A stretch of 28,943 bases of DNA, taken from the IMG/VR virus record IMGVR_UViG_3300043172_000799, positions 1-28,943 of that record. One strand, given 5' to 3'. The number at the start of each line of letters is the position of its first letter. The stretch's first letter is position 1. The DNA comes from a virus (lineage: Duplodnaviria > Heunggongvirae > Uroviricota > Caudoviricetes). The notes under the pieces were generated by a model. The model saw only the letters and a list, made by a program, of their open reading frames with translations. It made no database searches and had not been told where the DNA came from. This document shows, in pieces, positions 1-28,943 of this stretch. The translations under genes and the position numbers were made by a program.

Positions 1-9
1 CATTATTTG

Positions 10-438
10 TCAAGTACTTTTATCCAAAGTAATTTTTTCATAGCAATGTGGGCAGATTATAGTTTTTCCAACTACAATCATATCCTGTACTTCTACGATT
101 AGTCCATCCACACAAATATTGTATTGATCATCGTGATCCTCCCCCTGTACTTCTACTATTCCAATTAAACCAAATCTTGTAAATTTACTATTCATCAATG
201 CAATTACTAGTTCTATAGCATCTTGCAAATTATGTGTACCTTCAGAACCACTCCATCTAACTCCAGAGAAGTCTTTTAATATCTCTAAATCTATATATGT
301 TAAATCAGGAAATATATCTCCCCATTCAGGGTGTTCTCGGTAATCTTCTCTGAGAACAGTTTGGAGATAAGCCAGTTCACTAGCTTTTAATTCTCTTGTG
401 AATTTTAATTCCCCATAGTAGTCTATATTGTATCCCAT
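10..438 (-). CDS. hypothetical phage protein with C-terminal CPHC zinc-ribbon-like motif
   Basis: 142-aa ORF; AAGGAG Shine-Dalgarno upstream of the ATG; MGY..Y.G N-terminus of a type common in phage proteins. Confidence 0.8.
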   Translation of the reverse strand: MGYNIDYYGELKFTRELKASELAYLQTVLREDYREHPEWGDIFPDLTYIDLEILKDFSGVRWSGSEGTHNLQDAIELVIALMNSKFTRFGLIGIVEVQGEDHDDQYNICVDGLIVEVQDMIVVGKTIICPHCYEKITLDKST

Positions 439-463
439 AATTACTCCTTTCCAACTTGGCTAA

Positions 464-478
464 TGTGTGTGTGTGTGT
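464..478. repeat. (TG)7 / (CA)7 dinucleotide microsatellite
   Basis: tgtgtgtgtgtgtgt, lying just 3' of the tmRNA-like gene on the minus strand. Confidence 0.9.
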
Positions 479-482
479 AGTA

Positions 483-608
483 TGGAGATGACGGCATCGA
501 AGCCGTGTCCGAACTACATGTACAAGATTTTAATCTACAGGAACTTTCGGTGCTAGTGCATTTACGTCATTCCTAATTACTATAATCCGTCGAAACCTTT
601 ACATCCCC
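483..608 (-). ncRNA. ssrA: miniature tmRNA (ssrA-like), 126 nt
   Basis: Minus strand begins GGGGATGTAAAGGTTTCGAC and ends GGACACGGCTTCGATGCCGTCATCTCCA. Acceptor stem GGGGAUG/CAUCUCC has the G3.U wobble and discriminator A. D-loop has no stem and ends GGUUUCGAC. P2a is GGAUUAUA/UGUAGUUC. T-arm is ACGGC-UUCGAU-GCCGU (6-nt loop). No full CCA tail is encoded after the discriminator. Confidence 0.85.
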
Positions 609-613
609 TAAAA

Positions 614-1152
614 ATCAGAGGGTCTATTTTAGATTGAACCCCCTGCTAAAGCAATCCTGACATGTTTTTAAAGTGGATTTTAAGTTCCCACTACTATGGA
701 TGCCATAGCACAGACAGAACATTATTTAATGTGCTTTCCATCCTTGTTCACACATGCCAAATATTTAACGTGGATTCAATGGCTTCCAGCAAGCAAGACT
801 ATTCTTTCCTCCCCTCCAAACTTTAACGTATTTACTCAGGGTCTTATACGAGTGAGCAGAACGTGCTTTTCTTCCAAACAGTAGCAGAGGTCATCCCGTA
901 GGATCGTCACTAGAACTGCGCAGTTCATTTACAGGGTTATGGTACAACGACCTAAAGATGGTTTAATGTTCCCTGACCACCTTTCCTTAATCCACAGCCA
1001 CACTCTGGGTGCCTACTCTTAGTAGCTTCCTCTCGACTAACTGTTTCATGTCTTAAAGCAATTGGCGTGGTATTCTCGACGCCCCGTTTTACTTCAGCAC
1101 AACATATGTGAATGTGCCCCAACTATCGACCACAGTTGGCTCTCGCTCTGAT
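614..1152 (-). ncRNA. large structured non-coding RNA (~540 nt), family unassigned; size and context like ROOL/GOLLD
   Basis: No credible ORF. Ends pair (AUCAGAG 1152-1146 with CUCUGAU 620-614). More than 10 local and long-range helices, G.U pairs favouring the minus strand, and a c(UACG)g tetraloop at 893-904. Confidence 0.75.
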
Positions 1153-1178
1153 AAACAAAATACTCCTCCTTTATTAAT

Positions 1179-1184
1179 ATTATA
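1179..1184 (-). promoter_or_regulatory. candidate -10 box for the RNA cassette
   Basis: Perfect TATAAT about 27 nt upstream of the large RNA; no good -35 box at 17 nt spacing. Confidence 0.35.
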
Positions 1185-1412
1185 CTATTTCATCTCTACA
1201 ACCATATTAGGTATAGCTTCTGGTACTCTTCTTACATCAAATGTCTCTAGGTTCCCAACATCCTTTGCATAGAAGATCCCTCTCCAAAAACTCTCTGCGA
1301 ATTTTATTGACTTTAATAATTTCATTATTGTTCATTATTAAATCAATCACATCTTTTCTTTCCATTCCCCAGAGTCTCCTTCAAAAATCTCAATCATTCT
1401 TTCTTTTGTCAT
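1185..1412 (-). pseudogene. fragmented small gene(s) between the recombinase and the RNA cassette
   Basis: ATG at 1412 overlaps the recombinase stop (ATGA) and gives only MTKERMIEIFEGDSGEWKEKM*. Protein-like text continues in shifted frames (MERKDVIDLIMNNNEIIKV..., then FWRGIFYAKDVGNLETFDVRRVPEAIPNMVVEMK*). Confidence 0.35.
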
Positions 1413-2344
1413 ACTATTACCTCCAATCCTCTCAAATATTTTTCAGTCACTGTGACACTTGCATGGTGAAGTGCCTTTGACACAAGATAGATATCTTTTG
1501 TCTTACTATATAGCTTGCAAGCAAACATATGACGATAGTCATGCGGTGTATATTTATGCATGATCTCTCTATTTTTATACAAAATCCCAATAGTTCTTCT
1601 GAAGGACGTTTGTACACTATTGCCATTTAAATCTGGCAGTAATTCAGAGTTTTCTGCTATGAAAGCATCTCCTTCCACATTAACTGAATAGAACTTCCCC
1701 TTGCTCATTGAACTTAAGGTTTTACCATCATATTTAATAAACTCTTTATTAAAGAACCCAACCCTCACTGCGTATTTAGTCATAATGTGAATTGCTAGTT
1801 TCATTTTTTTATCAGCTTTGGAATCCGAATTATACATTTCTAGTATATTTTCAATCTCTTTCTCAGAAGGCAAATGCTTAATTTCTGGAACTATTTTAGT
1901 ATTCTTTATTCTAACTCCTAGGAATGGATTTCGTTCAACCCATTCATGTCTACAAAGCATAGAGTAAAATGAAGAAAGTACTGACAGTATGAGCTTTGCC
2001 TTCCCACTACTATAATTACTTAAGACAGAATATTTATACAGATCTACAGTTTTAAAGTTTACATCCAGAAGTGATTTCCCATCTAGATATGTAATGAAAC
2101 TGTTTAGATACAAACTATACATGCGTTTAGTATCTTTGGCTTTGCCCTCAAGGAAGAAATTGATGTTATCCTGTAAATCAAATTCTGACTTTTGTACTTC
2201 AGATTTAACCTGAGTTTTATACTGATCCATTTTTACAGAGAGCAATACATGCTTCAACTGCTCTTCAGATAATTCCCTGAATGACTCCGGCATAGAACTT
2301 AAAATATCTACAACTGTATTCTCTGTATTCATTATAGCTGTCAT
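1409..2344 (-). CDS. tyrosine recombinase/integrase (XerC/D-like)
   Basis: Catalytic motifs YAVRVG (R), PHDYRH (HxxR), LHHASVTVTEKY (H...Y); SAM-like domain ending NPF. Confidence 0.92.
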   Translation of the reverse strand: MTAIMNTENTVVDILSSMPESFRELSEEQLKHVLLSVKMDQYKTQVKSEVQKSEFDLQDNINFFLEGKAKDTKRMYSLYLNSFITYLDGKSLLDVNFKTVDLYKYSVLSNYSSGKAKLILSVLSSFYSMLCRHEWVERNPFLGVRIKNTKIVPEIKHLPSEKEIENILEMYNSDSKADKKMKLAIHIMTKYAVRVGFFNKEFIKYDGKTLSSMSKGKFYSVNVEGDAFIAENSELLPDLNGNSVQTSFRRTIGILYKNREIMHKYTPHDYRHMFACKLYSKTKDIYLVSKALHHASVTVTEKYLRGLEVIV

Positions 2345-2366
2345 ATTTCCCCCTTAACTATAATTC

Positions 2367-2395
2367 ATAATAGCATGATTCTCATTTTTTGTCAA
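2367..2395 (-). promoter_or_regulatory. sigma70 promoter of the recombinase
   Basis: TTGACA-17 nt-TATTAT with extended -10 TG. Confidence 0.8.
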
Positions 2396-2598
2396 GTAGT
2401 TTCTTCTGCACAAAGTTTTAAAAAGTCTTCTCTATACAATTCTTTTAGATTCTTTGAAAATTCTTTATCTCCCATTTCATGTGTGTACACTGGTCTATTC
2501 ATTCTTTTCTCTACATCTTCATGGAAATCTCCAAAGTCCTTTGCCATGAATATTCCTGTGTATCCTGTTACAATAATTTTTTCTTGATTGGTCATCAC
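2392..2598 (-). CDS. hypothetical phage protein
   Basis: 68-aa ORF with AAGGAG RBS and ATGA overlap with the upstream gene. Confidence 0.8.
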   Translation of the reverse strand: MMTNQEKIIVTGYTGIFMAKDFGDFHEDVEKRMNRPVYTHEMGDKEFSKNLKELYREDFLKLCAEETT

Positions 2599-2780
2599 TT
2601 TCTCCTTAAACCTATATCCTCACATATCTCACACGATTTACCAAATGTATGTTTAGGGCACATAAGAGTTTCTAATTCCTCACTTTTATCTAAAATTGGT
2701 TTATGTGCATATAAACCATAATCAATATTGTTTACCAAAAATTTACTTGCTGGTAAGTACATTCCCAAATATTTATTCAT
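2595..2780 (-). CDS. hypothetical protein with Cys/His cluster
   Basis: 61-aa ORF, CPKH...CEIC; stop overlaps the next start. Confidence 0.7.
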   Translation of the reverse strand: MNKYLGMYLPASKFLVNNIDYGLYAHKPILDKSEELETLMCPKHTFGKSCEICEDIGLRRK

Positions 2781-2821
2781 AAATCCACCTAATTACTCCT
2801 CATACTACATAGAATATTTGA

Positions 2822-3304
2822 TTATACCTTATTTACAACACTAGCCATAAGATCACAAACAAAGTTCATCTTCTCAGGAACTGTGCCTAACTTATCTTTA
2901 TGTGCTTTTACATGAACCATTTTAATTCTGATGTCTCTTCCACTTTGTGCTATAAAAGTGTGTAACTTTTTGATGCCATCTTCCATACCTGTTCTTTGAA
3001 CCTCATACCACGGGGTATTCATACGAAGGATGGCCGGTTCACTATCCGTGTATGCCTTGAAGTACACCTCTTTTGGATGTAGTTTGATAGCACGTATTAA
3101 TGCTCCAACTAAAGTTTTAAACTCTAAGTCACATATTGTTGGTCTATTATTCTTTATCTCTACAATTGGTGTACGGCACATTTTTATGGAAGTATAAGCA
3201 TTAGAACTTTTAAATCCTTTGTTCTGACTATTTTTAGTAATTACATAGGCTCCACGGCCTTCTTTATTTGCTATTGATGCATCGGTATAAATATGGATTG
3301 GCAT
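2822..3304 (-). CDS. ribonuclease H-like protein (RNase HI fold)
   Basis: IYTDAS, DLE, YTDS, HVKAH and N..CD match the D-E-D-D catalytic pattern of RNase HI. Confidence 0.8.
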   Translation of the reverse strand: MPIHIYTDASIANKEGRGAYVITKNSQNKGFKSSNAYTSIKMCRTPIVEIKNNRPTICDLEFKTLVGALIRAIKLHPKEVYFKAYTDSEPAILRMNTPWYEVQRTGMEDGIKKLHTFIAQSGRDIRIKMVHVKAHKDKLGTVPEKMNFVCDLMASVVNKV

Positions 3305-3552
3305 TATATGTCTCTCCTCATATCATAGTAATAATCTGAAAACTCCTGTAGTCGAATGTTACCACAAACTGAGCAGTATTCATTAGAGGAAAGACCATCA
3401 CTAGTATCAAACTCAAGCATAAGAAGATCTCCTTTCTTACTTTCTTTTTGACAGATGGGGCAATTGCCTTTAAAGTTGCCTGTATTTGTGTGCCATGATT
3501 GATGCCCAAAGTGGCTTATGTTATCTTTAGTAAGTGGTTGATGCTCTCTCAT
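3304..3552 (-). CDS. hypothetical zinc-finger protein
   Basis: CPIC...CSVC; AGGAG RBS; follows a promoter. Confidence 0.75.
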   Translation of the reverse strand: MREHQPLTKDNISHFGHQSWHTNTGNFKGNCPICQKESKKGDLLMLEFDTSDGLSSNEYCSVCGNIRLQEFSDYYYDMRRDI

Positions 3553-3582
3553 TGTAAACTCCTCTAATTTTAGTATAATGTA

Positions 3583-3611
3583 AGAATAACAGATTATCTT
3601 CAGTTTGTCAA
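3583..3611 (-). promoter_or_regulatory. sigma70 promoter
   Basis: TTGACA-17 nt-TATTCT with extended -10 TG. Confidence 0.75.
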
Positions 3612-3625
3612 GAACTTTTTATCAT

Positions 3626-3895
3626 TTATTTAACTCCTAAAATAACTACTTCGGCATCCAATATTACAATTGCATCTAAATCTGTTCTAGAGTGACACAG
3701 AGCTCCATTGGATAACACTATTGAGTATATTATATGCTTACCTTTGACCTCTTCTCTCGTAAATTCATAGTATTTTCTCCCCACTTCGTCTGGAATTCTA
3801 ATAAAGACTTCGTATATGTTACCTCTACTATGTGCCCAACAATCCCCTACATCTGGGATAATCTCTTTAATTGAGCTTTTATCTGTTATCTTCAT
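3626..3895 (-). CDS. hypothetical protein
   Basis: 89-aa ORF abutting the upstream stop. Confidence 0.75.
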   Translation of the reverse strand: MKITDKSSIKEIIPDVGDCWAHSRGNIYEVFIRIPDEVGRKYYEFTREEVKGKHIIYSIVLSNGALCHSRTDLDAIVILDAEVVILGVK

Positions 3896-4552
3896 TTACT
3901 TCACCTTATACCTTATATTAAATAATTTTCTGAAGAATCTTTTAACCTCGTAAACAGCCAAGTCAAATTTTCCTACTTTAAACTTGCATTTAGAATAATT
4001 TCCCATGAAGTAATCACCCCCATCTAATACTCTTGCATAAAGCATTTCATTATTCCACTTCTCTTTGTCACCTATTGTGCTATATGGGAAAGGAAATCTC
4101 TTATCCTCTAAATCATTACACGTTGGGCATACAAGTCGCATAAGGGATTCTTCCTGTGATCCATCAATGGATACAATTGTTCCACACTCATCACACTGAT
4201 AGATAGACTGGAGTTCAGCATGACTATCCCAAAGTGTTGTAAATGGGGTGCAATAGGGGAGGGGATTTGTATGTCCATAGTATTTTCTCTCCTTCAGCCA
4301 ATCTCTAGCAGTGGTTTCAAAATCGAAATAGAAATGATATTTTTCTTTCATGGTATTAAAGTTCCATTCTAATAATTGCCAAATTCTTCTTCCATCTCGC
4401 CAATCAAATGAATGACTTATCTTCTGGAAGGTATTTTCAAGGAACTCAATAGGATTTCTATTAAAATTCACATGCTCTCTTGCATATTTTTTGTTTAGTG
4501 TTTCCACCATATCAAATCTATCTTTGTATATTGTTAAATCACATTCTCTCAT
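3896..4552 (-). CDS. hypothetical protein with zinc ribbon
   Basis: 218 aa, CDEC...CPTC; AGGAGG RBS. Confidence 0.85.
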   Translation of the reverse strand: MRECDLTIYKDRFDMVETLNKKYAREHVNFNRNPIEFLENTFQKISHSFDWRDGRRIWQLLEWNFNTMKEKYHFYFDFETTARDWLKERKYYGHTNPLPYCTPFTTLWDSHAELQSIYQCDECGTIVSIDGSQEESLMRLVCPTCNDLEDKRFPFPYSTIGDKEKWNNEMLYARVLDGGDYFMGNYSKCKFKVGKFDLAVYEVKRFFRKLFNIRYKVK

Positions 4553-4561
4553 ATTTTCCTC

Positions 4562-4819
4562 CTAGTTATCTCTATGTATAAATCTGTAATCAACAGCTTT
4601 CATCATATGCCATTTATCATCAAAATTAATATAGTGAATATACCCAAAAGCTGATGAGTCATTCATAGCATCAATTAAGGACATTTCTCCTATTGGAATT
4701 ATGTCAATATAGGAATATGAAGACATAGCATCTCCACAAGTTAAGGCTTCATATTCATCTTCAAATCCAATCAAAATTATATTATCTTTTTCAGATTGTG
4801 CTAATACCCAGTATGTCAT
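4562..4819 (-). CDS. hypothetical protein
   Basis: 85-aa ORF in the operon. Confidence 0.75.
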   Translation of the reverse strand: MTYWVLAQSEKDNIILIGFEDEYEALTCGDAMSSYSYIDIIPIGEMSLIDAMNDSSAFGYIHYINFDDKWHMMKAVDYRFIHRDN

Positions 4820-4977
4820 TTTTTATCCCTCATTTGATACCAGACTCGCTTAGCTTCAGCTTTGGAGATACAGAACTCCTCATCGATTAGCATTTTGATT
4901 GCATTATTGGTACCATAAGTACCTACAATATGCTTCACCCGTTTTCTCCAGATGGATCTTTCTTCTTTATTTGTCAT
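4816..4977 (-). CDS. small hypothetical protein (53 aa, not in the ORF track)
   Basis: MTNKEERSIWRKRVKHIV...RDKK*; fills the gap and ends in an ATGA overlap. Confidence 0.65.
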   Translation of the reverse strand: MTNKEERSIWRKRVKHIVGTYGTNNAIKMLIDEEFCISKAEAKRVWYQMRDKK

Positions 4978-5236
4978 CATATTCAACCTCTTTTAGCAGT
5001 ACACCAGAAAAGTAATCCATAAGACCACTATCATGTGCTACCATAATTCGTTCACCTTTTTCAAAACATTCTGGATCTCCATTGATCTTAAACATTTTAA
5101 GATCAAGATCATCAATCTCTTCTTCTGGTATTCCTGCAAAGAAATGATTATCAAGATCATTACAACCATGATTTGAAAATTGCTCAGATGCCATCTCTAG
5201 AAGTCTTGCTACCATTAGTTTTTCAGATATTGTCAT
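4967..5236 (-). CDS. hypothetical phage protein
   Basis: 89 aa, FSNHGCNDL motif; ATGA overlap. Confidence 0.8.
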   Translation of the reverse strand: MTISEKLMVARLLEMASEQFSNHGCNDLDNHFFAGIPEEEIDDLDLKMFKINGDPECFEKGERIMVAHDSGLMDYFSGVLLKEVEYDDK

Positions 5237-5469
5237 TTGTGAGCCTCATTGGGGCAATTAGCATTATGAGTTATCATAGCACTACTACTATAGAATCCTC
5301 TGAGATATTCATGATTCTCTATCACTTCAATGGAGTATATATTCCCAGAATCACTGTATATTCTCCTTCTTGAAGTAACTATGTCCCCATCTTCATCTAT
5401 GTAAACTTTTCTGGTACAGGATGTCAAGACTGCTATTGTCAGAACTAAAACTATTACTATTTTTTTCAT
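5233..5469 (-). CDS. putative lipoprotein
   Basis: MKK, hydrophobic stretch, then lipobox-like LTSC; AAGGAG RBS. Confidence 0.75.
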   Translation of the reverse strand: MKKIVIVLVLTIAVLTSCTRKVYIDEDGDIVTSRRRIYSDSGNIYSIEVIENHEYLRGFYSSSAMITHNANCPNEAHK

Positions 5470-5488
5470 ATATTACTCCTTTATATAA

Positions 5489-5517
5489 ACCTTAACACAT
5501 TCATTATAGTTTGTCAA
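5489..5517 (-). promoter_or_regulatory. sigma70 promoter
   Basis: TTGACA-17 nt-TAAGGT with extended -10 TG. Confidence 0.7.
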
Positions 5518-5572
5518 GAGAAAGTTAACATAATTCCATCATCTTAGTATTATGCATGTTAAGGTGAAAAAA

Positions 5573-6268
5573 TCATATTACTAAATTAATCAAATAAGGG
5601 GTAGGATTTATAGCTATCCATCCAATAGAAGTTAATATCCATAATTCTAGGTGCAAATGAATTCCATCAGAAATTCCTGTAGATCCTAGATATGCAATTG
5701 CATCATTAGATCTAACAGTCATTCCAGTAGTGGCTCTGTTATAAACTGTCTTATTATGAGCATAAACTGTCTTCACATATTTATTATGTTGGATAGTAAC
5801 ATTCTTACCAAGTGTACTATTGATAGAGAAATCCTCTACAAAGCCTTCAGCTAATGGGGTTATGAGCCAGTTGAACTCTAATGGTATTAAGTCAATTCCC
5901 TGATGATTGGGTCTATACTTACCATCAATCCCAGGGCTTTTACCAAATCCTGCTGTTTTTATATATGGAACTCTAAATACATCTCCATAAGGGATTTGCT
6001 CTAGTAACATTTCAAGTTCCTCCATTGGGATTTTATTGCTAAGTTCCCCTAGAGATCCTTTCAACTGCATCATTCTAATTAGCTTATCATTTTCTTCTTT
6101 TAATTCAGAATTTACATCCATAAGAATGTCTAAGTCATCCAATAGGCTATTTTTAAGTTCCTCCATGGAATTACTATACGTTTTTTCTTTATTTAGAGTG
6201 TCTACTAATATATAAATTGTAAATATTAGTACTACAATTATAGATACTCTTGATATTCTAAGTAGCAA
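5573..6268 (-). CDS. membrane-anchored M23 family metallopeptidase (cell-wall hydrolase)
   Basis: N-terminal TM helix, coiled coil, then HQGID, YAH and STG.S.G.HLHLE motifs. TTG start at 6268 inferred from the GGAGG RBS. Confidence 0.88.
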   Translation of the reverse strand: MLLRISRVSIIVVLIFTIYILVDTLNKEKTYSNSMEELKNSLLDDLDILMDVNSELKEENDKLIRMMQLKGSLGELSNKIPMEELEMLLEQIPYGDVFRVPYIKTAGFGKSPGIDGKYRPNHQGIDLIPLEFNWLITPLAEGFVEDFSINSTLGKNVTIQHNKYVKTVYAHNKTVYNRATTGMTVRSNDAIAYLGSTGISDGIHLHLELWILTSIGWIAINPTPYLINLVI

Positions 6269-6270
6269 TG

Positions 6271-6432
6271 TTATTCCTCCTGGCACCATGTAGATAGATC
6301 AAACATTTCATCTCTACGTTTAAGACCAAACAAACAGCATGATGGCCTTCCATCACGATCTTCTATCATAACAACACATGAAGCATCATTATTACATTGG
6401 GTACATTCCCATTTAATCCTGTCATCTTCCAT
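6271..6432 (-). CDS. small Cys-rich hypothetical protein (53 aa, not in the ORF track)
   Basis: MEDDRIKWECTQC...WCQEE*; AAGGAG RBS. Confidence 0.65.
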   Translation of the reverse strand: MEDDRIKWECTQCNNDASCVVMIEDRDGRPSCCLFGLKRRDEMFDLSTWCQEE

Positions 6433-6444
6433 AAATATCTCCTT

Positions 6445-6648
6445 TTACATTACAATTTTGGTTTTATACATTTCTCCTGAAGAAAATATATCCATGTTAA
6501 AATTAGGATTCTCAATTAAGAAATCTCTTATAGAAATAGCCCTATCAGTTTCTGGATGATCTATCCAAGTAAAATCTAATTTTTCTCTTATCTCTTCAGT
6601 TATCTTAATTCTTTCTTCTTTAGATAAATCAAAATATAAATCTTTCAT
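6445..6648 (-). CDS. hypothetical protein
   Basis: 67 aa; AAGGAG RBS. Confidence 0.7.
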   Translation of the reverse strand: MKDLYFDLSKEERIKITEEIREKLDFTWIDHPETDRAISIRDFLIENPNFNMDIFSSGEMYKTKIVM

Positions 6649-6661
6649 AGCTAATACTCCT

Positions 6662-6985
6662 TTAATACAAACTAATATTTACTTTCTTTCTTATCCCAGA
6701 TCTTTTGAACACAACCTGTCTAGTAGTTGGGCAAATCTTTACATGTTTATTATCTACCTCCATTTCATAGGCATTGAATCCAAAAAATAATAGTGCAGAA
6801 TAATTGTTTGAAGGAAACCATGATTTTAAATCTGCTATAGATTTACAGCCACAGTATAATTGCAAGTTCATCTTTATTCCATCTATCTGTGGTAGCTTGG
6901 TCTTCCAGTTCTTTGAATAGGGATAAGGCAATCCTCTTTTGAAAGGGCCATTATTCATACTATTCTCTATTTGGTATATTTTCAT
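6662..6985 (-). CDS. hypothetical phage protein
   Basis: 107-aa ORF in the operon. Confidence 0.75.
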   Translation of the reverse strand: MKIYQIENSMNNGPFKRGLPYPYSKNWKTKLPQIDGIKMNLQLYCGCKSIADLKSWFPSNNYSALLFFGFNAYEMEVDNKHVKICPTTRQVVFKRSGIRKKVNISLY

Positions 6986-7050
6986 TTAATTTTGCTTACG
7001 GGTATTGTTCTATTTTCCTCAAACTGATTAGAAAGAGTACTTGTGATGTC

Positions 7051-7341
7051 TCACATCTTATCCATTTTTCTATGCATAGACTCAATTGATCTAGAAATCT
7101 TAAGTTCAAGTAATTTAGTTGCTTCATTTAAATCCTCTGGAAGACACCAAACCATAGCAAGAATATTATTAGTAAGGAAGTCAAAATCACAGTTACAGAC
7201 TAAAAGCTCTTTTTTCTTTATGATTCTTGTCACATCTTCATATTGGACTCTAATAGTTGTTGTCCTACTTTCCGAATCCCACTTTATCTTTTTTATTTCA
7301 AAACCATCTTCATTCACTCTGCCTATCAATCTATATATCAT
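7051..7341 (-). CDS. hypothetical protein
   Basis: 96 aa; AGGAG RBS; follows a promoter. Confidence 0.75.
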   Translation of the reverse strand: MIYRLIGRVNEDGFEIKKIKWDSESRTTTIRVQYEDVTRIIKKKELLVCNCDFDFLTNNILAMVWCLPEDLNEATKLLELKISRSIESMHRKMDKM

Positions 7342-7370
7342 ATATTACTCCTAATCTTCAATCTAAATAC

Positions 7371-7399
7371 AGCATAACATATATGGATGGGTTTGTCAA
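7371..7399 (-). promoter_or_regulatory. sigma70 promoter (near-duplicate of 7930-7958)
   Basis: TTGACA-aacccatccatatatgt-TATGCT. Confidence 0.8.
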
Positions 7400-7406
7400 G
7401 AGAAAG

Positions 7407-7682
7407 TTAACATTCCTCACAAGCGATTTCTCTTTCATAACCAAAGATGGGAGAATTGAAAATAATTGTACCAGCATCTTTACATATGGGGCATTTAGGA
7501 TGAGAGCCATCTATGAGCCTCCAACCATTTACATTACTGATGATAGTTCTATCAATCCCCTTCCTATATTCCCCAAAAGAATATCTTCCTTCTATTTCTC
7601 CATATCCGTCATAAATAATAATCATCTCATCTTCATTAGGAATATTATCTGGATGGTAATACTTTTCATTTTCTTTTTTCAT
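7407..7682 (-). CDS. hypothetical protein with CPIC...CEEC zinc motif
   Basis: 91 aa; ATGA overlap. Confidence 0.75.
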   Translation of the reverse strand: MKKENEKYYHPDNIPNEDEMIIIYDGYGEIEGRYSFGEYRKGIDRTIISNVNGWRLIDGSHPKCPICKDAGTIIFNSPIFGYEREIACEEC

Positions 7683-7900
7683 ATTGAATATTCCTCTAGC
7701 ACTTCACAAATAGCAATTTTGTCATTCTTTATTACAACTCTTGATTCTCTTATATAATCAATAGATCCTTGTAATATATGATCTGTAGCAGTGTATTCTT
7801 CACGTTTCCCTATCATTGCTTCAAAAACAACTCTTACAGAGTCATAATCCCTTAGACAATAATGATCTCTAACTAATTTTTCTACATTTTTATTGGTCAC
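7679..7900 (-). CDS. hypothetical protein
   Basis: 73 aa; GTG start with GAGGAG RBS. Confidence 0.7.
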   Translation of the reverse strand: MTNKNVEKLVRDHYCLRDYDSVRVVFEAMIGKREEYTATDHILQGSIDYIRESRVVIKNDKIAICEVLEEYSI

Positions 7901-7929
7901 TGAATACTCCTCATTAACAATCTAAATAA

Positions 7930-7958
7930 AGCATAGCACGTGTGGATGGGTTTGTCAA
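7930..7958 (-). promoter_or_regulatory. sigma70 promoter
   Basis: TTGACA-aacccatccacacgtgc-TATGCT. Confidence 0.8.
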
Positions 7959-7966
7959 GAGAAATA

Positions 7967-8899
7967 TTAGTAAAGCTGGAGGTCCTTCTTCATATAGATT
8001 AATTCTTCTGGGTATTTTAGGAAGTACTCGTCTGGATCAAGTGCTTCATCAAACTCTAGTATCTCACAGTTCTTGCCTACAGATTCTAGTATTACTCCTG
8101 CTTCCCTAGCGTGTCTTTGTGCCTCACTCTCACCAGAATCAAAGAGGAAGAAGATATTTTCAAATCTATCTGCCAGCATGATAATTTGCTCCATCGTTAT
8201 CTCTGTTCCGTATGATCCAATAAAACCATCTCCGCACCTCCACACATCAGGGCCCCCACCCTCAACTACTACTACATTTTTTCCCTTGACATTGTCTATA
8301 CCATAAAATGAATTTTTGTGAGGTAGTACCTCCTTACTTCCCTCACAGGAAATATACCTTGGCTCTACTCCCTTTACGTACGAACGGGCTGTGTATGAGA
8401 TGTCCTTATTACGGAGTCTTATGGGTATAACAATACGATATGGTACACGTGACTCATACGTGGTTGATTTTAGATTATATTTGCTCCAGATGTATTTGGA
8501 ATCATAGCCTCTATCTTCCAAATATGTTTTAGCTGGTTTAATTAGCTTGGTTGTCCCTGGAATTTCTATTTTTAAAGGTCTGGTAGTTTCCAGCTCTTGA
8601 GTTCTTCCTCTGGAAAAACCCCCAGAATTATCTCCATATTTTTTGTATATTTTTTTAAGACCATCATAGTCTGTTACACCAGTTACAACCTTTACAAAGG
8701 AATAGAAATCATTGACATGACAAATGTAGCATGCAGTGGCAGTATAACTTCTAGATACAGCCATGTATGGTCTTCCATCGCCTGTAGCTCCACAGTGGAT
8801 ACATGTTTCAATTCCAGCATAGTCTTTTGTTAGGATGCTATGGTGATCTATGTATGGGAAATTGTAATCTTCCATCATCTGTATACTATCAAAATTCAA
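7967..8899 (-). CDS. DNA primase (zinc finger + Toprim, DnaG-like)
   Basis: CIHC...CYIC zinc finger, YLEDRG, RIVIP, AR...PRY, VVVEG..D, FLFD, DPDE. TTG start at 8899 follows AAGGAG; the ORF-track start at 9055 lies inside the upstream gene. Confidence 0.88.
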   Translation of the reverse strand: MNFDSIQMMEDYNFPYIDHHSILTKDYAGIETCIHCGATGDGRPYMAVSRSYTATACYICHVNDFYSFVKVVTGVTDYDGLKKIYKKYGDNSGGFSRGRTQELETTRPLKIEIPGTTKLIKPAKTYLEDRGYDSKYIWSKYNLKSTTYESRVPYRIVIPIRLRNKDISYTARSYVKGVEPRYISCEGSKEVLPHKNSFYGIDNVKGKNVVVVEGGGPDVWRCGDGFIGSYGTEITMEQIIMLADRFENIFFLFDSGESEAQRHAREAGVILESVGKNCEILEFDEALDPDEYFLKYPEELIYMKKDLQLY

Positions 8900-9596
8900 T
8901 GTGTTTCTCCTTTCTGCTACCTTTACTAAGATTATTTTGCCATAGCATTGGTTGTAAGTTAGTATAGTGGAAGCATTGCTTCTGCTGTTCTGTATCAGCC
9001 AGATCAAATGACGCACATGGATTGATATGATCCATGTGCCAACCATAAAAACCATAGTTATCCCATGTCATACCATCAATCCATAGACTTTCAAGGTATT
9101 CTCCCAATTCCGATGGAGAGCATCCTATCAAATCCATTGTACAGTGATACTTTTTGGCATTCTGATTTTTTAATGCTTTGGAAACTCTACTTCTAAGACT
9201 TTCTTCCAATCTAAATAGGGGATCATTTTTTCTTTTCTCCCTACGAGCGGTTCGTATTTTATCTTTATTTCCATTCCTATAATTTTTCTGGGTTTCTTTT
9301 CTTTTTTCTGGATTTTTCTTTCTATATTCTTTTGATCTTAATATTTCCATATTTTGATTTAAGTGATATAAATCTCTATTCTTACTTGCTATTTCTTCTC
9401 TATTTTTTTCTCGGTATTCTTTTTGTCGTTCTATTTCTTTATTTCTATTTAGTAGATAATTCCCATGACTGCACACCTTACATGTTGGTTTATGTCCTGA
9501 AGAAGAACTTTTATCTTTACCAAATTCCTCCCACTCCTTAAATTCACCACACCCACTACACTCTCTGCCAGTATCATTTATCAGGTACTTCCCCAT
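8889..9596 (-). CDS. HNH-type homing endonuclease with N-terminal zinc finger
   Basis: GRECSGC...CKVC, helical linker, then WHMDHINPCASFDL...CFHYTNLQPML...NLSKG. Confidence 0.85.
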   Translation of the reverse strand: MGKYLINDTGRECSGCGEFKEWEEFGKDKSSSSGHKPTCKVCSHGNYLLNRNKEIERQKEYREKNREEIASKNRDLYHLNQNMEILRSKEYRKKNPEKRKETQKNYRNGNKDKIRTARREKRKNDPLFRLEESLRSRVSKALKNQNAKKYHCTMDLIGCSPSELGEYLESLWIDGMTWDNYGFYGWHMDHINPCASFDLADTEQQKQCFHYTNLQPMLWQNNLSKGSRKEKHIEF

Positions 9597-9750
9597 TATC
9601 AAGCCTCCCTAGCCAGTAGGCATCTTTAATTAAATCTCCGATGACGAAGTTCAATCTGGAAAGTACTTCTGATCCTATCTCCAATGACTCTGCCATAAGA
9701 GATTCAATCCTTTCTATCTTCTTCTCTATTAAATATTCTGATGTTTTCAT
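9574..9750 (-). CDS. small hypothetical protein (58 aa, not in the ORF track)
   Basis: MKTSEYLIEKKIERIE...VPDK*; GGAGG RBS. Confidence 0.65.
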   Translation of the reverse strand: MKTSEYLIEKKIERIESLMAESLEIGSEVLSRLNFVIGDLIKDAYWLGRLDNGEVPDK

Positions 9751-9906
9751 TGTTCCTCCTATAACTGTATTGCAATTGCCGTGCCAACTTTTAAACCAAT
9801 ATAGAGCACTTAGGTGAGCCTAATTAATGTAGTTGTGTAAAACTTACCCACTTTGATAAAATAGTAGTAAATACTGGGTCATTATATCTCATTTACTGGG
9901 GAACAA

Positions 9907-10308
9907 CTAAATTAGTGGGCCATTAAATACTTTCTCCTGCAAAGGGAATATAAACTCAAACCCTATTAAATCCTCTATAATATAATCTGTATTTGGTTTA
10001 GGATCGTGGTATACTTCAATAGATTTTTCACCATATTTCAAAATGACAGCATGGTCATAAGATCTTTCTTGTTTATGCATAACTCCAATACAATATCCGA
10101 CCGAAGACATTCTCATGGGGATATTTCGGGGATTAAGGTCTATATAAAAGAATTGTAAACCTTTTCCTAATAACCATGAAGAGTAAGCAGAACTAAACCC
10201 TTCTTCCGCTCCATAAAATAAAGGTACTTCTTCATATGGGATATCAAGAAGAATCGACAAGCAAGTATTCATGCAGTCTTTAGATCCCTGCATCATTAGC
10301 TTCTTCAT
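9907..10308 (-). CDS. papain-fold (C39-like) peptidase-like protein
   Basis: Q...DC near the N-terminus, HAVI and YHDP give a Cys-His-Asp pattern. Confidence 0.55.
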   Translation of the reverse strand: MKKLMMQGSKDCMNTCLSILLDIPYEEVPLFYGAEEGFSSAYSSWLLGKGLQFFYIDLNPRNIPMRMSSVGYCIGVMHKQERSYDHAVILKYGEKSIEVYHDPKPNTDYIIEDLIGFEFIFPLQEKVFNGPLI

Positions 10309-10625
10309 GTATGTCTCCTCCCATGTCCAATCTTATATCTCTCATCTACTTTATCATCACAATAAGTTTCTGGATCATAGTTTTCATAATCATAAGAAAT
10401 AGCTTCACAACATTTTTCACAAACTCTATAAGTTTCAATCTGCCCCTCAAAAATATCTTTTTGCATTCTTGATCGTTCACCCTTTAAAATCTTTCCTTCA
10501 CAAATATGGCATGGTTTTTCATGGTCTTTATTGGTTTTAACCATTTTATTTTCAAGAGTTATGGTGTCTAGTTCTCCAAAATCACCTTCAAATAAATCAT
10601 GGGATAAAACTATTCTCTCATTCAT
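10305..10625 (-). CDS. hypothetical zinc-finger protein
   Basis: CHIC...CEKC; start placed at ATG 10625 (TAATG overlap, GAGGAG RBS). Confidence 0.75.
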   Translation of the reverse strand: MNERIVLSHDLFEGDFGELDTITLENKMVKTNKDHEKPCHICEGKILKGERSRMQKDIFEGQIETYRVCEKCCEAISYDYENYDPETYCDDKVDERYKIGHGRRHT

Positions 10626-10842
10626 TACACACTCCTCACACCATTCCACACTTTTGTAGCTTCCTCGATGCATTTTTCTTCAGTCTCATGCACAAATAAA
10701 CTAAAAGATCTAGTTCTCATACCACATTCACATACAATATAGTAGTTTGAGATGTAACAGTTGCCATCTTGATCCCTTCCTTTTTCACTCTTTGGAGTTT
10801 TGCCACATCTACACTTAGTTAAAACTATTCTCTCATTCATTA
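10605..10842. repeat. 23-bp direct repeat pair (10605-10627 and 10820-10842) flanking the Lar-like gene
   Basis: taaaactattctctcattcatta occurs twice; on the minus strand it encodes the identical start MNERIVL of two consecutive genes. Confidence 0.9.
10625..10840 (-). CDS. Lar-family (restriction alleviation)-like zinc-finger protein
   Basis: C.CG...YYIVC.CG.RT...EEA...WN pattern typical of Lar-like proteins. Confidence 0.6.
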   Translation of the reverse strand: MNERIVLTKCRCGKTPKSEKGRDQDGNCYISNYYIVCECGMRTRSFSLFVHETEEKCIEEATKVWNGVRSV

Positions 10843-11015
10843 ATCAACCCTCCGTACAAATAACTCCTCTGACAAGTAAAGCACCACTCACCACTACCCA
10901 TACAACTTGGGTTTTCTGTTTGACACTCTATTACTCTACCCTCTAGGAGCTCTCTTATCTCTCTCCGTCTTTTAGCTCTTGCTTTCCGCAGTGCTAATTG
11001 GTGTCCTTTTACCAT
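10833..11015 (-). CDS. hypothetical basic, Cys-containing protein
   Basis: 60 aa; GGAGG RBS. Confidence 0.7.
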   Translation of the reverse strand: MVKGHQLALRKARAKRRREIRELLEGRVIECQTENPSCMGSGEWCFTCQRSYLYGGLINE

Positions 11016-11024
11016 TCTATCCTC

Positions 11025-11240
11025 CTACCAAAACTTTATCTCATGTGAATTATCTTCTGTCTTGCCAAATGATTTAAATAATTTTTCCAAATCAATATCA
11101 GCTCCCTCATGATTATTCTCCAAATACCTCTGGGCTGTTTCAATGAATTTCTCTTTATCCATACTGATCTCCTCAGCCACTTCCTCCATATACTCTCTTA
11201 CATCTTTGTATATAAGTCTATCTTTTCTCATACTCATCAT
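11025..11240 (-). CDS. hypothetical protein
   Basis: Start placed at ATG 11240 after AAGGAG. Confidence 0.7.
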   Translation of the reverse strand: MMSMRKDRLIYKDVREYMEEVAEEISMDKEKFIETAQRYLENNHEGADIDLEKLFKSFGKTEDNSHEIKFW

Positions 11241-11844
11241 ATTTCTCCTTAAGATCATCAAAGTACCCACTACCAGAAGGATTCCATTCTCCAAGCATAA
11301 GTCTTTTAAACTCTGCTTCATTATATGGATTCCTCAAATTTTGCACATAATCTACATCATGTTTTAGGTATATTACCTCCGATGCATCTTTCAAGTAGGA
11401 ATAATCAGGTTTGCTCATAGGTTGTACTAGTGGATTCTCCCATGAGGTATTATTTCTATAATGTTCTATACTTACATGAAATACACCTTCGCTTATTTCA
11501 TATTCTAATAAAGTATGATCTTCATAAACTAAAAAATCCCCTCTTCCACAAAACTCTGATGTGGTATGGTATAGCATAATGTCTAATGGGCGTTTCAACT
11601 CTCTAAATTTAATAACGACACCATTAAAAAATCTGATTTCCATTTCTAGTCTGCAAAAGGAACATACATATTTTGCTTCCGTATCAATAAACATTCTAAT
11701 GGACATATCCATGCAATATTTGGTAATGAATTGGTGTGGTGAAAAGAAGTAAATAAGCTTAAATTTTGGATCTATGAAATCCTGAATTACCCTTGAGAAC
11801 ATGTTATATAATTCTCTATATGTTCTTCCTGATCCTCTCACCAT
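11218..11844 (-). CDS. hypothetical protein resembling a degenerate terminase ATPase domain
   Basis: N-terminal RGSGRT (Walker A-like); FFNGVVIKF; C-terminal W.NP...DYVQNL...Y....FKRLMLGEW. Confidence 0.5.
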   Translation of the reverse strand: MVRGSGRTYRELYNMFSRVIQDFIDPKFKLIYFFSPHQFITKYCMDMSIRMFIDTEAKYVCSFCRLEMEIRFFNGVVIKFRELKRPLDIMLYHTTSEFCGRGDFLVYEDHTLLEYEISEGVFHVSIEHYRNNTSWENPLVQPMSKPDYSYLKDASEVIYLKHDVDYVQNLRNPYNEAEFKRLMLGEWNPSGSGYFDDLKEKYDEYEKR

Positions 11845-12056
11845 TCCCTCCCAACTTTCTTCACTCTTTCCTTGTATTCAGTGATTTCTACTCTACAAGC
11901 ATAAACCAAACTCCTAATCTGGGCATAACTATCTTCAGCAGATATATTCTCTGTTTCATGGTTGTCATCATTAGCACAGACATGCATTATTGTATTCATA
12001 TATCCTATTTTAATCTGCATCACATGCTGTTGATTAAATCTTTCTTTTTTACTCAT
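11838..12056 (-). CDS. hypothetical protein
   Basis: 72 aa; ATGA overlap. Confidence 0.7.
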   Translation of the reverse strand: MSKKERFNQQHVMQIKIGYMNTIMHVCANDDNHETENISAEDSYAQIRSLVYACRVEITEYKERVKKVGREW

Positions 12057-12382
12057 TTTAATTCCTTGTACTTCTTATTTTTATCTATCCTTACTCCTGT
12101 TGCATCTACTACAAATTCTTTGTCTTTATTATCCACTACCCAGAATATACCTGAAATTGTGTAATATATAATAAATCCTATTGCTGTGGCATTGCCAAAC
12201 ATAATAAGTATACCAAGTATAGTATTACCTAGATCCCACAAAAAAATATGTTGAACCAACATATAAATTGCAATGGGAATACACATAATACTCCAGACTA
12301 CCCATGAAAATTTCACTAATTTAACAAGAGATGACAGTGCCTTATATGGGCTGAATGCCAATCTAAATCCTGTAAATTTCAT
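12053..12382 (-). CDS. two-TM membrane protein
   Basis: Two hydrophobic helices; ATGA overlap. Confidence 0.75.
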   Translation of the reverse strand: MKFTGFRLAFSPYKALSSLVKLVKFSWVVWSIMCIPIAIYMLVQHIFLWDLGNTILGILIMFGNATAIGFIIYYTISGIFWVVDNKDKEFVVDATGVRIDKNKKYKELK

Positions 12383-13233
12383 AACTCCTCCCTCAACTTT
12401 TTCAATCTAGAAACAAACTCTTTCTCAGTTAAGATAGTTCTATGTGGATCATTCTTTCCCATAGAATGAGTTAATGTGGCATTCTGAGATGCCTTCAAAG
12501 CTTTTCTAAATGATTCACTATCCCTAAACATACATTTGTATGCCTTGGTAATCAAGTCCTGATATTCTTTTGAATGACGGTCAATTTCTTTTCCCTTCCA
12601 GAACAATATTTGCTTAGTATACCACTTTTTCTTTTTGCCTTTAAACTTTGCACCCTTTCCAATGAGAGTGCAGACATACTCCTGCATATCTACCCCAGAG
12701 AATTTCAATGATTGAAGAAACCCTTCCATTGAATTACATTGAATTCCATCTATTTCAAATCTATGTCCTGCGAAATTAGATAATGCAGAAGATGGGTATC
12801 CCTTACCAGATCCTATATCCATAATATGCTCTCCTTCATCATACAATATTTCTAATCCATGTTCAATAGCTTTTCTCCACATATGCTCTGTACCACTACC
12901 ACCTTCAAATAAGATGATTGCATCTGCATAGATTGCCATCTGTTCATTTCTATTGAACCCTGCCAGTTTGTTATACTTCTTCCTATATCTGTTAGTCCCA
13001 ATTACACAAGGTGTGACATCCAGATTATCCCAATCAGCAGGGAATAATTTAATGTGTCTCTTGACATCATCCCCCCAATTCTCATCTGTCCATACTTCTC
13101 CGAAGGTGTCTGCTCCAGAAGCACATCCAGATACTACTTCAGTGAAATGATATTTTTCATGGAGTTCATAAAGAAGATCAAAATCCTCATCACAAGCTGA
13201 GAAATCTCTTCCTCCGGCAATTATTACTTTCAT
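12379..13233 (-). CDS. SLOG (YspA/DUF2493-like) + NADAR (T4 gp30.3-like) fusion protein
   Basis: N-half: VIIAGGRDF, VVSGCASGAD, FPADW, AG..RN.QM, GGSGT.HM. C-half: MDIGSG.GYPSSALSNF..H.F.IDG..C.SMEGFLQSLKF...LTHSMGK.....TILTE.EF..RL. Confidence 0.8.
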   Translation of the reverse strand: MKVIIAGGRDFSACDEDFDLLYELHEKYHFTEVVSGCASGADTFGEVWTDENWGDDVKRHIKLFPADWDNLDVTPCVIGTNRYRKKYNKLAGFNRNEQMAIYADAIILFEGGSGTEHMWRKAIEHGLEILYDEGEHIMDIGSGKGYPSSALSNFAGHRFEIDGIQCNSMEGFLQSLKFSGVDMQEYVCTLIGKGAKFKGKKKKWYTKQILFWKGKEIDRHSKEYQDLITKAYKCMFRDSESFRKALKASQNATLTHSMGKNDPHRTILTEKEFVSRLKKLREEL

Positions 13234-13234
13234 A

Positions 13235-13402
13235 TTATTCCTCCTCTATTAGGATAGTCTTATAAATGGCATCACAAGAAGCACATCCTACTGTACTGCC
13301 TATACCACTTCTGAAGAAACTATCACACCCACATTCTTCACATTGGAATCTTTCGTTACCATCATAAAATGTAAGTGTGACTTCCATTCGGTTGAACTTC
13401 AT
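13235..13402 (-). CDS. small zinc-ribbon protein (55 aa, not in the ORF track)
   Basis: FQCEECGC...GCASC. Confidence 0.65.
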   Translation of the reverse strand: MKFNRMEVTLTFYDGNERFQCEECGCDSFFRSGIGSTVGCASCDAIYKTILIEEE

Positions 13403-13406
13403 CTGT

Positions 13407-13697
13407 CTAAGCATATTTTCTCCTTAGTAACTTAACTACTATTTTAGCAAACTTCCCTCTAACACAATACCCATTTTTAAATTGTACATAAGCTTCTCTA
13501 TCAGCTCCATGACCACAACATGCATTGATTACATATGGTAAAGTATCTAAACAACCATCATGCCCATCTTTTGTGTTCTCTTTTCCACAATGCCCACATG
13601 CTATATTCTTATCAGAAGAAACTAATTCTTTTGTATCACAGTAAAACCAATCACCCCCAATTAGTTCTATAGGATGTCCACGATATTTGTCTTCCAT
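13407..13697 (-). CDS. conserved-looking Cys/His-rich phage protein
   Basis: CGHCG...GHDGCL.TLP.V.NACCGHG. Confidence 0.8.
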   Translation of the reverse strand: MEDKYRGHPIELIGGDWFYCDTKELVSSDKNIACGHCGKENTKDGHDGCLDTLPYVINACCGHGADREAYVQFKNGYCVRGKFAKIVVKLLRRKYA

Positions 13698-13985
13698 TTA
13701 ATTCTCTTCACACCACTCATCAAAACCCATACCATTAAAATCATCATACCAGTCTGACCAATATTCACCCTTATCATCAGGATCAAGTGAAGTGTCCCAT
13801 ACCCTTAATCCACCCACATTACAATAATCAGGTTTGATATTATTCTCGAATTGGAATAGATCATAATTGGCTAATACATTTACTAATAGTTTAGCCTCTT
13901 GTAAATTATATACATTTACTGTAAACATTTTCATAGGTACTTGAGGTATCCACCATACTTGTAATTGTCCATCTTTAATTTCCAT
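13698..13985 (-). CDS. P22 gp17-like (superinfection exclusion / anti-abortive infection) protein
   Basis: LQVWWIPQVPMK.F.V.V....EA......LA.YDLFQFENNIKPDYCNVGGL, recognised as the gp17 family pattern. Confidence 0.75.
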   Translation of the reverse strand: MEIKDGQLQVWWIPQVPMKMFTVNVYNLQEAKLLVNVLANYDLFQFENNIKPDYCNVGGLRVWDTSLDPDDKGEYWSDWYDDFNGMGFDEWCEEN

Positions 13986-13998
13986 TTATTCCTTCCTC

Positions 13999-14397
13999 CT
14001 AATTATCAATTTCTCCATATAGCTTCTGCAACGGTGTAGCCATATCACTAAAGAATTTCTTTGTATCCCTCAATAAATGCACTGCATCATAGAATTCCTT
14101 CTCTGGAATCCATCTAATGAATCGGTATTCATATTGAATACACCAATGCCCAATTGTATTGTCTATGAATGTATCCTCATGATAGTTAATAAAATGTACA
14201 CTAGGTAATTGTGCATTATTCTGTCGATATACTACCATAGCATATTTTTTATCACTGTTTTCAATGGCATAATGTGTGGCATTTAAATGACATTTGTAGT
14301 TATAATGGATGTCCCCCGCAACCACATCAATAATTTCATATTGAGAATCACAATAATCTCTGACTTTATTTTCCCATCTTTTTGTAAAACCGTTCAT
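13999..14397 (-). CDS. hypothetical phage protein
   Basis: 132 aa, NYKCHLNA...VHFIN...DNTIG. Confidence 0.8.
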   Translation of the reverse strand: MNGFTKRWENKVRDYCDSQYEIIDVVAGDIHYNYKCHLNATHYAIENSDKKYAMVVYRQNNAQLPSVHFINYHEDTFIDNTIGHWCIQYEYRFIRWIPEKEFYDAVHLLRDTKKFFSDMATPLQKLYGEIDN

Positions 14398-14736
14398 TTA
14401 TTTTTCTCCTGTGATAAATGGATCAATAATGTTATCAACTGAAAACATATCATACATTAGATCATCAGCTTCTAGATTGTTTATCTCTTCAAAAGCTTCA
14501 CTCATTATTTTCAGTTCTCTTTTCAGATCATCAATGCATAGTTGCTTTGTTCCTCTCTCTGCTTGCAGGATCTCTATTTCTTTATCCTGCGAGAGTTCTA
14601 AAGCCAGCTCTTCAAAGAACTTAACAGATAAGTTTCTTTGAAATTTAGGTATATCATCACTACCCCATATGACTGAACTCCCATTGATAGCATTCCATTG
14701 AATCCATTCTCTCATTTTTCCTAATGTTGATTGCAT
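14398..14736 (-). CDS. hypothetical protein
   Basis: 112 aa, abutting both neighbours. Confidence 0.8.
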   Translation of the reverse strand: MQSTLGKMREWIQWNAINGSSVIWGSDDIPKFQRNLSVKFFEELALELSQDKEIEILQAERGTKQLCIDDLKRELKIMSEAFEEINNLEADDLMYDMFSVDNIIDPFITGEK

Positions 14737-15075
14737 TTAATACTCCTTTTTCCATCTACCGGGATGCTCTGTCTCAAATGGGAAGTATTTACAACAGCCC
14801 ATACACATAATAGTGTCCTCAAAATGACAGACACTACAATTCTCTTCACCATTAGCTTTATCTTGCCATGCTCTTACTAGTCTACGCAGTGAGTCAACTT
14901 CTTTATGATATCTACTAGCCAAACACTCTACACCATTATGGGTACTACCAGCTCTTTCCTTTGATACCCCATATAATTTAAGTACTGAAAATGTTCTTTC
15001 AATTGTTCTTTCTAGACTTTCTATAACATTATCTTTTCCTTTACTCTTTTCTTCTTCAGTTGGAAATATACTCAT
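14737..15075 (-). CDS. hypothetical protein with C-terminal Cys cluster
   Basis: 112 aa, abutting both neighbours. Confidence 0.8.
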   Translation of the reverse strand: MSIFPTEEEKSKGKDNVIESLERTIERTFSVLKLYGVSKERAGSTHNGVECLASRYHKEVDSLRRLVRAWQDKANGEENCSVCHFEDTIMCMGCCKYFPFETEHPGRWKKEY

Positions 15076-15348
15076 TTAAACCTCCTCATACAAATCAAGT
15101 AAATCTTTTGGTGTTTCAGTACAATAATTCTCATATTTATTACAGAAACTATTTATGTATGCCGTCACATCATCCACATAATCACAATCAGGATCATACC
15201 AATCAAAATCATCTATTCCTATAGAATGAAGAAAGGGACATCTTGTAGAATGAAAGACTAAATCATATTTATTTTCCCATGTCATTGATTCATCAACAAG
15301 CAGATCTTGAAGTGCTTCCATGTATTTAATCAATTTCGCTGTGTTCAC
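15076..15348 (-). CDS. hypothetical acidic protein
   Basis: 90 aa; GTG start with AAGGAG RBS. Confidence 0.75.
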   Translation of the reverse strand: MNTAKLIKYMEALQDLLVDESMTWENKYDLVFHSTRCPFLHSIGIDDFDWYDPDCDYVDDVTAYINSFCNKYENYCTETPKDLLDLYEEV

Positions 15349-15378
15349 TACTATCTCCTTCTGTATAATGTTTTTTTC

Positions 15379-15684
15379 TCACCATTTCTCCTCGTAAAAA
15401 TCTGTTAATGCAGAATTATCATGCATTCTAGCACATTCATTACAAATACCACCCATATAATCATCTACATCAAACGTACAGCCTGTACAAGACACTTCAC
15501 CTTTTGACTCATATTCTACAGTAAGTACTATTGGATCTACTAAATCACATGGGTTGCCAGACTCATCTTTACAGTCCTTATCATATCTACATTCCATGCA
15601 AACTAAGACCTTAATGGCAGATTTGATTCTATCATCTACTGTAAGTCCCATTTCTTCAGCTAGGGTACTTTTATATAGTATCAT
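15379..15684 (-). CDS. hypothetical Cys-rich protein
   Basis: 101 aa; AAGGAG RBS. Confidence 0.75.
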   Translation of the reverse strand: MILYKSTLAEEMGLTVDDRIKSAIKVLVCMECRYDKDCKDESGNPCDLVDPIVLTVEYESKGEVSCTGCTFDVDDYMGGICNECARMHDNSALTDFYEEKW

Positions 15685-15702
15685 ACTTTCTCCTTAAAAT
15701 TA

Positions 15703-16119
15703 TTACTCATCTAATTTCATCCTCATTCTCTCCACCATATCCTGAAAGTCCTGTGGATATTCAGATAGGTTATCTATAATAAGATAGTTAGTATAAATAT
15801 CCCCATCTCTAGAGCCATTGTAACGAAATGCACGTTCATTTTCAGCATCATAAAACATTAAAAATTTTAGAGAAACATCTTCTGTATCCCAGCACCATAT
15901 TAAGGCTTTATCTTCAATTGGCTTAACATATTCTGAGAATGTTTCAGGACAATCTACAATTGTTCTCCAATTAGTTATTCCTTCTGCACCAATGTCATCC
16001 CTGTATTGAAATGGATTACTACTATCAGTGATATAATGGATATGCATATCATTACTCCATTTACTGCTAGTGTACTTTTTCCCTTCTAACATTCCCTGTA
16101 TAATTTCTTTTGTTGTCAT
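15703..16119 (-). CDS. hypothetical protein
   Basis: 138 aa; ATGA overlap. Confidence 0.8.
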   Translation of the reverse strand: MTTKEIIQGMLEGKKYTSSKWSNDMHIHYITDSSNPFQYRDDIGAEGITNWRTIVDCPETFSEYVKPIEDKALIWCWDTEDVSLKFLMFYDAENERAFRYNGSRDGDIYTNYLIIDNLSEYPQDFQDMVERMRMKLDE

Positions 16120-16715
16120 ACTGTTTCTCCTTTAAAATTGTCATAGTATCTATAAAGACTTTTAACAGTTTCATCTTTCTCTTTAGCCCCATCATAACAA
16201 ACATAAGTATTTGTTAGAGTCCCACCCCATTTTTCAATCTCAGTTCTGATAGCATTTCTTGTTTTACCAGAGTAAAAGGAATCATCAAGGAATATAAATT
16301 CATTCCCTTTTATACCCTCTTTGTTTGGCTCTAAAGAAATAATCTTTTTACCTTTCCTTAGTCCACCGTTCACAAGGAAATATTCCCTTGGAAAGACAAA
16401 CTTGTTAGAAAGATATAATCCAAATTTTCCACTCAGGATAATGTTGTAAGGATAATCCTCTATCATATGAAATAGGCTGGTAATGATAGATTTATTTTTC
16501 ATGGCTTCATCAAGATTGTTAAAGAAGACTTCTCCACCTTCATGCTCTTCAATCATTTCTACCACAATTTTGTTAAGATCTTTCATTTTTACAACTTTGT
16601 ATCCTGGTTTTTGTTCATTTACTTCCTCCACTTCTTTATACACTTCTAAATCTTTACTATTGTTTAACTTTGCCTTTAATCTTCTTCTTGCATTTATCTT
16701 TTTTCTTCCGTTCAT
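16116..16715 (-). CDS. type I phosphoribosyltransferase-fold protein
   Basis: PRPP-binding loop FIFLDDSFYSGKT. Confidence 0.8.
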   Translation of the reverse strand: MNGRKKINARRRLKAKLNNSKDLEVYKEVEEVNEQKPGYKVVKMKDLNKIVVEMIEEHEGGEVFFNNLDEAMKNKSIITSLFHMIEDYPYNIILSGKFGLYLSNKFVFPREYFLVNGGLRKGKKIISLEPNKEGIKGNEFIFLDDSFYSGKTRNAIRTEIEKWGGTLTNTYVCYDGAKEKDETVKSLYRYYDNFKGETV

Positions 16716-17679
16716 ACTTCCTCCTTAGAAAAATAATCAGTTATTGATTTTTTTATAGAACCCACATTCCACTCCATTCTGTTATTTTCAGATATAAGGG
16801 ACTTCCCTCTATACTTAATTGATTTTAACAACTTTCTGTATCTTACACAATCCTTTTTAGGAATATTGGTGGCAATAGCTATATTTACATCACTGTTAAG
16901 GATGACTGAGCCATTGTCCTTTTCCAATGCATCCACGTATTTTAATACAATATCTACTTCGTTTTCTTCTTGAACAGGAGCTGTTTCAAAACTATCTGTA
17001 GTAGCAAACAGAGCTACTTCCAATAGAACAATCAACACTACAAAAATCCAGAAGAGTGTTTGTGCTCCCGTTAAGCCTATGTCTTCCCCTATTAATGAAA
17101 AAATGTCAGTGCTAACACTCGTAATATTTTTAGCTTCTTCTATTAAACTATTCACAAGAGCAGTTCTTTCAAAGAGAAGATCTCCCATTTCAGATTCTGC
17201 AAGAGCCGTGTCACTTGTCATTTTGCCAACACCTGTGTAATATGCACCCTCCAAACTACTGAGTTTTTCTTTTTCCGCTATAGAAGCATCAGATGATCTG
17301 TTCAATCTCTCTATCTTTTTATCTATTTGATCAATACTAAACTCTATATTTTCTGAAGATATATTAGTCTTTCCTGCATATTTAGTGTTAACTTCACTGA
17401 TCCATAGCTTGCCACACCAGATATGGTGGCTGAGGCTAGGTACAGTAGGCTAAACACTATGGTTATCACTACTTTATGCTTCATTTTCAACTCTTTGATG
17501 ATAAAGCTTTTGAGTAATTCTAGGGCCACACCCATGGATATCCATACAATCTAATAAAATAGGTTATTAGAGAATGCCAAGAACATTATTAAGGTTAAGT
17601 CCATTGACACCCAGAACAACAGGAAATGTGACAACTTTTTATAGAATTTGTGATCCATCATATTTTTTAATTTGCTCAT
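16712..17679 (-). pseudogene. interrupted multi-TM + coiled-coil membrane protein gene
   Basis: ATG 17679 (GGAGG RBS, after a promoter) is in frame with the 17344-17535 ORF but hits TAG at 17551-17553. A 1-nt shift near 17371 (GGAAAG) joins it to the 16712-17305 ORF. Confidence 0.75.
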
Positions 17680-17701
17680 ACTAATTCCTCCGATTGAATA
17701 A

Positions 17702-17730
17702 ACAATAACATACATTTAAAAATCAGTCAA
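17702..17730 (-). promoter_or_regulatory. sigma70 promoter
   Basis: TTGACT-17 nt-TATTGT with extended -10 TG. Confidence 0.7.
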
Positions 17731-17808
17731 GCACTTTCTTACACTTGTGTGATTATATTTGAAACGTATGATATACTTAGGGTAACAAGAGTAAATGAGG
17801 AGAGGCTA

Positions 17809-18030
17809 ATGGTTGATGAGAAAGGAAGAATTTGCACTGTCTGTGATGTGTATAAATTATGGGAAGAATTTGGAATAGAGAAATATGTAAAGTCAGGACA
17901 CAGATCCAACTGTAAGGTCTGTGAAGCTAATAAGAAAGCTGAATATTACCAGAAGAATAAGGATGACATTAAGAAACAACATGCAGAATATTATTTAAAG
18001 TTGAAGGAGGCATATGGTGGAGAAATATAG
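17809..18030 (+). CDS. zinc-finger protein homologous to the HNH endonuclease N-terminal repeat (no nuclease domain)
   Basis: VDEKGRICTVC..YKLWEEF....SGH...CKVC; start placed at ATG 17809 after GAGGAG. Confidence 0.75.
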   Translation: MVDEKGRICTVCDVYKLWEEFGIEKYVKSGHRSNCKVCEANKKAEYYQKNKDDIKKQHAEYYLKLKEAYGGEI

Positions 18031-19090
18031 GATTGACGATAAGGGAAGAGAATGTTCTGGGTGCAAAGAGTATAAACTTTGGGAAGAATTTCATGATGCT
18101 AGACCACCAAAGTGTAAAATTTGTACAAGAAAAAGGGATACAGAGAGAAGTAGAGCTAATGGTGTGAAAGAGAAAGATAGATATATAGTAGATGGGGAAG
18201 GTAGGGAATGTACTATTTGTAGAAAATATAAAGAATGGGATGAGTTTGGTAGTAAAAAGCTTGGTGTAAGAGGATATAGTAATAAATGTAAAGTGTGTAC
18301 AAGAGAGCAGGACAATGATAGGAATCGAGCCAAAGGGATGAAGGAGAGAAAGAAATATAGGATTGATGATAAAGGAAGGGAATGCAGTAAGTGTGGGAAA
18401 TATAAGTTATGGGAAGAATTTAACGACTGCAAACCAACTGAATGTAAAGAATGTATTTCTAAAACCTACCAAGAGAATAAGGAAACAGTAGCAGAGCGTC
18501 ATAAAGAATATAGGAATAATCACACAGATAGTATACGGGAATATCAAGAAGTGTATAGAAAAAATAACAAGGAATTAATACAAGAAAATAGCAGGAAGTA
18601 CTATCAAGACAATATTGAGAATTTTAAAGAAAGTAATACAAAATATTATGCTGAAAATAAGGACAAAGTAATAGAAATAAATACAAAATATTATGCTGAA
18701 AATAAGGACAAAATGTTAGAAAAGAAGAATCAATATCAGAAAGAAAGACGTAAAAATGATCCAGAGTTTAAGATTCTGCTCAATACTCGTGGTAGAATTG
18801 GTATGGCTTTAAAAGCACAGAATGCATATAAGAACTTCAGAACGATAGATATTTTAGGTTGTTCTCCAGCAAAATATAGGAAGTACTTAGAGAATCAGTG
18901 GTATAATAACATGACATGGAAAACTAATACAAGAGATGGTTGGCAAGTACACCACACCATCCCAATATATATGTTTAATCTAACTGATCCAGAACAATAT
19001 ATGCAATGCTTTCACTACACTAATACTCAACCTTTATGGAAAGAAGACCATGAAGAAGCCCATAGATTACTACGAGCCATAACCAATTAA
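18014..19090 (+). CDS. HNH-type endonuclease with three N-terminal zinc-finger repeats
   Basis: Three copies of Y..D..GREC..C..YK.W.EF...CK.C; 15-aa helical repeats; WQVHHTIP...CFHYTNTQPLW...H...H. Confidence 0.85.
   Translation: MVEKYRIDDKGRECSGCKEYKLWEEFHDARPPKCKICTRKRDTERSRANGVKEKDRYIVDGEGRECTICRKYKEWDEFGSKKLGVRGYSNKCKVCTREQDNDRNRAKGMKERKKYRIDDKGRECSKCGKYKLWEEFNDCKPTECKECISKTYQENKETVAERHKEYRNNHTDSIREYQEVYRKNNKELIQENSRKYYQDNIENFKESNTKYYAENKDKVIEINTKYYAENKDKMLEKKNQYQKERRKNDPEFKILLNTRGRIGMALKAQNAYKNFRTIDILGCSPAKYRKYLENQWYNNMTWKTNTRDGWQVHHTIPIYMFNLTDPEQYMQCFHYTNTQPLWKEDHEEAHRLLRAITN
18635..18712 (+). repeat. 33-bp intragenic direct repeat, 45-nt period
   Basis: aatacaaaatattatgctgaaaataaggacaaa twice (NTKYYAENKDK). 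Confidence 0.9.
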
Positions 19091-19128
19091 ATAAAAGCCC
19101 ACATATTTGACGTATGTGGGCTTTTATT
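19090..19128. terminator. bidirectional intrinsic terminator
   Basis: aataaaagcccacata-loop-tatgtgggcttttatt between convergent genes. Confidence 0.85.
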
Positions 19129-19132
19129 ACTC

Positions 19133-19309
19133 TCAACCATGATCAGTATTGTTTGCCCATGTCCAGAAAAGCAACACCAGCAGTAATTTCCAGCCATACA
19201 ATGTAAGACACAGGGTTATAGCTATAATCCATACCAATTGCCTATATATAAACGCTACTGGATTAGCTAAGTAAGATAGCTTGATCATACCAATTATATG
19301 CTTAATCAT
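19133..19309 (-). CDS. small membrane protein (58 aa, not in the ORF track)
   Basis: ATGA overlap with the upstream gene; hydrophobic; ends at the terminator. Confidence 0.55.
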   Translation of the reverse strand: MIKHIIGMIKLSYLANPVAFIYRQLVWIIAITLCLTLYGWKLLLVLLFWTWANNTDHG

Positions 19310-19572
19310 TTCTTACTCTTCTTAGTAGAAGAATTGTTTATACTTATTATAGTTGGTACTAAGGCTCGAATTTGTGTACCAACAAAATCAACCAAGATAC
19401 ACAACCCTACGATATGCCAATATGGAATGTTTAACCATCTTTCATCTAAAAACCCAAAGTACAGCATTCCAATTCTACTCCATATAAAATGCACAGGTAT
19501 CGCCCAAATTATTGATATTCCTAATCTAAATAGTACAGATACAATTCCTAGTATATACTTCATTCCAAACAT
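19306..19572 (-). CDS. two-TM membrane protein
   Basis: 88 aa; AAGGAGG RBS. Confidence 0.75.
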   Translation of the reverse strand: MFGMKYILGIVSVLFRLGISIIWAIPVHFIWSRIGMLYFGFLDERWLNIPYWHIVGLCILVDFVGTQIRALVPTIISINNSSTKKSKK

Positions 19573-19582
19573 TTACCCCTCC

Positions 19583-19933
19583 TTAATTAGATGATACCTT
19601 CACCACTTTCCATTCTTCAGCAATAGCCTTGTCTATATCCGAAAGCTTATCTAAGATATGGCAAACAGTATAATAAGCTTCATCCAATCTACTTTCTATA
19701 TCAGATATTTCCACTTCCCCTTTAAAATCTGCCATATATGCTTTAACAAATCCAATCAAACTCTGCCAAAGTGATCCATAATATCTAGTCCATGTCTTTG
19801 GTTTTCCAGATTCCTTTCCTGTTCGTGGACTAATTTTTACCACTTCTGTATGTGATTCCCAAACAAGAAAGAAATTACCTTCACTTTTTCTCTCGATGTA
19901 ATACTCTGTTTCACCTATTCTTAATTTATCCAT
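19583..19933 (-). CDS. hypothetical protein
   Basis: 116-aa ORF. Confidence 0.75.
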   Translation of the reverse strand: MDKLRIGETEYYIERKSEGNFFLVWESHTEVVKISPRTGKESGKPKTWTRYYGSLWQSLIGFVKAYMADFKGEVEISDIESRLDEAYYTVCHILDKLSDIDKAIAEEWKVVKVSSN

Positions 19934-20020
19934 ATAACCCTCATATTATTGCTAGAATCAATCACCTATCCAAAGTGATGTCCAAATACCTTTTTGCCTT
20001 AAAGATCAATGTATGATCTT

Positions 20021-20242
20021 CTACTGTTCTTCTACAGTATTATTTACATCCTGATTCTCAATGGATTCCATCAGGAGGATCTTTTCCGCTTTTTTAGTTC
20101 CTTCTATAAAGAAGTGGTATGCTATTACAGTCAGTTTATCAGTGTACCCATCATGATTAGTATTTAGATCCATATCCAATCCAGAGGCTTCTACACTATC
20201 CTCAAATCGTTCCATCAGTTCTGCTTTTATATCTTCTTTCAT
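20021..20242 (-). CDS. hypothetical protein
   Basis: 73 aa; AGGAG RBS. Confidence 0.7.
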   Translation of the reverse strand: MKEDIKAELMERFEDSVEASGLDMDLNTNHDGYTDKLTVIAYHFFIEGTKKAEKILLMESIENQDVNNTVEEQ

Positions 20243-20250
20243 TCTTTCTC

Positions 20251-20607
20251 CTATCCTAATAAATTTGTGATGTATTCAATAAGGAATACTCTTGGTGCTA
20301 CTACTATTTGTATTATAGTTAGTAAGTTTGCTGTTATTCCTGCAATTAGACCACAAATACCAAATGTAGGGAACATATAAAGAGCCTGTGCCTCACCATG
20401 TAACCATTCCCTCTTTATGGAAGTTACCATAAGTATAACCAATCCAACCAAAAACAGTACCAGTATAACCAAAAACACAATTGCCTGTGCCATTTCCCAT
20501 TTTAGTATCTCTTTTACATACAGTGGAATTTCTCCCGTTAACCATGTAGCTCCCGACTCTAGCCATGCTAGTGCTTTTGTAGCATATGTATTTAATATTT
20601 CATTCAT
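20251..20607 (-). CDS. membrane protein
   Basis: EIP.YV.EIL.W, two TM helices, AP..FLIEY; GGAGG RBS. Confidence 0.8.
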   Translation of the reverse strand: MNEILNTYATKALAWLESGATWLTGEIPLYVKEILKWEMAQAIVFLVILVLFLVGLVILMVTSIKREWLHGEAQALYMFPTFGICGLIAGITANLLTIIQIVVAPRVFLIEYITNLLG

Positions 20608-20709
20608 TTATTCCTCCAATTAAGCTCTGTAAGCTATCTTTCTATTTTATATGACACCAAGTATCACTTTCTTTCAAAGATTGCTTCTCGTATCACCTGT
20701 GATCAAATA

Positions 20710-21993
20710 TCAGTCATTCTCGTCTATAGATTCCGTCCTCCCTTTCAGCCAGTGATCAATCCATATTTGTTCCTCTTCATCCAGTGCATTTTCGTAGTCA
20801 ATTTCTTCAATCTCAGTACCGATGGCAGTTAGCTCATCTGGATTAATAAAATTGAAATCATTCACTGAAGGAAAGCAGTCATACTGAACACACATTTCAT
20901 CAGGAGACATATTGAAATATTTAGATATATCTTCTAAATTAGTACATAAGTTGTATATCATATTCTGATATTCATTTAAAATGCTTTGTACTTGGATTTT
21001 TGTTAGTACTCTCTGTTGGGTAAAATCTGGGATAGTTTTAATTCTATCTGATATCTTCCCAATCTCTTTGAAGAGTACCTTAGATTTATTATTACCCCTA
21101 AGTACTTCTAAAAATATAGAAGAATTATTTGTGAGGATAGGAGTAGAGGTATCAATTCTCTCCTGTGCCAACTCATGTAATTGCTCTTTAATTCCAGAGG
21201 ATGTAATTTTGTCTGATGTTTCTATTACTTTCTTGGCAACAGCTACCTGTGCTTCTTCTGTAGGATAGACTGATCTGCAATCAGGATCTCTGGTTATTGT
21301 CTCCACAAATGCTCTGGCATGTCCTACATCTGTAAATAGTTCTACAGCTTCTCTACTGATTGGAATGTGTACAGTTGCTTTCTTAGAGGTGGGTGGCTCA
21401 TCTTCAAAGGAGGTTATGATCTCCTGTTCTGCTGTTTCTTCTCCAGATAGAACTTTTAGGGAGATCTGAATTGTACTTTTAGACCAATTATCTCCAAGGA
21501 ACTTTTGAATAATGACTCTACCAACTTGGGGGGTCTGCCCATTCTGTTCAGCACCCCTATCAAATAGCTCTTTAGAATACCAGAGATCTTTACACCAATC
21601 ATCCAGATCTTCATAGATGACATTCTTGGCACTGATGTGATTCTCAATATATTTCTTAACAGAAGATACAGTCTCATTCACAACTCTAATATCTTTCTGC
21701 CCATACTCAAAGTTCTCATCAGCCATAATTTGTATCATCTCTACATCTGACAGATCCTTGATATTAATGTCAATTTCCTCGATACCCAGTTCCATCAATG
21801 CAATGAACCGATGATGCCCATAGGGGAATTCAAACTTACCCTCATGGATTTCAGATGGTCTGGCAATCATATTATCCCAGAATCCTGTCTTATTCATCGA
21901 TATCTTTAAGTTGTCTACCTTTTCCCGATCAATAGGATATGTCCTCATATCTCTAAATGGGTTAGGCAGTAGGCTTTCTACTCTCATAATCAA
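20710..21993 (-). CDS. ParB/Srx-like N-terminal domain protein
   Basis: L.PNPFR....PIDREKV..LK.S...TGFW.N...R......YGHHRF.AL...M..EN. Confidence 0.8.
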   Translation of the reverse strand: MIMRVESLLPNPFRDMRTYPIDREKVDNLKISMNKTGFWDNMIARPSEIHEGKFEFPYGHHRFIALMELGIEEIDINIKDLSDVEMIQIMADENFEYGQKDIRVVNETVSSVKKYIENHISAKNVIYEDLDDWCKDLWYSKELFDRGAEQNGQTPQVGRVIIQKFLGDNWSKSTIQISLKVLSGEETAEQEIITSFEDEPPTSKKATVHIPISREAVELFTDVGHARAFVETITRDPDCRSVYPTEEAQVAVAKKVIETSDKITSSGIKEQLHELAQERIDTSTPILTNNSSIFLEVLRGNNKSKVLFKEIGKISDRIKTIPDFTQQRVLTKIQVQSILNEYQNMIYNLCTNLEDISKYFNMSPDEMCVQYDCFPSVNDFNFINPDELTAIGTEIEEIDYENALDEEEQIWIDHWLKGRTESIDEND

Positions 21994-22280
21994 TCTTCTT
22001 CTCCTTTATCCACATCATAATCAGAAATACTATATTCATTTTCTTCTAAGTATGCTTCAAAAGTAGAATCAATATCCCCTAGTTGGTATTCTGTTCTTCT
22101 GGTTTTTGCTATCTTAGCTACAGAATCAAAATAAAGAATACAACCTGTAGTTACAGATTCCCCGTCCTCAAATCTATCATCATTATAAATTTCACCTTGC
22201 ATGCACACAGAGCCTAACTCCGGTGCTTGAAACGGGTTTTCCGTTCGCACCACTATACTCCAATTATCTAAACGTGTCAT
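21990..22280 (-). CDS. conserved-looking phage hypothetical protein
   Basis: LDNWS...PFQAPE.....QGEIY.D.RF.DG..V.T...T..T.Y.LG; start placed at the ATGA overlap at 22280. Confidence 0.8.
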   Translation of the reverse strand: MTRLDNWSIVVRTENPFQAPELGSVCMQGEIYNDDRFEDGESVTTGCILYFDSVAKIAKTRRTEYQLGDIDSTFEAYLEENEYSISDYDVDKGEED

Positions 22281-22528
22281 TCTTTCTCCTTCAATCTCCA
22301 TTCCCCAGAGGAATACCCTTCAGTCACAATAAGATTTGAAATCTCCTCTCTCAATTCCATTCGGGGATCATTCTCTGCCAGATCTGTGTTAATCATGAAA
22401 TACATTACCAATGAACAAAAATCATCCGGTGAGATTTCATGATTCCCAACTCTGATAACTCCATTAAGAATCTCTTTGGGATATGCCTTACATTCTATTT
22501 TACCTGAATTTGATAATTCTAAACTCAT
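22277..22528 (-). CDS. hypothetical protein
   Basis: 83 aa; AGGAGG RBS. Confidence 0.75.
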   Translation of the reverse strand: MSLELSNSGKIECKAYPKEILNGVIRVGNHEISPDDFCSLVMYFMINTDLAENDPRMELREEISNLIVTEGYSSGEWRLKEKE

Positions 22529-22529
22529 T

Positions 22530-22709
22530 TCATTTCCTCCTGTTCTTTTTCCTAGACTTTTTAGCCAGTTTAGATTTTCTTCTAGATGACTTTTTATTAT
22601 TTTCCGTCTGTCTAGTCGATTTTTTACCAGGGTTAAATAGATCTTTCATCAGGCCAACATGAAAACGCTTTTTCCAGTTCTGATTTTTATCTGCTAAGTC
22701 TCCAAACAT
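22530..22709 (-). CDS. small basic protein (59 aa, not in the ORF track)
   Basis: MFGDLADKNQNWKKRF...KLAKKSRKKNRRK*; AGGAGG RBS. Confidence 0.7.
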   Translation of the reverse strand: MFGDLADKNQNWKKRFHVGLMKDLFNPGKKSTRQTENNKKSSRRKSKLAKKSRKKNRRK

Positions 22710-22718
22710 TACTTCCTC

Positions 22719-23021
22719 CTAATTGGCGTTATATTTTTCAATTATTTCAATCCCAATTCCCTGCTTAAACATAAAAGTGGTCAAAGCATCTTTGTAGTTT
22801 AAAAAAACATTATCTAAATTTGCCTTTCTTTTAGCATTTGGCATGCCCATAATGGTTTTATATTCAAATGTAAACCTAGAAGTATCACCTTCAATTTCCA
22901 TACCCTTAGATGATAAAGTGTTATCATTCCACATTTCTATCTTGAGTGTATCATTCCAATCTACTATAACAAAGATATCACCTTTCCATCTTAATATTTC
23001 ATTCATTTTTTCGTAATCCAC
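22719..23021 (-). CDS. hypothetical protein
   Basis: 100 aa; GTG start with AGGAGG RBS; follows a promoter. Confidence 0.75.
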   Translation of the reverse strand: MDYEKMNEILRWKGDIFVIVDWNDTLKIEMWNDNTLSSKGMEIEGDTSRFTFEYKTIMGMPNAKRKANLDNVFLNYKDALTTFMFKQGIGIEIIEKYNAN

Positions 23022-23042
23022 TATTTCCTCCTGTTTTAACTA

Positions 23043-23136
23043 TACTGTAATTATATCACAATAGCTATAAAATGTCAAGATAATAATCATTTTACTGTAA
23101 TTATATCACAATATATACAAAATGATAAGATAATAA
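23043..23136. repeat. imperfect tandem duplication (50-nt period) of the promoter
   Basis: tactgtaattatatcacaata...aaaatg..aagataataa occurs twice; the second copy has a degenerate -35 (TTATCA). Confidence 0.85.
23050..23078 (-). promoter_or_regulatory. consensus sigma70 promoter
   Basis: TTGACA-17 nt-TATAAT with extended -10 TG. Confidence 0.9.
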
Positions 23137-24273
23137 CTATTTTACTATTTTACTATTTAGTATCTGCTCTATTTGCTTTGCTGTTGGAAAGATAAATATA
23201 TTATATTTTGTAGCTAGATGAGCAGAGTAACTCTCCAGTATTTTATTTCTTTGGTTGAATGAAAGGTAGCCAGTCTTGGCATTTCCTTCCCCCACTTGAG
23301 CTGTGATATATGGAAGGTATTCATATAAGAACATATTGAAATCCATAATCTTTTCTCTATAGATTTTCTTCCAACTATATAAATCATCGAGGAGAACTTC
23401 CCTCTGTGTTGCCCACTTCTTAAATGTCCTGATAATATTTTTTTGAATATCCAATTTCTCAGCTTCAGTAGCACTTCCTGTAGCTGATAACACAGAATAT
23501 GCTTTCTTCAGTAAAGAGGGAGTGATTCCAGTATCTTTTAATAAGTCCATGGTGGTCTCTCTCTTCTTAACTCCATTAACACAAACATGCAGAAACTCAC
23601 TATTACCTGTTTTATAGTGGCAAAAGAAACTTGGAAGTGCTGTGGGAAGCACTTTCTTATCTTCTGGAATATACTCTTTCTGAAACTTAATGGCATACTC
23701 CTCTACTACTGAAACTATTTCAGCAATTGAGAACTTACCTATATCTTCATCACCCATCCATTTTAGCTTGCCTCCATGCAGCAGGTCAATAATATATTTC
23801 ATAGCAGTAGCAACAGTCTTACTCTGTATCTCACCATACTGCTTGATGCCATGTGTAGAACATTCTTTAATATCATTCCATGCAGAAAACACTTGCATTG
23901 CCTTAATGTAATCTTCTATGGAATATTTGGGCTTGTACACAATATCGTTTATTACGTTATACCCAGATTTTGTGAGGGTATAACTGAATGTGTGCTGACT
24001 GATCAGATCTCTATCTTCTATTTTATCCAGATAACCATCATCTTTTAATTTATCCAGAAGAGTTCTAGTTATTCTTTTAGTAGCAAATACAGATGGATAA
24101 CATTGGTTAATAAATTTAGCAGATGTATTATTATCTGTTTTAGAAATTCTTTCTATTTCTTTTAACAGATAATATTCCAGTACATTTACATTATGTCTTA
24201 TCAGTATTTCCTGTTTTACATTTATCTTAATAAATTCTTCAGTATTTTCCTTTACCATTTCTGAATAGATCAA
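23137..24273 (-). CDS. large hypothetical protein with N-terminal winged-helix-like region (possible replication protein)
   Basis: TRTLLDKLKDDGYL...SYTLTKSG pattern; TTG start at 24273 after AGGAGG. Confidence 0.7.
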   Translation of the reverse strand: MIYSEMVKENTEEFIKINVKQEILIRHNVNVLEYYLLKEIERISKTDNNTSAKFINQCYPSVFATKRITRTLLDKLKDDGYLDKIEDRDLISQHTFSYTLTKSGYNVINDIVYKPKYSIEDYIKAMQVFSAWNDIKECSTHGIKQYGEIQSKTVATAMKYIIDLLHGGKLKWMGDEDIGKFSIAEIVSVVEEYAIKFQKEYIPEDKKVLPTALPSFFCHYKTGNSEFLHVCVNGVKKRETTMDLLKDTGITPSLLKKAYSVLSATGSATEAEKLDIQKNIIRTFKKWATQREVLLDDLYSWKKIYREKIMDFNMFLYEYLPYITAQVGEGNAKTGYLSFNQRNKILESYSAHLATKYNIFIFPTAKQIEQILNSKIVK

Positions 24274-24381
24274 AATAATCCTCCTGATTGTTCGTTTCAG
24301 CATGAAACGTTTAACTACGTAGTAGTTATAAATAACACTTGATTAATATATAATATAATTTATTTATATTATATATTATAT

Positions 24382-24403
24382 CACCCATCACATATGATGG
24401 GTG
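24382..24403. repeat. inverted repeat next to an A/T-only tract (candidate origin or operator)
   Basis: cacccatca-cata-tgatgggtg, adjacent to a purely A/T tract at 24343-24381. Confidence 0.6.
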
Positions 24404-24429
24404 GGTCTGCCCATCTCGTCATACCTTGT

Positions 24430-24801
24430 TTAGTAACAACGCAATGCTTTTGCCTTGTTAGTGGCATGAAAAAATACTTTTTTCTTACCAGTCTTGTTTT
24501 CTTCATAGATATCAACTAAGCCCATTGATACAAGGCTTGTAACTTCTCTAGTCATTGTGGATGGGGACAACTCCTGCCACTGCATACTGGAGAACAGCAT
24601 TCCATAGTTAATCCACACAAACTTCTTCCCCCGACTAGTGAATGTTTCCATTCCTTGAAATTCCGAGAGTTTTATTACTTCATACAACAACCATAATTGC
24701 CGAAATGTTGGTATACAGTCTAAACTGCACAACTTCTGGCAATCAAAGCCATACACATTTTGAATGTATTCATCTTTCTTCTGCTCTTTAAGTGCATTCA
24801 T
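24430..24801 (-). CDS. winged-helix DNA-binding protein resembling the N-terminal domain of phage replication initiators
   Basis: GKKFVWINY..L.......LS.STM.R....LV..GLV pattern. Confidence 0.65.
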   Translation of the reverse strand: MNALKEQKKDEYIQNVYGFDCQKLCSLDCIPTFRQLWLLYEVIKLSEFQGMETFTSRGKKFVWINYGMLFSSMQWQELSPSTMTREVTSLVSMGLVDIYEENKTGKKKVFFHATNKAKALRCY

Positions 24802-25094
24802 ATCCGTAACTTCTTTACATTCTCAGGCTTTACATATCTCCAACCCTTGAATTGTTCATTATATCTCTTAATTGTGGTGTAGTACCCATTATCAAGCTCT
24901 ATATCATTTACAAAATACATCAATTGACAGTGTTCTCCTAGAGGAAGAAAAACTCCCTCATCATCTACCCTGAACTTCCCGTCTAACAAAGCATTCTCTG
25001 AGTTAAATACCAGATAGCCTTTATCCAGTGAATCATTTATCTTATGGGCTATTCTTACAGCATTTTCCCAACGTTTCTCATACATAGGTTTCAT
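24798..25094 (-). CDS. hypothetical protein
   Basis: 98 aa; ATGA overlaps. Confidence 0.75.
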   Translation of the reverse strand: MKPMYEKRWENAVRIAHKINDSLDKGYLVFNSENALLDGKFRVDDEGVFLPLGEHCQLMYFVNDIELDNGYYTTIKRYNEQFKGWRYVKPENVKKLRI

Positions 25095-25519
25095 ACGTCC
25101 CCCATCATCTTCTTAGTGTATACTAATTCAACTTTATCTATAAAAACTTGCCATCCATGTTCATCTGGATTAATCCTTAATCGTTGCTTTATCTCATCAG
25201 AATCAATATACTCAATTGATAAGCTCCAATCCCCATCACCCCAATATCTGATAGAGAAGTTGTTGTAGAAGCCACCCTCACCTGTAGTGACAATCCTCTC
25301 ATCTATAAATTCTGTGAAAGCATTCAGTAGTAAATCAGAATCTTCTATTGAATTGTATGCTGATGTACTTCTGGATGTTACATTACTAACAGGAGTAATT
25401 TCTTCCTCATTGGGGATCTCTTTGTTCTGTATCATCCCTAGTAGTGTCAGCCCCATTAGAGCAAATAACACTACTATTATTACTATAGTTATTATTTGGT
25501 GTGTTTTTTGTGATATCAT
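25091..25519 (-). CDS. membrane-anchored hypothetical protein
   Basis: N-terminal TM helix; GGAGG RBS. Confidence 0.8.
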   Translation of the reverse strand: MISQKTHQIITIVIIVVLFALMGLTLLGMIQNKEIPNEEEITPVSNVTSRSTSAYNSIEDSDLLLNAFTEFIDERIVTTGEGGFYNNFSIRYWGDGDWSLSIEYIDSDEIKQRLRINPDEHGWQVFIDKVELVYTKKMMGDV

Positions 25520-25704
25520 ACTTCCTCCCCTGTTATTAAATTATAGTCCTTTTCATTCAGACATTGTGTATTAGGGCAAGACATAGTTTTATTATTATCT
25601 GCAAAAAGAACGTCCCTACAATCAGGACATACAAACCACTCATGATACCGGTGATCTGCATTCCATGCCTTTATTACTTGTTCACGTGTCAATGCTTTAG
25701 CCAT
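25516..25704 (-). CDS. small zinc-ribbon protein
   Basis: CPDC...CPN.QC; AAGGAG RBS. Confidence 0.75.
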   Translation of the reverse strand: MAKALTREQVIKAWNADHRYHEWFVCPDCRDVLFADNNKTMSCPNTQCLNEKDYNLITGEEV

Positions 25705-25718
25705 TTTATCTCCTTATT

Positions 25719-25901
25719 CTAAGTAGTTTCTTCATACTCTTTATTGAGTACCTTTCTTTCACTTCTAAGAGACTCCATAGTTTCATGTACACTTACTAAG
25801 TCACATGAAGTACTAAGCCTCTTATTATTCAAACTTCTAAGCTCATCACAAATCTCTTCCAGTCTACCTTCTATCTCATAAGCTCTATCTGATAATAACA
25901 T
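25719..25901 (-). CDS. small coiled-coil hypothetical protein
   Basis: 60 aa; TAATG overlap. Confidence 0.7.
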   Translation of the reverse strand: MLLSDRAYEIEGRLEEICDELRSLNNKRLSTSCDLVSVHETMESLRSERKVLNKEYEETT

Positions 25902-26077
25902 TACACTTCTCCTATGTTCTCTCTAAAGAATCTTGCAGAAGCACTAATGCCATAACCATATTGTTTCCCAATATACTTAATGGTTTTAGCCTTAGAATTT
26001 GTTGCATAATATTCTTCTACATTCTTTTTCATTTTAGTAAGTCTTTCCCTATACTGTCTTGCTCCTGTTAAATTCAT
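25901..26077 (-). CDS. hypothetical protein
   Basis: Start placed at ATG 26077 after GGAGG; the longer track start overlaps the promoter. Confidence 0.7.
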   Translation of the reverse strand: MNLTGARQYRERLTKMKKNVEEYYATNSKAKTIKYIGKQYGYGISASARFFRENIGEV

Positions 26078-26097
26078 TGTTTCCTCCGTATAATCTA

Positions 26098-26126
26098 AAT
26101 GTATCACATGATGGGAGGGTTGTCAA
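26098..26126 (-). promoter_or_regulatory. sigma70 promoter (leftward member of a divergent pair)
   Basis: TTGACA-accctcccatcatgtga-TACATT. Confidence 0.75.
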
Positions 26127-26257
26127 GAGGAAAATGAAAAGATTTCAAAGGAGGGGTGGCCTATACTATGGGTGAGTATAAGAAAAGGACCACCCCCTTC
26201 ATTTTAATTCCCAAGAAATTCAAGAAAGGCTTCCCTAATTATTTTAATTTTACCTAC

Positions 26258-26286
26258 TTGACAATAAACGACTTCCGTGTTATAAT
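26258..26286 (+). promoter_or_regulatory. consensus sigma70 promoter (rightward)
   Basis: TTGACA-17 nt-TATAAT with extended -10 TG. Confidence 0.9.
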
Positions 26287-26312
26287 GTCTTAAGAACAGA
26301 ATTAAAAAGGAA

Positions 26313-26759
26313 TTGAAAATGATCGACAAAACTTACGAGCTGATACATCTATACCTAGAAGACGAGATTAGGATTTCATTACATGAGCTTGCACAGGTGT
26401 TTGAAACAACAGTTAAGAAACTGACAGAAGTATGCCATGAACTATCTATAGGTATGATCACAGTAGATAACTATGTTTATGTGAACAAGGTTACTACAGA
26501 GTATGACAATGCATTCTCTCTATTGGAGCTTTATGTAAATGATAGTGGTATTGAGGATAAAGTATTATCATATATTAAAGAGAATCAGCCAACTACAAAA
26601 TATACTATAGCACAAGAACTAGGTTATTCAAGAGAAGTTATATGGAGGATTTTGGATTCAATTACATTTAAAGATGTTAAGTTATGGGAACATCCTGTTG
26701 GAAAAGTTGATATGTTATTTTATGGGGAGGAACTGGCTGAGGAATATGATACAGTTTAA
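26313..26759 (+). CDS. putative tandem HTH / winged-helix DNA-binding protein
   Basis: ISLHELAQVFETTV and KVLSYIKENQPTTKYTIAQELGYSREVIWRIL. Confidence 0.7.
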   Translation: MKMIDKTYELIHLYLEDEIRISLHELAQVFETTVKKLTEVCHELSIGMITVDNYVYVNKVTTEYDNAFSLLELYVNDSGIEDKVLSYIKENQPTTKYTIAQELGYSREVIWRILDSITFKDVKLWEHPVGKVDMLFYGEELAEEYDTV

Positions 26760-26813
26760 TACAATCACTGAAGGAAATAAACTGATTGGAGAGCTACGGT
26801 GTACAGTTGTGTG

Positions 26814-26865
26814 CTCCTGAAACTATGTTGGGTGTATCCTGAATTTATACCAATAGTTTCAGGAG
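26814..26865 (+). promoter_or_regulatory. hairpin sequestering the RBS of the HNH gene
   Basis: Perfect 13-bp stem ctcctgaaactat / atagtttcaggag; the 3' arm contains the AGGAG SD 6 nt before ATG 26872. Confidence 0.8.
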
Positions 26866-26871
26866 AATTAC

Positions 26872-27837
26872 ATGAAGAGAATATGTATCCGTTGTAATAT
26901 AGAAAAAGAAGAGAGTGAGTTTTATAGAGAACGTAAAGTCTGCTTAATATGCACTAAGATACAAAGGGACAATCGTAGTAAGAAAAGGGTAGATTATTAC
27001 AATGCCAACAAAGATTTTATTTTGAAAAATCATAAAATAACAAAAAAAGTATGTAGTGGATGTAAGGAGGAAAAATTTCTTTCTGAGTTTTGGCTGGCTA
27101 ATAACACTAAGGACTATACTACAGCTAAATGTGCTGTATGCACTAAAAAGTACTCTTGGTCTTATTCCCAAAATGAACTAAGACCTAATAAAATCAGAGA
27201 CGAAATTTTACAAAAACAAGAAGATGATGGTATTCTCAAGTATTGCCCTAATTGTGAGACTGAAAAGTCTATATGTAAATTTAGAGTGTCAGGTAGAGAA
27301 GGAGGGTACTATGATTTTAGAACCCCTCTTTGCATTGAATGTGGAGATATTACTAAAAAAGAACTAGCACATGAAAAATACATGGAGAATCAACAATACA
27401 ATATTAATAAAAGTAAAGCTTATAATAAAAAGAAGTATCACGAAGATAAGCAATACAAAATACTGTCCAATTTACGCTCCAGATTACACACCGCAGTTAC
27501 TAATGAGGGACACAACAAATATGGCAGTACTATGGGTTTAGTTGGTTGTAGTGGGGAAGATCTGGTGTTTCATTTAGAAAACCAGTTCACGGAAAGAATG
27601 TCTTGGGATAACCATACTACCAATGGTTGGCATATAGACCATATAATCCCTTGTAATTACTTTGACTTATCCAAAGAAGAGAACCAGAGAATCTGTTTTC
27701 ATTATTTGAATTTACAACCTCTTTGGTGGAATGATAATCTTTCAAAAAAGAAGAACCATATTCCAGATAATATAGAAGAGATTGTACTTAGTATTAAAGA
27801 AGAATTGGGATGGGAAGTCTCTACTACAGTACAGTAG
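26872..27837 (+). CDS. HNH-type homing endonuclease with three zinc-finger repeats
   Basis: Three CxxC...EK....F...CxxC repeats; WHIDHIIPC.YFDL...QR.CFHYLNLQPLW..DNLSK. Confidence 0.87.
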   Translation: MKRICIRCNIEKEESEFYRERKVCLICTKIQRDNRSKKRVDYYNANKDFILKNHKITKKVCSGCKEEKFLSEFWLANNTKDYTTAKCAVCTKKYSWSYSQNELRPNKIRDEILQKQEDDGILKYCPNCETEKSICKFRVSGREGGYYDFRTPLCIECGDITKKELAHEKYMENQQYNINKSKAYNKKKYHEDKQYKILSNLRSRLHTAVTNEGHNKYGSTMGLVGCSGEDLVFHLENQFTERMSWDNHTTNGWHIDHIIPCNYFDLSKEENQRICFHYLNLQPLWWNDNLSKKKNHIPDNIEEIVLSIKEELGWEVSTTVQ

Positions 27838-28152
27838 ATTTTATATAATAATCTTTTTTCATTTCTAATTTTCCACTCTAATTTACAGCTTTTGCCTCCA
27901 AAACTATTTAAGAAGTGATACGTGGAGAGAATAGGCGTTGGGAGGCTGAAATGTACGATTTTGGACCCCCCAAACTATATGAGCCGGACTATTTTCAGCC
28001 AGCTTTTTCTTAGTTCAGCCTACCTAAATTTATTAGTCTATCCTAACTTAGCCTAGCCTAAGTCTGAATTTTATTTTAAGCATGTCCCCTTCACCCCCTA
28101 CAATTAATATAGTTAACATTTCCCTTTTCAGGATTTAATTTCCTTATACTGT

Positions 28153-28182
28153 ATATTATCACGATTAAAATAATACTGTCAA
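28153..28182 (-). promoter_or_regulatory. sigma70 promoter
   Basis: TTGACA-18 nt-TAATAT with extended -10 TG. Confidence 0.6.
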
Positions 28183-28208
28183 TAGTTTTTTATTTTATTT
28201 GTAGAAAT

Positions 28209-28234
28209 AAAAAAGGAAGCACAACTGTACTTCC
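28209..28234 (-). terminator. intrinsic terminator
   Basis: GGAAGTAC-AGTT-GTGCTTCC followed by TTTTTT, downstream of the 28244 stop. Confidence 0.75.
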
Positions 28235-28243
28235 CTGGTAAGA

Positions 28244-28490
28244 TCAAAAATAATTCCAATAGAAATTATTAACCGCTATATTCAAATTGAATAATCTAAA
28301 AAAGTTAAATATCCTTTTTCCGGTATTGTACTTTTTTAAAGCTTCTTTCTTACTGCTATACTCATGTTTTTTCATATAGATATCAATAGATACATTTTGA
28401 AATTCTATATATGCAGCATGTAAAGCGAGCATATTCTCTATGCTATTTTTAATATAAAAACCGTAGTAATACTTTAATGATTTTTTTCAT
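28244..28490 (-). pseudogene. small gene frameshifted in an A7 run
   Basis: AAGGAG RBS and ATG at 28490; removing one A from the A7 run gives MKKSLKYYYGFYIKNSIEN in frame with the 28244-28432 ORF. Confidence 0.55.
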
Positions 28491-28659
28491 AATTCTCCTT
28501 ATACAGAAATCCCCCTATATAATCATAGGGGAATTTTTTATTTCTTCTTTCTTAGTATCAAAATTTCTGCCTGTAGTTTTGTATTAGATTGAAATAACTG
28601 ACTGTTTCCTATTACTGCTCCAATTACATAACCTAGTGTAAAACCTAATAGAGCACCGA

Positions 28660-28842
28660 TTAAATAGTTGATAGATTAACCTCCTGTATATTTCTTTTAA
28701 AGTTACTTTCTTTTTTATATCCTTTTTTAACTATTTTTTCTACTCTGTTGAATTTTGTTAAATTTCGTTTCTTTTCAAAACTTGTCATTTTTTCAGCTTC
28801 ATTAATTGTAATTGTCATTTTCTGTACTTCCTTATAGAACAT
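28660..28842 (-). CDS. small basic hypothetical protein
   Basis: 60-aa ORF; the true start is probably the internal ATG (MTITINE) after AAGGA. Confidence 0.55.
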   Translation of the reverse strand: MFYKEVQKMTITINEAEKMTSFEKKRNLTKFNRVEKIVKKGYKKESNFKRNIQEVNLSTI

Positions 28843-28943
28843 ATTTTAAGCAATTAATTGCTTATCAATCCATACTAACAATTATTAATATGGATCAATC
28901 AACAATTAATTTTTAGGCACTATACAAAAAATTGTTTTTCATT

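Follow-up and report, generated by a model that had tools for sequence, protein, structure and literature searches.

The window analysed here covers the initial 28.9 kb of a contig that measures 168,384 bp and has a GC content of 34%, and the run that holds this contig is a marine sediment metagenome. Genes for terminase, portal, capsid, DNA polymerase and ribonucleotide reductase are present in the contig, and its source was therefore taken to be a tailed phage. The contig ends overlap, and another assembly reads across the circular join. Close to the start of the window, a short tmRNA-like gene (here the mini-tmRNA) lies immediately downstream of a GC-rich noncoding block (Table 1). Across both elements the sequence is contiguous and agrees letter for letter between two JGI assemblies, and one near-identical Logan contig covers the whole stretch; all of these may derive from the same site or sample. 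On these grounds an assembly artefact was ruled out.

Table 1. Features at the locus and in its surroundings (window positions).
Feature	Position	Strand	Basis or remark
Hypothetical protein, 142 aa	10–438	minus	downstream of mini-tmRNA
Mini-tmRNA, 126 nt, G1 608 to discriminator A483	483–608	minus	Rfam RF00023 match, anatomy, covariation
T arm, 5-bp stem closed by C-G, 6-nt loop	491–506	minus	anatomy
Inner helix 575–569:544–538 closing 24-nt A-rich loop	538–575	minus	pairing kept in relatives
Acceptor stem, 7 bp, G3.U alanine determinant	608–602 paired with 490–484	minus	anatomy
5-nt spacer, predicted RNase P site 609/608	609–613	minus	sequence; tmRNA processing (PMC3985003)
GC-rich noncoding block, candidate large structured RNA	614–1152	minus	composition, stops, codon score
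Local 9-bp hairpin 645–637:624–616, then A and five U	616–645	minus	pairing probability 0.62–0.97
ORF, 46 aa	1185–1325	minus	upstream of block; called in JGI assembly; singleton cluster
Tyrosine recombinase gene	1409–2344	minus	PHROG 1, E 4e-20
Four tRNA genes (Trp, Leu, Gln, Met)	~1.3 kb downstream of the locus, across the circular join	same strand	

The phage has few close relatives. The flanking proteins that were looked up fell into clusters of one. The nearest syntenic contig (G006) ends some 20 kb before reaching the locus, the contigs holding homologs of the flanking proteins were short or non-syntenic, and scans with the integrase and the portal protein found no relatives. An smpB gene was not found in the phage. 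A second large contig of the same sample, a 150,916-base contig from the run X1, has the T-arm sequence (window 492–513) and a promoter motif (window 5–23) in common with the window. Related endonuclease VII/HNH-like genes, some of them inverted, occur at 8889–9602, 18014–19090 and 26872–27837 of the window and in more copies elsewhere in the genome, which suggests mobile homing endonucleases.

Anatomy and relatives of the mini-tmRNA

The original prediction had placed G1 of a tmRNA-like unit at 608, and this assignment was confirmed, on the minus strand, by an Rfam tmRNA (RF00023) match at 608–480 with 52.9 bits (E 2.5e-18; gathering cut-off 47) and by the presence of a 7-bp acceptor stem, a D loop, P2a and a T stem. 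Of a tmRNA the molecule retains the tRNA-like domain and helix 2, with a loop of 24 nt; the D loop is 13 nt long and stemless, P2a has 8 bp and CCA is not encoded. The G3.U pair is invariant in the alignment (10/10 sequences), and the 6-nt T loop, the usual one minus one base, is common to the relatives L016, L032, L035 and L036. The interior measures only 78 nt, and the inner helix with its loop occupies the place of the pseudoknot ring and the tag region, so that no pseudoknot ring around a tag reading frame was found. A GCA resembling a resume codon stands at 559–557 inside the loop, and the frame starting there encodes ALAPKVPVD and reaches a stop after 9 codons, a conserved tag with a hydrophobic degron and stop being absent. 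A complete one-piece tRNA-like domain with a short interior in a phage genome is what defines a TLD-only molecule, and all these features are found here. ARAGORN missed the mini-tmRNA, as it did every tag-less tmRNA tested in this analysis. Tag-less tmRNAs are on record from a single phage, DS6A, and from a small number of organelles. A permuted two-piece tmRNA (RF04321) was rejected because G1 precedes the T arm and the window holds no RF04321 match.

Relatives were looked for in viral and metagenome contigs with a pattern derived solely from the two ends. Ten distinct relatives of 110–140 nt were obtained from other phage or metagenome contigs, a count that takes in one copy from a 484-kb GenBank phage, together with several more of about 80 nt. 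In the 10-sequence alignment 94.7% of the cells pair and 9 of the 15 pairs change on both sides, compared with 42–61% pairing in slid-partner controls. The closest relative, L016, has the short T loop and a 19-base interior stretch in common with the mini-tmRNA; its inner helix differs in sequence with the pairing intact, and the same was observed in six other relatives. Altogether, an inner helix of 4–8 bp and variable sequence was located in eight members chosen on their ends only; these helices were placed by best-fit search and the short ones are weak individually. The loops of these eight members are 17–26 nt long and contain an A-rich run that leads into GCA or GCC. Four of the eight have no in-frame stop inside the RNA, and their tag peptides differ, being conserved only over the first one to four residues. 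The compensatory changes, together with the unconserved tag frame, therefore point to a conserved gene that is neither decaying nor a normal tagging tmRNA. A decayed tmRNA pseudogene was ruled out by the covariation, and an attP fragment of a host tmRNA was rejected because the molecule has its two ends and a derived T loop. A model built from the 110–140-nt subfamily scores the DS6A molecule at 46.6 bits; a GTDB scan for the subfamily gave chance matches only, and a model search of 47 capsid-related records gave no match.

Additional tmRNA-like elements were noted during the survey. An unannotated 113-nt member of the subfamily is carried by the 484-kb uncultured phage LR756508 (L190:819–931). 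Two mini-tmRNA variants of about 80 nt (L015:5802–5886 and L034:4137–4220) have a changed D-loop motif and are preceded by a hairpin with a second tmRNA-like 5' motif, a similar hairpin lying upstream of L028. The mini-tmRNA at L036:3314–3450 has its own consensus promoter and a possibly structured leader of about 110 nt. The phages Xoo-sp13 and Tunturi_5 (L191:852–931 and L192:859–933) contain unannotated tmRNA-like 3' ends in long noncoding regions, with atypical 5' parts. Moreover, a full-length tmRNA, a skipping-rope RNA and extra tRNAs, all unannotated in GenBank, were observed in Lactococcus phage AM1 (L001:3005–3353 and 3671–3749), and the same unannotated RNAs occur in WRP3 (L002).

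The noncoding block upstream

The block contains 8–14 stops in every frame and lacks codon-position bias, its codon score is below that of every coding window, and no gene was called there in another assembly; the stops, the codon score and the lack of positional bias rule out a coding sequence. Its GC content of 43.6% places it in the top 0.12% of equal-length windows of the genome. The other intergenic gaps have 22–38% GC, with the spacer between tRNAs (42%) as the sole exception, and the block is thus GC-rich in the way of the mini-tmRNA and RNA genes. It is mainly this composition, unlike that of ordinary gaps, that makes the block a candidate RNA gene. It had been described as the only long ORF-free, GC-richer block of the window; it is indeed the only GC-rich one, while the segments 25574–26312 and 27837–28912 are also ORF-free. 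The exceptional spacer, between tRNA-Trp and tRNA-Leu, is an ORF-free block of about 480 nt with 42% GC (G000:167170–167650; L013:7180–7650, minus strand); it has no Rfam match, is unlike the block at 614–1152 and had no match in the fetched loci, and it is another candidate RNA.

At the 5' edge (1184–1123, minus strand), a −10 box at 1184–1179 without a −35 box is followed by a strong Shine-Dalgarno sequence at 1171–1165 and a TTG-started 11-codon ORF at 1158–1123 that overlaps the block. To judge from the sequence, the Shine-Dalgarno and the ORF may specify a leader peptide, or else mark a gene start that was interrupted.

No known family accounted for the block. The search against Rfam gave no credible match even at E 10. 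For ROOL (RF03087) the covariance model found no match at E 10 in the genome, a search in which the control genomes held no positive; likewise the model of the conserved 3' domain of GOLLD (RF02032) found none at E 10, and the OLE model (RF01071) had no match in the genome, with no positive control responding. The group I intron model (RF00028) gave no match, with an S-like segment near 805–798 lacking its R strand, and the RNase P RNA model (RF00010) gave none either, the P4 pseudoknot not being found. A purine run near 817–804 recalls what we take to be conserved region I of RNase P RNA, with the P4 partner absent. A group II intron reading was rejected, as was a MITE, since the block has just 7-bp inverted ends and is present in a single copy. 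Homologs were absent from a blastn search of phages, plasmids and E. coli genomes (sequence searches miss remote RNA homology), from the records with other mini-tmRNAs and from 25 records found via the capsid protein, which were mostly fragments, and the RaK2 intergenic regions showed no similarity in what is a weak test. The one trace came from a second sediment run, X2, in which two contigs of depth 2 resemble the block to about 96% over 622–819; of the variants in these depth-2 contigs, two fit candidate helices and two break pairs unless unseen partners changed.

The block had also been proposed to be an ornate RNA closed by a helix between 1152–1146 and 620–614, and this was not sustained by the folding analysis. 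The 7-bp complementarity exists, with a similar end helix arising in 4–11% of shuffles, and its pairing probability is 0.0. Its bases are taken by the local hairpin at 645–616 (−12.7 kcal/mol, z −1.25), the two being mutually exclusive, and this hairpin is the predicted 3' element of the block. Since partition-function models are poor on long pseudoknotted RNAs, the closing helix is unproven by them and could still form. A nested chain of 6–11-bp long-range helices can be drawn in the block; the best such chain has p = 0.32, the helix counts lie within chance (p about 0.1–0.2) and all the helix, hairpin and chain tests gave p values of 0.085–0.65. The minus strand has a perfect 14-base palindrome at 926–913, through which the molecule could dimerise with itself if the block RNA is real, and a UNCG-capped hairpin at 908–897.

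We consider it reasonably probable that the block is a structured RNA, in which case it would probably belong to an uncatalogued family. An unlikely alternative is that the block is not one structured RNA and that the mini-tmRNA is the sole gene. The block would then be a noncoding insertion of foreign or decayed sequence, or else a row of separate small elements, namely a leader with the 11-codon ORF, hairpins and a terminator-like hairpin. Such an origin is consistent with the minimum free energy of the block, which does not differ from that of shuffles (z −0.06; no sub-window below z −1.8), with the lack of a family match and of a homolog in the searches run, and with the resemblance of the 5' edge to an interrupted gene start. 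The GC content, well above that of ordinary gaps, and the absence of traces of codon structure argue against it, and large pseudoknotted RNAs are often inconspicuous in minimum free energy tests.

Probable shared transcription and proposed action

The predicted 5-nt spacing was found to be exact, with five bases (613–609) between 614 and G1. A consensus phage promoter (TTGACA, 16–18 nt, TATAAT, at most one mismatch) occurs 25 times in the genome and nowhere between 608 and 2394; the nearest full one, with its −35 box at 2395, precedes the tyrosine recombinase gene, and the weak promoter sites inside the block are at chance level. Therefore, transcription probably reaches the mini-tmRNA through the block, starting at either the lone −10 box or the promoter at 2395. 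The 5' end of tmRNAs is cut by RNase P (PMC3985003), and a cut at 609/608, which is likely here, would also form the 3' end of the RNA upstream. Such a cut is ordinary tRNA-type processing and holds for anything that stands before a tRNA-like gene. The block would be read on the same transcript, its 3' end being produced by the RNase P cut and/or by the local hairpin. The origin of both elements in one precursor, as originally predicted, is thus likely, given the promoter-free stretch, while the dedicated system attached to it was not supported, since the mini-tmRNA occurs without the block in its relatives.

On balance, and with moderate confidence, the locus is read as a stable-RNA region with two neighbouring, independent items, a functional mini-tmRNA of the DS6A kind and an upstream noncoding block. 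In the mechanism that we propose, host RNase P would cut the mini-tmRNA from a longer transcript at G1, after which it would be trimmed, given CCA, charged with alanine and bound by SmpB, the partner being that of the host because the phage lacks smpB. Trans-translation in the host would then be disturbed, either through the titration of SmpB or through the capture of stalled peptides without a degradation tag. The mini-tmRNA probably serves as a decoy for SmpB or rescues ribosomes without attaching a degradation tag, and the closed 24-nt loop is probably too small to serve as a message. Speculatively, the resume-like loop may offer a second contact for SmpB. Some observations count against this two-item reading: the retention of the resume-like loop hints at a role beyond that of a bare SmpB decoy, the hairpin with its U run before G1 could end many of the transcripts, and no single-sequence test places the structure of the block above chance.

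The same loop underlies a quite improbable alternative in which the mini-tmRNA is a working minimal tmRNA. The inner helix would melt after alanine transfer and translation would resume at GCA 559; the added ALAPKVPVD, having no hydrophobic degron, would leave the ribosomes freed and the proteins spared. The A-rich-then-GCN context is kept in eight relatives, and the stop after 9 codons is in frame here. The resume point of tmRNA is set by the −6 to +1 context, and three of its four pseudoknots are dispensable in vitro (PMC3985003), both of which favour such a molecule. Half of the eight members, in contrast, have no in-frame stop, their peptides are not conserved past the first few residues, and a loop of just 17–26 nt argues against this activity.

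The dedicated two-RNA system of the original prediction, in which the block is a large ornate RNA that uses the mini-tmRNA as a mascRNA-like signal and/or acts jointly with it on ribosomes in replacement of the pseudoknot ring, is very unlikely. The 5-nt spacing and probable co-transcription, the 7-bp complementarity of the ends with the long-range helices that can be drawn, and the GC content of the block speak for it. Against it, the mini-tmRNA stands without the block in all ten 110–140-nt relatives, and nothing matching the block occurs anywhere in the complete 146.6-kb genome that carries the closest mini-tmRNA; the relatives are preceded by ORFs, by a tRNA or by a promoter and short leader, none of which resembles the block. 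The end helix is within reach of chance and has a predicted pairing near zero, and the nested chain too lies within chance. Moreover, the small inner loop is kept in relatives that have no large neighbouring RNA, and there is no support for the block as a stand-in for the ring. Equally slim is the chance that a new structured phage RNA of about 540 nt and the mini-tmRNA form a recurring module, in which RNase P would mature the large RNA and both would act on host ribosomes or SmpB. Separately, L032:1950–2584 includes some 500 nt with no ORF on the same strand, ahead of a tRNA-Thr and a mini-tmRNA that open an array of 26 tRNAs; this is a possible large RNA with no similarity to the block.

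In the reading as two independent items, the locus defines a longer, 110–140-nt subfamily of tag-less tmRNAs with a resume-codon-like loop on a covarying helix. With this subfamily it can be tested directly whether the ribosome rescue and protein tagging of the host are blocked, or rewired, by phages. The block, if it is a folded RNA, would add to the large phage RNAs that are not yet catalogued. If the two did work as partners, this would be a new RNA system, one that the current evidence does not support.

Comparison with known systems

The arrangement resembles MALAT1/mascRNA in that a tRNA-like element lies just 3' of a longer RNA and that an RNase P cut would set the upstream 3' end. This is an analogy with a eukaryotic system only: the element here derives from a tmRNA and is found on its own elsewhere, and the linkage is not conserved. 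The block is like ROOL and GOLLD in its size range and in its phage location near tRNA genes, these RNAs being commonly found near tRNA islands (PMC12286853), a likeness by context only. It differs from them in that it matches neither model and is without covariation support.

The mini-tmRNA agrees with the standard one-piece tmRNA (RF00023, for example the copy of phage AM1) at both ends, in the D loop and in P2, and its first 22 bases are identical to those of ten full-length tmRNAs in viral contigs. From the D loop to the GGAC linker it has 78 nt, compared with roughly 300 in the standard tmRNA, and unlike the latter it has neither pseudoknots nor a conserved tag or degron. A 2025 database lists nine standard-form tmRNA sequences without the coding part (PMC11915505).

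The closest parallel is the mycobacteriophage DS6A, which has a "TLD only" tmRNA (PMC4131195). A similar molecule strongly inhibits tmRNA, perhaps via SmpB titration (PMC4131195; inhibition also in PMC11915505). Both the DS6A tmRNA (JN698994:28478–28561) and the mini-tmRNA are phage-borne and of standard orientation, with an intact tRNA-like domain, the G3.U pair and no pseudoknot ring. The mini-tmRNA is longer, at 126 nt versus about 80 nt, and differs in its longer helix 2 with an inner helix, its 24-nt resume-like loop, an extra small hairpin, the 6-nt T loop closed by C-G and the lack of an encoded CCA. Judged by these sequence features, the mini-tmRNA belongs to the already known DS6A type of tag-less tmRNA and represents a new variant of it, of greater length.

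Follow-up and report, generated by a model that had tools for sequence, protein, structure and literature searches.

The stretch of DNA analysed here (the window, 28,943 nt) covers the initial 28.9 kb of an IMG/VR record of 168,384 bp that CheckV rates as complete. The ends of the record overlap by ~125 bp, so the genome is circular or permuted. G+C content along the window lies between 31 and 37%, and the phage encodes portal, tape-measure and tail-tip proteins, a ribonucleotide reductase and a family A DNA polymerase. Megablast of window positions 1-3000 against cultured phages returned no match, and the portal protein is <28% identical to that of any cultured phage, so no host can be named from it.

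In order along the minus strand lie a tyrosine recombinase gene (2344-1409), ~800 nt without ORFs, an RNA gene of 126 nt (608-483, here called a mini-tmRNA) and a 142-aa ORF (438-10). Four tRNA genes (Trp, Leu, Gln and Met) follow on the same strand ~1.2 kb downstream, across the record ends, and ARAGORN calls five tRNAs elsewhere in the genome. The recombinase has a Phage_int_SAM_4 score of 26.2 bits, slightly below the 27-bit curated cut-off, in addition to the Pfam match given below. The only strong promoter-like site (TTGACA-17-TATTAT, 2395-2367) lies ahead of the recombinase. A promoter or terminator belonging to the mini-tmRNA itself is not supported: promoter-like sites occur at chance level (9 versus 8.6 expected), and a terminator scan found none.

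An initial annotation of this DNA had placed a 126-nt minimal tmRNA at 483-608; both figures are right, and the gene is on the minus strand, so that its 5' to 3' direction runs from window position 608 to 483 (RNA position p is window position 609-p). The features are as follows.

483-608, minus strand: whole mini-tmRNA, 126 nt (RF00023, 52.9 bits; our own covariance model R1, 132.9 bits)
602-608, minus strand: acceptor 5' strand GGGGAUG, with G3 of the G3.U70 alanine identity pair; partner 484-490 (7/7 pairs)
589-601, minus strand: stemless D-loop region UAAAGGUUUCGAC, with the tmRNA-typical GGNUUCGAC inside (aligned to the Rfam consensus GGaUUCGAC)
578-588, minus strand: P2 5' strand, made up of P2a GGAUUAUA (588-581) and GUA (580-578); pairs with 511-518 and 520-522, leaving A519 bulged (all pairs canonical)
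569-574, minus strand: helix H 5' strand AGGAAU; partner GUUCCU at 539-544 (compensatory changes)
548-568, minus strand: internal and apical loop of helix H (frame common to nine class-B minis, the longer forms described below)
530-559, minus strand: candidate tag frame GCA CUA GCA CCG AAA GUU CCU GUA GAU UAA, ALAPKVPVD followed by a stop (same frame in 4/5 clade members)
525-536, minus strand: hairpin AGAU-UAAA-AUCU, with UAA at 532-530 in the loop (identical in 5/5 clade members)
507-522, minus strand: P2 3' strand, with UAC at 522-520, the A519 bulge and UGUAGUUC at 518-511; GGAC junction at 510-507 (RF00023 alignment, clade pairs, fold)
491-506, minus strand: T-arm ACGGC-UUCGAU-GCCGU, with a 6-nt loop and a C-G closing pair (3/5 stem pairs covary)
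483-490, minus strand: acceptor 3' strand CAUCUCC (490-484) and discriminator A (483) (RF00023 alignment, clade pairs)
1409-2344, minus strand: tyrosine recombinase, ~800 nt upstream (Pfam Phage_integrase, 34.3 bits)

The Rfam tmRNA model RF00023 matches the gene end to end (model positions 1-374; 52.9 bits against a gathering threshold of 47; E = 2.5e-18). Both termini are aligned, ~245 nt of the middle are absent, and 39 nt replace 284 model positions. Such a match to both ends across a large internal deletion is what the initial annotation had expected of a tmRNA covariance model. Its parallel expectation of an ARAGORN hit failed, as the program calls neither a tRNA nor a tmRNA in the window. 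We considered and rejected a tRNA-Ala gene, for which ARAGORN and the Rfam tRNA model are both silent and the D-stem and anticodon arm are absent, and a two-piece (permuted) tmRNA, since the parts stand in the standard 5'-to-3' order.

The hallmarks of the tRNA-like domain (TLD) that had been listed are all present: GGGGAUG/CAUCUCC with G3.U70, the discriminator A, the GGUUUCGAC D-loop, the GAC/GGAC junction around an 8-bp P2a, and the T-arm. Three of the eight P2a pairs are G.U, and a 3-bp extension (GUA/UAC) continues the helix. The interior of P2a measures only 62 nt and consists of one helix-loop and one hairpin. These are the two interior helices of the initial annotation, which had passed over a further element in the loop of the first. 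Inside helix H, GA (568-567) is followed by CG (566-565), which pairs with CG (549-548) ahead of AAA (547-545), and encloses a 15-nt apical loop, UAAAUGCACUAGCAC (564-550). The loop combines an A-rich stretch with GCA (559-557) and resembles a resume codon in its context (UAAAU-GCA-CUAG in our sequence).

The 6-nt T-loop, which had been singled out as unusual, is real and is shared with other genes: 65 IMG/VR loci have an identical arm, full-length and permuted phage tmRNA genes in other viral contigs among them. Across representative genomes of 185,579 bacterial and archaeal species, this T-arm variant was found at only 13 loci, on scattered MAG contigs, and none of the 13 has fewer than two mismatches to the 28-nt 3' end of the mini-tmRNA; an inference of the host from the TLD was dropped for these reasons. 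As had been noted, CCA is not encoded, and UAC (482-480) stands directly 3' of the gene in its place. The phage's own tRNAs likewise lack an encoded CCA, and no convincing CCA-adding enzyme was found in the phage genome.

Every pair of the modelled fold is canonical. At -26.8 kcal/mol the fold lies 6.8 kcal/mol above the thermodynamic optimum (-33.6 kcal/mol), and the folding z-score is only -1.8 for the 129-nt stretch 480-608, so support must come from comparison, not from energy. We compared five sequences from independent contigs (alignment A2): ours, L005 (6320-6446 of a 146.6-kb contig rated complete), which came from the IMG/VR pattern scan, and L313, L316 and L317, which came from a metagenome scan. 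Covariation among such short homologs had been proposed as a check, and it is evident. All 29 pairs are kept in each of the five sequences and 11 of them are changed on both sides, a result that 0 of 500 shuffles, and no slid register, approach.

The two-sided changes include three junction-proximal pairs of P2a and three of the six pairs of helix H (AGGAAU/GUUCCU, AAAGAC/GUCUUU, AAGAAC/GUUCUU); all six helix H pairs covary in an alignment of 29 sequences, which was fitted to the model. G12, G13 and U15-C20 of the D-loop region are invariant in the clade. G3.U70 is found in all five members, and the 29-row alignment A3 has 28 G.U pairs and one A-U at this position. Where the T-loop has 6 nt, the T-arm closes with C-G; L316 and L317, whose loop has 7 nt, have G-C there. 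The hairpin, GUAGAUUAAAAUCUUGUA, is invariant in the five sequences, with one flank change in L317, and together with its flanks it is the most conserved segment of the clade (identity 0.98, versus 0.81 for the TLD and 0.58 for P2); its sequence is present once in the 168-kb genome. Because neither the hairpin nor the 2-bp inner helix varies, covariation neither supports nor contradicts either of them.

With a covariance model made from the five clade members, 29 class-B sequences were recovered; in the alignment of these sequences, paired cells make up 96.7% and covariation is seen at 23 of the 29 pairs, with the same caveat that the alignment was fitted to the model. By-eye comparison across the relatives found no consistent pseudoknot. 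A PK1-like pairing of the loop with the 5' spacer was rejected: L006, L227 and L005 allow one, but at non-homologous positions, and L236 and L244 lack it. The genes that flank the relatives are not syntenic with those around our copy, which indicates that the copies were not inherited as one recent block. Our portal protein also had no match in the contigs of L005, L006, L060, L212 or L239, although an empty result of this search carries no weight by itself. Recent decay of a full-length ssrA had been named as grounds for doubt; in the relatives, too, the gene is short and not full-length, which favours the initial annotation. Its description of a streamlined phage tmRNA-like gene with an intact alanyl TLD and no pseudoknot ring is upheld by the CheckV-complete record and the covariation in relatives. 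We regard it as confirmed, from comparative sequence evidence, that the element is a real, conserved phage tmRNA-like gene with an intact alanine-type TLD.

Mini-tmRNAs are common in viral contigs. Three IMG/VR scans for a TLD-only pattern (TTCGAC, gap, GGAC, T-arm, TCCA), filtered for 7/7 acceptor pairs, gave 110 unique minis, all with G3.U70, a uniformity that the search pattern partly forces. With lengths measured from the acceptor to A73, ~85 of these (class A) are 65-81 nt long and consist of the TLD, P2 and a tiny covarying hairpin, e.g. AAAGCCGCACGCGGA; ~25 (class B), ours included, are 95-137 nt long. Complete forms fall into two length groups, 60-140 and 280-420 nt; the only exception measures 181 nt and is a match with 6/7 acceptor pairs across a tRNA-like stretch. 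About one fifth of the minis lie within 1 kb of tRNA genes. Nine class-B minis share the layout of the P2 interior (helix H, GA-CG, a 14-17-nt loop, CG-AAA, helix H), and 23 class-B sequences have the A-rich stretch with GCN, or in a single instance with GGC.

Almost all minis are unannotated. The sole named example in the literature that we searched is that of Mycobacterium phage DS6A, and the same search turned up no description of longer phage minis or of their abundance. Nearly identical class-A genes lie unannotated in cultured Streptomyces phages, and a more distant one in a Stenotrophomonas phage. A sensitive blastn search with our element matched only the 5' TLD of full-length phage tmRNAs, and a search of cultured phages with the 137-nt mini L265 matched only the T-arm ends of full-length tmRNAs; the single match of the latter search that we inspected, in Cellulophaga phage Calle_1, is annotated as 360 nt long.

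The initial annotation was right about the kind of gene. It is not unprecedented: the tmRNA of 'Mycobacterium phage DS6A (TLD only)' was published by Hudson, Lau & Williams in 2014 (PMC4131195), an entry repeated in the tmRNA database paper of 2025 (PMC11915505), and minis are widespread as described above. In a passage of the 2014 paper that cites Mao et al. 2009, a similar molecule, chargeable or not, is said to inhibit tmRNA strongly, perhaps by titrating SmpB (PMC4131195), a point that the 2025 paper takes up again (PMC11915505). The DS6A RNA (JN698994, 28478-28560; 83 nt by Rfam match) belongs to class A. Like ours, it is a phage-borne alanine-type TLD closed by P2, without pseudoknots, phage SmpB or encoded CCA, and both match RF00023 end to end with the middle deleted. 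Inside its P2 there is only GAAAACCGCACGCGGUA, a 3-bp hairpin, whereas our 126-nt RNA adds a further helix that covaries, the A-rich + GCA loop that resembles a resume site, a possible nine-codon frame and the invariant hairpin. In its predicted architecture our gene is a longer version of the DS6A type, to which the resume-like loop and the hairpin with UAA have been added, and is not new in kind.

With standard tmRNAs it shares the TLD and P2 and, as candidates, the setting of a resume codon and a stop within the loop of a hairpin, but it is ~220-250 nt shorter, lacks PK1-PK4 and receives no ARAGORN call. The 20 nt at its 5' end also begin the tmRNAs of Lactococcus phages and one tmRNA of a faecal phage, without a mismatch; the Lactococcus 949-group phages carry ~349-nt tmRNAs, also unannotated. 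The 2025 database paper adds CDS-less forms from organelles, in jakobid and oomycete mitochondria and as ~65-bp plastid genes of Mallomonadaceae (PMC11915505). These too retain little beyond the TLD and are presumed to act with SmpB without normal tagging; unlike ours, they are vertically inherited, and none is reported with a resume-like loop. Mitochondrial tmRNA forms a separate Rfam family, mt-tmRNA.

So, is the interior decoded? If it were, the RNA would be a complete, pseudoknot-free minimal tmRNA, a reading that we consider possible but rather unlikely. Translation would resume on GCA (559-557), run through nine codons and end at UAA (532-530). The ribosome would be freed with a short (A)ALAPKVPVD tail without the ...LAA degron, giving rescue without proteolysis, which may help once phage nucleases have filled the cell with broken mRNAs. 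The surroundings of GCA in the loop agree with those of the resume codon in full-length phage tmRNAs, as in the ARAGORN consensus sequences aataaatGCT, aataaacGCC and gataagtGCA. The GCA-UAA spacing is 27 nt in four of the five clade members, with candidate tags ALAPKVPVD (ours), ALDSKVLVD (L313), ARDSKVLVD (L316) and APESKVLVD (L317). UAA sits in the hairpin loop, a place where stop codons are also found in helix 5 of E. coli tmRNA, and the interior is conserved as much as the TLD or more. That tagging by E. coli tmRNA survives the replacement of PK2-4, and even of PK1, speaks for the same reading. In engineered pseudoknot-less E. coli tmRNAs, attributed to Nameki et al. in 2000 and Tanner et al. 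in 2006, the TLD, P2, frame and helix 5 can reportedly suffice for tagging; unlike our RNA, these constructs keep the normal spacing, through single-stranded or hairpin substitutes, and the natural tag.

Several observations weigh against decoding. In L005, a 1-nt insertion between GCA and the hairpin puts UAA out of frame while the hairpin stays intact, which suggests that the hairpin is constrained as RNA. Substitutions in the frame are not concentrated at third codon positions (CUA/CGA/CCA; GCA/GAC/GAG). In class B, an in-frame stop follows GCN in only 12 of 23 sequences, versus 17 and 12 of 23 in the other two frames. We therefore rejected the tag frame as a class-wide feature; in about half of the class, a ribosome would run through the T-arm and off the 3' end. 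The candidate resume codon lies only 5 nt past a helix and at a distance of ~30 nt from the TLD; in characterised tmRNAs it is always much farther away. The tags encoded by the 22 full-length phage tmRNAs examined all have LAA/AAV-type ends, whereas ours, if read, would lack such a degron and end in Val-Asp. In tmRNA, the region upstream of the resume codon is a contact of SmpB. The A-rich + GCN element is kept with and without an in-frame stop behind it, as would be expected of a binding motif rather than of a message, and we read the loop first as a putative binding motif, with decoding as a real but less probable possibility.

The reading that we tentatively favour is that the phage RNA, which would depend on host factors, competes with the host tmRNA for SmpB and stalled ribosomes. 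No SmpB gene was found in this genome, nor in five other mini-bearing contigs, so the mini-tmRNA would have to use host factors. Host tRNA-processing enzymes would excise the RNA from a longer transcript and the host CCA-adding enzyme would supply its CCA, a route that is consistent with phage tRNAs that lack CCA as well. Host AlaRS would charge it with alanine via G3.U70 and A73, and host SmpB and EF-Tu would bind the TLD. The A-rich + GCA loop, which resembles the SmpB-contacted region upstream of a resume codon, may form a second contact. With SmpB and the A site of non-stop-stalled ribosomes occupied, rescue would be diverted from the host tmRNA, and nascent chains during infection would then be left without the host proteolysis tag. 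We assume that the phage benefits when tagging is blocked.

Such competition is suggested by a complete TLD that carries both alanine and SmpB-side hallmarks and scores above the Rfam cut-off, and by a fold that compensatory changes maintain in independent contigs. A second, full-length tmRNA was found neither here nor in two other CheckV-complete mini-bearing phage genomes, which points the same way, and the DS6A 'TLD only' RNA offers a precedent (PMC11915505). The persistence of the A-rich + GCN loop in ~23 longer minis regardless of an in-frame stop, and of the L005 hairpin despite the loss of frame, also argues for it. Two features of the sequences count against it. A pure SmpB sponge would need only the TLD, as in the 65-81-nt class, which leaves the hairpin, more conserved than the TLD itself, unexplained, and the nine-codon frame that is kept in four of the five relatives points to real decoding. 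It also counts against competition that some phages require tmRNA activity, not its loss.

An improbable alternative is that the mini-tmRNA acts as a decoy against host defences directed at tRNA- or tmRNA-like RNAs, which they sense or cleave, such as anticodon nucleases, RNase R-linked pathways or SmpB-like sensors of the CoCoNuT kind. It might soak up such defences or replace cleaved host tmRNA. We know of no defence system that targets the TLD specifically, the locus shows no link to an anti-defence gene, and a decoy role leaves the conservation of the resume-like loop and hairpin unexplained. The setting speaks for a decoy: the genome region is rich in tRNA genes, the frequency of minis close to tRNA genes agrees with this, and an RNA ligase ORF lies near one class-B locus and a CCA-adding-enzyme-like ORF near another. 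The SmpB-like domains of CoCoNuTs are predicted to bind tmRNA (PMC11090510), and one phage anti-CRISPR is known to act together with fragments of t(m)RNA (PMC11662646).

We give still less weight to a link with integration, in which the gene would be the attP core for the recombinase, directing the phage into host ssrA, or would replace a disrupted host tmRNA gene, comparable to 'tRNA-dependent lysogeny'. The tyrosine recombinase on the same strand, separated only by non-coding sequence, invites this reading, as do the class-B loci L212 and L239, which also have a recombinase within ~2 kb; tmRNA genes are frequent attB sites. Phage-borne replacement tRNAs are documented (PMC10865867), although the same source has DS6A, itself a mini carrier, integrating at tRNA-Lys. 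An integrase lies within 3 kb in only 3 of 28 class-B loci, and in neither L005 nor L317, the closest relatives with enough flanking sequence, so integrase linkage was rejected as a general rule. An attP site would need only the 3' part of the gene, but the 5' half is kept by compensatory changes, and the 13 bacterial loci with this T-arm all differ from the 28-nt 3' end by at least 2 mismatches. Least probable of all, and largely refuted, is a remnant without function (an ssrA copy that has lost its middle, or an artefact of assembly), with which the weak thermodynamic support would agree but which is opposed by the same architecture, its pairs all kept, in five independent contigs, by the non-syntenic flanks and by the bimodal length distribution.

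In our ranking, competition for SmpB and ribosomes comes ahead of a working tmRNA with a short tag, and an RNase decoy stands low, an order among readings that sequence alone cannot separate. The tmRNA-SmpB system is the main bacterial ribosome-rescue system and a drug target. To our knowledge, how much of the ~350-nt RNA is needed has been probed only with E. coli variants made by engineering. It seems that phages have carried out the same reduction experiment many times, as the IMG/VR minis suggest, and ours, among the few with both a restart-like site and a stop-bearing hairpin, is a natural test case. There is some chance, if a limited one, that it is the smallest complete tmRNA, with full trans-translation from 126 pseudoknot-free nucleotides and a degron-less tail. 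If so, phages could recycle stalled ribosomes without destroying proteins, and the minimal architecture that the ribosome accepts as a tmRNA would be defined; a natural minimal tmRNA would make the question of how small a working tmRNA can be directly testable. If it merely titrates SmpB, it would be a compact natural inhibitor of trans-translation. Either way, the mini-tmRNA bears on what sets the reading frame on tmRNA, and on whether phages block, replace or re-purpose host ribosome rescue.

The mini-tmRNA of the 168-kb phage is encoded on the minus strand. The surrounding features in the window are as follows.

1409-2344, minus strand: tyrosine recombinase, which scores 34.3 bits for Phage_integrase and 26.2 bits for Phage_int_SAM_4 (slightly below the 27-bit cut-off of the latter)
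614-1152: ORF-free region, immediately upstream of the mini-tmRNA
464-479: (TG)7 / (CA)7 dinucleotide run, directly after the mini-tmRNA 3' end

The recombinase, which is followed by ~800 nt without ORFs, could have a role in integration or dimer resolution; the phage that carries it also has its own replication genes. If the ORF-free region at 614-1152, which may hold a large structured RNA, is co-transcribed with the mini-tmRNA, an RNase P cut at the mini-tmRNA 5' end would also set the 3' end of that RNA. The region has no blastn or tblastx match in any of the four relatives with the same mini-tmRNA architecture (L005, L313, L316 and L317), and in L005 an ORF directly precedes the mini-tmRNA. 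The dinucleotide run is part of the mini-tmRNA trailer, UACUACACACACACACACAUUAG.

Elsewhere in the same genome, on the segment L071, two further genes were recognized.

Genome 45942-48638 (L071:942-3638): 898-aa ORF with a LAGLIDADG domain, adjoining the portal gene
Genome 54839-56182 (L071:9839-11182): 447-aa ORF with a Cas12f1-like TNB domain (TnpB-like)

Judging by the LAGLIDADG domain, the terminase probably carries an intein or a homing endonuclease.

Downstream of the L005 mini-tmRNA is a tRNA cluster in which two Rfam tRNA matches, L005:7320-7426 (107 nt) and L005:7683-7798 (116 nt), exceed ordinary tRNA length and may contain introns. In a 136-nt mini-tmRNA at L269:272-407, UAA immediately follows the resume-like GCN codon (AACAU-GCC-UAA). 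Its predicted tag would be one codon long, which recalls the 2-aa Ala-Ala tags reported for Fermentibacterota (PMC11915505).

Cultured phages also carry unannotated tmRNAs. Full-length genes (117-118 bits) occur in the Lactococcus 949-group phages AM1 (L002:1505-1853) and WRP3 (L003:1505-1852), surrounded by a tRNA cluster and with a skipping-rope RNA (RF02924, 71.8 bits) ~320 nt downstream. Mini-tmRNA genes of 78 nt, of the ‘TLD only’ type of mycobacteriophage DS6A, are present in Streptomyces phages LuckySocke, GiJojo, pSt2308, BRock and Alone3 and in Stenotrophomonas virus Jojan60 (matches H61-H67), where they lack annotation or are covered by ‘hypothetical protein’ calls.

Many IMG/VR viral contigs (L007, L009, L010, L019, L027, L037, L067, L180, L190 and others) encode a tmRNA 3' piece comprising the P2 3' strand, T-arm and CCA, often with a 6-nt T-loop. 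A promoter-like site (TTGACA...TATAAT) lies ahead of this piece in L007, L016 and L035. The 5' piece that matches it (GGGG...TTCGAC) lies 7-133 nt further downstream. This arrangement is the circularly permuted, two-piece form of the tmRNA gene, seen here on phage contigs in 14 of 50 fragment types.

The T-arm variant GGCUUCGAUGCC, which combines a 6-nt T-loop with a C-G closing pair, occurs at 65 loci in IMG/VR viral contigs. Among bacteria and archaea, representative genomes covering 185,579 species hold only 13 such loci, every one of them in an uncultured (MAG or single-cell) assembly. The variant therefore looks largely phage-associated.

Follow-up and report, generated by a model that had tools for sequence, protein, structure and literature searches.

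The window analysed here, that is, the whole stretch of 28,943 nt, makes up the first 28.9 kb of an IMG/VR virus genome of 168,384 bp that has a GC content of 34% and a CheckV value of 100%. Positions 483–608 on its minus strand hold a 126-nt RNA gene, called hereafter mini-tmRNA, which runs from G1 at 608 to the discriminator A126 at 483. It was recognized by the Rfam tmRNA model RF00023, with a match at 480–608(-) scoring 52.9 bits (E 2.5e-18) for a gathering score of 47. In the alignment to this model, 284 internal positions are replaced by 39 nt of the window RNA. The 3′ end is devoid of an encoded CCA, the bases following A126 being UAC. ARAGORN reported no tmRNA in the window, in the whole genome, or in the region at a relaxed threshold, and a blastn search of the window RNA against isolated phages and E. 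coli genomes gave no match.

When the ends of the linear record are joined, the mini-tmRNA gene is located some 1–2 kb from the Met, Gln, Leu and Trp tRNA genes of the genome. Inspection of window positions 1–1500 revealed no terminator-like site, and no promoter stood out either, so that processing from a longer transcript is likely. No SmpB gene was found in the phage genome, and the mini-tmRNA would therefore depend on the SmpB protein of the host. Its 3′ trailer, between the RNA and the ribosome binding site of the next gene (ORF 438–10), contains a (CA)n run of about 15 nt (464–478, minus strand). Upstream on the same strand, and only 5 nt from G1, some 540 nt have no long ORF (614–1152, minus strand); a blastn search with this RNA-like block found no counterpart beside the related RNAs of contigs L002 and L021, described below. 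Beyond the block, an ORF at 1409–2344(-) resembles tyrosine recombinases (phage integrases), with weak Pfam matches.

Relatives of the mini-tmRNA

Relatives were sought by pattern scans, in which the two halves of the tRNA-like domain (TLD) had to lie 25–115 nt apart, followed by a check of acceptor-stem pairing. At this check, 33 of 40 metagenome matches were dropped as chance matches in GC-rich genes, and six of the seven loci of a further scan, as well as L142, were discarded in the same way. Fifteen related mini-tmRNAs were collected from viral and metagenome contigs. Viral contigs provided L002, L005, L052, L054, L143 and L144, metagenomes provided L008, L014, L019, L021, L035, L043 and L044, and a MAG contig provided L053; in L003 and L004 the RNA is compact and its T loop normal. 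The RF00023 threshold was also passed by L004 (63.9 bits), L005 (50.8), L003 (50.4), L021 (49.5) and L035 (49.0), whereas L002 (44.9 bits) and the remaining scanned members were below it.

The closest relatives of the window RNA are L021 and L002, the three RNAs being 73–78% identical to each other. Their flanking proteins were compared, and nothing was shared between any of the loci. A scan with the conserved core as pattern retrieved L002 alone among viral contigs, and nothing among prokaryote genomes. Two other members, L052 and L019, are lodged inside phage tRNA arrays, a few bases away from the flanking tRNAs.

The window RNA belongs to a lineage with a 6-nt T loop, whose members extend from a 77-nt form consisting of the TLD plus a hairpin (L054), without the inner loop altogether, to forms of 105–127 nt. 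Longer forms of this lineage were looked for in a scan, and none was found. L143 and L144 have the same inner loop as the lineage, but normal T loops. MAFFT alignment and RNAalifold applied to all 13 members mis-registered the 5′ end and recovered the T arm alone, and pairs were counted directly instead.

The tRNA-like domain and the interior of the RNA

The acceptor stem is formed by nt 1–7 (602–608, minus strand), including the G3 of the G3-U70 alanine identity pair, and nt 119–125 (484–490, minus strand), followed by the discriminator A at 483. Direct counting showed that all seven pairs are formed in 13 of 13 members, with G3-U70 and the discriminator A invariant and compensatory changes at pairs 4–7. 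The T arm (491–506, minus strand) has a 5-bp stem (nt 103–107/114–118) and the 6-nt loop UUCGAU. All five pairs of its stem are present in the 13 members as well, compensatory changes giving four types of the first pair and three of the second. The loop is one base below the canonical 7 nt and is closed by a C-G pair, and the Rfam alignment places a one-base deletion in it; its uniformity among the relatives is partly built into the sample, since a 6-nt T loop was a search criterion. An analogue of the D arm (GG.UUCGAC) and a GGAC junction, both invariant in the alignments, flank a long P2 helix. Positions 483–608(-) of the window are a genuine reduced, pseudoknot-free phage tmRNA with alanine identity.

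Helix P2, of about 12 bp, pairs nt 20–31 (578–589, minus strand), directly after the conserved UUCGAC, with nt 87–99 (510–522, minus strand), directly before the conserved GGAC. The helix was placed in a constrained fold, and the consensus fold contains compensatory changes. Its first five pairs are kept in all seven sequences of alignment A4, except for one G-G mismatch in L052. Between the two strands are only 58 nt, which make a helix-closed loop and a 4-bp hairpin and leave no space for pseudoknots; the 15 relatives have none either.

The helix that closes the loop, designated Px, has 7 bp and pairs nt 34–40 (569–575, minus strand) with nt 65–71 (538–544, minus strand). Among eight A- and B-type members, 89% of its positions are paired, compared with 64% in shuffled sequences, and none of 500 shuffles equalled the observed value. 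Five of six pairs show compensatory changes, and sliding the register lowers pairing to 22–44%. Px encloses a 24-nt loop (nt 41–64) that starts with GACG, ends with CGAAA and contains the resume-like codon, and G65 completes the CGAAAG. This loop motif (nt 41–65; 544–568, minus strand), which can be described as GACG, an A-rich stretch, GCA-C and, further on, CGAAAG, is common to the B-type relatives, with invariant columns at G41, A42, C43, G44, A46, C51, A52 and C60 to G65.

Three further readings were considered and rejected. A kink-turn made of the GA/AAA internal loop, and a pairing of CGAAA with a UUUCG of the D loop, were both dropped by eye, registers or covariation being unfit. The loop could also have been a relic of the canonical ANDENYALAA template, N-D-V-N-A-L-A being what the window gives in frame, but its local alignment with the E. 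coli template is not significant (p 0.7). The same alignment was marginal for L005, L053 and the mycobacteriophage DS6A RNA (p about 0.03), which is kept as a lead.

The second element, a 4-bp hairpin at nt 73–84 (525–536, minus strand), carries a UAA in its 4-nt loop. It is seen both when the sequence is folded by itself and in a consensus fold for the three closest relatives. The 18 nt around it are identical in the window, L021 and L002, so that the region is kept as sequence and shows no covariation. This invariance points to a sequence-specific RNA element rather than a mere need for two codons and a stop.

The candidate tag frame

The original prediction was that this RNA is a tmRNA whose template encodes a tag ending in an acidic residue instead of a degron. 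The sequence on which it was based is exact: UAAAU (U45-A46-A47-A48-U49 at 564–560) is followed by GCA CUA GCA CCG AAA GUU CCU GUA GAU UAA. The proposed frame (530–559, minus strand) thus has nine sense codons (559–533) and a UAA (532–530), giving (A)ALAPKVPVD. Its first codon, GCA (559–557), lies in a resume-like context (557–564, minus strand) that is canonical, with U45-A46 at positions -5/-4 as in the E. coli rule. In E. coli tmRNA, the near-invariant A86 fixes the frame four nucleotides further on, and U85 is conserved too (PMC2481249). The predicted placement of the stop in a small hairpin loop also holds, the UAA being within the tetraloop of the 4-bp hairpin (window 536–525), and the predicted tag indeed ends with Val-Asp in place of a hydrophobic, LAA-type end. 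The 3′ strand of Px overlaps codons 6 and 7 (GUU CCU) and the first base of codon 8.

To estimate how often such a frame arises at random, cores were shuffled with conservation of dinucleotides. UA-NNN-GCN with a terminated frame of 5–15 codons was present in 7% of them, and in 16% if an A at -4 alone was required, and exactly nine codons were obtained in 1.6%. On one sequence, the window frame is mildly unusual, and not beyond chance.

The family was then used to evaluate the frame, counting from the GCN (or GGC) codon preceded by A at -4, in 13 non-redundant members (L021 was omitted as a near-duplicate). An A at -4 of GCN, or of GGC in L008, is present in all 14 members having the loop. In 4 of 13 members, which belong to four subfamilies, the stop comes after exactly nine sense codons, whereas 0.45 is expected from shuffling (p 7.5e-4); as the nine-codon test was chosen after the data had been seen, this value is suggestive. 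Nine codons plus the charged alanine would make ten residues, which is the commonest natural tag length (PMC11915505). An in-frame stop is found in 9 of 13 members (5.65 expected), and none falls in codons 1–4 (2.1 expected). The two other frames terminate in 5 of 12 and 4 of 12 members, frequently at codon 1 or 2. In L008, the frame closes with two stops.

Conservation of the frame among homologous mini-tmRNAs, a part of the original prediction, was found for one close relative and failed for others. L021 keeps the frame of the window, its nine-codon length and its Val-Asp end. In L002, a 1-nt insertion after GCA leads to an unrelated 16-codon frame, and in the frame of L002 that does end in Val-Asp, no codon starting with G follows the upstream stop. 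No in-frame stop exists in four of the 13 members (L005, L053, L143 and L044), and the first three, whichever frame is read between the loop and the 3′ end, contain no stop. These stop-less members are the GC-rich ones, and the rarity of stops there is due to composition.

Other features of the alignments suggest that nucleotides, rather than codons, are conserved. Indels of 1 nt occur within the frame in each subfamily, and in the B-type members GCC and CGAAAG are 10, 11, 11, 11 and 12 nt apart, which, together with the strong conservation of the loop, indicates that the loop is held as an RNA sequence. The differences of the window from L021 and L002 at codons 6–7 follow the base pairing of Px. 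Synonymous variation among homologs, which was to accompany a translated frame, is absent, as all four in-frame differences between the window and L021 are non-synonymous.

The acidic end itself is a trait of the window and L021, which both end in Val-Asp, and not of the family: in members with a stop, the predicted tags end in D, D, N, F, S, S, N, R, R and A, two of the ten being hydrophobic. If the frames of the relatives are tags, their common property would be the absence of a degron, not acidity. Taken as a whole, the tag-template reading is half supported by the family data.

Tagging, its alternatives and known systems

As the preferred single interpretation we consider, with something short of even confidence, that the mini-tmRNA templates the non-degron tag AALAPKVPVD and rescues ribosomes without adding a degradation signal. 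The RNA would be cut from a longer transcript, as the neighbouring phage tRNAs are, and CCA would then be added. After charging with alanine, it would be delivered to stalled ribosomes by the SmpB and EF-Tu of the host, and the U-A at -5/-4 would place GCA (559–557) in the A site. Px and the small hairpin would be unwound, the 58-nt closed loop would have to pass along the mRNA channel, the nine codons would be read, and release would take place at the UAA (532–530). The rescued protein would end in AALAPKVPVD, and the ribosome would be recycled with its product unmarked for ClpXP-type degradation. Tags ending in DD let tagged proteins accumulate instead of being degraded (PMC2635970), from which it is reasonable to infer that a Val-Asp end is not a ClpXP signal either. 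One may speculate, as the original prediction did, that such tagging responds to mRNA cleavage by toxins or abortive-infection systems. Extended to the lineage, the proposal is that 105–127-nt pseudoknot-free phage tmRNAs, widespread and unannotated, template tags of about ten residues without a degron and so uncouple rescue from proteolysis; this broader claim is possible but rather doubtful.

The main competing explanation, which we regard as a serious if somewhat improbable one, is that the RNA is a decoy. Its tRNA-like half would bind the SmpB of the host (and AlaRS and EF-Tu), lowering host trans-translation and degron tagging during infection, while the conserved loop would be a motif for binding a protein or the ribosome, and the nine-codon frame would be untranslated. 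Several of the observations above agree with this: the 1-nt indels in each subfamily, the conservation of loop and stop hairpin as nucleotides without a codon pattern, the lack of SmpB in the phage genome, which relies on the host protein, and the inclusion in the lineage of the 77-nt TLD-plus-hairpin L054 and of members without any stop codon. The loop motif is moreover common with the RNA of DS6A, a reported inhibitor of E. coli tmRNA (PMC4131195, PMC11915505). Since the start of the loop is shared with this tag-less RNA, an A-rich/GCN motif alone cannot prove a template. A decoy does not account, however, for the nine-codon frames in four lineages (p 7.5e-4), never with early stops, nor for the added, invariant hairpin of the A type with UAA in its loop. 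It would also need only some 75–85 nt, as in L054, L108 and DS6A, whereas the window RNA keeps 40–50 extra nucleotides.

Two other explanations were given less weight. The RNA might accept the peptide on its alanine and be released as peptidyl-RNA, then hydrolysed, possibly by a phage-encoded PTH2, so that the product gains a single Ala. This would account for the function of the stop-less members, and mitochondrial tmRNAs without a tag frame are still retained alongside SmpB (PMC11915505). Each of the three sequences from which the closest mini-tmRNAs come has a PTH2 gene: in the genome of the window, outside it (PF01981, 101.8 bits; G000:C1:135921–136292, minus strand), in L021, two genes downstream of the mini-tmRNA (3–356, minus strand, 70.8 bits), and in the genome of L002 (G001:C1:105043–105405); the contig of L144 has one too. 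PTH2 is nevertheless common in large phages (80 loci), where co-occurrence may reflect modules of translation genes, and the complete genome to which L054 belongs has none. Within 10 kb of PTH2, only two tmRNA-type genes were present, one TLD-only and one full-length with an LAA tag. We know of no mechanism that releases a long peptidyl-RNA from the P site, and this one-alanine rescue seems unlikely. Far less probable still is an attachment-site relic or pseudogene, in which a captured or rearranged piece of host ssrA, without RNA function, would lie near the integrase-like gene at 1409–2344(-). tmRNA genes are frequent integration sites, and prophages are known to carry ssrA fragments (PMC9004378, PMC11915505). 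Yet the acceptor stem has both its halves, which covary among 13 members found in unrelated contexts, most relatives are located in tRNA arrays with no integrase nearby and no shared flanking genes, and the one bacterial-bin tmRNA inspected has a normal 7-nt T loop.

PTH2 was also tried as a bait, or positional partner, for tmRNA-type genes, and was abandoned: its 80 loci (1.45 Mb) gave the TLD-only RNA and the full-length tmRNA mentioned above, and one false tRNA match.

The standard one-piece tmRNA is the ssrA RNA of E. coli, 363 nt long. The window RNA resembles it by its alanine-type TLD, its UUCGAC and GGAC junctions and long P2, as well as by the U-A at -5/-4 before GCA, the nine-codon frame, and the stop in a hairpin loop (helix 5 in E. 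coli). It differs from it in having no ring of pseudoknots PK1–PK4 (58 nt in place of about 300), a 6-nt T loop, no encoded CCA and a Val-Asp end instead of Leu-Ala-Ala, in that its frame is not conserved in some relatives, and in being invisible to ARAGORN. Rescue by the E. coli RNA survives replacement of the pseudoknots and of the tag template (PMC2481249).

Earlier work has described phage tmRNAs (PMC9004378, PMC7162821) and, with DS6A, a phage form that has no tag. Full-length phage tmRNAs, such as those of L072 and of the mycobacteriophage Bxz1 group, are similar to the window RNA in being phage-encoded and beside tRNA genes. The one in L072 (10807–11174, plus strand; 368 nt, 168 bits), which has a pseudoknot region and a tag ending in Leu-Ala-Ala, is placed between a PTH2 gene (9015–9389) and a run of tRNA genes.

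The DS6A RNA (JN698994, about 28478–28560; L056:179–261, plus strand) is unannotated in the GenBank record. Its published curation lists it as TLD-only and CDS-less, and inhibition of E. coli tmRNA is reported for this type alone (PMC4131195, PMC11915505). It is phage-borne with an alanine-type TLD, like the window RNA, and carries the same 14-nt start of the loop motif (GACG-AAAA-..-GCAC, nt 41–53 of the window RNA), 12 of 14 positions being identical to L005. It has a short P2 and scores 43.2 bits, below or near the Rfam threshold. Its 83 nt, 7-nt T loop and lack of Px, of a second hairpin and of a terminated frame set it apart from the window RNA, with its 126 nt and nine codons followed by UAA. 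The TLD-only size range (about 65–85 nt) fits L054 (77 nt), L108 (82 nt) and DS6A (83 nt), and not the window RNA; similarly, the absence of a terminated frame after the A-rich/GCN site, typical of DS6A, is found in L005, L053 and L143, and not in the window RNA. DS6A, with 69% GC, shares the start of the loop with a marine and sediment phage family, despite the 34% GC of the latter.

Tag-less tmRNAs are also found in organelles, namely the mitochondria of jakobids and oomycetes and two Mallomonadaceae plastids, where the TLD is kept and SmpB acts in trans (PMC11915505). Unlike the window RNA they have no candidate frame, many are permuted, and they are organellar, not viral. Tags other than degrons have been described for Carsonella (ending in Lys) and Fermentibacterota (Ala-Ala), and for the laboratory alleles ssrA-DD and ANDH6D (PMC4131195, PMC11915505, PMC2635970, PMC2481249); according to Hudson et al., no species other than Carsonella ends its tag in a charged residue (PMC4131195). 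These RNAs, like the window RNA with its predicted tag, would dispense with the hydrophobic LAA end in rescue, but they keep the full pseudoknotted scaffold, and tagging by the laboratory alleles is demonstrated where that of the window RNA is predicted.

In the searchable literature, we found no paper with the exact term “mini-tmRNA”, nor any account of pseudoknot-free RNAs of 105–127 nt that combine this loop and candidate template with a Px helix. If its frame is used, the window RNA would be by far the smallest natural tmRNA still acting as a messenger. The four pseudoknots would then be unneeded for template loading, the ring being dispensable in nature, and phages would have split the outputs of trans-translation, keeping ribosome recycling and dropping protein destruction. 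Were the whole lineage to template tags, it would comprise the smallest natural RNA doing full trans-translation, possibly alongside the phage PTH2. If the frame is not used, the RNA would add to the decoys of the DS6A type a bigger, structured version whose loop is conserved. In either case, phage tmRNA surveys based on ARAGORN (PMC7162821, PMC9004378) miss the mini-tmRNA class; as ARAGORN does not see it and most members are under the Rfam threshold, the number of phages that interfere with ribosome rescue in their hosts is probably underestimated.

Some other RNAs met at side loci deserve mention. In L003, a 159-kb viral contig, the compact tmRNA-like RNA (272–410, plus strand; 139 nt, normal T loop) has a GCC then UAA after an A-rich stretch, which would give an Ala-Ala tag like that of Fermentibacterota. 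An unusually long tmRNA match of 446 nt with large insertions is found at L145:1501–1946(+) (G009:C18:7118–7563); its bin, labelled Gammaproteobacteria, also holds L053 and two PTH2 genes, and may contain jumbo-phage contigs. A match to the Rfam abiF RNA motif (L051:3609–3645, minus strand; 53.2 bits for a threshold of 37) borders an array of phage tRNAs that is very large. Finally, matches to the tRNA model at L002:7683–7798 and L019:554–654 (116 and 101 nt), inside phage tRNA clusters, exceed the length of ordinary tRNAs and may have introns or long variable arms.

Follow-up and report, generated by a model that had tools for sequence, protein, structure and literature searches.

A candidate large non-coding RNA adjoining a minimal tmRNA in the genome of a marine-sediment phage

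Results

The candidate RNA and its neighbours

The window, the stretch of 28,943 nt of DNA that was analysed, is the start of a virus record of 168,384 nt and 34% GC, which originates from marine sediment; the phage genome is circular via a 133-nt terminal overlap. The phage encodes terminase, portal, DNA polymerase, helicases, ribonucleotide reductase, RecA and RNA ligase, and no SmpB, reverse transcriptase or TROVE gene was found in its genome. Its closest cultured relatives are remote; the nearest cultured portal and polymerase are less than 28% identical to those of the phage, and the proteins that we looked up near the candidate are all singletons at 90% identity. The ORF of the terminase large subunit (L008 1943-4639) is 898 aa long; its profile coverage is split and it has an endonuclease match, a layout that suggests an inserted domain or an intein.

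On the minus strand, the tyrosine recombinase gene is followed by two short ORFs, the candidate RNA, the mini-tmRNA, ORF 438-10 and two small ORFs (Table 1). Across the circular join, tRNA-Trp lies ~1 kb from the tmRNA and is followed by a 477-nt gap and then by tRNA-Leu, tRNA-Gln and tRNA-Met. No promoter of the phage consensus was found immediately upstream of the candidate, and the closest full TTGACA promoter upstream is at 2395-2367. Genome-wide, we noted more than 20 near-consensus promoters of the TTGACA-17-TG.TATAAT type, mostly on the minus strand and several with a common spacer sequence. The sequencing runs listed as holders of the locus include no RNA holder.

Table 1. Features at the candidate locus (window coordinates)
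Feature	Position	Strand	Basis
Candidate large non-coding RNA, 539 nt, GC 43.6%	614..1152	-	ORF-free, codon score, no Rfam match
5' domain, three hairpins (1139-1119, 1118-1096, 1095-1054)	1054..1139	-	pair probabilities 0.89-1.0, z -1.45
Core domain closed by 1046-1041/881-876 and 1033-1029/890-886	876..1052	-	probabilities 0.95, 0.91
7-bp end-closing helix, 5' arm (partner 620-614)	1146..1152	-	p~0.02 post hoc; ensemble probability 0.56
Putative kissing loop of hairpin 984-954, 8 bp to 724-717	964..971	-	post hoc p~0.03
Perfect 14-nt palindrome, single copy in genome	913..926	either	p~0.02 post hoc
9-bp 3'-terminal hairpin 645-637/624-616, then AUUUUU	616..645	-	MFE structure, -11.4 kcal/mol
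TATAAT -10-like hexamer, without -35 match	1179..1184	-	promoter scan
Shine-Dalgarno AAAGGAGG	1172-1165	-	read from sequence
Putative 11-codon micro-ORF, TTG start, overlaps candidate 5' end	1158-1123	-	read from sequence
Mini-tmRNA, 129 nt, 5 nt downstream of candidate	480..608	-	RF00023, 52.9 bits
Putative tag frame ALAPKVPVD in mini-tmRNA	559-530	-	sequence
Tyrosine recombinase gene	1409..2344	-	Pfam PF00589; upstream neighbour only, unlinked to RNA in relatives

The candidate differs from the genome in composition, with a GC content in the top 0.1% of the genome's 539-nt windows and the highest among the long ORF-free gaps of the phage, and above that of most coding DNA. Stop codons number 8-14 in each of the six frames (9-14 per minus frame), codon scores lie close to zero or below it in every frame and are negative in the minus frames, and the six-frame translations have no PHROG match and no tblastn or blastp match. 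Similarly, no tRNA-like remnants were found in the candidate, and the phage genome contains no antisense targets of it above chance.

Comparison with known RNA families

The locus had been described in a first-pass annotation as a large, unassigned non-coding element in a phage RNA-gene context. The lack of coding signal, the lack of an Rfam match and the adjoining tmRNA support this description, while folding at the level of shuffled sequence (see below) speaks against it. That no family could be assigned is confirmed by cmscan against Rfam, in which positions 400-1300 gave only the tmRNA and noise at E≤10. The ROOL model (RF03087; threshold 99.1 bits) has no match at E≤10 in the region or the genome, while the known copy in pMP118 scores 130 bits as a positive control, and pairwise alignment of the candidate with ROOL scores at shuffle level (z -0.7). 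The conserved 3' domain of GOLLD (RF02032) has no match at E≤10 in the genome, in a search in which no control genome reached the cut-off, and OLE (RF01071) gives no Rfam match to the candidate, with OLE controls scoring up to 560 bits.

RNase P and group II signatures had been reported as absent, and both model searches and inspection agree. RF00010 and RF00373 (RNase P) and RF00028 (group I) have no match at E≤10 in the phage genome, and RF00011 has none at the locus, its sole match in the phage genome (E 1.2) being elsewhere; controls score with these models. We found no P4 partner of an RNase P core in the candidate. For a group I intron, no downstream exon was seen and no host gene is interrupted; for group II introns and HYERs, no family is among the E≤10 matches, and the GUGYG start, domain V and 3' AY are absent by inspection. 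Csr/Rsm families have no Rfam match at the locus, and the candidate contains 14 GGA motifs compared to 10.5 expected (P = 0.09), mostly outside loops. With no ROOL, GOLLD, RNase P or group I model match at the locus, we conclude that the candidate is not a member of these families.

The resemblance to ROOL and GOLLD noted in the first-pass annotation thus holds for context and size and fails for the family models. ROOL and GOLLD RNAs occur near phage tRNA islands and assemble via kissing loops and palindromic pairing (PMC12286853, PMC12990946); ROOL RNAs average 581 nt and the L. salivarius RNA is 543 nt (PMC5737381, PMC12286853). The candidate shares with ROOL its size, ends joined by a helix, a modest MFE z, putative loop-loop contacts and a location in a phage or prophage near tRNAs, here tRNA-Trp and the mini-tmRNA. 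However, no element of the ROOL consensus was recognised in it, neither the long P1 nor the AGUGAAGA/GACA hairpin nor the GUAGCC...GGUGAAA elements, and its internal repeats are absent from ROOL. It resembles GOLLD in its phage tRNA-island context and possible self-assembly, but is shorter than typical GOLLD RNAs (often >800 nt). OLE, at about 600 nt, is of similar length but is chromosomal in Bacillota and folds with z of -6 to -8.6. Bacterial RNase P RNA (RF00010, RF00011) and ORF-less group IIC introns (HYERs, PMC12990946) are comparable in their end-closing helix or size, but the candidate is without their catalytic-core motifs.

Folding of the candidate against chance

The 16 arm pairs listed in the first-pass annotation are all complementary at the positions given, the two helices with G.U pairs can form on the minus strand alone, as its strand preference had implied, and the cUACGg hairpin is present at 904-893. 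Complementarity of the listed arms is nevertheless weak evidence, since helices are no more numerous than in shuffles: we counted 23, 6 and 1 Watson-Crick helices of at least 6, 7 and 8 bp, compared to shuffle means of 25.6, 6.5 and 1.6. The folding energy likewise fell at shuffle level, one of two outcomes that had been named as counting against an RNA, with an MFE z of -0.22 for the minus strand (+0.27 in a second run) and +0.29 for the plus strand. The same test gave z of only -1.95 for ROOL, a real RNA, which tempers this outcome, and z of -2.85 for a phage tmRNA and -6.1 to -8.6 for OLE, and the candidate folds more weakly than every known-RNA control. No sub-domain has a z below -1.6, and the middle part (875-753) is at +1.5.

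Particular helices are well defined in the ensemble. Pair probabilities are 1.0 for 1139-1119, 0.99 for 1083-1064, 0.95 for the long helix 1046-1041/881-876, 0.89 for 1118-1096 (whose loop contains an 8-nt palindrome) and 0.85 for 1025-1013, and two further well-defined helices, 1095-1089/1060-1054 and 1033-1029/890-886 (0.91), had not been listed before. All well-defined helices (0.85-1.0) are confined to the 5' half of the candidate. Probabilities are moderate for 984-954 (0.65), the UUCG-type hairpin at 904-893 (0.62) and the end-closing helix; the first two lie, with hairpin 1025-1013, in the core domain. Three listed helices (953-949/892-888, 743-739/702-698 and 735-730/712-707) fall below 0.04, outcompeted by alternatives. 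Helix 1052-1047/664-659 stacks directly on 1046-1041/881-876. Nested folding cannot score crossing pairs, and the listed pseudoknots are putative; the intricate multi-pseudoknotted fold is a proposal, as yet unproven.

Ends, loops, palindrome and repeats

Four sequence features of the candidate bear on its possible architecture, all of them modest, post hoc signals; for three of these, the end closure, loop-loop match and palindrome (Table 1), the p-values are uncorrected. The end-closure test looked for 7 bp of pairing between the initial 45 nt and the final 15 nt of the intergenic interval (P = 0.02), both of whose boundaries have an independent origin, one in the upstream stop and the other in the start of the tmRNA. 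The loop-loop match, 971-964/724-717, is the longest Watson-Crick helix in the region, and the stem framing the partner loop 724-717 has an ensemble probability of 0.035. The same loop-loop test was silent for ROOL and tmRNA, and thus such a match is not a validated marker. The palindrome is possibly a dimer contact or a DNA site.

The fourth feature is a set of internal direct repeats, four degenerate 20-nt copies (15/20 identical) where 0.26 would be expected; none of 300 shuffles reached four, with P between 0.007 and 0.2 under other window settings. This level is reached in 1 of 44 GC-rich genome windows and in none of the control RNAs (ROOL, OLE, tmRNA), and the phage genome has no further copies of the repeat motifs outside the candidate. 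The repeats build hairpins that resemble one another in two pairs (1117-1098 and 734-715; 973-954 and 689-670), and they offer arm 995-989 a choice between two identical partners, 776-770 and 679-673. They may have arisen by internal duplication or may be contact modules that are repeated, and the loop-loop match may itself be a by-product of them.

The 3'-terminal hairpin at 645-616 competes with the end-closing helix 1152-1146/620-614. The terminator scan made no call there (the hairpin loop is 12 nt and the loop limit of the scan is 8).

Relatives of the candidate

The gathering of homologues by blastn and nhmmer, proposed in the first-pass annotation, yielded no full-length relative. We found no homologue by blastn of the whole candidate and its halves against 50,697 phage records, by blastn against 72,556 plasmids, or by blastn in ~1,200 sampled genomes of three phyla; nor did nhmmer --max find one in any fetched locus, including the whole 146-kb phage G001. 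Exact candidate patterns matched nothing in genome contigs; three matches in viral contigs proved to be chance matches inside coding DNA, and the blast matches to Lactococcus phages are ordinary full-length tmRNA. Three loci (L005-L007) are 100% identical copies.

Walking from the neighbouring genes (recombinase, ORF 438-10, portal and SNF2 helicase) led to related phages but not to the RNA. One related phage, carried by run SRR14923482, has a recombinase at 49% and a helicase at 63%. Four syntenic relatives (L044, L046, L047, L048) have ORFs and no candidate RNA downstream of the recombinase. These phages retain the block of RNase H, a small ORF and the recombinase, and two of them also retain helicase genes further on; they are without the whole RNA island, which argues that the candidate belongs to a swappable RNA module.

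The sole variants are 151-nt contigs of depth 2-3 from two other marine studies, which cover only the 3' third of the candidate, with 622-819 at 90-99% identity and the RNA-tmRNA junction spanned by 493-641. The latter contig, from run X3, keeps the junction; those of run X2 cover 672-819 and 622-692, and the 622-692 piece diverges afterwards. The X2 change at 709 breaks the pair 733-709 in the stem framing the kissing loop, with none listed at 733; the depth there is 2 and the change may be an error. In the alternative hairpin 710-692, the change at 705 breaks a pair and that at 709 improves another. The change at 661 falls in helix 1052-1047/664-659, the opposite arm of which is outside coverage, and those at 728 and 756 are outside the listed helices. 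The fragments thus show that the stretch is real and common to related phages, and lend no support to the fold.

The neighbouring mini-tmRNA

The mini-tmRNA scores above the value that we set for a tmRNA (at least 47 bits) and has the G3.U of the acceptor stem, the D-loop region and the T-arm. It has no pseudoknot ring, since only ~40 nt stand where the model has 284 positions, and its tag frame ends in Val-Asp and not in a degron. The mycobacteriophage DS6A has a tmRNA of the tRNA-like domain only (PMC4131195, PMC11915505). The mini-tmRNA is similarly reduced to little beyond this domain, but differs in that a resume-like GCA, followed by a short open frame, has been kept. An (AC)n run (481-464, minus strand) directly follows its 3' end; the X3 relative has no such run but retains the ribosome-binding region downstream.

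In viral and metagenome contigs, most of them phage-like, a generic pattern picked out 14 other elements that have both tmRNA ends and a length of 120-145 nt (L014 6320-6449; L017-L029); ARAGORN misses them. Six of the 14 (L014, L019, L022, L023, L024 and L027) share an internal motif with the mini-tmRNA of the window, and a 9-codon frame ending in Val-Asp is found in four of the seven mini-tmRNAs aligned (that of the window and six relatives). None of the 14 has the candidate large RNA upstream, and nhmmer did not find it in phage G001, which lies behind L014; the two elements thus need not occur as a tandem cassette. Of five further matches, in genome contigs, some are assembly-gap artefacts: L058 and L059 were rejected as such, since the assembled genomes contain runs of N, and L056, which is like L059 without Ns, may be another. 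Contig L029 carries both a full-length tmRNA (2528-2834) and a mini-tmRNA (3505-3622) with identical 3' end and flank, which suggests, from the sequences, an origin by duplication and internal deletion, or a misassembly.

Other RNA elements were noted in the same genomes. G001 has 23 tRNAs, one with a CUA anticodon, as well as two tRNA-like elements with greatly enlarged anticodon arms (L014 7320-7426, 107 nt; L014 7683-7798, 116 nt) and tandem repeats like hairpins, of the GGAAGTTCC...CTTCCCG type (L014 8790-9190), that precede a large ORF. Lactococcus phage AM1 (L013 2505-2853, 3171-3249) contains a skipping-rope RNA and also a full-length tmRNA and two tRNAs that its annotation omits.

Discussion

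Few bacterial or phage RNAs of at least 500 nt are known, most of them ribozymes or, according to recent work on ROOL and GOLLD, RNA-only cages. We consider that 614-1152 is probably a real, functional RNA gene, and a credible orphan candidate that may represent a new class of large phage RNA. This reading is favoured by the raised GC, the lack of coding signal, the adjoining tmRNA and the tRNAs ~1 kb on; by the end closure, loop-loop match and palindrome (each p~0.02-0.03) and the internal repeats; and by the marine fragments that carry the 3' part of the RNA and the RNA-tmRNA junction. It is weakened by a folding z of about zero, the want of a full-length homologue, the X2 pair break at 709, p-values that are post hoc and uncorrected, and the lack of a phage-consensus promoter directly upstream; chance-level folding and the lack of covariation support hold back its standing.

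The best explanation is a discrete, stable phage RNA of ~540 nt, of an undescribed class, which would be expressed from the minus strand of an RNA-gene island. It would be transcribed with the island, from the TTGACA promoter or from the -10-only site. Cleavage by RNase P at the tmRNA 5' end is an established step of tmRNA maturation, and such a cut by the host enzyme would free the 3' end of the candidate. The 7-bp helix would join and protect the RNA ends. By analogy with ROOL and GOLLD, the RNA may serve as an abundant non-catalytic scaffold or decoy, whose copies would self-assemble during infection via loop-loop and palindromic contacts; it may work like either RNA without belonging to either family. 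We put forward this full mechanism, from co-transcription and maturation to scaffold or decoy function and assembly, tentatively, as somewhat doubtful in its entirety. Still more speculative, and unlikely as a whole, is a cage class apart from ROOL and GOLLD, in which a ~540-nt RNA of duplicated hairpin modules self-assembles via its loops and 14-nt palindrome and is co-matured with a mini-tmRNA, which may give stalled proteins a new peptide tag other than a degron. If true, a further class of large RNA adjoining a minimal tmRNA would be a ready target for cryo-EM, and would link large RNAs to phage control of host translation; the candidate class rests on one full-length sequence at present.

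The stretch could instead be a spacer in the RNA island, with little fixed structure and made of several small RNA modules or decayed RNA genes in a row or of a long precursor leader, which we regard as possible although rather unlikely. In favour of a spacer are the z of about zero overall, the z of 875-753 and the restriction of well-defined helices to the 5' half; the X2 contig that matches 622-692 and then continues in unlike sequence suggests modular exchange, and the gap between tRNA-Trp and tRNA-Leu is a second ORF-free, GC-rich stretch with a z of -0.83. Against a spacer are the end closure at independently set boundaries, the direct stacking of the long-range helix 1052-1047/664-659 on 1046-1041/881-876 and the lack of tRNA-like remnants.

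Two other readings are each improbable. In one, the stretch is a cis-regulatory leader (attenuator) of the mini-tmRNA, in which the 645-616 hairpin with its U5 tract would terminate transcription, the end-closing helix would prevent this, and a ribosome on the micro-ORF would tip the balance. Indeed, hairpin and helix are mutually exclusive and of similar weight, and a strong Shine-Dalgarno and the micro-ORF overlap the 5' arm; but the U tract is just 5 nt, the loop is long and not called by the scan, the arms are 530 nt apart, and related mini-tmRNAs occur without such a leader. In the other, equally improbable, the stretch is not an RNA, but a decayed protein gene or a DNA element with binding or recombination sites for the adjacent recombinase. 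The Shine-Dalgarno and TTG start would suit the former, the palindrome and repeats can be read equally as DNA, and z is about zero. Yet the stops and negative codon scores of the minus frames, the lack of PHROG, tblastn and blastp matches of the six translations and a GC above most coding DNA argue against a gene, while the repeat motifs are confined to the candidate and relatives retain the recombinase without the stretch.

A highly diverged ribozyme serving the tRNA island (RNase P-like, or an ORF-less group I or II intron) is very unlikely: size and end closure are compatible, and a GGAGGGGAGGAAAG stretch at 817-804 recalls RNase P CR-I (as a lead only), but the models are unmatched where their controls score, and neither P4 partner, GUGYG start, domain V, interrupted host gene nor reverse transcriptase was found. 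Least probable is a sponge RNA titrating CsrA/RsmA, for which the GGA motifs, one of them in a hairpin loop, and one 10/12 match (P = 0.11) to the CsrA consensus could be cited, since the GGA excess is within chance, most GGAs are outside loops and no Csr/Rsm family matches.

The functional-RNA reading of 614-1152 may have a parallel nearby. The gap between tRNA-Trp and tRNA-Leu (L010 15652-15176, minus strand; genome ~167650-167175) has a GC content of 42%, no Rfam match and no phage blast match, and is possibly another orphan RNA.
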